Positions 1-42,610 are shown, counted from the first letter of the stretch. The stretch is 42,610 bases of DNA from Candidatus Sysuiplasma jiujiangense (GCA_019721075.1 JAHEAD010000017.1:1-42610); one strand, 5' to 3'. Made by a program: numbers and translations. Notes: generated by a model not told the origin, from the letters alone.

Positions 1-114
1 AGTCGATGAGGCTGCGTGTAATGCTGGCTTTTCCTGTTTTCCTTATATATACTCATTCGATCCTAGTACTTCTGTTACGATCGTCTTCGGAGATACTGGC
101 CTAAGGCAAAATAG

Positions 115-121
115 TTAAATA
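115..121 (+). promoter_or_regulatory. TATA box of the sugar ABC operon
   Basis: TTAAATA preceded by an A-rich BRE-like stretch (GCAAAATAG), about 34 nt before ATG155. Confidence 0.5.
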
Positions 122-154
122 GTGTTCTATAGTACAGACTTAAAAAGTGGTTTT

Positions 155-1765
155 ATGAGTCAACAAGGCAATGAACCTTCAAAGGAGCCTTCAAAGGTGC
201 AAAAGGGGGGACGGACAAAGTGGATAGCCGTAGCTGTTGTAATTGTGGTCATCGTTGCGGCTGGCGGAGTTGCAGCCTATTATCTCACTTTACCAAAGAA
301 GACTACGACCACCACCGTGACCGTAGCAGCACCTATCTATGGTTCCAGTGCTACAGTGTGGGAAAACTGGATCAATAACGCAACTGTCGCCTGGAAAGCT
401 GATCATCCGGGTGTAAAAATCAAGTTTGTCGGTCCGTTTGGTGCAAGCAATGAAGGTGATTATTATACGAAATTGGATCTTATGACGTCATCGCCTTCGA
501 CGGCACCCAGTGTGATGCTGGAAGATATGTTTTATACTGCGACTTATGCAAGTTCGCATGTTCTTCTTCCGCTCAACAGCTATGTTAACAGCAGCGTAAT
601 TTCAAATGAATTCCCTTCAGCCCTTAACCAGATGTCAATAAACAATACCTACTACGGGCTCCCTGCTCAGGTTACTGACACGCTGATATATTACAACATG
701 ACACTTTTCAAGGAAGCTGGTTTGCCGGTTCCTTGGCAACCCACCAACTGGTCGGACATAATCAGTGCTGCGGAGACAATACACTCCCTTTCCAATATGT
801 CGTCCGTCATTCCGCTGAACGCATATGAGGGCATCAAGGCCGATGAAGCATCGTCTTTTACCGGTTTTGAGGGTCTTCTCTACGGAACAGGCTGGGGACT
901 TTACAATTTCACTGCGCACAAGTGGTATGGAGAAAACCCAGGTCTGCTTCAAACGCTTGATTTCTATCAGCAGGCATTTGTCAACAAAAGCCTTGCCTCC
1001 GCCTCTTTAAGCGCTGTTCCATATGTGACAGTCGGTCAGTATCTGCAGGAAGGCAAACTTGCAATTGCGATCGATGGCAGCTGGATGTATGGATATCAGT
1101 GGGGACCAGGCGCACAGCATCCGGTAACAAATTTCCCTAGCTACATCGGTGTTGCAAAGATACCGACAGAATTCGGCCAGTCGCCAGGTTACTCTACCAT
1201 GGTCGGTGGATGGGGATGGGCCGTCTATAATCATACCTCCAATCCCTCTCTGGCTGTTTCATTCGCTGAAGCTCTGGCAAACACAACTAATTCGATTACA
1301 ATAAATCTTCCGGGCAGTGCTCTTGCAGGAGGTCTTCCGACAACAAAGACTGCAGTAAACAATCCTCTTTTCGCCAAACTCATGCCAACCGATCCGTCGC
1401 TGGATGCGTTTTACACCAACCTTCTCCAGTACGGTAATTACAGGCCACCCGTTGCGGGATACCCAAAAGTTTCATACCAGCTCGATGTAGCGATGTCCGC
1501 AGTAGTCCATTCTACAGCATCACCAGCCGCAGCTCTGTCTGCCTATAACAGCGCTTTGATATCCACTTTCGGCTCGTCGGATGTTCAGGCAATTTCATCT
1601 GTTGCCGGCGTCTCTGTCGCCCACAACATTGTAAATTTAAACGGCATTCAGGTTGTTTCAGACTTTGGCCTCAGCGGCACTTCACACTACTCTTCTCTGC
1701 TGTCCTACGGTTTTATGGAGCAATCTTTAAGTGAACTGTCCGCCGTTCCTCTAAGCAGACTCTGA
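155..1765 (+). CDS. Sugar ABC transporter substrate-binding protein with N-terminal membrane anchor
   Basis: Basic N-region, hydrophobic stretch (WIAVAVVIVVIVAAGGVAAYYL) and Thr linker, then family-1 SBP motifs (YGLP..TDT.IYYN..LFKEAGL, G.LAIAIDGSW, GGWGWAV). ATG155 preferred over GTG122 because TTAAATA lies at 115-121. Confidence 0.92.
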   Translation: MSQQGNEPSKEPSKVQKGGRTKWIAVAVVIVVIVAAGGVAAYYLTLPKKTTTTTVTVAAPIYGSSATVWENWINNATVAWKADHPGVKIKFVGPFGASNEGDYYTKLDLMTSSPSTAPSVMLEDMFYTATYASSHVLLPLNSYVNSSVISNEFPSALNQMSINNTYYGLPAQVTDTLIYYNMTLFKEAGLPVPWQPTNWSDIISAAETIHSLSNMSSVIPLNAYEGIKADEASSFTGFEGLLYGTGWGLYNFTAHKWYGENPGLLQTLDFYQQAFVNKSLASASLSAVPYVTVGQYLQEGKLAIAIDGSWMYGYQWGPGAQHPVTNFPSYIGVAKIPTEFGQSPGYSTMVGGWGWAVYNHTSNPSLAVSFAEALANTTNSITINLPGSALAGGLPTTKTAVNNPLFAKLMPTDPSLDAFYTNLLQYGNYRPPVAGYPKVSYQLDVAMSAVVHSTASPAAALSAYNSALISTFGSSDVQAISSVAGVSVAHNIVNLNGIQVVSDFGLSGTSHYSSLLSYGFMEQSLSELSAVPLSRL

Positions 1766-1954
1766 TGGATTTTTCCTGGCATCCTGTTGCAGAAAACCAT
1801 CGCAGGAAAAAATGACCGTATTCCATGGATGGCTGTTCAGGGGACATGCGTTGTTTCGGGAAACCGGTAAAACCTTTTTGTTTTCTTCAAATTGCGTTTC
1901 TAATAATTTATTTAACATCGCCTGAAATATGAGGGTATGTTGCTGTAACTGAAG

Positions 1955-2860
1955 ATGACGGTCCTGTTTATGAAAATCAAAGCGCGCAGTGAAGGAAACT
2001 CAAATTTATTCATCCATGTTTATCTCATAGCATCTTTCGGTTTTCTCGCGGCCTTTTTTATTTTCCCTATTGCCCTCTCAATATATTACTCATTCACGAA
2101 TCTCAGTCTCTACAACATATATCAGTTTTCATTTGTTGGACTCAGAAACTATATTTCGCTTTTTACCAGCAGATCGTTCCTGAACTCGTTTTACATAACC
2201 ATGCTCTTCCTGTTTCTATCCGCAATTGTTGGTCAGGCAATGCTAGGCCTCGTGCTCGCATATATGCTTAACACTGTCAGATCCTACTTTCGCACCGTTG
2301 TAACAACCTCGCTTCTGCTTGCATGGGCAACCCCGCAGGTGACAGCAGGCATACTCTGGTACACAACATTAAGCATACAACCGCCTGGTGTTGTCAATCT
2401 GATTCTCTCCTCATTTGGTCTGCATGCAGTGAATTTTCTCGGAATCCGATATGCCATATTTTCGATAATTGTGGCAAACATATGGCTCGGTCTTGCCTTC
2501 TCTGTGCTGATTTATATGGCAGGCATTCAGAATATTAATCCGTCAACTATAAAATCATCAATAGTAGACGGTGCCGGACCGGTGAGCAGATTCATTCATA
2601 TTGTGGTTCCGCAGCTTAAAAACAGCATATTGATGGATGTCATACTCATCACCCTCTTTACTCTTGGCACATTTACGATGGTTTTCACACTTACTGGAGG
2701 GGGACCCGCCGAGACTACCAACCTTCTGACAATCTATCAGTATTACACAGCATTCTCTTTTTTTGATATCGGATTGGGCAGTGCCATTGGAACGATCGTG
2801 ATATGTGTTGCAATAGTACTCTCGTTCCTCTACATCCGCATTATGAGGGTGGGAGTATGA
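1955..2860 (+). CDS. Carbohydrate ABC transporter permease (MalF/UgpA-like)
   Basis: FVGLRNY motif, about six TM segments, EAA-loop variant (KSSIVDGAG..RF.HI..P), LTGGGP. Confidence 0.93.
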   Translation: MTVLFMKIKARSEGNSNLFIHVYLIASFGFLAAFFIFPIALSIYYSFTNLSLYNIYQFSFVGLRNYISLFTSRSFLNSFYITMLFLFLSAIVGQAMLGLVLAYMLNTVRSYFRTVVTTSLLLAWATPQVTAGILWYTTLSIQPPGVVNLILSSFGLHAVNFLGIRYAIFSIIVANIWLGLAFSVLIYMAGIQNINPSTIKSSIVDGAGPVSRFIHIVVPQLKNSILMDVILITLFTLGTFTMVFTLTGGGPAETTNLLTIYQYYTAFSFFDIGLGSAIGTIVICVAIVLSFLYIRIMRVGV

Positions 2861-3666
2861 AGATACTCGCAGCTGCCAATTACGTAATACTCGCCGCAAT
2901 AGCTGTCCTTTTTGTTGTGCCCTTTACCTGGCTGGTCGTGGAGAGTTTCAGCCCGCTGAATAATATTGGCGTAACTGCTCCCCCCTATCTCACGCTCAAT
3001 AACTTTGTGGCCGTTACGGCCAACGGCTCGTTCGTGCTTTCCATACTTAATGGCCTGTTACTGTCTCTGGGAGGCACAGCGATATCGCTGCTGTTTGCCA
3101 TTGGCCCGGCATATGTTTTCTCACGAAGGAAGTTCAGATTGAGGAACGGTCTCCTGCTCGCGATCCTCTTTCTGACCGGTTTTCCCACATTCGCTCTTCT
3201 TGTTCCCACATATGCGTACTTCATCCACATCGGGCTGTACAATTCCATCGGGGGTGTGATTCTCTTTCTGGCAGCACTCAATCTTCCCATTACGATATGG
3301 ATATTGAAAAATGCGTTCGATCAGATACCCCTGAATGTGGAGAAGGCTGCAATGGTTGACGGTTCGTCAACTGCTCAGACAATTCTGCATATATTCCTGC
3401 CACTGGCATTTCCGAGCATTGCAGTTGTCGTCATACTTAACTTTGTGCTTAACTGGGGTAATTTCTATGTACCCTTTATATTAATCAGCTCTGGCAATGA
3501 GCTTCCGATTGCTGTTAAAATATACTCATTTTTCGGCGCATACAATGTGAAATATAATGAACTGGCGGCATTATCCTTCGTTTATACAGTCCCTGCGATC
3601 GTGATGTATATATTTGCACAAAAGTACCTGATAAAGGCGTTTTCCTTCGGCGGGAGCAAGGGGTGA
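2857..3666 (+). CDS. Carbohydrate ABC transporter permease (MalG/UgpE-like)
   Basis: FDQIP..VEKAAMVDG EAA loop; ATGA overlap with the upstream permease fixes the start at 2857. Confidence 0.93.
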   Translation: MKILAAANYVILAAIAVLFVVPFTWLVVESFSPLNNIGVTAPPYLTLNNFVAVTANGSFVLSILNGLLLSLGGTAISLLFAIGPAYVFSRRKFRLRNGLLLAILFLTGFPTFALLVPTYAYFIHIGLYNSIGGVILFLAALNLPITIWILKNAFDQIPLNVEKAAMVDGSSTAQTILHIFLPLAFPSIAVVVILNFVLNWGNFYVPFILISSGNELPIAVKIYSFFGAYNVKYNELAALSFVYTVPAIVMYIFAQKYLIKAFSFGGSKG

Positions 3667-4752
3667 TTGCAAACGGCAAGCATAAGTGTGAGAAATCTGA
3701 GCAGAACCTTTGGGACCGTAAAGGCTCTCAACGATGTCAATTTTGACATCGCCGATGGTGAATTCTGCGTCATACTTGGCGCTTCGGGCTCTGGAAAAAC
3801 AACACTTCTTAATCTTCTTGCCGGCCTTGAAAAACAGACAACCGGCGATGTCCTGATTGACGGCAAAGTAGTCAATGATAAAGATCCGAAGAGCAGGGGG
3901 ATAGCGATGGTTTTCCAAGACTACGCACTCTATCCGCACATGACGGTCTATGGCAATATGGCATTCCCGCTGAAAATGGCCAGGATGCAGAAAAACGTCA
4001 TTGACTCCAAAGTCAAAAATGTCGCGAGCCAGTTGTCGATTGAGCAACTTCTCCAGAGAAAACCGCGTGAACTTTCCGGTGGGCAGGCCCAGAGAGTCGC
4101 TGTCGGCAGAGCTCTGGTGCGTGATCCTTCCGTCTTCCTGATGGATGAACCACTCAGTAACCTTGATGCCAAGATAAGATCGCAGGTGAGAACAGACCTG
4201 AAGGTCCTCCACAGGGAGCTGAAGAAGACATTTGTGTACGTCACTCACGACCAGCAGGAAGCGATGTCACTGTCGGACAAAATTATACTTATAGACAATG
4301 GCAGTGTTTCGCAGATAGGAAGCCCTCTTGATGTATATAATTCGCCAGCGAACATAACTGTCGCCACATTCCTCGGCGATCCTCCAACCAACATATTCAA
4401 AGCACATGCTGAAAAAGGTGTTTTTATCAGCGATCTTTCCCCGCTTAAAATAGCTACAGACAGGGAACGTATCAAGATAGGCATCAGGCCGGAGGCATTT
4501 CAGCTTGAGGGAGGCCCTAACTGCGCCTATGCCGATCTCAGCGTGATAACAGTTGAGTCGTTCGGTTCCCATATGATTGTCACTTGCGAAACTGAAAGCA
4601 AAGCCACCGTGAAAATAAGGATTTCGAATAGACCCTTCAAGGAAAACAGATTAAGGGTATATGTTCAACCGCCATTCATGCATCTGTTTGATGACAGCGA
4701 CGGAAAGAGACTTCTGGACGTCGATATAACACCGGCAGCAGCCCCCCGGTAG
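3667..4752 (+). CDS. Sugar ABC transporter ATP-binding protein (MalK-like)
   Basis: Walker A GASGSGKTT, VFQDYALYPHMTV, LSGGQAQR, MDEPLSNLDAK, YVTHDQ, C-terminal regulatory (TOBE-like) region. Confidence 0.96.
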   Translation: MQTASISVRNLSRTFGTVKALNDVNFDIADGEFCVILGASGSGKTTLLNLLAGLEKQTTGDVLIDGKVVNDKDPKSRGIAMVFQDYALYPHMTVYGNMAFPLKMARMQKNVIDSKVKNVASQLSIEQLLQRKPRELSGGQAQRVAVGRALVRDPSVFLMDEPLSNLDAKIRSQVRTDLKVLHRELKKTFVYVTHDQQEAMSLSDKIILIDNGSVSQIGSPLDVYNSPANITVATFLGDPPTNIFKAHAEKGVFISDLSPLKIATDRERIKIGIRPEAFQLEGGPNCAYADLSVITVESFGSHMIVTCETESKATVKIRISNRPFKENRLRVYVQPPFMHLFDDSDGKRLLDVDITPAAAPR

Positions 4753-4764
4753 TCTGGTGGTCGG

Positions 4765-5142
4765 TTGCGTTCAGTGAAGTTTATATCTGTTTTGCTGACA
4801 CTGGTTGTAGTGTCGGTTGCGGTTGCATCTATAAGTGCGAGCAGGCATACAGAGGAAGCAAAAGTCACAATAACGAATCTTGAAATCGGTTTCTTCGGAA
4901 TATCTCCTGCCACGAACATTTCCTATCCACGCAGTGTCCTGGCCAATTCATCTTTCAGTATTTCCATGAATGTCGTTGAAAATGTCACGCGGGTGTATAT
5001 AACAACTCCAGGGTTTGAAGTCATCAACTGGCATCTTTCGTATACCGATCTGACGGTTTCCGTAATTTACAGGCAGGCTGCATATATCGGTATTCTATCA
5101 ATGCATGTCGTGGGCAATATTCCCTTTCCGGTAATATACTGA
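4765..5142 (+). CDS. Small secreted or membrane-anchored hypothetical protein
   Basis: Fills the gap between the ATPase and the mannosidase; hydrophobic N-terminus, beta-rich body, NxS/T sequons (NIS, NSS, NVT). Confidence 0.7.
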   Translation: MRSVKFISVLLTLVVVSVAVASISASRHTEEAKVTITNLEIGFFGISPATNISYPRSVLANSSFSISMNVVENVTRVYITTPGFEVINWHLSYTDLTVSVIYRQAAYIGILSMHVVGNIPFPVIY

Positions 5143-5151
5143 GGTGAGTTA

Positions 5152-8115
5152 ATGAATTCTGTCGATGGCATTTATGAGACTGTTCGGGAATTGAAGAAGA
5201 GGGCGTCATATTTCATACTTGCCAGTGTAGTAGAACCAGAGCAAATTCGGAACTGGAAAAGAAAAAAGATGCCCCTTGAGGAAGCCGAAGCATTCAGATG
5301 TGATTACTATTCGCTTGAAAGCGAATATTCAACCGAAGGAGAATCCTTCGTCTATTTTGGCGTTCCGGGAAGTGCGATGATGCTTATCGACGGAAAGGTA
5401 TACTTCGGCATCGATGCCTTCCATAGAATCGTGGATGTCCCGGAAGGAAGCCATCAAATTCGACTGGAAGCAACACATAGAGGACTTTTTGGAAACAAAA
5501 CTTTTTCTTCCATACCATTCAACGCAGTGCTGTTCAAAAAAAATATTCTTTATGAAAAGATATACTACAAACTGATTACGCTGCTCGATTTCATACTGAT
5601 TTCCCGGGATGAAACTAAACTGAACACTCTTCTGGAAATGTACGAAAGTTTCCCCCTTCTAAATGTCAGCGCTCTCGCTTACATCGTGCATGGAGACCTT
5701 TTTTCAGACGACTTCACATTTTCTGATGCGGCCTTAAAGATTCTGAAACTGAAAGAGAGGAACGAGAGCATCCTGGAAGATGTAAAATCGGCGAACAAAC
5801 TGTCCGAGGAAATAGACATCCTCCTTCGTGACTGCCGCCTGTCTGTGGAATGCACCATTATGCCTCTGGGGCATGCACACACAGATCTCGCATGGTTGTG
5901 GCCTGTAGCCGAAACCACCAGAAAATCATTGCGCACTTTTGCCAGTGTGCTTCATCTGCTGGAGAAATTTGATTTTTTGTTTGTCCAGTCCATGGCATGG
6001 CATTACAAGCTTGTGGAAGATGCCGGATCTGATTATGCTATCGACATCTTTGACCGAATAAGGAAAATGGTGTCACAGGGGAAATGGGTGCCAATTGGAG
6101 GCATGATGGTTGAACCGGACTGCAACCTTACATCAGGTGAGTCGATTGTGAGGCAGGCGCTGTATGGCCAGCTTTATTTCCAGGAAAAATTTGGAACAAA
6201 GAGCAGCATTGCTTGGCTTCCGGACACATTTGGCTTCTCCCCGCAGCTGCCGCAAATTCTTCGGCTTTCCGGTTTCGACCTTTTTCTGACAACAAAACTC
6301 TCCTGGAACGACACAAACAGATTCCCGCATGATATGTTCACTTGGACTGGTATTGATGGAACAGCAATAGCTGCTCATTCCCACATGAGAACTTACAACT
6401 CAGATCTCTCTCCCGTTGATCTTGCAGAATCGCTTGAACTCCATCCGGAGACGAAAATAACAGGAATTATGCCGGTAATCTTTGGAAAGGGAGATGGCGG
6501 CGGCGGTCCAACAGGTGAAATGCTGGAACAGCTGGATGTTATTCGAAAGACAAAAAGCGCCGTAACAACCGGGAATACACTCTATGCCTGGCTGGAATCG
6601 ATTAAGCACAATATGGAGAAGCTGCCACGCTTTAACGGCGAACTGTATCTGGAATACCATAGAGGCACCTATACGACGCATGCGGACATCAAGAAACTGA
6701 ACAGGAAGACAGAAAGCCTTCTTTTCCTCGCGGAGGCTCATGCTGTTGCGGCGTCGGTACATTCTCGCAGCACACCCAGCAGATTCAGAGCGGAATGGGA
6801 AGTATTGCTTAAAAATCAGTTTCATGACATCCTTCCTGGCTCATCCGTCAGGCAGGTCTACATCGACTCAGTATCGGAGCTTTCCGAACTGGATGAAAAA
6901 CTCAACCGCCTGATAGCGGATAATACCGGGGAAGCTGAAAATTTTTCAATCTTCTGTCCCTATTCGTGGCCGACTTCATACTTGATGGAACTCGGAGATA
7001 AATTTTCAGATGGCGATATCCTTGTATCGGAAAGCGGCACATGGTATCCTGTTTTTACTGCTTGTCACAGAAAGTTTGTCGAACTGAAATTTGAAGAAGG
7101 CATGGGTTTTTATGGATACACGAAGAAAAAGGGCAGTCAAACCCGGCCTGCTGTCATTCACCGGAAGGATTTTGTTGCAGGGAATTGGCATGTCCGTATA
7201 GAAAAGAACAGAATTTGCAGTCTCTCATTCTCTGACAGGGAGATGCCGCCTCCCGATTTCCGTCTGTTTCAGGATTTCCCGTCGGCATTCGACGCGTGGG
7301 AACTCGACAGGAAAAAAATTGAAAGCGGCCGCAGTCTCGATCCCCATGATATCAGAATCTCGGCTCCGGAAAACGGCTGCGTGGCGATCAGGCAACGTTA
7401 TGATCTATTTCCCGGATCAATGACGGTTGAATATCTGTTTTTCTCTGATGGATTATGCAGAATGTTTTTCAACGTCGATTGGAGGGGAAACAACCGGCTC
7501 CTTCGCATGTATTTCAAAACTGGCGGCAACCGCTGTCACGGTGAGGTTGCCTACGGGCACGTGGTAAGGAAATCAGAAGGGGCAGTTTTTGAGTTCCCTG
7601 CCCAACGTTTTATCTGTGTGGAAACTGCCGCAGGCCTGTTTGCACTTTTCAACGATGGAAAATACGGTAACTCCTTTGAGGATGGAATGCTGGGAACGAG
7701 TCTTCTTCGTTCTCCTGTTTATCCGGACATTCATTCAGATCGCGGTAATAACCTTTTTTCATTTGCATTTGGTTTCATTGGAGACTTGCAACAGTGCCAT
7801 CAGGAAGGTTTCAAGTTTAACGTGCCCCCATCCGTCTGCTCGCACACCGGCAGATCCAAATTCCGACTGGAAGGAGCGATGCTCGGTGCTCTGAAGGCTG
7901 CGGAACACGATAACACAATAATTGCAAGACTCTACAACCCTTCGGAGAAAACGATGAAGTTCAGGCTTGCAGTTCCATTCGAACTGTCTGACTGCCGCAT
8001 GTGTGATCTGCTTGAAAACAACCGTGAAGGGACCTCACTGGAAATTGCCGGCACCGAGATAAAGGGAAGCATTCATAAGTTTGGAATAATCACACTCAAG
8101 TTAACACCAAAATAA
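5152..8115 (+). CDS. Alpha-mannosidase, glycoside hydrolase family 38 (cytoplasmic, Ams1/MAN2C1-like)
   Basis: GHAHTDLAWLW zinc motif, WLPDTFG nucleophile motif, GDGGGGP, GELYLEYHRGTYTT, QFHDILPGSS; GAGGTGA RBS; no signal peptide. Confidence 0.96.
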   Translation: MNSVDGIYETVRELKKRASYFILASVVEPEQIRNWKRKKMPLEEAEAFRCDYYSLESEYSTEGESFVYFGVPGSAMMLIDGKVYFGIDAFHRIVDVPEGSHQIRLEATHRGLFGNKTFSSIPFNAVLFKKNILYEKIYYKLITLLDFILISRDETKLNTLLEMYESFPLLNVSALAYIVHGDLFSDDFTFSDAALKILKLKERNESILEDVKSANKLSEEIDILLRDCRLSVECTIMPLGHAHTDLAWLWPVAETTRKSLRTFASVLHLLEKFDFLFVQSMAWHYKLVEDAGSDYAIDIFDRIRKMVSQGKWVPIGGMMVEPDCNLTSGESIVRQALYGQLYFQEKFGTKSSIAWLPDTFGFSPQLPQILRLSGFDLFLTTKLSWNDTNRFPHDMFTWTGIDGTAIAAHSHMRTYNSDLSPVDLAESLELHPETKITGIMPVIFGKGDGGGGPTGEMLEQLDVIRKTKSAVTTGNTLYAWLESIKHNMEKLPRFNGELYLEYHRGTYTTHADIKKLNRKTESLLFLAEAHAVAASVHSRSTPSRFRAEWEVLLKNQFHDILPGSSVRQVYIDSVSELSELDEKLNRLIADNTGEAENFSIFCPYSWPTSYLMELGDKFSDGDILVSESGTWYPVFTACHRKFVELKFEEGMGFYGYTKKKGSQTRPAVIHRKDFVAGNWHVRIEKNRICSLSFSDREMPPPDFRLFQDFPSAFDAWELDRKKIESGRSLDPHDIRISAPENGCVAIRQRYDLFPGSMTVEYLFFSDGLCRMFFNVDWRGNNRLLRMYFKTGGNRCHGEVAYGHVVRKSEGAVFEFPAQRFICVETAAGLFALFNDGKYGNSFEDGMLGTSLLRSPVYPDIHSDRGNNLFSFAFGFIGDLQQCHQEGFKFNVPPSVCSHTGRSKFRLEGAMLGALKAAEHDNTIIARLYNPSEKTMKFRLAVPFELSDCRMCDLLENNREGTSLEIAGTEIKGSIHKFGIITLKLTPK

Positions 8116-8229
8116 GCTCTGCGGTTGTGTTTTTGTCAGAGCCTTGCTGCCGTATCGGTTTTGTTTATACGGGATCACCGCCTGTCAATGACGGTTTTTT
8201 CCTACATGGCCCTCATACTGAAAACAGAG

Positions 8230-8302
8230 TAGCCCCGGGCAGATTCGAACTGCCGTCGCAAGATCCAGAGTCTCGCATGATTGACCGCTACACTACGGGG
8301 CT
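8230..8302 (-). tRNA. tRNA-Gln(CTG)
   Basis: Reverse complement AGCCCCGTAGTGTAGCGGTCAATCATGCGAGACTCTGGATCTTGCGACGGCAGTTCGAATCTGCCCGGGGCTA folds as a cloverleaf; anticodon loop CT-CTG-GA; CCA not encoded. Confidence 0.96.
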
Positions 8303-8486
8303 GAAACGCAACGACATGACAACGGCGATAGTAGATAAATTTAATCAGCGTCTGCAGCCGGACAAACAGACAGATATGCAGAGCACGGCGATTCAGGTGA
8401 TAACGGCGTTCCGGCACTTTGAATATACGCCGAATTGAGCGAAGATTCCGATGAATCTTTAAGATATCGGCAAGCGATATACCGGC

Positions 8487-8984
8487 GTGGAGCGTGAGGA
8501 TCTGGAAATATCGGTTGTTGACCTGGGGAGCAGAGACGGGGTTAACATAATACTGGCGCAGTCGCACTTCATAAAGACGGCAGAAGACGTATATGAAGTG
8601 CTGAAGACGGCAGTGCCCGGGATGAAATTCGGGATTGCGTTCAATGAGGCTTCGGGACCGAAGCTAGTAAGGACGGAAGGTAATGACGGCCCGCTGGTAA
8701 GCCTTGCGGCAGAGAATGCAATGAAGGTCGGCGCCGGACATCTGCTTGTCATTGCCATTAAAGACGCTTTCCCGATCAACATCCTCAATGCATTGAAGAA
8801 TGTAAGCGAAATCACACACATCTACTGTGCGACTTCCAACAAACTCAGGGTTGTTGTCTGCTCGGACGGCATGGCAAGATCAGTGCTCGGCGTGATGGAC
8901 GGGGAAATGCCTGAGAGAGTGGAAGGGGAGAAGGAAAAACAGGAAAGAAGGGAATTCCTGAGGCGCATAGGGTACAAACTGTAA
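8487..8984 (+). CDS. Adenosine-specific kinase family protein (DUF355/PAE2307-like)
   Basis: NIILAQSHFIKTAED, FGIAFNEASG, AGH, FPINILN, IYCATSN, R..FLR.IGYK motifs. Confidence 0.88.
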   Translation: MEREDLEISVVDLGSRDGVNIILAQSHFIKTAEDVYEVLKTAVPGMKFGIAFNEASGPKLVRTEGNDGPLVSLAAENAMKVGAGHLLVIAIKDAFPINILNALKNVSEITHIYCATSNKLRVVVCSDGMARSVLGVMDGEMPERVEGEKEKQERREFLRRIGYKL

Positions 8985-9040
8985 TTAACAGCGTGCCCGT
9001 CAAAAACTGTTCGGTAAATACTTCCCCCTGTTCCGGCGTT

Positions 9041-9991
9041 TCATGCTCCGCCGAGCATCTGAACCACGGAGTCGGAAACATTGCCGCCGGAAATTATCAG
9101 TGCGACGGACAGGGCACCTTCCGGCAGAGAGGTACGGTACCTGAGCAGCGCCGCGACGGTCGAAGCGCTCGCCGGCTCCATCAGGATTCTGGAATTGACC
9201 CACATCTCCCTGACGGCCGACAGTATCTCTTCGTCAGAAACCAGAAGAATTCGTCTCACCCTTTTTGAAAGTATTGAAACATTCATTTTCCCGGGCGTGG
9301 TTACAGCTATACCGTCTGCGACGGTTGCAGAAGGCGAAACCACCGGTTTTCCCTCTTTCAGCGACTCATACATAGATCGGGAGTTTTCGGACTGAACCCC
9401 TATCACCTCTGTTCCTGGAACACCGTCATATGAAAGGGCAATACCGGATATCAGGCCGCCGCCGCCCACGGGGCTCAGGACAAAATCGCAGCGCTGACCT
9501 GACTGCATTTCGAGACCGATTGTTCCCTGGCCGGCTATAATCTCCGGATCGTCGAAAGGCGGTATCATCCGCAGCCCCCGCGATGAGCTGATCTCCCTCG
9601 CCTTTGCCATCCGCTCGTCCGAGCTGGTTCCGCAAAAAACGACCTCTGCCCCGTAGGAACTGATTATCTTCAGCTTTGACCGGTTGACATTCTCCGGCAG
9701 CACTATTGTCGCCTTTTTGTTAAGCCGCCTCGCCATGTATGCAACGGCCATCCCGTGATTGCCTGAGGATGCTGTTATTACGCCATCCTCCCGGACGCGC
9801 AGCATCTTGTTTGCCGTCCCCCTGATTTTGAATGAACGGACTGGCTGGAATGTTTCCATCTTCAGGTACACATCGGTCCGGGTCTTCGATGAAAGATAGT
9901 AATCGTATTGCAGCGGTGTCCTGACGCAATAGCCGTATATCACACGGCCTGCATCAATGACGTTCTTCCGGCTCAACTCGCCCGCGGACAT
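9041..9991 (-). CDS. PLP-dependent threonine/serine ammonia-lyase (dehydratase) without ACT domain
   Basis: KME..Q...SFKIRG (PLP Lys), ASSGNHG, PFDD..IIAGQGT, PVGGGGLISG, ISGGN; start is ATG9991 or TTG10012 (overlapping the nadE stop). Confidence 0.9.
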   Translation of the reverse strand: MSAGELSRKNVIDAGRVIYGYCVRTPLQYDYYLSSKTRTDVYLKMETFQPVRSFKIRGTANKMLRVREDGVITASSGNHGMAVAYMARRLNKKATIVLPENVNRSKLKIISSYGAEVVFCGTSSDERMAKAREISSSRGLRMIPPFDDPEIIAGQGTIGLEMQSGQRCDFVLSPVGGGGLISGIALSYDGVPGTEVIGVQSENSRSMYESLKEGKPVVSPSATVADGIAVTTPGKMNVSILSKRVRRILLVSDEEILSAVREMWVNSRILMEPASASTVAALLRYRTSLPEGALSVALIISGGNVSDSVVQMLGGA

Positions 9992-10008
9992 ATCAGCACA
10001 CTGTCCTT

Positions 10009-10806
10009 TCAAACATACCAGTCCACTCCTATGGTCCTTATACCGATCTTCGGAACGGGAGCAGCCCTGCGCTTATGATAGCTGGATTTTACCATAGCGG
10101 AGACGCGTTCTACAACAGCAATGTCCTCGCCGGTGAGAGATGCAATCTGTTCCTCCCGGTATCCCGTCTCCATGCAGAACAGTATCCTGTCCAGCTGATC
10201 GTAGGTAAGACCCATCTCCTCTTCATCCGTCTGCCCCTCCCAGAGGCCTGCCGTCGGTTTCTTGTCGAGGAAGGCATGCGGAAGATGGAGTGCTTCAGCG
10301 AGCTGGCGTACCTCAGTTTTGTACAGGTCGCCTATCGGAAGCAAATCTGCGGCACCGTCCCCGTACTTTGTAAAATAGCCTGTAAGCAGCTCACTCTTGT
10401 TTCCTGTTCCGGCAACGAGCAGCCTGTGGCTGTTTGCATAGCCGTAGAGGAAAATCATCCTTGTCCTTGCCTTGATGTTTCCGATGTACTTCACGCCCGT
10501 GATGCCTGCCGTGCCTGCGATGATACCCACTGCAGGCGATATCACCATTCGCCTTACCGCTGCTCCCAGGGATTGTGCATATTCCCTGGCATCGTTCTCG
10601 TCCGCCGATGTCTCCTCCCTGTCCGGAAGGAGCAGGCCCGTGACTGCCTTTGCACCAACAGCGTCGGCGCAGAGCCTGAGTGTCAGTGCGGAATCGATGC
10701 CGCCGCTCAGACCTATCACCATTCCCTTTGCACCGCTCTCCTCGAACTCCTGCCTTATGAATGATATGATTGCATCGTATGAATAGTCCCTTAATTCAAT
10801 TTTCAC
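10009..10806 (-). CDS. nadE: NH3-dependent NAD+ synthetase
   Basis: GLSGGIDS, GNIKARTRM, GTGNKSE..GYFTKYGDG, LYKTEV, PTAGLWEGQTDEEE, HKR; no glutaminase domain. Confidence 0.96.
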   Translation of the reverse strand: MKIELRDYSYDAIISFIRQEFEESGAKGMVIGLSGGIDSALTLRLCADAVGAKAVTGLLLPDREETSADENDAREYAQSLGAAVRRMVISPAVGIIAGTAGITGVKYIGNIKARTRMIFLYGYANSHRLLVAGTGNKSELLTGYFTKYGDGAADLLPIGDLYKTEVRQLAEALHLPHAFLDKKPTAGLWEGQTDEEEMGLTYDQLDRILFCMETGYREEQIASLTGEDIAVVERVSAMVKSSYHKRRAAPVPKIGIRTIGVDWYV

Positions 10807-10916
10807 GCGGCGCGATATGTTGAGTCAATATGTAAAATTGTCGAAACAGCGGCATGTGCCGGGCACAATCTTAACAACGGGAACCGATGAACCTGAGGAA
10901 AACAAATCAATCACGA

Positions 10917-10924
10917 TTAAATAG
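10917..10924 (+). promoter_or_regulatory. TATA box of tRNA-Ser
   Basis: TTAAATAG about 25 nt upstream of the mature 5' end; the same GATTAAAT core lies upstream of tRNA-Gln on the minus strand (about 8339-8346). Confidence 0.55.
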
Positions 10925-10948
10925 AGTTTGCAGATTACAAGGCAGTCA

Positions 10949-11047
10949 GCCGAGGTGGCCCAGCCCGGTAAGGCGCGAGCCTGGAGAGTCATTCACCGAC
11001 AGCTCGTGTCGCTCTGCGACTCGGGAGTTCAAATCTCCCCCTCGGCG
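10949..11047 (+). tRNA. tRNA-Ser(GGA) with a 14-nt intron at about 10987-11000
   Basis: Acceptor GCCGAGG/CCTCGGC with discriminator G; anticodon stem CGAGC/GCTCG encloses 21 nt (7-nt loop plus 14-nt intron); long variable arm GTCGC-TCT-GCGAC; T-arm GGGAG-TTCAAAT-CTCCC. Confidence 0.92.
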
Positions 11048-11066
11048 TACCGGTTTCCCGGCTGTT

Positions 11067-11612
11067 TCATCTCGCGCCGCTGATGCTGATTTCATGTTTT
11101 GCGGCTATGGCAGCCGAGGCAGGCTTGAACTGCTTTTCGTCCAGCCTGTAATGCCTCCATCCGTCCAGTGCCTGCGCACCCATTCCGTCATAGAAGGAAA
11201 TCGCTGGCTCGTTCCAGTTGAGCACCATCCACTCGATTCTTCCGCATCCCTTTTTCGCTGCAATGTCTATGATCTTCAGGAACATCCTGGAGCCCACTCC
11301 GCTTCTCCTTTCATCCGCTGAGACAAATATGTCCTCCACGTACAGTGTGGGCCGCGCAAGGAATGTGGAATATGTCATGAAATAAACGCAGTAACCTACA
11401 GCCTCCTCCCCCCTGAATGCCATCAGCAGGCTGTATCTGCGATTCTTGCCGAAACCGTCCCTGACCAGTTTCCTGGTCTCACTCACACCTGGAGGCTCAA
11501 GTTTTTCGTAGGCTGCCAGTTCCCTGACAAGATGGACAAAATACCTGGCATCCGACTTTCTGGCACTCCTCACGACGAGTTTTTCGTTCGATTTCAGTTT
11601 ACCACTTTCCAC
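11067..11612 (-). CDS. GNAT N-acetyltransferase (diamine/spermidine acetyltransferase-like)
   Basis: RELAAYEK, YSTFLARPTLYVEDIFV, RRSGVG acetyl-CoA motif, IEWMVLNWNEPAISFY. Confidence 0.9.
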   Translation of the reverse strand: MESGKLKSNEKLVVRSARKSDARYFVHLVRELAAYEKLEPPGVSETRKLVRDGFGKNRRYSLLMAFRGEEAVGYCVYFMTYSTFLARPTLYVEDIFVSADERRSGVGSRMFLKIIDIAAKKGCGRIEWMVLNWNEPAISFYDGMGAQALDGWRHYRLDEKQFKPASAAIAAKHEISISGAR

Positions 11613-11658
11613 CGTTCAGAACGCGCAGTATTGATCAGGAACAGCGGCATCAGGAGCG

Positions 11659-11973
11659 TCAGCCGTAATGATATGCTATACCCTTTCCGCCTTCCGGATA
11701 GCTCCACCGTATTGCACCTTTTCCGATGTGTCTGCACACTATGACGCATGCACCAAGCTCCATGCACCCTTCCGGATTGTAGACAAGTTTTCCATTTTCA
11801 TCCAGTTTGTAGACCTTTGCGGGACAAACGTAGAGGCACGGTTTCGGCACGCACTTCTCACATATCGCGGTATCCACCCGTATGAAATCGTTGTTGCCGA
11901 AATCATACGAATCGAGGCCCGTCCTGTCCTCAACGGAAAGCGCCCGTTCCTCCTCAGCCTTTTCACCGCCCAT
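11659..11973 (-). CDS. FixX-like ferredoxin
   Basis: CEKC...PCLYVCPAKVY, GCMELGACVIVC and the C-terminal W.YP.GG.G..Y..G typical of FixX. Confidence 0.85.
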   Translation of the reverse strand: MGGEKAEEERALSVEDRTGLDSYDFGNNDFIRVDTAICEKCVPKPCLYVCPAKVYKLDENGKLVYNPEGCMELGACVIVCRHIGKGAIRWSYPEGGKGIAYHYG

Positions 11974-12034
11974 CTGTGAAACACCCGCGCCAGAGCATTC
12001 TGATTCTCCAGAAACAACTGATTATTTAAAACTG

Positions 12035-12700
12035 TCAGAGTCTCCTCAGGCGATACGCCGCAAGCAGTGTTGCGACAACCGTCCAGGACATGAGTTTCTC
12101 GTCCGCAATGGATATCATGCCTGCCGTGCATTCCGATACATCTGACAGAAAGCCGCCATGCGGGAAGCCTCCGACAATCAGAGTCATGTCATTGTACTGT
12201 CCGAGGAATGAAAGTGAATAATCAGCCTTGCCCTCCTCGCTGAATGCAATTGCCGGCGGACCAAGTTCGCGAACAAGATCTCCCAGCGTCTGCCGCGACG
12301 AGGATGCAAGCCGCTGCCCGGAAGGCGAAACAAGTTCACCTTTCGAAAGAAGGTCTTCCATCAGTCCGGTGAACCTGCTGTAGTTCCTTGGAAGACGAAT
12401 CTCCGGATCAAATCTCAGTACGATATTGTTTCTGGTATGCACTAACACCCTCAGTCCGTTCTTTGCACTGTTGACCGGCGAGTCCATTGCAAGAAGCAGG
12501 CAGAAGTGGACGATGTCCGGCCTTCCCCTCCTGCCTGCGTCCTGAAGAGAGTTCATCGCGGAATGATGTAGACTGGAGTCCAGCAAACACTCCTCTGCCC
12601 TTTTTCTCTTCTTCGAAGAAGTGGCGCGAACAGACGGGTGGCCTGCCAGTTTCTGTGGAATGAGTTCGAGTTCCGCGTCCGCAATAACGATATTAATCAT
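12035..12700 (-). CDS. nep1: 16S rRNA pseudouridine N1-methyltransferase Nep1/Emg1 (SPOUT)
   Basis: ELELIP, LLDSSLHH.AM, RGRPDIVH..LL.A.DSP.N, R.PRNY.RF.GLME.L, VGGFPHG. Confidence 0.93.
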   Translation of the reverse strand: MINIVIADAELELIPQKLAGHPSVRATSSKKRKRAEECLLDSSLHHSAMNSLQDAGRRGRPDIVHFCLLLAMDSPVNSAKNGLRVLVHTRNNIVLRFDPEIRLPRNYSRFTGLMEDLLSKGELVSPSGQRLASSSRQTLGDLVRELGPPAIAFSEEGKADYSLSFLGQYNDMTLIVGGFPHGGFLSDVSECTAGMISIADEKLMSWTVVATLLAAYRLRRL

Positions 12701-12749
12701 GTTCCTGTCTTTTCCTGTCCTCCCGTCCGTTCGTGCGCTGCGATATTAA

Positions 12750-13820
12750 TCAGGAAACTATCTCCAGCAGTCTCCCCTTCTCAAATCCGAGCTTGATCTC
12801 CTGCGCTATCCTTCTTCCGGTGGAGAGGCCAGGCTCAATCATTTCAGAATACGGCGAGCCGGCGACAAAGGGATTTGTTCCTGCCACAATCCTGGATGAG
12901 ATTTCGAACACCTTGATTTCCAGCTTGTCTGTGACTATCGTCTCGAGGGCGAACGGACCAATCAGCCCGCCAAAAAGCTCCTTGGAGCGGTTGATTGTCG
13001 CTTCCCCCATTTCAAACACCTTCGGAAGCAGGCTCTCGCGCACGACAATCGAATAGTTTCCGGTGACCACAAAAGTGGGAAAGAATCCGAGACGCTTCAG
13101 CTCCTCCACGGAACCCAGCTTATAAAGTTCGTCTATGTTTGCCTCATCCCTCCGGTCGATGGAAAGCATTTCGAGCGATCCGCCGGATTTGACCCTGTAG
13201 CCCTCATCCCTGAGCGGTGAATAGAAGTAATGGAAGTAATAACGCGTTCCCAGCACGTACTCCTGGATTGTGTACTGTTTGCTGTAGTCTATACCCATTT
13301 TGAATTCCATGTAGTCCTTTGCGATGAATGCACCCCTGCCGCCCTTGGCCCCGGAGTATTTGACAAGGACCGGTCTGTCTATATTTCTGGCATCCTTGAT
13401 CTCTTCAGGCATTGAGATGCCTGCGGATGTCAGCCATTTCCTCTGTGTTGAACGGTCCGATTCCCATTTCAGAACCTCCCGGTTTCCGAAGCTCGGAACA
13501 TTGAATCTGCTGAAATTATCGGCACCCATGTACTCCACAAAAGAGCCATGAGGGACGATTATTGCGTTGCGGGAGACAAGCTCGTCTTCCAGATCCTTTA
13601 TGTCGGCATAGCTCTTTACCTTAAGAAACTCATCCGGCTTTGCAAGTGGAAATGCATCATAAAAGCGTATATCCCTGTCAACGGCTATGCCTATTGTCCT
13701 GAGCCCTTCCTTCCTTGCACCATGAAATATCTGAAGGGAGGAATGCGAACACAGTGTTGCTACCGAAACATCCTTCGGGCTGTAGCCTTCGACAATCTTC
13801 TTTATTTTCGGGGAGACCAT
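12750..13820 (-). CDS. purP: Formate-dependent FAICAR synthetase family (ATP-grasp)
   Basis: ATLCSHSSLQI, PHGSFVEY, GAKGGRG, IQEYVLG, RESLLPKV, GPFALET, FEISSRIVAGTN, GRRIA.EIK; TTTAAAG about 22 nt upstream suggests a leaderless mRNA. Confidence 0.92.
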   Translation of the reverse strand: MVSPKIKKIVEGYSPKDVSVATLCSHSSLQIFHGARKEGLRTIGIAVDRDIRFYDAFPLAKPDEFLKVKSYADIKDLEDELVSRNAIIVPHGSFVEYMGADNFSRFNVPSFGNREVLKWESDRSTQRKWLTSAGISMPEEIKDARNIDRPVLVKYSGAKGGRGAFIAKDYMEFKMGIDYSKQYTIQEYVLGTRYYFHYFYSPLRDEGYRVKSGGSLEMLSIDRRDEANIDELYKLGSVEELKRLGFFPTFVVTGNYSIVVRESLLPKVFEMGEATINRSKELFGGLIGPFALETIVTDKLEIKVFEISSRIVAGTNPFVAGSPYSEMIEPGLSTGRRIAQEIKLGFEKGRLLEIVS

Positions 13821-14305
13821 ACGATTATATTCATAGGATAGCTTTAAACATTTCCTTGTCGCTCATTTCCACGCCGTTTCAGGATGACGGGAGTTTAAAA
13901 AACAGAGCGTTAAAGACCGGATAGTGCAGAACCGGTTCGTTCCCCAATCAGTGCAGAAATGAAAATGCGGACTCCCCGATTTGGGAACAGCTGCTGAGAT
14001 TGGTCTGACTGATGCAGAACTGCATTTATGGCGTTGGCAAAATGACTGATCAAAAGTTTGTGCTATATTTATCGGCAAATCATACTCCACTATTATCTCA
14101 ACGGAAAATATCAGATGCGTTTCAAACTCCATCGCCTTCCAGAATTCAGCGAAGGAGCCATTGTTTGAACATGCGACAGAGCGGGGATTTGGAATACAAA
14201 CAGGTTACAGGATTGCTTCAAAACAGAAAGTCAGCAGACATAACACTGTCAGAAGTTTCAATTGGGCAGACAGCCTGCCACGCAAAGCATCTGAACTTAG
14301 GCAAC

Positions 14306-14854
14306 TCACTTCAGCTGCTGCCTGCACATAGTCCCTATCCATGTCATAGCCGGAGGCTCGACATCCTGCTGCCAGAGAGCACCAATTATTTCACCGAGAT
14401 GATGCGCCTCTTCCAATGTTGTCTGCATGAGTGCGTCTGAAAGAACATAATCTCCACGCATCCAGAATGCATGGACAGGCCTAGACATGTCCTTCTCCCT
14501 GAGACTGTCAATGAAAGTGCCGACTGATGACCACACATGTCTCGAGTAGACGCCGAAATCGCGCCAGTCTTCCGGATGGCGTCGCCTGTCGCTGAAAAGC
14601 TTGTCCAGCTCACTGTCCGAGTTCCGTCCCTGGAGGATGTAACATATCCAGACCTCATGAACATTGAGAATGTGGATGAGCGTTTCAAACAGCGACCTGT
14701 GTCCTGTTTCCCTGTTCCTGATTGCCTCGTTCCAGCCGAGCCGGCGAATACGCCGGACGTAACGTTCGAACACGCGCCGGTTGTACTCGAACAGGCGGCG
14801 TGACTGTTCCGGAGACAGTAAAGTGTTTTTTGCACCTCTGGCTTTTCGCTGCAT
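14306..14854 (-). CDS. DinB/YfiT family protein
   Basis: S...TL.HI.NVHEVW and EEAHHLGEI metal-binding His pattern of the DinB four-helix bundle. Confidence 0.85.
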   Translation of the reverse strand: MQRKARGAKNTLLSPEQSRRLFEYNRRVFERYVRRIRRLGWNEAIRNRETGHRSLFETLIHILNVHEVWICYILQGRNSDSELDKLFSDRRRHPEDWRDFGVYSRHVWSSVGTFIDSLREKDMSRPVHAFWMRGDYVLSDALMQTTLEEAHHLGEIIGALWQQDVEPPAMTWIGTMCRQQLK

Positions 14855-15038
14855 GGCAGGCGTCAGGCAATGCTGTGATTAAAAAATTGTTGAAGCCGGC
14901 TGTATGATATCACATCCTAAAGGCCGAGGATGTGTGGCAGGCAGCCTGCAGTTGTGTGCCGTCGTCCGCCTTTATCTGTAGAAGCACCGTAAAACCGTAA
15001 AGCGTCTTAAATACACAAAACCAATTCAGTTGCGAGAG

Positions 15039-15659
15039 ATGCGGATGCCGAACAGGTCGAAACCAAAGGATGAAGACTGGTTCAAAGCGCTGGAAGCGGA
15101 ACTTGACAGGGAAGCTTCTTCGATAAAGGATGATATCGTCGAACTCAACACACTGAAATCGGGCATAAACAGGGAAGTGCTGCAGGACTTCTGGAGGATC
15201 TGGCTGCGTTTCAACAAATCAAACATACACTTTTCACTGCAGCCGGAGTACAGCGAGTATCTGCGATTCACCGAATTTCCGGACAGCTGGTCCCTCAGGG
15301 ATGATTTCAGATATACATCTGTGAATGCGATCGAGCTCATTGACAGAACAAGCGACGAGGGGAGGATGGGTGACAGGCTCAAACTCTTCTATTACACACA
15401 GGACGGAAAGCACTATGTCAGGATGACATTCGAATACTTTGAGGGCGAACACTATTACAAATATTCAGGCTGGAAAAGACTGTTCGGGCAGTACGTGCTG
15501 TATGACGTTCCTGTGAAATCCTTCGACGCGAAGAAATTCCACGAAATAATCGGCGACATAGTAAAGTCATGGTTCGAATCGCACATGAGGAAGAGCAGGG
15601 ACAGTTTCCTGGAACATCTGAAAGCACACTATCCCGCCGGTAACTCGTACAGCGAATAG
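15039..15659 (+). CDS. Hypothetical protein (aromatic-rich, soluble)
   Basis: Coding-like ORF with TTAAATA at 15007-15013; co-oriented with RPA; no family recognised. Confidence 0.8.
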   Translation: MRMPNRSKPKDEDWFKALEAELDREASSIKDDIVELNTLKSGINREVLQDFWRIWLRFNKSNIHFSLQPEYSEYLRFTEFPDSWSLRDDFRYTSVNAIELIDRTSDEGRMGDRLKLFYYTQDGKHYVRMTFEYFEGEHYYKYSGWKRLFGQYVLYDVPVKSFDAKKFHEIIGDIVKSWFESHMRKSRDSFLEHLKAHYPAGNSYSE

Positions 15660-15729
15660 ATGCTTTCGGCCATCCTCCAGTCCCATTTAAATAACTAATT
15701 TGCCTTTTCAGCACAAAGGAGTGATTTGC

Positions 15730-17346
15730 GTGGAATCGGATATTGAAAAACATGTCGAAGACATGTACGGCGTGCTTGGCGGGAAGATTGAGAAGAATGT
15801 CCTGAGAAGCGACTTGGAACTTTATGTGAACCAGTACCGTGTCTCCATCCCCTCCGCGAAGAGAAGCATTGTGAAGAGATATGGGGGCGACCCTGATGCC
15901 CTTTCCGTCGGCGTCGAAAAGAGTATAGCTGAAATCGCAGCCGGCGAGAACGGCATAGACACCACCGGAAGGGTAGTTTATGCGGAGAAGAGGGAGATCG
16001 AAATAGACGGAAAAAAGAGAGTGCTTCTTTCCGGTATGCTTGAGGACGCCACGGGCGGCATACCGTTCACCATATGGGATTTTGCCGGTCCAGACATAGC
16101 GAGGGGCGATCTCATTTCAGTAAGGAACGCATATGCGACAGTTTACCGCGAGAGGCCGCAGCTCAATATTTCGTCCCGTTCCAGAGTATGGGTCAGGGAG
16201 AGGATAGAGCAGTGGACAAAAGAGCCGAAGAAAATTTCAGAAGTATCCGGAAATGAAATGGATGCCGCCTTTGTCGGCAAGATCGTTTCGTGGAATCAGA
16301 AGAGGATTGTAAGCAAGGGAAAGGAGATTGAGATTGGTTACGGACTCGTGGGAGACGAGACAAAAACCGTACGCTTCACTGCCTGGAAGGATTTCGGTCT
16401 TGCGAAGGGTGATGTCATAAGTGTTTCGGGCGCCTACACGCGCGAGAGGGAAGGAGAGGTCCAGATAAACCTGAGCGAAAGGACCGAAGTGCGGAAGATG
16501 GAGGGGCACGCCATACCCAGCGTTGCACGTTTCGGCGAGCCGAGAAAGTGCACCATTTCAGAGCTCAGGGACGGAATGGGCAACGTCACCGTCAGCGGCA
16601 GAGTTGTCAGGGTTGAGAAGAAGGAGATCATGCACAACGGACAGAGTGTCACAATGTTTTCCGGTCTCCTGGCGGACGGGACAGGCAAAATAGCATTCAC
16701 CGGCTGGAGGGAATTCGCATTCATCGGCGGACAGGATGTGCGCATTTCCGGCGCATATGTACGCGCGTGGAAGGGTATTCCTCAGCTCAAATTTGATGAA
16801 AAATCGGAAGTGACGGCTGCCGGGGAGGAGATAAAACTGCAGGAGGACGGCTCCGCTGCACAGGAAATAGGTGCCCTGGCGGAGAGGGGAGGTGCAATGG
16901 AGGTAAATGTGCGCTCCACTGTAATTGAGGTGAGGCAGGGAACTGGTCTTGTGTTCCGGTGCCCGCAGTGCGGCAGAACACTCAGGTCTGGAGAATGCAG
17001 GACGCACGGTGCGGTGCAGGGGATTCCAGACTTCCGGATAAGGCTGATAGTGGATGACGGTACCGGCTCAATGACAGTAAACATGCCCAGGGAAATATCG
17101 GAGAAGATTACCGGACTGACACTTGAGGAAGTGAGGAAGAGGGCCGAGGCGACGCTTAACCAGGATGCAGTCGTTGCAGATGTGTCCTCAAAGCTGCTCT
17201 TTTCAAGACTGAAACTCTCCGGAAACGTGTTTGCTGACGATTTCGGTCTGAGCATGTCGTGCAAATCTGCTGAGATGGACAGCGGTGAAATCAATGAGGA
17301 GGCGGCGGCCCTGTATCAGGGGGTGATACAATCACTGGGGATGTAA
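15730..17346 (+). CDS. rpa: Replication protein A large subunit (three OB folds plus a Zn-finger OB fold)
   Basis: Three repeats of G...D.TG.I.FT.W, then CPQC-x8-C-x2-H and IVDDGTGS; GTG15730 follows GGAGTG. Confidence 0.9.
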   Translation: MESDIEKHVEDMYGVLGGKIEKNVLRSDLELYVNQYRVSIPSAKRSIVKRYGGDPDALSVGVEKSIAEIAAGENGIDTTGRVVYAEKREIEIDGKKRVLLSGMLEDATGGIPFTIWDFAGPDIARGDLISVRNAYATVYRERPQLNISSRSRVWVRERIEQWTKEPKKISEVSGNEMDAAFVGKIVSWNQKRIVSKGKEIEIGYGLVGDETKTVRFTAWKDFGLAKGDVISVSGAYTREREGEVQINLSERTEVRKMEGHAIPSVARFGEPRKCTISELRDGMGNVTVSGRVVRVEKKEIMHNGQSVTMFSGLLADGTGKIAFTGWREFAFIGGQDVRISGAYVRAWKGIPQLKFDEKSEVTAAGEEIKLQEDGSAAQEIGALAERGGAMEVNVRSTVIEVRQGTGLVFRCPQCGRTLRSGECRTHGAVQGIPDFRIRLIVDDGTGSMTVNMPREISEKITGLTLEEVRKRAEATLNQDAVVADVSSKLLFSRLKLSGNVFADDFGLSMSCKSAEMDSGEINEEAAALYQGVIQSLGM

Positions 17347-17348
17347 GG

Positions 17349-18227
17349 ATGAGGGAAATGGCCCACAGGATATTTGCGGCCGAATTCAATTCTTCAAACT
17401 ACGAGATCAGGGAGGGAGAGGAGAAGAGCACCGTTTATGTGGTGACACCACTCGGAGCGCGTGTCAGCAGGCTCATGATAGCCGGCGTTCTGACGGAGAA
17501 GGACGAGAACCAGGGCGAGAACTGGAAAATGTATTCGGCCCAGATAGCTGACCCGACCGGCACATTCAGAGTGACTGCGGGACAGTATCAGGAGAGTGCG
17601 TCCCGGACGCTGCAGTCGCTTGAGCCGCCAGCATTTGTGGCGGTGGTCGGAAAGGCAAAGACATTCACTACCGAGGAGGGGGCGGTATACGTTTCCGTCA
17701 GGGCAGAATCAATAGCGAAAATAGATCAGAGGCAGAGGGATATCTGGGTGTTTGAAACATGCCGTGAGACGCTGAGGAGGATTGAAGCCGTCGCCGCTGC
17801 CGCCGAACTTTCGCCTCCGACTGCCGGTGGACTGGTAAAGCTCGGCGTAAGCGCGCGATATGCCGAAGGGGCAGTCATTGCCAGGCAGCATTACGGCAGC
17901 GTGGATCTGGATGCATACAGAGGGGTGGTTGTCGAGGCACTCCGCTCAATTCCCGGCATAGAGGAAAAGACGCACGAGATCGACGGTGCTGTCATGGAGA
18001 GAGCACAGAACGGAGAAGACGAGGAACTCACCGAACTCGAGAAAACGCTGCTGATAATAATCGGTTCGCTCGACAACAACACCCCCAGGGGGGCGGAATG
18101 GAAGGACATAGAGCGGAAAGCGCAGGAGAAGAAGATGACACCCGAGCAGTTAAGCGAGGCGGTGAGCGGCCTGCTTGACAAGGGAATGGTTTACGAACCT
18201 GTGATCGGGAAAATGAAGAGAATCTGA
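17349..18227 (+). CDS. RPA-associated protein (RPA32-like OB fold plus C-terminal winged helix)
   Basis: RE.A.RIFA.EF, YVVTPLGA...R..IAGVLTE, DPTG.F.V.AGQYQ, C-terminal LLDKG.VYEP; directly after rpa. Confidence 0.88.
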   Translation: MREMAHRIFAAEFNSSNYEIREGEEKSTVYVVTPLGARVSRLMIAGVLTEKDENQGENWKMYSAQIADPTGTFRVTAGQYQESASRTLQSLEPPAFVAVVGKAKTFTTEEGAVYVSVRAESIAKIDQRQRDIWVFETCRETLRRIEAVAAAAELSPPTAGGLVKLGVSARYAEGAVIARQHYGSVDLDAYRGVVVEALRSIPGIEEKTHEIDGAVMERAQNGEDEELTELEKTLLIIIGSLDNNTPRGAEWKDIERKAQEKKMTPEQLSEAVSGLLDKGMVYEPVIGKMKRI

Positions 18228-18353
18228 GGTGTGCAGGCAAAGTGACCCGATATCAGCGGATCTCGGGCCGGTTTGGTCCGTTTAGCAGCACATACGGACA
18301 GTTCTGCGCAATCTATAATTAGATCGCATGGATGCAGATTTCCGGTAGATATA

Positions 18354-19412
18354 TTGGAAAAGATACTTTTCACCGCCGGACCGGTAGAGGTTAGGCGGGA
18401 AGTGCTCAATGCAATGAGCAGGCCGATGATAACACACCGCGGAAGCGATTACAAAAAACTTCACAGCGGAATTGTCGACAAGCTGAAGGATCTCCTTGAA
18501 ACAGAGAATGATGTTTTCCTCATTCCCTCCTCATCTACCGGCGCAATGGAAGCGGCTGTGAGAAGCTCCGTCAGAGAGAGCATTCTCCACATGAGCTGCG
18601 GTGCATTCGGAGACAGATGGATTGAGATTTCAAGAAGCAACGGGAAGAGGGTGAAGACAATTTCGACTGACTGGGGCAGGGGATTCACGTCCTCCGTCAT
18701 CGACAGCGTTGTCGACAGCGGCGAAGAGGCGATAGCCATCACCCACAATGAGACATCCACCGGCGTCATGAATCCGCTCGCGGAAATAGCCGAACGCATC
18801 CATGGCGCCAGCGATGCGCTTCTGTTTGTGGACGCAGTCACATCGGCATTCGGGACACCCGTGGACATGAAAAGGGTGAAGCCGGACATACTTATATTCG
18901 GAACACAGAAAGCGCTCGCGCTTCCACCCGGGCTTGCGGTGGCTGTTGTCTCGGACCGGGCGCTTGAGGCGGCGAAGCGGGTTGAGAACAGGGGAAGATA
19001 TCTGGATCTTGTCGAAATAAAGGAGTTCGCAGACAGGAATCTTGTTCCGACAACACCGCCCATATCGCTTATGTACGCGCTTGACTTCCAGCTCGACAGA
19101 ATCGTTGAAGAGGGAATGGCGGCGAGGACCGGACGGCACAGAAAGCTCGGCGAAATGGCAAGAAAGTGGGCATCCGAATGCATGTCGGTCTTCACCGAGG
19201 ACGGCTTCTACTCAGACACGGTAACGTGCGTGAGGAACACATCCGGAAAGGAGTACGGGTTCATAGATGCGGAGCTCGGAAAGCGTGGCTACCAGATTTC
19301 AGAGGGGTACGGAAAACTCAAGGGGGGGACATTCAGGATAGGTCACATGGGTGACCTGACAGCAGATGAGATGGGTGGACTTCTCGACGCACTGACGGAG
19401 GTTGTGACATGA
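18354..19412 (+). CDS. Class V aminotransferase (alanine-glyoxylate/archaeal phosphoserine aminotransferase type)
   Basis: LFTAGPV, ITHR, SSTGAMEA, THNETSTGV.N, VDAVTS, GTQKALALPPG (PLP Lys), FRIGHMG; TTG18354 is the likely start. Confidence 0.92.
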   Translation: MEKILFTAGPVEVRREVLNAMSRPMITHRGSDYKKLHSGIVDKLKDLLETENDVFLIPSSSTGAMEAAVRSSVRESILHMSCGAFGDRWIEISRSNGKRVKTISTDWGRGFTSSVIDSVVDSGEEAIAITHNETSTGVMNPLAEIAERIHGASDALLFVDAVTSAFGTPVDMKRVKPDILIFGTQKALALPPGLAVAVVSDRALEAAKRVENRGRYLDLVEIKEFADRNLVPTTPPISLMYALDFQLDRIVEEGMAARTGRHRKLGEMARKWASECMSVFTEDGFYSDTVTCVRNTSGKEYGFIDAELGKRGYQISEGYGKLKGGTFRIGHMGDLTADEMGGLLDALTEVVT

Positions 19413-20380
19413 CGAAAATAATAATCACGGATGCAGTCGACGAAAAGCATGTGAACAGGCTGAAGTCGATGGCTGGATTTGAAGTCGATTTCAGGAACGG
19501 CATAAACTCCAAGGAACTCTCTGAAATCGTAGGCAACTACGAATGCATTGTGGTCAGGAGCAGGACAAAACTGACGCATGAACTGATATCGAAGGCTGAA
19601 AGGGCAAAACTCATCGTCAGGGCCGGCGTCGGCACAGACAATATAGACGTCGAGGCGGCGAGCACCTTCGGCATACCGGTCGCAAACACGCCGTGGGCCA
19701 ATGTGGTTTCGGCAGCGGAACTTGCATTTGCATTGATGCTCGCACTCAGCAGGAGGGTCCACCTGGCGAACAGCTCCATGCACGAAGGGAAATGGGAAAC
19801 ACTGAAGTTCACCGGTTCCGAGCTGAGCGGAAAGACGCTGGGCATAATAGGGCTCGGAAGAGTGGGCAGGGAAGTCGCCAGGAGAGCAAGGGCATTCCAG
19901 ATGGAAATCGTCGCCACGGACCCGTTTATCGGCAGGGATGTCGCTGAAGCTGCAGGAGTGCATCTGGTGAGCAAGGAAAAACTCCTGGCTGAGGCAGATA
20001 TTGTTACACTGCATGCATCAATGATGCCCGGGAATGTGCATCTCATTGGCATGAAGGAAATGGAGCTCATGAAGAAGAATTCGCTGCTCATCAACACGGC
20101 AAGGGGCGAGATGGTCGACAGCGGTGCACTGGTGCATTTCATAAAAGAAGGAAAGATCGCGGGTGCCGGCCTCGATGTGTTCGAGAAAGAGCAGACGGTG
20201 GATCCGAGGCTTGCGGAACTCCCGAACGTTGTCATGACGCCGCACATTGGTGCGCAGACGAGGGAGGCGCAGAACAGGGTTGGCGGCGAGGTTGTTGAAG
20301 TCATAGAGGCGTTCTTCAACAGAGGGGAGATGATGAACGTGGTAAACGCGGGGCGTATTGAGAAACTGCGACAGAAATGA
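19409..20380 (+). CDS. serA: D-3-phosphoglycerate dehydrogenase-like 2-hydroxyacid dehydrogenase (no ACT domain)
   Basis: VVRSRTK, RAGVGTDNIDV, GIIGLGRVG, INTARG, LDVFEKE, TPHIGAQT.EAQ; ATGA-coupled to the aminotransferase. Confidence 0.85.
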   Translation: MTKIIITDAVDEKHVNRLKSMAGFEVDFRNGINSKELSEIVGNYECIVVRSRTKLTHELISKAERAKLIVRAGVGTDNIDVEAASTFGIPVANTPWANVVSAAELAFALMLALSRRVHLANSSMHEGKWETLKFTGSELSGKTLGIIGLGRVGREVARRARAFQMEIVATDPFIGRDVAEAAGVHLVSKEKLLAEADIVTLHASMMPGNVHLIGMKEMELMKKNSLLINTARGEMVDSGALVHFIKEGKIAGAGLDVFEKEQTVDPRLAELPNVVMTPHIGAQTREAQNRVGGEVVEVIEAFFNRGEMMNVVNAGRIEKLRQK

Positions 20381-20597
20381 ATCCGGCGTTGTGCGGTAAG
20401 ACACAGAGCATTTCAACTATTTCTACCGCTTCCGGCATATAAGAATCGCCGGTCCGCAGTCATATCCTGTCATCTCGGGAGACAGCGGATGCTGTTGACT
20501 GACCGCGAATCGGCTTTAGCCGAAGGAAGTGAAATTCAAAAGTTATTTATTCAGGATGAAGGTCGAATCACTACCCTGAGAAGAGGAAAAACAGTTT

Positions 20598-21434
20598 ATG
20601 AAATACCTGACCAAGGTTATTGTTGTGGCGGCGGTTGCGGCTTCCGTCGCGCTGCCTGCGGGCTATTTCGCCTATACGGCATCAGTTCCGGCTGCTCCGG
20701 CGCCTGCGGAATTTGTGCCGTCCAATGTACAGTATGTCATGAGGGCTTCATTGAACAATTCGAGCGCTTACGCATTCGTTTCAAACGGGTCTGCATCACT
20801 CGTGCTCGAATATACAATAAGCGCATTCGACGCAAGGCTCTCGGCAGCCGGGAACTTTTCCCGCGGAACCGGCTTCAAGGGAAATATCACGCCTGTTCGC
20901 TGGGGCGAATACAGGGGCTACACGATATACAGACTGGAAAACACCACTTTCAGCACGGATGCACTTCTTGGTTCTCTTGCGAATATAACCGGGCTCGGTA
21001 CCTTCTTTGATTTTGGAGCGCTTAACAGCAGCGGAAGCGTGTACGTCTCGCAGGTCAGGCCGCAGATAATGGCAGTCGGCGGAACTGCCGGCATTCAGGC
21101 ATCAGTGAATGCATACCTCTCGGGAAAAAATTTTGCAAAACAGGAAAAACAGCTCTTTTCGCCTGCTGCGGATCTCTCAGCCTATGTAAATTCCAGCACG
21201 ACGCCGTTTGCATCGGCGACACTGAACATATTCGCTGATTCCGGCTATCTGAACCTCACATTCTCCACTACCACCTCGGCCCAGAGATTCTATTCAGTGG
21301 CTGAAAATTATTCATCCAATGTTTCTTCCGTCGCAACGCTCAGCGGGAGTTCGGTCAGCATCAGGTTTGACGCAGGGCTGACGGGTCTCGGCAGCTACGT
21401 CTACCTGCTCAGGGAAATAGAGGCGCATCTCTGA
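20598..21434 (+). CDS. Secreted or anchored hypothetical protein preceding an ABC exporter
   Basis: N-terminal hydrophobic segment, Ser/Ala-rich, many NxS/T sequons; stop codon abuts the permease start. Confidence 0.8.
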   Translation: MKYLTKVIVVAAVAASVALPAGYFAYTASVPAAPAPAEFVPSNVQYVMRASLNNSSAYAFVSNGSASLVLEYTISAFDARLSAAGNFSRGTGFKGNITPVRWGEYRGYTIYRLENTTFSTDALLGSLANITGLGTFFDFGALNSSGSVYVSQVRPQIMAVGGTAGIQASVNAYLSGKNFAKQEKQLFSPAADLSAYVNSSTTPFASATLNIFADSGYLNLTFSTTTSAQRFYSVAENYSSNVSSVATLSGSSVSIRFDAGLTGLGSYVYLLREIEAHL

Positions 21435-22289
21435 ATGGGCGAAAAGACCGGGAACGGCGGAATGAGGCTGCTCGGAACAGTCACATGGTACTACTTCAGG
21501 AATTATTACAGATCAAAAAGCTTCTATTTCATGGTAGTGATAACACTTCTTGTTTCGGCCCTCCTGAGCTATTTCTCGTTCAACTACGTCAACAGGATAG
21601 GAAGCATTTTTCCCGGTGCGAACCTGACGGACATAGGTACGTTCGCCAGGGAACAGATATTCGGGTACCTGTGGTCGTTTGTTCTGCTGGATCTGCCCGT
21701 TTTTGCCTCCGTTTTCTTCGGTTCCCCCGCAATATCGTCCGAGATTGAGTCAAAGACGGCCTACCATATATTCACTCTGCCCATCGGGAGGACAAAACTG
21801 TTCGTCTCAAAGTATCTTGCGGCTGTGGCCGCAACCTTGCTGACTGTCCTGATCTACGTGGCGGTCCAGGCTGCCGTTTTCATCTCCCTTTTCCACGGAC
21901 TGCTCATTTATCCTTTCTACGAATCGATCGGACTGCTCATTGTTTTCATCTTTGCAATCGTCGCATTTACCTTCCTGATAAGCGGCATATTCGACAGGAA
22001 CACATATGCCTACATCACCGTCTTCCTGATATATTTCCTGGTCTTCAGCGCATTCCAGATTATTGTCGAATTTCTGTACAGGGAGACACCTTTCTATCTC
22101 CTGAATGTCGCAGCAAGCATAGTTGAACGTGTCTACATAAACATAAACCCCGATCCGTTCCGTACTTCATTCACATTTGCGCCTGCCGGGCAGGCGGACA
22201 TACTCCTTTCTCTGGCTGTCATCGCCGTATACTGGATTATTTCCTTGAGCGCAGGCATAATAATGTTTGAAAGGAAGGAGGTGAAATGA
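21435..22289 (+). CDS. ABC-2 type transporter permease
   Basis: About six TM helices; AISSEIESKT....TLPI.R......KYL motif; ends FERKEV. Confidence 0.9.
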   Translation: MGEKTGNGGMRLLGTVTWYYFRNYYRSKSFYFMVVITLLVSALLSYFSFNYVNRIGSIFPGANLTDIGTFAREQIFGYLWSFVLLDLPVFASVFFGSPAISSEIESKTAYHIFTLPIGRTKLFVSKYLAAVAATLLTVLIYVAVQAAVFISLFHGLLIYPFYESIGLLIVFIFAIVAFTFLISGIFDRNTYAYITVFLIYFLVFSAFQIIVEFLYRETPFYLLNVAASIVERVYININPDPFRTSFTFAPAGQADILLSLAVIAVYWIISLSAGIIMFERKEVK

Positions 22290-23179
22290 CGCCCTCCATC
22301 AGGCTCGAAGCCATATCCAAGGCATACGGCGGGACGCTTGCCCTGGACAGGATAGATCTCCGGGTGGATGGCCCGGTCTGCCTTGGAATCCTCGGCCCCA
22401 ACGGCGCTGGGAAGACCACGATGCTGAAGATCATTACTAACATTTCCAGGCCGACCGGCGGCGTTGCGCTTGTCAACGGAATAAACGTTTCGGAGGATCC
22501 GCAGAAGGCGCTTTCAGCCGTCGGGTCACTCATCGAACAGCCCGAGTTCTATCCGTACCTCAGGGGAAGGGAGATACTCGAGTTCGTCGCGAAGGTGAGG
22601 GGGCTGGAGGAACGGGAGATTGATGCAGACATCGGAAAAATTGCCCAAAGGACAGGATGCACTGAATATCTTGACAAAAAGTCCGGCATACTCTCAAGGG
22701 GGATGAAGCAGCGCCTAGGGCTTGCGGCTGCGCTGATCGGAGATCCGGAGATACTCATCCTTGATGAGCCGACATTCGGCCTGGATCCAAGGGGCATGAG
22801 GGATATCAGAGAAATCATCAGGGAACTCAGTTCAGAGAGAAGGCGGATAATCATGCTCAGTACTCACCTCACGTACGAGGCAAGCGAAATATGTGAGCGT
22901 GTGATCATAGTGAACAGGGGGAGGATCGTCCACGATACGGGACTGAGGTCGGAGGCTGAAGAAGTAAAAGTCGTCCTGGAGGAGACGCCTGCAAATCTGG
23001 AACTGCCGCCGGCCCTCTCTTCGAATTTCAGGGTGGAGGGGAGCACCGTGATAATAAGAAAAAGTGACGGTGTGGCAAACAGCGAGCTGATTTCGTACCT
23101 TGCCGCAAGGGGTATGAGAATCAAATACATCCTTCCCGGAGACAGTGTGGAGGATATGTATGTCAGGGTTGTGGATTAA
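22286..23179 (+). CDS. ABC-2 type transporter ATP-binding protein
   Basis: GPNGAGKTT, LSRGMKQRL, ILDEPTFGLDP, LSTH. Confidence 0.95.
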   Translation: MTPSIRLEAISKAYGGTLALDRIDLRVDGPVCLGILGPNGAGKTTMLKIITNISRPTGGVALVNGINVSEDPQKALSAVGSLIEQPEFYPYLRGREILEFVAKVRGLEEREIDADIGKIAQRTGCTEYLDKKSGILSRGMKQRLGLAAALIGDPEILILDEPTFGLDPRGMRDIREIIRELSSERRRIIMLSTHLTYEASEICERVIIVNRGRIVHDTGLRSEAEEVKVVLEETPANLELPPALSSNFRVEGSTVIIRKSDGVANSELISYLAARGMRIKYILPGDSVEDMYVRVVD

Positions 23180-23354
23180 GACCTGCTCCTGCCCGGTCTG
23201 CGCGCTGAACGCTGCAGGGGTGCCGCCTTACAGGTAGATGATACGCCGGCATGCCCACAGGAATATGAGCTGCGGACCGGCAGCCTTGCCGGAAAATGCA
23301 GATTGACCTCAATTTATATATGTTACCCTGCAATGTCCATGCAGGGGTAGTTAA

Positions 23355-23705
23355 TTGTCTTCGGGAGAAAGTTCGGGCAGTCCGCAGCCGGCCCAGAGCC
23401 ATGCGACCATCGAGAGTGAAGTTGCCACGATGATAGAAACAGCAACCCATACGACTATAATAGTTGCAATAGTTCTCTTCGGCCTGGTTCTGGATTTCAT
23501 TGCACAGATCATAATCGTCGTTTCGTCCGGACCCGGGACATCGGGATATTCGGCGGGACTTGTGCTTTCCATATTCGGAAATTTCATCATACTGGCGATA
23601 CTCTTCATTGCCGGAATACTCAAGAGGGATGCGACTGACTATGTCAGGATAGGCTACCTCGTGGCAGCCGGCCTGGTGTTCATAGCCACGATGAGGCTTA
23701 TCTGA
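23355..23705 (+). CDS. Small membrane protein with three TM segments
   Basis: Three hydrophobic segments; TTTATATA at about 23313-23320 upstream. Confidence 0.7.
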   Translation: MSSGESSGSPQPAQSHATIESEVATMIETATHTTIIVAIVLFGLVLDFIAQIIIVVSSGPGTSGYSAGLVLSIFGNFIILAILFIAGILKRDATDYVRIGYLVAAGLVFIATMRLI

Positions 23706-23883
23706 ATCACTGTGCATGGGCTGCTCAGCGCAGCCGCTCCCTTGCTTCCTGTACGATGGTCTATCTGTAATTCGGCAGCCGTCGATGAATTGATTGACAA
23801 TATTTAAATACAAACAGTTCGTAGAATTAATACTGCGGTTCTGTATCCATGTACGCAGTTTGTAGCCCACCAGGAGTGTTTTA

Positions 23884-24315
23884 ATGCCGGCAGCGAAAAC
23901 CAGTGATTCGTTCAGGGCAAGGACACTGACCGTCGACCATCTGAGTCTGGCTATAAGGAACAGCATAGACAGGGAGGATATGCCTGCCGAGGAGGCCATG
24001 TCGCTTGCCCAGCATGTGATGAATTTCTTCGGCTACAGCGAACGGATCATAGACAACATGCTGGAACCTGAGGACAGGGATGCTTTTTACATGCTTGAGG
24101 ACAGCGGCATCCTGACGACCGAGAGGGAGGAAACGACGCTCTATGACGGCAGGGAATGGCGTATCCACTACTGGCTCTTCCAGAAGGAAAGGATATGGGA
24201 GCTTATCAACGGCATCGAGGGAGAGGATGTTTCCGAAACGAGCGACAACTCCGTTTACGACGATGTGCCGGAAGATGTCTGGGACATGCTAAAACAGACA
24301 CACAGCCGCAGATAG
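23884..24315 (+). CDS. DUF6015-like conserved Thermoplasmata protein; putative winged helix with acidic tail
   Basis: NFFGY..RIIDN.LE.EDRD.FYMLED.G.L.TEREET.LYDGREWRIHYW pattern recognised from memory; GGAGTG RBS; TTTAAATA at about 23803-23810. Confidence 0.75.
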   Translation: MPAAKTSDSFRARTLTVDHLSLAIRNSIDREDMPAEEAMSLAQHVMNFFGYSERIIDNMLEPEDRDAFYMLEDSGILTTEREETTLYDGREWRIHYWLFQKERIWELINGIEGEDVSETSDNSVYDDVPEDVWDMLKQTHSRR

Positions 24316-24371
24316 TGCCGCCGCCTGCCTTTCAGCCAACCCTTCAATAGTTTTTTAACCTGCAGCCGGGA

Positions 24372-26339
24372 ATGGGATTGTCCGGCAGAGACTGGAAACA
24401 CATGGAAGAGGAAGAAAACGGTGAGGGGCGCAGGGAAACCGGCGGAAGCTTTTTCCCCTACAGCCCGAGAAGGGGACAGATGCGCATAATGAAAGCTGTC
24501 TTTGAGTGCATCACAGCGTCACGCCATCTTGTCGTCGAGAGTCCGACGGGAAGCGGCAAGACTGCGAGCGTCCTTTCGGCAGTGATCGACAGCAGCGGTG
24601 AAAAAAAAATACTCTATCTCACGCGAACGAATTCGCAACAGCGCCAGGTGATGGATGAATTGCGCAGGATATCCTCCAGGAAGAGGATATTCGGGCTGGC
24701 GGTGCAGGGAAGAAACAGCAGCTGTCTACTTGCGAGAGACGACGGGGAGATAGGTTCAGGCAGCGCCGAGGAGCTGTCGTCGTACTGCAACTACCTCAAG
24801 GAGAAGACGAGGAACGGAATGGACGGATGCCGCTACTATCGCAGACTGCTTGATTCGGATCAGCATGAAATCATAGAGTGGCTCAGGGATGAAATGCCTG
24901 ACGCAGAGGCAGTCATAAAATGGGCCGGGGAAAGGAGTGTCTGCCCGTATGAGCTTTCGAAGTCGTTCCTTGCCGAAGCAGATATTGTCATGGCGCCGTA
25001 CATCTACTTCTTCGATCCGTTCATAAGGAGGAGGCTCTTCGAATGGATGGGCGTCCAGCCCAGGGACATCATACTCATACTGGACGAGGCGCACAACCTC
25101 CCCGATTACCTGAGGGAGGTCCAGAGCATCAGATTCGGGGTGAGGGCCGCACAGGGGATGAAAACGGAGGCGGAAGAGTTCGGCGACCCCGAAATAATTC
25201 CGGGCGTGAGCGTCAGGGATCTTTCAGAAGTTGTGGAGGATGCCATAAGGGCCATAGCCGAGGATTTTGTGCTCGACGATGACGGCCTGGTCCCGGAAGA
25301 CGAGTTTGAAACACAGATAATGGAGGAACTTGGCGTCAATTCCAGCTCCTTCCACACCATATCCACCATACTTTCGAACCAGGGGGATATCGTCAGGGAC
25401 GCTAAGCTGAAACAGGGGAGGCTTCCCAGGTCGTATATCCGCTCATTCAGCGATTTTCTCCGCTTCTGGACTGAAATCGAGCCGCAGCACTATGTCAAGC
25501 TCGTCAACGGGGGGGAAACACCCTCCCTGGAAGCGTACTGTCTCGACCCTGCCATAGCCGCTGCGCCGGTAATGGATACACACGCGAGCATTCACATGTC
25601 CGGGACGCTCGGCAAACTCGAGGACTACAGGACGCTACTCCAGCTTCCGGAAGACACTGTGCTGCTGTCCGTCCCTTCCGACTTTCCGGTATCGAACAGG
25701 AGGCTTGTCTATGTGGACGACATAACCACAAGATACGAAATACTGGTAAGGGACGCAGGCATGCTGGCCGCCATATGCGGCAGAATTGCCGGTATCTGCA
25801 ACGCTGTCAGAAGAAATACGATGGTGTTTCTGCCTTCGTTCGGGATGCTCGATTCACTCCTGTCGCTCAACATTGAGAAGAGGATAAACGGGAACGTAAT
25901 CGTGGAAAGGAAGGAGATGCGGCAGGAAGAACTCATGAACGCCGTGGATCGTTTCAAGCATGCGCCCGGTTCCGTATTCCTGTCGGTCATCGGCGGAAGG
26001 ATTTCGGAAGGACTTGATTTTCCCGACAGGACACTTGAGATGGTCATCATCGTTGGCATCCCGTACCCGAAACCGACTGCCAGGCAGAGAGCGCTTGTCA
26101 ACTACTACGACATACTGTACGGCAAGGGATGGGACTACGCAGTCAGGGGGCCGGCACTCAGAAGGCTGCTTCAGGCTGCCGGCCGCATGATAAGGAGCGA
26201 GACCGACAGGGGCATTGCCATCGTCCTTGACAAGAGACTTTCGTATTTTTCAGGCGTGGATGCGGAACGGGTAGATGACGCGGCCGGCGCAGCAGTGAGC
26301 TTCTTTTCCTGCCCGCCGGAGGATATCTCAAAGCGGTGA
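24372..26339 (+). CDS. xpd: XPD/Rad3-family 5'-3' Fe-S DNA helicase
   Basis: FPY..R.GQ Q-motif, ESPTGSGKT, four Fe-S Cys (SSCLL, SYCNY, GCRYY, VCPYE), LDEAHNL, MSGTL, SEGLDF, QAAGRMIRS..D.G. Confidence 0.93.
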   Translation: MGLSGRDWKHMEEEENGEGRRETGGSFFPYSPRRGQMRIMKAVFECITASRHLVVESPTGSGKTASVLSAVIDSSGEKKILYLTRTNSQQRQVMDELRRISSRKRIFGLAVQGRNSSCLLARDDGEIGSGSAEELSSYCNYLKEKTRNGMDGCRYYRRLLDSDQHEIIEWLRDEMPDAEAVIKWAGERSVCPYELSKSFLAEADIVMAPYIYFFDPFIRRRLFEWMGVQPRDIILILDEAHNLPDYLREVQSIRFGVRAAQGMKTEAEEFGDPEIIPGVSVRDLSEVVEDAIRAIAEDFVLDDDGLVPEDEFETQIMEELGVNSSSFHTISTILSNQGDIVRDAKLKQGRLPRSYIRSFSDFLRFWTEIEPQHYVKLVNGGETPSLEAYCLDPAIAAAPVMDTHASIHMSGTLGKLEDYRTLLQLPEDTVLLSVPSDFPVSNRRLVYVDDITTRYEILVRDAGMLAAICGRIAGICNAVRRNTMVFLPSFGMLDSLLSLNIEKRINGNVIVERKEMRQEELMNAVDRFKHAPGSVFLSVIGGRISEGLDFPDRTLEMVIIVGIPYPKPTARQRALVNYYDILYGKGWDYAVRGPALRRLLQAAGRMIRSETDRGIAIVLDKRLSYFSGVDAERVDDAAGAAVSFFSCPPEDISKR

Positions 26340-26419
26340 CAGGACAGCGGTGAATGCATCCGCGGCCATGCAGGCAGGCACGGGCTCATCCGCGATACAG
26401 TTAACTAACACGATTATCA

Positions 26420-26992
26420 TTGGCTGCCGTGGATTTGCTCTCATCAATAGCCGACGCGGTATGGTTCTTCCTTCCGGCCATGCTGCCGAATACGGGTGCA
26501 GCAATATTCGGCGGAGGTAAACCGATAGACATGGGGAGGATGTGGAGAGGAAACAGACTGCTAGGAGACGGAAAGACCTGGCGTGGTCTTTTCACGGGCA
26601 TTCTCTCCGGGGTGCTGCTCGGCTACCTCGAGAGTCTGATCGGTGCTTTCATCGGCGGACCGGTTTCGGCGGTTTACAGGATTTCGCCTTACATACTGCC
26701 CGTGCTCCTCTCGCTTTCCGCCGGCTCGATGCTCGGCGACATATGCGGCGCGTTTGTAAAAAGGAGGATGGGGCTCGAAAAGGGCGCGAGCGTCCCAATC
26801 CTGGACCAGTACGATTTTGCCGCAGGCGCCTTTCTCCTTGCACTGCTTGTATCGGCAGGCAGCGTGATGCGTTTCCTCATCGACGGTTATGCGCTTGCGG
26901 GTTTTGCGGTTGCGCTGATAATAATTTATCCGCTGCACAGAATAATCAACTACATCGGATACAGGAGAGGGCTGAAGAGCGTTCCCTGGTAA
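26420..26992 (+). CDS. carS: CDP-archaeol synthase
   Basis: LPAM.PN..A, PID.G, RLLGDGKTWRG, GD...AFVKRR.G..KG...PILDQYDF, K.VPW. Confidence 0.93.
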   Translation: MAAVDLLSSIADAVWFFLPAMLPNTGAAIFGGGKPIDMGRMWRGNRLLGDGKTWRGLFTGILSGVLLGYLESLIGAFIGGPVSAVYRISPYILPVLLSLSAGSMLGDICGAFVKRRMGLEKGASVPILDQYDFAAGAFLLALLVSAGSVMRFLIDGYALAGFAVALIIIYPLHRIINYIGYRRGLKSVPW

Positions 26993-27031
26993 GCATTTTA
27001 CTATGATTGCAGCATTGCATGGGCTGATTGA

Positions 27032-27547
27032 ATGGAACTGATGCAAAAACTGATTGAATCGGGCGCGCTGATGTTCGGGGAATTCAGGCTGACTTCCGGC
27101 GCAACAAGCAGCTACTACGTCAATATCAAGAAAGCATACACGCAGCCTGCCGTGCTCAGAATGATTGCCGGTGCGATGGCACCGCATGTTCAGGGCAGCA
27201 GGGTCGCCGGAATGGAGCTTGGAGCAATACCCATCGTTGTCGCGGTCTCACTTGAGACAGGGAAGCCTTTCTCAATGATCAGGAAGGAGGGCAGGGAACA
27301 CGGCACGAAAAGCCTGATCGAGGGGGAAATAGCCGCGGGCGAAACAGTCGACATACTGGAGGATGTCAGCACAACGGGCAGATCCATACTGAAATCAGCA
27401 GACCAGGTCAGGGATGCCGGCGGAAGGGTGGAGCGTGCGATAGTGGTTGTGGACAGGGGAGAGGGGGCGGAGGAACTTCTGAAGGCAGAGAGAATAAGAC
27501 TTGTGCCTCTCATCGACGCGCAGACGCTCCTGAAAGGGGGAAAATAA
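27032..27547 (+). CDS. pyrE: Orotate phosphoribosyltransferase
   Basis: FGEF.LTSG..S.YY, RKE...HG, LEDV.TTG.S PRPP motif, VVDR.EG. Confidence 0.95.
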   Translation: MELMQKLIESGALMFGEFRLTSGATSSYYVNIKKAYTQPAVLRMIAGAMAPHVQGSRVAGMELGAIPIVVAVSLETGKPFSMIRKEGREHGTKSLIEGEIAAGETVDILEDVSTTGRSILKSADQVRDAGGRVERAIVVVDRGEGAEELLKAERIRLVPLIDAQTLLKGGK

Positions 27548-27663
27548 GACTGGTGCCCGGTACCCGTTCCTTGCTGTCCGTCTTTGGTCCCCTCCCTATC
27601 CCGCTGCACATCGTCGTACACCGTGTTTGTGCAGAAAAATGACGGGGCCTGTATACCGAATAC

Positions 27664-27675
27664 TATATATATAAA
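27664..27675 (+). promoter_or_regulatory. TATA box of the RNA polymerase operon
   Basis: TATATATATAAA in the pyrE-rpoH gap, about 37 nt before ATG27712. Confidence 0.6.
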
Positions 27676-27711
27676 TCACCATTAGCATTGAATTACCGGA
27701 CGAGATTGGAC

Positions 27712-27972
27712 ATGCCCCCTTTTAATATTTTAAATCATGAAATGGTACCTGAGCACCGTCTTTTGACCGATGCTGAAACTGTAAAAATTTTGAAGAAACT
27801 GGGAATAACAAGAGAGCAGCTGCCAAAGATCAAACTGGGAGACCCTGCGATAAGGGTTCTCGAGGCGACCTCCAAGGAGAAGGGCAGCATACAGGAGGGC
27901 AGGGTCGTCGAAATCAGGCGGAAGAGCAAGACAGCGGATATATTTGTCGCTTACAGGCTGATAACGAGATAA
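27712..27972 (+). CDS. rpoH: RNA polymerase subunit H (Rpo5)
   Basis: HEMVPEH, QLPKI...DPA, VVEI.RKS.TA...AYR. Confidence 0.96.
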   Translation: MPPFNILNHEMVPEHRLLTDAETVKILKKLGITREQLPKIKLGDPAIRVLEATSKEKGSIQEGRVVEIRRKSKTADIFVAYRLITR

Positions 27973-28011
27973 ACGGATGAAGCCGATCAATCTATTCGGA
28001 GTGTGTTTTGA

Positions 28012-31000
28012 TTGAAGGAACTGGTATTTTCGTATTTCAAAGAGAGAAGCATTGTAAACCACCATATCGCGTCGTTTGATGATTTCCTGAGCACGTACAT
28101 GAATGCGAACAGCAGAATGCAGAGGATCGTCGACAACGCAAGGGTAAGCCCGGAGGACATGGAGCGCGGAGTGATCCGCCTCGATCCGGAAAAGACGGAC
28201 GGAAAGCTGATTGAGATAAGATTCGGCAGGAGAAGGGACGATAAGACGGGGCAGATAGATCCCGTCGCGAAGCCTACGATTACAGTGAAGAAGCCGATTG
28301 TGAGGGAGGCGAACGGCGCCAGCCATGAACTCAAGCCGATGGAGGCAAGACTCAGAAATCTCAACTACCAGGCTCCGATATTCCTGGAGTTCACAGTCAT
28401 AGAGGATGGCATTGAAAGAGAGTCGGACAGCGTGCATATCGGCGATCTGCCCATAATGGTGAAGAGCAGGGCGTGCAACCTGACCAGAGACAACATACTT
28501 GAGGAGGGCGCGGAGAGGGAGCTCACGCCGCAGGAATACATATCGAGGCTTCAGCAGGAGGGCGAGGACCCGCTTGACCCCGGCGGATACTTCGTGATCG
28601 GCGGAACCGAACGCGTGCTGATAACGCTCGAAGATCTTGCGCCGAACAGGATACTCGTCGAGTACAACGAGCGCTACGGAACAAGGATACAGGTGGCGAA
28701 GGTCTTTTCGCAGAAGGAGGGCTACAGGGCTCTCACCGTTGTCGAGAAAAAGAAGGACGGCGTGCTGATGGTTTCTGTTCCTGCTGCATCCGGACAGATA
28801 CCGCTCATCATACTGATGAAGGCGCTGGGCATGGAAAAGGACAACGAAATATTCGAATCCATTGTCAGCGATCCGAGGATGGAGGAGATTGTCTACGCCA
28901 ACATAGAGGATGCGCAGGACAAGAAAAATTTTCCGCCCAACGGCATATACACGACAGAGGATGCGCTGGGCTACCTCGAGAAGAAATTCGCGACCGGGCA
29001 GGCAAAGGAATTCAGGGTCAAGAAGATCGAGTCGATAATAGACAGATCACTGCTTCCGCATCTCGGCGACACGGCCGAGGACAGGCTGAAGAAGGCGGTG
29101 TTCCTCGGCAGGATAGCAAGGAACGTGCTCGAACTCTCCCTGGGAATACGCAGGGAGGATGACAAGGACCACTATGCGAACAAGAGGCTCAAGCTTGCAG
29201 GTGACCTGATGGAGGATCTTTTCAGGGTTGCGTTTACGAACCTCATCAAGGATCTCAAGTACCAGCTCGAGAGGAGCGTTGCGCGCAAGAAGGATATCAA
29301 AATACAGAGTGCCATAAGACCCGATCTGCTGACACACAGGCTGCTGCATGCACTGGCAACAGGCAACTGGGTGGGCGGAAGGGCGGGCGTGAGCCAGCTG
29401 CTCGACAGAACCTCAAACATGTCCACCGCAAGCCATCTGAGGAGGGTAACCAGTCCGCTGACGAGGAGTCAGCCGCACTTTGAGGCAAGGGATTTGCACC
29501 CCACACAGTGGGGAAGGCTGTGCCCCAATGAAACGCCCGAAGGGCAGAACTGCGGCCTTGTCAAGAACGCAGCGCTCATCGTTGATGTGTCCGAGGGCAT
29601 ACCCGAATCCGAGGTTATCATACAGCTGCGCGATCTCGGCGTCCGGGAAGCGAAATTTTCGGAGATGATGGAGCAGACGAGGGTCTACGTGAACGGCGAC
29701 CTCATAGGCGTGGTAAGGGACGGCGAAAAGCTCGTAGGCGAGATCAGGGAGAGAAGGAGGACAGGCAAGATATACGGGCAGCGTTCCCATGAACTCAATG
29801 TCCATTTTGACCGCACGACCAACGATGTGTACATCAACTGCGACGAAGGCAGACTCAGGAGACCGCTTGTCGTCGCCAGGAACGGCACCACTTTGCTCAA
29901 CTACCACGTGCTCAGGGAGGTCGGAGAGGGAAGGAGGGGGTGGGGCGAACTCATAAGAGGCGGCCTGGTTGAGTGGATTGACGCCGAGGAGGAAGAGGAC
30001 AGCTACATCTGCGTCGAGCCGTTCACCATTCCGGAGAAATGCCCGCACTGTTCATCCATTCTTTCATCGGGCGACGTCAGATGGATAAACATGGGCATGC
30101 AGGAAAGCGATGCAAAGCTCGAATGCGTAAGATGCAGCGGCACTTTTTCCTCCACGCTTCTTCTCTCAAAGGACCATACGCACCTTGAGGTCGACCCCAT
30201 GGTCATACTCGGTGTCTGCGCCGGTCTTGTTCCCTACCCCGAGCATAACGCTTCACCAAGGGTGACCATGGGTGCCGGCATGGCAAAGCAGTCTCTGGGA
30301 CTCGGCGCATCGAACTACAGGCTGAGACCCGATACGAGAGGGCACCTGCTCCACTATCCGCAGAAACCGCTTGTCCAGACCACCCAGATGAACTTCACCG
30401 GTTTCAACGAGCGCCCGGCAGGACAGAATTTCGTTGTCGCAATCATATCGCACTACGGCTACAACATGCAGGATGCCGTCATAATGAACAGAGGCTCCAT
30501 AGAACGCGGCCTGGGCCGATCAAGCTTTTTGAGGAGCTACAGAGCGGAGGAGCGCCGCTATCCCGGCGGGCAGGAGGATCACTTCGAGATACCAAGTCCC
30601 GATGTCAGGGGCGCAAGGGCGGATGTCGCCTACAGCAACCTTGGCGAGGACGGACTCATATCGCCCGAGACGTTTGTCAACGGCGGCGATGTGCTCATAG
30701 GCAAGACCTCGCCTCCCCGTTTCCTTGAGGAGGAGACAGATTTTCTGACACCGCAGAAGAGAAGGGAGACCTCAATAACGGTCAGGGCAGGCGAGTCCGG
30801 ATATGTGGACAGCGTCATACTCACTGAATCGGAAAACGGCTCGAGACTCGTCCGCGTCAAGGTGAGGGATGAAAGAATACCCGAGCTGGGGGACAAATTC
30901 GCTTCCAGGCATGGCCAGAAGGGAGTGGTCGGCCTTCTCGTTCCGCAGGAATCGATGCCGTTCACATGCGACGGTTCCGTCCCTGACCTGATCATCAATC

Positions 31001-31625
31001 CGCACAGCATTCCGTCGAGAATGACGGTCGCGCATGTGCTCGAGATGGTCGGCGGCAAGGTTGCATCCCTTTCGGGCAGGTTCGTTGACGGAACGGCGTT
31101 TTCCGGGGAGAAGGAGGAATCGCTCAGGAGCGAACTGCTGAAGATGGGCTTCCGCAACAACGGCAAGGAAGTGATGTATGACGGCACCACGGGCAGGATG
31201 ATACAGGCTGAGATATTCATCGGTGTAATCTACTACCAGAAACTTCACCACATGGTCTCAGGAAAACTGCATGTCAGGAGCAGGGGACCCGTCCAGATAC
31301 TGACCAGGCAGCCGACGGAGGGAAGGTCGAGGCAGGGCGGACTGAGGTTCGGTGAAATGGAGAGGGATACGCTGATTGCACATGGCGCGGCCATGGTAAT
31401 CAAGGACAGGCTGCTTGACGAGTCGGACGGCACATACCAGTATGTGTGCGGCAACCCGGACTGCGGCCACATCGCATACGTGGACAGGAGGGGACTGGTA
31501 CGCTGTCCTGCGTGCGGCAACACATCAAACATACATCTCATACAGACGAGCTACGCCTTCCTTCTTCTCATGTATGAACTCATGTCGCTTGGTGTTGTGA
31601 TGCGCCTGCAGCTGGAGGATTTGAA

Positions 31626-31629
<4 letters not shown>
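28012..31629 (+). CDS. rpoB: RNA polymerase subunit B (Rpo2), unsplit
   Basis: [67 protein letters not shown]-terminal Zn finger. Confidence 0.99.
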
Positions 31630-35776
<4,147 letters not shown>

Positions 35777-35781
35777 TACGA

Positions 35782-36057
35782 ATGGATATGGACAATGCAA
35801 TCAGGCTCGCGGTGGCAGACGGCAAGGTGGTCATTGGCGAAAGGGAAGTCGCGCGCTGTCTCGAGAAGAAGAAGGCCAAAGCGCTCGTTTACGCGTCAAA
35901 CGCGCCGGAAGCGCTGCACTATTCAAGGCTCAGGAGCGTAAAGACGTACAGGTACTCCGGCGGGAGCGTTGAACTTGGAGTGGCCTGCGGAAAACCGTTC
36001 ACCGTGTCCGTGGTTGCCATCACGGACGATGCTTCCGCATCGCTGCTCGGAGCGTAA
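35782..36057 (+). CDS. rpl30e: 50S ribosomal protein L30e
   Basis: GKVVIG, ASNAP, ELG.ACGKPF.VS; canonical position after rpoA2 (alternative GTG start at 35773). Confidence 0.93.
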   Translation: MDMDNAIRLAVADGKVVIGEREVARCLEKKKAKALVYASNAPEALHYSRLRSVKTYRYSGGSVELGVACGKPFTVSVVAITDDASASLLGA

Positions 36058-36071
36058 TCTTCTTGCAGAAG

Positions 36072-36488
36072 ATGAAATTCAATTCGGAAACACTCCGCTA
36101 CATATCACTGTTCGAAAGCGTGACGCACTGCCAGGTCAAGGACTGCCTCGACACGCCTGACAAGCTTGTTTTCGTTGTCGTGCCTGGACAGGCGCAGAGG
36201 GCTGTGGGCGCGAAGGGCGCAAACGCCATCAAGATGAAGCAGCTTACAGGCAAGGACATACAGATCATAGAGTTTTCCGACGAGCCGATACAGTTCGTAA
36301 AGAATGTTTTCCACAGCTACGGCGTAAAGGACGTAGTGCTTGAGGAAAGGGGAAACATCGTCCACGCAACAGTGACGGTCGATCCGGCTGTCAAGGGAAG
36401 GGCCATAGGCAAGGACGGCAAGAACCTGAGGATTGCCAGGGACATCGTCAACAGGCACCACAACATACAGAGCGTCAGCGTTGCGTAA
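36072..36488 (+). CDS. nusA: Archaeal NusA (KH-domain transcription factor)
   Basis: YI.LFE..T...VKDC, AVG.KG.N, AIGKDGKN; canonical position. Confidence 0.95.
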   Translation: MKFNSETLRYISLFESVTHCQVKDCLDTPDKLVFVVVPGQAQRAVGAKGANAIKMKQLTGKDIQIIEFSDEPIQFVKNVFHSYGVKDVVLEERGNIVHATVTVDPAVKGRAIGKDGKNLRIARDIVNRHHNIQSVSVA

Positions 36489-37545
36489 TTTCTCTCCTCT
36501 CGACTTCAGTTCTCTCGGCAGTGGGGTATTCCTCGACGATAAAAATCCTTTCGCCGGCCTCGGGCGCGATCTCCTCGGCTATCCATGGTGCTATTTCCAC
36601 CCTGTTCCGCTCGCTGTCCAGCCTTATGAATCTGTCAGGAATGCCGAATCTCTTCTTGAGATCCGCAAGCGACCTCCCGGGACTGCTGTTTTCTATGACT
36701 GCCCTGAGCAGCGTTCCGTCCTGCGTCACAACATCGCCGCTCCATCTGACCACCGAAGCCATGCGCTTTATGCGCTCCCTGAGCTGCACTGAATCCTTGA
36801 ATCTGGAAGGGCAGTAATGGACCGGAATCGGGAAGGTGCGGCGCACTGTCATCTCGGCCATTTCGTCGCTCCCTCTGATTGAGTTGGAATAATCGTTCGC
36901 GAGTTCGAAACCCCTGGCCCTGAGGTTTGATGCGTTGCTCTCTGACATTTCGAGCTCGTTGAGGTTAGCAAACTGGGCGCCCGCCAGTGCAGCGCTTTCT
37001 ATCAGGGCGGAAAGTTCCTTTTCGTATCCTGGTATGGCCGGCACTTCGAGTCCGACCCTCATACCGAGCCTCCTTCCCTCCGAAATCATGCGCTCGAAGT
37101 TTGTCCCATGGAACCTCTGCCATGTAGATTCGGGCGGATGGACCCTCAGTTCATCGAGACCCGCATCGGCAACGGCCGGCAGTGCGGAAACGGTGGGCCT
37201 TCCCGTGTAGAGATGGATATGGTGGGAGTGCCCGAAATTTTCTTTCAGCAGCCTGATGTAATGTGCCGTTCTCTCCGGAACAATGAGCGGATCGCCCCCC
37301 GTGATCCCGGTACCAAGCGCGTTCATCTTTCTTGCTTCGTCGATAATATCGCCGTCTTCATGGACGACACGCTCGTTTGCATACACAACGTCGTGGTTGG
37401 CCCTCCTGAACGAAACTGGACAGTAGAAGCAGCCTACATCGCAGACGCCGGTGACGAACAGCACCATCTTTGCTCCCCTGATGCACTGCGTGCAGCCTCT
37501 CGTGAGCGTTCCTGAATAGAGACCGTCTCCCGGTGTCTTCCTCAT
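36475..37545 (-). CDS. Uncharacterised archaeal radical SAM protein (COG2108-like)
   Basis: GC.QC..G.KMVLFVTG then CxxxCxxC (CDVGCFYC), ITGGDP, HIHLYT, LDELR.HP, NLNELE, VHYC...FKD.VQ; ATG37545 is the likely start. Confidence 0.9.
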   Translation of the reverse strand: MRKTPGDGLYSGTLTRGCTQCIRGAKMVLFVTGVCDVGCFYCPVSFRRANHDVVYANERVVHEDGDIIDEARKMNALGTGITGGDPLIVPERTAHYIRLLKENFGHSHHIHLYTGRPTVSALPAVADAGLDELRVHPPESTWQRFHGTNFERMISEGRRLGMRVGLEVPAIPGYEKELSALIESAALAGAQFANLNELEMSESNASNLRARGFELANDYSNSIRGSDEMAEMTVRRTFPIPVHYCPSRFKDSVQLRERIKRMASVVRWSGDVVTQDGTLLRAVIENSSPGRSLADLKKRFGIPDRFIRLDSERNRVEIAPWIAEEIAPEAGERIFIVEEYPTAERTEVERREITQR

Positions 37546-37698
37546 GACAGGGATGGTAAAATGAGGAGATATATCTACATTCACAATGCACACACGGCAG
37601 TGCTTCCACTTCCGGAAGTAAACGGAACGGCGGATGGAGGTCGGACGCGTGCTGCTGTTGCGCATCGGTTATTAGGGAAATCATCAATCCAGGGCATC

Positions 37699-38283
37699 AT
37701 GAAGAAGGGAGTCAGATATCTCGTGAGGCTTGCCAATTCCGATCTCATCGACGTTTCCAGATACGCGATGGTAAGGGAAAGACTGCGCAGGATCCTGGAA
37801 ACTGAAGAGTGCAGAATCAACAGCTCACGCATCTCAGGCACCGCAATCGAGGTTGATTATTTCGCACCCGACAGGAAAACGGCTGAAAAGTCGGCCGGCA
37901 TCCTTTCCAGAATCGACAGGGTGCTGACAGTTAAGTGCCTGTCGGACGAAAACAGGGCGGATCGGAAAAGGGAGGATGTCATGGAGGAGGCAAGGGCACT
38001 GTTCAATGAGGAGAGATTCTGGGAGGTACACGAGGTCGTGGAAGGGGAATGGAAAAAGGCCGAGGGAGAGGAGAAGGAGATACTTCAGGGCATAATACTC
38101 TACGCTGCGGCGTATGTGCACCATCAGAAAAACGAAAAGGAGACAGCGCTGAGAATGCTCAGGAGGGCAGTGGAAAAACTCGGCGTTTCCTCCGACATAT
38201 ACTTCTGTTTTGACCTCGGGAAAATGAGGGAAATGGAACGGACAATTGCGGCAAAAAAGAACATCGAAATATTCAGACTCTGA
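37699..38283 (+). CDS. DUF309 domain protein with an extra N-terminal domain
   Basis: LFNEERFWEVHEV.E..W, LQG.I..AAA.VH; ATG37699 is the likely start. Confidence 0.85.
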   Translation: MKKGVRYLVRLANSDLIDVSRYAMVRERLRRILETEECRINSSRISGTAIEVDYFAPDRKTAEKSAGILSRIDRVLTVKCLSDENRADRKREDVMEEARALFNEERFWEVHEVVEGEWKKAEGEEKEILQGIILYAAAYVHHQKNEKETALRMLRRAVEKLGVSSDIYFCFDLGKMREMERTIAAKKNIEIFRL

Positions 38284-38433
38284 GCGCCGGAAAGGATCCT
38301 GCCGGCAGCGAGGCAATCATGTCAGGATTTGTCACTCATTGGTTATCCAGAACGCCTGTGTGGCGGCGGATGCTGTTTTTGCATCCGGCAATTTGGATTA
38401 ATAATAAATACAGCGATCCGTTTTCCACTCACT

Positions 38434-41400
38434 ATGACGGGTAAAACAGTTGCTTTCAGTATAGCTGTTGCGCTTGTCCTGGTGATCTCCGGCGCGTTTG
38501 CTTTCGCAGTAACCGCCGTTCATCCGGCCAGCGCAGGAACAAACGCGGTTGCATATTCGCAGCAGGGCAGCGGAATTTCCTCTGCAGGCGGGACGGCATT
38601 ATCCAGTTCTTCTTCATCGCCCCAGACGACGGGTTCCGGCGTGTCATCCGGCGCAGGACCATATCCCAAATCCGCTGCGGCGACTTCTCCGTACATAACG
38701 GCGGCGAAGAATGCTGGAGTGCCGCTTCAGTATGTCTACATACCGGCACCGAAAAGGGCACCGATAATCAACGGTAATGTAGTAATGCCGGGCTATGCAC
38801 AGGGACCGGCACCGTTCGGTATCGGCGCATATGGAATAAGGAATGTTTCCGGAACGCTCGAGCCGTTTATGTACACGACAACTGCATTCAATTCAAGCTT
38901 CAACGCAACACAGCTGAATGCGTTTGATGTTAATTCCTTTGATCCGAACGGCCTGACTGTACAGCTCAACGCAGTCCTCACTGGAACGACTGTCGACGGT
39001 GTAACAGGCTACACATACTGGACGCAGAACGTGATGTTCTACGACAGTTATGCACATCAGTTCGAAATGGTTGACAACATATGGAATTTCAGTTCTCCCA
39101 GAGCAACTATGCCTTCTTCAACCATCTACAGCCACACCGCTTCGCAGCAAGCGTATCCTTACGCCTACATCGGCGTCGGGCCGGTAATCAATAACGTGAG
39201 CACGCCCTTTGTCGCAAACCTGTCGCTGCAGTCCGCGGTGGTCGACGGAATGAGCGCCGTTTTCTTCAACTACACATTAACGTTCACCAACTCCAGCACG
39301 GGTAAAATGCAGCAGATTGGCGGCGTCTTCGACGAAGTTCTTTTCAATTCACTCAACGGCGTCCTCGGCTATTCCGCACCCCTTCCGGTATACAGGGTTG
39401 ACGGCGGAAACCTCACGCCGACCGGATACATCCCCTACGATGCCGAAGTAGGCATTATAGGCCCGGGCGGCGGAAGCCAGATCAACATACAGACGATAAG
39501 CGGAACACTCAACCTGGATTACAAAAATGCTGCCGGCAAGATGGTGAACGTTCCGAGCGCATACGACATTGGCTCAGAAACAGGCGAAACCTCGACCGGA
39601 ATTGCGGAAGCGTGGCAACCGTCCGGAACGGTGACACTTTCCTCGGGCCCGTCGCTTGTCTACGGCATGTGGGACATTGCACCGTTCAGCGGCGTGACGC
39701 ATTACACCGGGACAATCAGCCCTGCCAATGCATTCATGTTCGTGAGCCCCGGCAGTTCCCTTTCGCTGGGGCAGTATGGATATGTCACGACTTCGACCGG
39801 AGGCAAATACAGCTTCTGGCTGCCTACGGGGACGTACTCGCAGGGAGTGATGATGAGCTACCGCAACCCTGAATCCGGCCCTCTTTCGCAGTCCGAGAAC
39901 ATCGTTCTCACCATGAACTCAGCAATGGGCGTCTACACGCCGCTGTACGCCATGGGCAATGCTGAAGCTGCAAACATATCGCTCTCCGGGAACGGGACGC
40001 TCGGGAATCCCTATCTCGCATACAGCAACCAGCCGGGATACATCAGCCCGTATTTCGGCATGATGAATGTTTACGGCTTCCCCGTATTTTCAGGCATACA
40101 GATTGCAGACACGGACGTTTACATCAATTTCAACAATTCACCTTCATTCAGCATCCTGTACGAGCAGCCGCAGACCTCTCTTTACCTCGGGCTGCTGTAC
40201 TTCGTTCCCTCCGTAAACAATCTCGGCTATGTATTCTACAACACATCGAACCTTTCGGTATACGGTGCGAAACTCATAACAGGCACCATCCCCGCCGACT
40301 ATGCGGCGGGCTTCTACGGCGCAAATATAATGATGTGGAATTCAACGCACGATCTCATTGCGAACTCAACCTTCGTGGGCAATGTCTTCTTGCCATTTCA
40401 GATCTCCGTCCTTATCTATGATACGGGTACAATGAACGGCACCAACGTACTGTTCGGCAACCACTTCCTGGACAGCTCGCTCAGCTTTGGTCTGGGAATT
40501 GCAAGCTCAGGCAATCTCATATTCAACAACTACTTTGCAGACCAAGCAGCGAATGTCATTCAGTTCCCGTTTAATCTTTACACGCTTACCTCCATCCTTT
40601 ACGTAGATACCTGGAATGTCACTCCTGCACTTACCAGCACATTCGTCTACCATTTCAACGGCTACAACCTCAAGGGAAACATAGTAGGGAATGCAACAAT
40701 GGGCGGCAACTTCTGGAATGACTTTGTCCCCGGCGTGAGCACCTTACCCTTTAACGACAACGGCAACATATTTGTCGGCGGGGATTATGCTCCTGTCACG
40801 TACTCCGGCGCTTCGTATGCGCCATATGTCCCGCTCATATTCTTCGAAACTGGGCTTGCGGCCGGCCAGTCATGGTCTGTAAATCTGTCAGGTTATGTAC
40901 AGACAACCACATCCAACATGATGACTTTCTATGTTCTTCCGAATGCAGTCTACAGCTATATCGTCGGGAACGTGTCGGGATACATTGATTTCTTCGGAAA
41001 CCCCGGTTCGGTATTCGCATCGTCCGGTGCAAACGTGGTCAGTCTGCTGTTTCTGCCGTACTACACAATAACGCTGAAGGAAACAGGCCTGCCCGCGGGA
41101 TACAGCTGGGAAGGGGCTATCCTTTATCGCGGGATTTTCCCAGTCACAAGCAACACGAGCAGTACTGACGTGATGACATTCGAATGGGTGCCCGGTACAT
41201 GGTACCTCGGTGTATCGCCAACAGGCTACTACTACAATTTCCCGGAGTACTACTCATATTCATTCAACATCACGTATGTTTCGCTCTTCAGCAACGTATC
41301 AGGTACTATGAACATGGCACCGATATACAACAACTTCACGTTCACACCGATAGGCATTGCAACCGGCACGCCGTGGAGCGTAACAGTCTGGACAATGCTG

Positions 41401-42432
41401 CAAGGAGGGGTGACTGTACCGGTGGGCACATTCTCCTCGACAAACACGAGTCTTACGGTACCGCTCATCGAGGCCGTCTATGGTTTCAGCTTCAGTTCGG
41501 GCAGCTACTACATGTCCGGAAGCAACCCTTCGTCGTTTGAATTCTCACCTTACTGTTACCCGGGTATCGGGTTCTCTGTATACACCGGGTATGCGGTGAC
41601 ATTCGATGTCAGCAACCTGCCTTCCGGAACCGAGTGGAATCTTGAGGCCAGTGCTTTCAACGTCTATTTCTATCTGAGCGCTTCCACATCTTCCAGCACC
41701 CTTACTGTCACACTACCCGCCGATGGCGTTTACTACGCCATCATACCTGCAAACAGCTCGTTCCAGACATACTCCAACGATCTACTTGTGAATGCACCTA
41801 CAACAGTCAATGTAGCCATGCAGCTTAATCCTGGTTCACAGGTCACGGTGACATTCAGCGAAAGCGGCCTGTCCTCCGGTACATCGTGGCAGGTCACATT
41901 CAACGGACAGACACAGTCTTCAACGGCCTCAACGATATCCTTCACAACAACTCCGGGAACATACTACTACCAGGCATATTCAAACGGCAGCGTATCCCCG
42001 CAGAGCCCGGGTTCGCTGAACGTGCAGCACTCGATGACAGTGGATGTGTCGTTCTACGCACAGACATACACAGTGACCTTCATTGCGGCCGGCATCCCGT
42101 CAGGAGCGGCAATGACGCTGACCTTCAACGGCAGGACGGTGACGACCACAAGCCAGATTGCAGGCTTCATCGTTCCATCTGGCACATACGGCTTCACAGC
42201 GAGTGTAAAGGGATACACGCTCTCCTCCTCGACGACCACCGTCAAAGTCGGGCAGAACACAATCGTTCTGCTCCAGTTCAAACCGACCACGACGCCGAGC
42301 AAGACGAGTTCCATCCCCTCACTGCTTGTTGACAGCGGCCTCCTCATCCTGGGACTTGTGGTGGGCGCAGTCGTCGCCTATGCAGTCATCAGGCATGAAG
42401 CGTCCAGGAAGAAGGGCAAAGGAAACACCTGA
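38434..42432 (+). CDS. Thermopsin-family (peptidase A5) multidomain surface glycoprotein
   Basis: Signal peptide; AP.GIG.YG, VQLNAVL, YWTQNV, YDAE....GPGGG, AYD.GSETGET; Asn-rich beta-helix-like region with GGNFW.D; repeats; C-terminal TM helix and basic tail. Confidence 0.9.
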   Translation: MTGKTVAFSIAVALVLVISGAFAFAVTAVHPASAGTNAVAYSQQGSGISSAGGTALSSSSSSPQTTGSGVSSGAGPYPKSAAATSPYITAAKNAGVPLQYVYIPAPKRAPIINGNVVMPGYAQGPAPFGIGAYGIRNVSGTLEPFMYTTTAFNSSFNATQLNAFDVNSFDPNGLTVQLNAVLTGTTVDGVTGYTYWTQNVMFYDSYAHQFEMVDNIWNFSSPRATMPSSTIYSHTASQQAYPYAYIGVGPVINNVSTPFVANLSLQSAVVDGMSAVFFNYTLTFTNSSTGKMQQIGGVFDEVLFNSLNGVLGYSAPLPVYRVDGGNLTPTGYIPYDAEVGIIGPGGGSQINIQTISGTLNLDYKNAAGKMVNVPSAYDIGSETGETSTGIAEAWQPSGTVTLSSGPSLVYGMWDIAPFSGVTHYTGTISPANAFMFVSPGSSLSLGQYGYVTTSTGGKYSFWLPTGTYSQGVMMSYRNPESGPLSQSENIVLTMNSAMGVYTPLYAMGNAEAANISLSGNGTLGNPYLAYSNQPGYISPYFGMMNVYGFPVFSGIQIADTDVYINFNNSPSFSILYEQPQTSLYLGLLYFVPSVNNLGYVFYNTSNLSVYGAKLITGTIPADYAAGFYGANIMMWNSTHDLIANSTFVGNVFLPFQISVLIYDTGTMNGTNVLFGNHFLDSSLSFGLGIASSGNLIFNNYFADQAANVIQFPFNLYTLTSILYVDTWNVTPALTSTFVYHFNGYNLKGNIVGNATMGGNFWNDFVPGVSTLPFNDNGNIFVGGDYAPVTYSGASYAPYVPLIFFETGLAAGQSWSVNLSGYVQTTTSNMMTFYVLPNAVYSYIVGNVSGYIDFFGNPGSVFASSGANVVSLLFLPYYTITLKETGLPAGYSWEGAILYRGIFPVTSNTSSTDVMTFEWVPGTWYLGVSPTGYYYNFPEYYSYSFNITYVSLFSNVSGTMNMAPIYNNFTFTPIGIATGTPWSVTVWTMLQGGVTVPVGTFSSTNTSLTVPLIEAVYGFSFSSGSYYMSGSNPSSFEFSPYCYPGIGFSVYTGYAVTFDVSNLPSGTEWNLEASAFNVYFYLSASTSSSTLTVTLPADGVYYAIIPANSSFQTYSNDLLVNAPTTVNVAMQLNPGSQVTVTFSESGLSSGTSWQVTFNGQTQSSTASTISFTTTPGTYYYQAYSNGSVSPQSPGSLNVQHSMTVDVSFYAQTYTVTFIAAGIPSGAAMTLTFNGRTVTTTSQIAGFIVPSGTYGFTASVKGYTLSSSTTTVKVGQNTIVLLQFKPTTTPSKTSSIPSLLVDSGLLILGLVVGAVVAYAVIRHEASRKKGKGNT
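40831..42280 (+). repeat. About six degenerate 75-90 aa beta-sandwich repeats within the thermopsin gene
   Basis: FFETGLAAGQSWSV, LKETGLPAGYSWEG, FTPIGIATGTPWSV, FDVSNLPSGTEWNL, FSESGLSSGTSWQV, FIAAGIPSGAAMTL. Confidence 0.8.
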
Positions 42433-42610
42433 TCCGACGCGCGAAACAGACCGGAACACAAATCTTTTTCAGCTCAAATCCCTTAATTCTCTTTTATTTT
42501 AAGCGCTGCAGCAGTATCTCCGATCCTTTTTATGTTGCCGATAGGCATGTCTGACTGGATACTTTTGCAGGATACGAAGTAAACGCCATCCGCTTCGCAT
42601 TTCAAACAAC

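Follow-up and report, generated by a model that had tools for sequence, protein, structure and literature searches.

We wondered if a small gene of Candidatus Sysuiplasma jiujiangense could encode the transcription initiation factor that class Thermoplasmata is reported to lack. The gene lies in a window of 42,610 nucleotides (GCA_019721075.1 JAHEAD010000017.1:1-42610), by which we mean the whole stretch of DNA that was analysed. In two papers (PMC4495717, PMC7289017), both TFE-alpha and TFE-beta are described as missing from class Thermoplasmata, which is cited there as the one archaeal group that must open the clamp and form the open complex without TFE. A sequence-only reading of the window had pointed to this reported absence correctly and had proposed that the DUF6015-like product of the gene could be the missing factor, as a divergent TFE, or a TFE-derived regulator. 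Overall, this interpretation is partly supported by our results. The gene and its parts, numbered from the first nucleotide of the window, are these:

23803..23810, + strand: TATA-like TTTAAATA, putative promoter element, 74 nt upstream of the ATG, read directly
23884..24315, + strand: DUF6015 gene, ATG start, stop codon included, coding for an acidic, Cys-free protein of 143 aa that matches PF19479
23920..24219, + strand: extended winged-helix (eWH) domain, residues 13-112, predicted from the AF2 model, structural matches and family invariants
24220..24252, + strand: acidic linker of low confidence (pLDDT <50), residues 113-123, variable in length and sequence across DUF6015
24256..24309, + strand: conserved C-terminal motif Y125-x3-P129-x3-W133 with predicted helix 130-142, from conservation and the AF2 model
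24351..24356, + strand: T6 run in the 56-nt spacer between the DUF6015 and XPD genes, candidate archaeal terminator or leaky boundary, read directly

The ORF at 23884..24315 is real and its product is a member of DUF6015. It matches PF19479 with 104.4 bits (E 8.6e-30), residues 15-103 covering profile positions 3-90 of 140, and the gathering threshold of this family is 27 bits; an NCBIfam search of the protein returned neither a name nor a family match. The core (residues 63-108) and acidic tail (residues 112-134) quoted in the sequence-only reading recur letter for letter in the translated ORF, and its label of a DUF6015-like, Cys-free protein proved correct. The protein contains no Cys and has 32 D+E against 15 K+R (pI 4.44). 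Beyond residue 112 there are only the acidic linker and a short helix, which confirms that a Zn ribbon is absent, as had been claimed. Acidic residues predominate in the tail too (D+E 9 against K+R 3 over residues 113-143). Of 43 DUF6015 sequences, at least 90% keep Y125 and W133 of the C-terminal motif, and 38 show the complete Y..P...W pattern, which reads VYDDVPEDVW in the window. The motif is retained in divergent paralogues as well as in genomes with canonical TFE.

In one metatranscriptome study, RNA-library contigs span 23792-24130 and 24160-24339 with 0 mismatches. They are compatible with expression of the gene and do not prove it, as DNA can occur in such libraries. The first contig starts, at 23792, already upstream of the TATA-like TTTAAATA. 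The flanks 23694-23787 and 24352-24742 are free of contigs in two RNA runs; contigs of this kind cannot reveal transcript ends.

Further, we examined the distribution of DUF6015. At E<=1e-3 the family comprises 2864 relatives (90% clusters), or 572 representatives at 50% identity. Within the window's phylum, Thermoplasmatota, an even draw of 301 genomes gave PF19479 in 298, and in 213 of the 215 of high quality, with 1-4 copies per genome; the 14 control genomes contain none. A scan of a species-representative collection with a 12-sequence DUF6015 alignment retrieved loci of which the best 80 are all titled Thermoplasmata, Methanomassiliicoccales, Methanomethylophilaceae or Proteinoplasmatales. 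Methanomassiliicoccales is also the name carried by the closest relatives of the window's Rpo1N.

The window's genome (97.2% complete) holds a second DUF6015 paralogue of 124 aa on another contig (C55), 37% identical to the window copy, and none of 150 representatives is closer to that paralogue than to the window copy. PF19479 matches each of the 43 relatives in the alignment, 30 of which have no Cys. Residues F49, G50, D57, R65, F68, W92, Y96 and W97 are invariant. DUF6015 is thus a core, phylum-wide protein in which an eWH domain (residues ~13-112) is followed by a disordered acidic linker and by a short Y..P...W helix that is conserved; a Zn ribbon is absent.

If DUF6015 were the diverged TFE of these genomes, the two would not be expected side by side, and the sequence-only reading had itself named their co-occurrence in advance as speaking against it. 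In the window's class, no canonical TFE was found in 19 genomes (that of the window and 18 others), in agreement with the literature (PMC4495717, PMC7289017). The best PF02002 match in the 18 other genomes has an E-value of 2.5e-5, and one such match, when read, was a MarR_2/TrmB protein; a TIGR00373 search of the window's genome gave no match.

The picture differs in other classes of the phylum. Canonical TFE-alpha was found in 21 of 121 sampled Thermoplasmatota genomes, all of classes other than the window's; 19 were detected with PF02002 at E<=1.3e-13 and two (G006 and G048) were confirmed by reading, G006 carrying two tandem copies. These proteins are 170-220 aa long and consist of eWH and Cys/His ribbon. 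In all 21 genomes DUF6015 is present at a separate locus (in 20 at E<=5e-18). In these genomes the window-type copies retain the core (…RIIDNVLEPEDRQLFY.LEE.GLLTTEREETTLYDGREWRTHYW…) together with the C-terminal VY..LPEDVW. DUF6015 is equally conserved where canonical TFE exists, its constraints being unchanged by the presence of TFE.

It follows from this co-occurrence that DUF6015 is not simply a diverged orthologue of TFE, and the missing-factor reading fails in this form. Because DUF6015 is conserved beside canonical TFE, its function is independent of TFE absence and may be unrelated to TFE. Moreover, co-occurrence in 21 genomes implies that DUF6015 is older than the loss of TFE, or at any rate does not depend on that loss. 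The phyletic picture is thereby refined: canonical TFE-alpha persists in several classes outside Thermoplasmata, where it coexists with DUF6015, so that TFE was lost against the background of an existing TFE-like paralogue. DUF6015 may be an old TFE-like paralogue or a separate family, and it possibly made TFE dispensable.

We wondered what the predicted fold reveals about this relationship. The AF2 model has a mean pLDDT of 78, with blocks of 81-91 over residues 11-110. Helices are predicted at 17-27, 35-49, 62-74 and 101-112, with a very short helix 2 between strand 54-56 and helix 62-74, and strands at 54-56, 77-85 and 91-99, giving the topology helix-helix-strand-helix-strand-strand-helix in which the hairpin 77-85/91-99 forms the wing. 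The linker 113-123 is disordered and the C-terminal helix 130-142 is modelled at pLDDT 55-67. As modelled, the protein is an extended winged helix, which bears out the winged helix read from the sequence.

Structural searches with this model place the TFE family first. Foldseek against the PDB lists chains of human TFIIE-alpha, yeast Tfa1 or P. furiosus TFE-alpha in 11 of its first 12 rows; the best is 5gpy_A (E 8e-4), E<=1e-3 is reached in 2 rows only, and PadR- and ArsR-type regulators come next at E ~0.03. When the top 999 Foldseek chains were re-aligned with VIA, no protein other than TFIIE-alpha, Tfa1, TFE-alpha or C82 appeared in the first 12 rows, with Z from 8.4 to 6.9 over 81-103 aligned residues; 7nvs_W heads them (Z 8.4, rmsd 3.1, 89 residues). 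The first generic winged helix, a Fur DNA-binding domain, is at rank 13 (Z 6.7, 66 residues). In a VIA search of 48,161 chains that was independent of Foldseek, P. furiosus TFE-alpha is at the top (Z 6.9 and 6.8, 92-94 residues, 19-20% identity), but Fur (6.8) and ArsR (6.5) come within 1 Z of it and tie with it. Generic regulator families have structural Z of 5-6.8, while no Z exceeds 8.4, and the tool warns that values below ~8 can reflect a common arrangement. What sets the TFE family apart in VIA, for the predicted model, is the length of the alignments, which span the N- and C-terminal extensions. TFE-alpha, TFIIE-alpha and C82 outrank generic wHTH regulators in the kind of search that the sequence-only reading had proposed. 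A search of the ESM Atlas gave no usable match for the window protein.

The best structural match of DUF6015 is therefore TFE-alpha/TFIIE-alpha (Tfa1; PF02002; PDB 1q1h, 6xjf/6pln, 6kf4_G, 5gpy_A, 7nvs_W). Both have an eWH with an extra N-terminal helix and a helix after the wing, helix 3 reads R..(F/L)Y.L and the wing W...(Y/F)W in both, and both are acidic, with a surface atypical of DNA readers. They differ in that DUF6015 possesses neither Zn ribbon nor helical linker, carrying an acidic linker and the short Y..P...W helix instead, in that its helix 2 is very short, and in that no TFE model threshold is reached. Likeness extends to the first eWH of the RNA polymerase III subunit C82/RPC3 (hRPC62; PDB 7z1o_O, 6eu2_O, 6f40_O), with Z 7.6-7.2, rmsd 2.5-3.2 and 81-82 residues aligned. 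C82 is described in PMC5814912 as a clamp-anchored, TFIIE-related module. It is a stable subunit of the eukaryotic polymerase with four winged helices and a coiled coil, whereas DUF6015 is a single-domain protein of 143 aa. Judged from the model and the weak sequence signal considered below, the eWH of DUF6015 appears akin to those of TFE-alpha, TFIIE-alpha and RPC82, which are its nearest relatives in fold.

These similarities suggest how DUF6015 might work. It would be an ancient TFE-like paralogue, present together with canonical TFE-alpha and retained when class Thermoplasmata and several other lineages lost TFE. We infer that it acts as a protein-protein adaptor and not as a reader of DNA sequence. 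The family is acidic (median pI 4.7), as are the winged-helix core of the window protein (pI 4.4) and its helix 3, and in this DUF6015 is unlike DNA-reading regulators. A conserved patch of aromatic and Arg residues (R65, Y69, W92, H95/Y96) may dock on RNA polymerase at the tip of its clamp coiled-coil, in the manner of the TFE-alpha eWH.

The published contacts of T. kodakarensis TFE-alpha allow this patch to be compared. According to Jun et al. 2020 (PMC7704642), its eWH touches the clamp coiled-coil through Y55, F65, W75 and Y78, with further contacts by R51, R52, D59, K66, R67 and R81. The DUF6015 HMM was aligned to the T. kodakarensis TFE-alpha chain, a weak alignment (E 0.34), in which the positions correspond as follows, TFE-alpha residue first:

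R51, R65 in DUF6015: same or similar
R52, D66 in DUF6015: different, charge reversal
Y55, Y69 in DUF6015: same or similar
D59, D73 in DUF6015: same or similar
F65, T79 in DUF6015: different
K66, E80 in DUF6015: different, charge reversal
R67, R81 in DUF6015: same or similar
W75, W92 in DUF6015: same or similar
Y78, H95 in DUF6015: similar
R81, L98 in DUF6015: different

Six of the ten contact positions are thus the same or similar and four are different, two of them by charge reversal, which in so weak an alignment is suggestive and no more. Co-folding of DUF6015 with residues 1-345 of Rpo1N, run without controls, gave a score of 0.28 (mark 0.32), a value that speaks neither for nor against binding.

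The same paper reports that the Zn ribbon of TFE-alpha binds the stalk subunit RpoE, whereby TFE connects the clamp with the stalk (PMC7704642). Lacking this ribbon, DUF6015 cannot make the connection, which the TFE mechanism requires. The C-terminal motif might tether a second site instead, either the RNA polymerase stalk, in place of the ribbon, or the XPD helicase of the adjacent gene. In lineages without TFE, DUF6015 would then supply at least part of the help that TFE gives in open-complex formation. A clamp-docking adaptor with a C-terminal tether and TFE-like help in DNA opening is, by analogy with TFE, the mechanism we consider most likely, and we propose it tentatively.

There are possible parallels for such a tail. 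The acidic C-terminus of TFIIE-alpha binds the PH domain of TFIIH p62, and bacterial SSB ends in a D-D-D-I-P-F tip that serves as an acidic docking tail. The DUF6015 tail may be comparable, as it is likewise disordered and acidic and ends in a Pro/aromatic motif (VYDDVPEDVW). By the same analogy, the adjacency of the DUF6015 gene and a gene for a TFIIH-type helicase could be seen as a TFIIH parallel.

The gene order observed in the window is ABC transporter genes, an ORF of 116 aa, DUF6015, XPD helicase, CarS, phosphoribosyltransferase (PRT), rpoH, rpoB and rpoA', with these features next to DUF6015:

24372..26339, + strand: XPD/Rad3-type helicase gene with DEAD_2, HBB and Helicase_C_2 domains, recurrent downstream neighbour
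26420..27547, + strand: CarS (CDP-archaeol synthase) and phosphoribosyltransferase genes, from Pfam matches

The sequence-only reading had pointed to the RNA polymerase operon. In the window this linkage holds: rpoH starts at 27688 on the same strand, 3.37 kb downstream of DUF6015, and is followed by rpoB and rpoA'. Elsewhere it breaks down, as neither rpoH nor rpoB occurs within ~7 kb of DUF6015 in any of 20 related loci, and it was rejected as a conserved feature.

The gene order suggests another partner. DUF6015 could be an accessory subunit or regulator of XPD in DNA repair or unwinding, with no part in transcription initiation; we regard this as possible, if rather unlikely. Its winged helix or its acidic Y..P...W tail would dock on XPD, and the likeness to TFE would reflect shared ancestry or fold only. 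In favour of this, the next gene downstream in the window, on the same strand and beyond the 56-nt spacer, is XPD, and this arrangement recurs in several GTDB families, at 9 of the 20 evenly drawn loci. Among the 80 close named loci (close kin, not independent), XPD starts within 400 nt downstream in 43 of 77 testable ones and lies within ~1 kb in 7 more. The pair was found by coordinates in further genomes, two of which bear canonical TFE (G058 and G018); in one locus (L026) the two ORFs abut. The cluster DUF6015-XPD-CarS-PRT is kept in order in three of the evenly drawn loci (L018, L020, L022) and in most close loci that have XPD. XPD-type DEAD_2 helicases occur in 116 of 121 Thermoplasmatota genomes. 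Other flanks vary, and XPD is the only recurrent neighbour of DUF6015, across at least two classes.

Not every genome shows the pairing, however. It is missing in 11 of the 20 evenly drawn loci, where DUF6015 has varied housekeeping neighbours (in one case ABCE1 and an ERCC4 nuclease), and in all 5 genomes checked of three families (f3, f4, f5), where both genes exist far apart. DUF6015 is moreover much better conserved than its neighbour: window-type copies are 48-74% identical across families, against 35-44% for XPD and 42-45% for CarS and PRT in the same comparison. Two genomes of 93% and 95% completeness (G009 and G010) have DUF6015, and no DEAD_2 match was found in them. The cellular role of archaeal XPD is unclear, and we know of no accessory protein of the DUF6015 kind for it; the pairing makes DUF6015 a first candidate partner.

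DUF6015 might also be a lineage-specific winged helix whose wing motif and extensions resemble TFE by convergence and which serves another core machine, such as the ribosome or translation, chromatin or replication. This we hold to be unlikely. It would account for the fact that every sequence link to TFE is below significance. In a Pfam scan of the 43 DUF6015 members at E<=1, PF02002 (TFIIE_alpha) matches 16, the best at 3.9e-4, all below threshold, and S10_plectin is the next family with 5. The window protein has no match to PF02002 even at E<=10. At E<=1e-3, PF02002 finds a single protein in the window's genome, namely the second DUF6015 paralogue, whose 20.2-20.7 bits fall short of the cut-off of 22.9. 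PF02002 itself scores TrmB/MarR-type proteins above its cut-off and finds matches in two bacterial controls. Since no TFE family model (PF02002, NCBIfam, TIGR00373) recognises DUF6015 at threshold, the TFE identity that had been proposed is not sustained at this level.

Profile comparisons are similarly faint. With hhalign, DUF6015 aligns in winged-helix register to 27 Thermoplasmatota TFE-alpha sequences along 100 columns, scoring 24.3 (P 0.0057), a comparison with 24 TFE-alpha sequences gave E 0.036 over 97 columns, and the hhalign probability of the DUF6015-TFE pair is 1.4-6.5%. Two TrmB/MarR-type control alignments match DUF6015 with P 0.51 and 0.28 over 20-27 columns only. The TFE profiles are nevertheless closer to generic winged-helix controls (P 3.3e-4 and 2.7e-5) than to DUF6015. 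Searched against 16,094 ORFs of the genome and 94 TFEs, the DUF6015 HMM finds TFEs as its best non-self matches. In the reverse direction, the Thermoplasmatota TFE HMM ranks a generic winged-helix ORF first (14.9 bits) and the second DUF6015 paralogue next (14.3 bits), the window copy not being among the 15 ORFs listed. A single-sequence search of the PDB gave no match at E<=10, and a profile search gave nothing below E 0.029, its top row being an unrelated 'Protein C' (8bjw_A).

A convergent wing would also fit the match to eS10 (S10_plectin, PF03501), a eukaryotic ribosomal protein. DUF6015 and eS10 have in common the local wing motif W-x-x-Y-Y-W-x-L followed by a helix, with weak profile matches (E 0.035-0.17 in the PDB profile search). 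Loci without an adjacent XPD place DUF6015 among general housekeeping functions, of which several relate to translation (deoxyhypusine synthase, TiaS, ABCE1, Cbf5, FtsY), and the tie of Fur and ArsR with TFE in the Foldseek-free search points the same way. The eS10 match spans only ~36-54 residues, however, and eS10 is absent among the 50 structural rows listed in each search (Foldseek and both VIA searches). TFE/TFIIE comes first by three independent measures, namely Foldseek, VIA re-alignment and sub-threshold Pfam matches, and the longest alignments, which cover both terminal extensions, are those of the TFE family. Finally, invariant residues of DUF6015 and TFE coincide at six positions: the profile alignments set R65, F68, Y69, L71, W92 and W97 opposite the TFE positions R56, L59, Y60, L62, W80 and W85, which are invariant or nearly so, in agreement with the motif line-up drawn in the sequence-only reading. 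Single sequence comparisons are thus individually non-significant, and as weak signals they point toward TFE and not toward generic regulators.

That DUF6015 is an ordinary sequence-specific wHTH transcription regulator, as its winged-helix fold and the assignment of one relative (P0096) to the ArsR family by one source might suggest, is highly improbable, for the protein is acidic (winged-helix core pI 4.4), none of the 43 members matches MarR, ArsR, TrmB or other regulator Pfam families at E<=1, and near-universal presence with ~50-70% identity across the phylum is unlike local regulators.

Returning to the clamp-docking adaptor, its most specific form would make DUF6015 the working TFE of TFE-less Thermoplasmatota, with the eWH on the clamp and the acidic C-terminal motif recruiting XPD. 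We consider this version improbable. If true, it would mean that archaea have a TFIIE-TFIIH-like coupling of initiation, or of transcription-coupled repair, to XPD, and that such coupling is older than the eukaryotic arrangement or parallel to it.

A TFE-like eWH protein conserved throughout the phylum makes TFE-free initiation experimentally approachable, as one can ask if it binds the clamp and if it promotes DNA melting. As a candidate for a missing adaptor of transcription or repair, or for its replacement, DUF6015 is open to testing. In the open-access literature, which our search covered to the exclusion of subscription journals, we found no paper naming DUF6015 or linking Thermoplasmatota to a TFE-like factor.

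We also scanned 16 long DUF6015 forms (342-864 aa) with Pfam. Their N-terminal extensions contain no Pfam domain above threshold, and none of the 16 is a fusion with a TFE-type Zn ribbon. Sub-threshold matches were obtained in four (HTH-type in two, HMG_box/Clr5 in one, FtsX_ECD in one). These long forms may be over-long gene calls in GC-rich genomes. As to the names that sources give to DUF6015 relatives, most are hypothetical, several are 'phasin', one is the ArsR mentioned above, and one relative (P0083) is named 'transcription initiation factor IIE alpha subunit'.

The absence of TFE stated for Thermoplasmata is true of the class but not of the phylum. Among the 121 Thermoplasmatota genomes sampled, at least 21 encode canonical TFE-alpha, with extended winged helix and Cys/His ribbon, and every one of these lies outside the class of the window genome. 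Genome G006 carries it in two tandem copies. Canonical TFE-alpha genes were located in related genomes as follows:

L004 1315..1851, minus strand, canonical TFE-alpha
L005 1321..1980, minus strand, canonical TFE-alpha
L130 253..900 and 941..1597, minus strand, canonical TFE-alpha
L132 327..854, plus strand, canonical TFE-alpha

In the window genome (G000), the only ORF matching the PF02002 TFIIE_alpha model at E<=1e-3 is a second DUF6015 paralogue, scoring 20.2-20.7 bits:

G000 contig C55:54597-54860 (locus L003 1408..1782), minus strand, second DUF6015 paralogue, 124 aa

It is 37% identical to the window copy and is flanked by a phosphoglycerate-mutase-like gene on one side and another gene on the other. 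As for specificity of the model, small TrmB/MarR-type winged-helix proteins (L124, L125, L127, L128, L129, L131) reach 24-29 bits, above the cut-off of 22.9 bits, and matches are also obtained in Thermotoga and Lactococcus controls. Annotations of short proteins resting on PF02002 alone call for checking.

The C-terminal motif of the second paralogue, VYDELPLDAW, is the same motif as in the window copy. Divergent paralogues at L036, L037, L040 and L043 (genomes G058, G007 and G029; 30-35% identity), two of which stand in tandem on G007 contig C122, have lost W92 and kept the C-terminal VY..LP..(I/A/V)W. Within the DUF6015 family, no other feature seems as persistent as this motif. Several database entries of 340-860 aa (P0141, P0172, P0173, P0178, P0160, P0198, P0208 and others) carry DUF6015 C-terminally, behind an N-terminal part devoid of Pfam domains; these may be true fusions or over-long gene calls.

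The order DUF6015-XPD-CarS-phosphoribosyltransferase (window 23884-27547) is kept among Methanomassiliicoccales-like relatives (L018, L020, L022 and many of the close loci L044-L123). Some loci, such as L052, L063, L071 and L121, lack XPD and retain the two genes that follow. Many genomes of the phylum (e.g. G002, G014, G035, G101, G106) possess two XPD-type (DEAD_2) helicase genes, just one of which adjoins DUF6015. One genome (L021 4528..7397, minus strand) has, after DUF6015, genes for ABCE1/RLI and for an ERCC4 (XPF-type) nuclease, the latter being another repair-type neighbour.

Further elements surround DUF6015 in the window:

23355-23705, plus strand, hydrophobic ORF of 116 aa just 5' of DUF6015
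23803-23810, TATA-like TTTAAATA, 74 nt 5' of the DUF6015 ATG
24351-24356, T6 run within the 56-nt DUF6015-XPD spacer

The upstream ORF has no Pfam match and was recovered by tblastn in 4 of the 80 close loci (L044, L045, L069, L102). One contig from the RNA library begins at position 23792, 5' of the TATA-like element.
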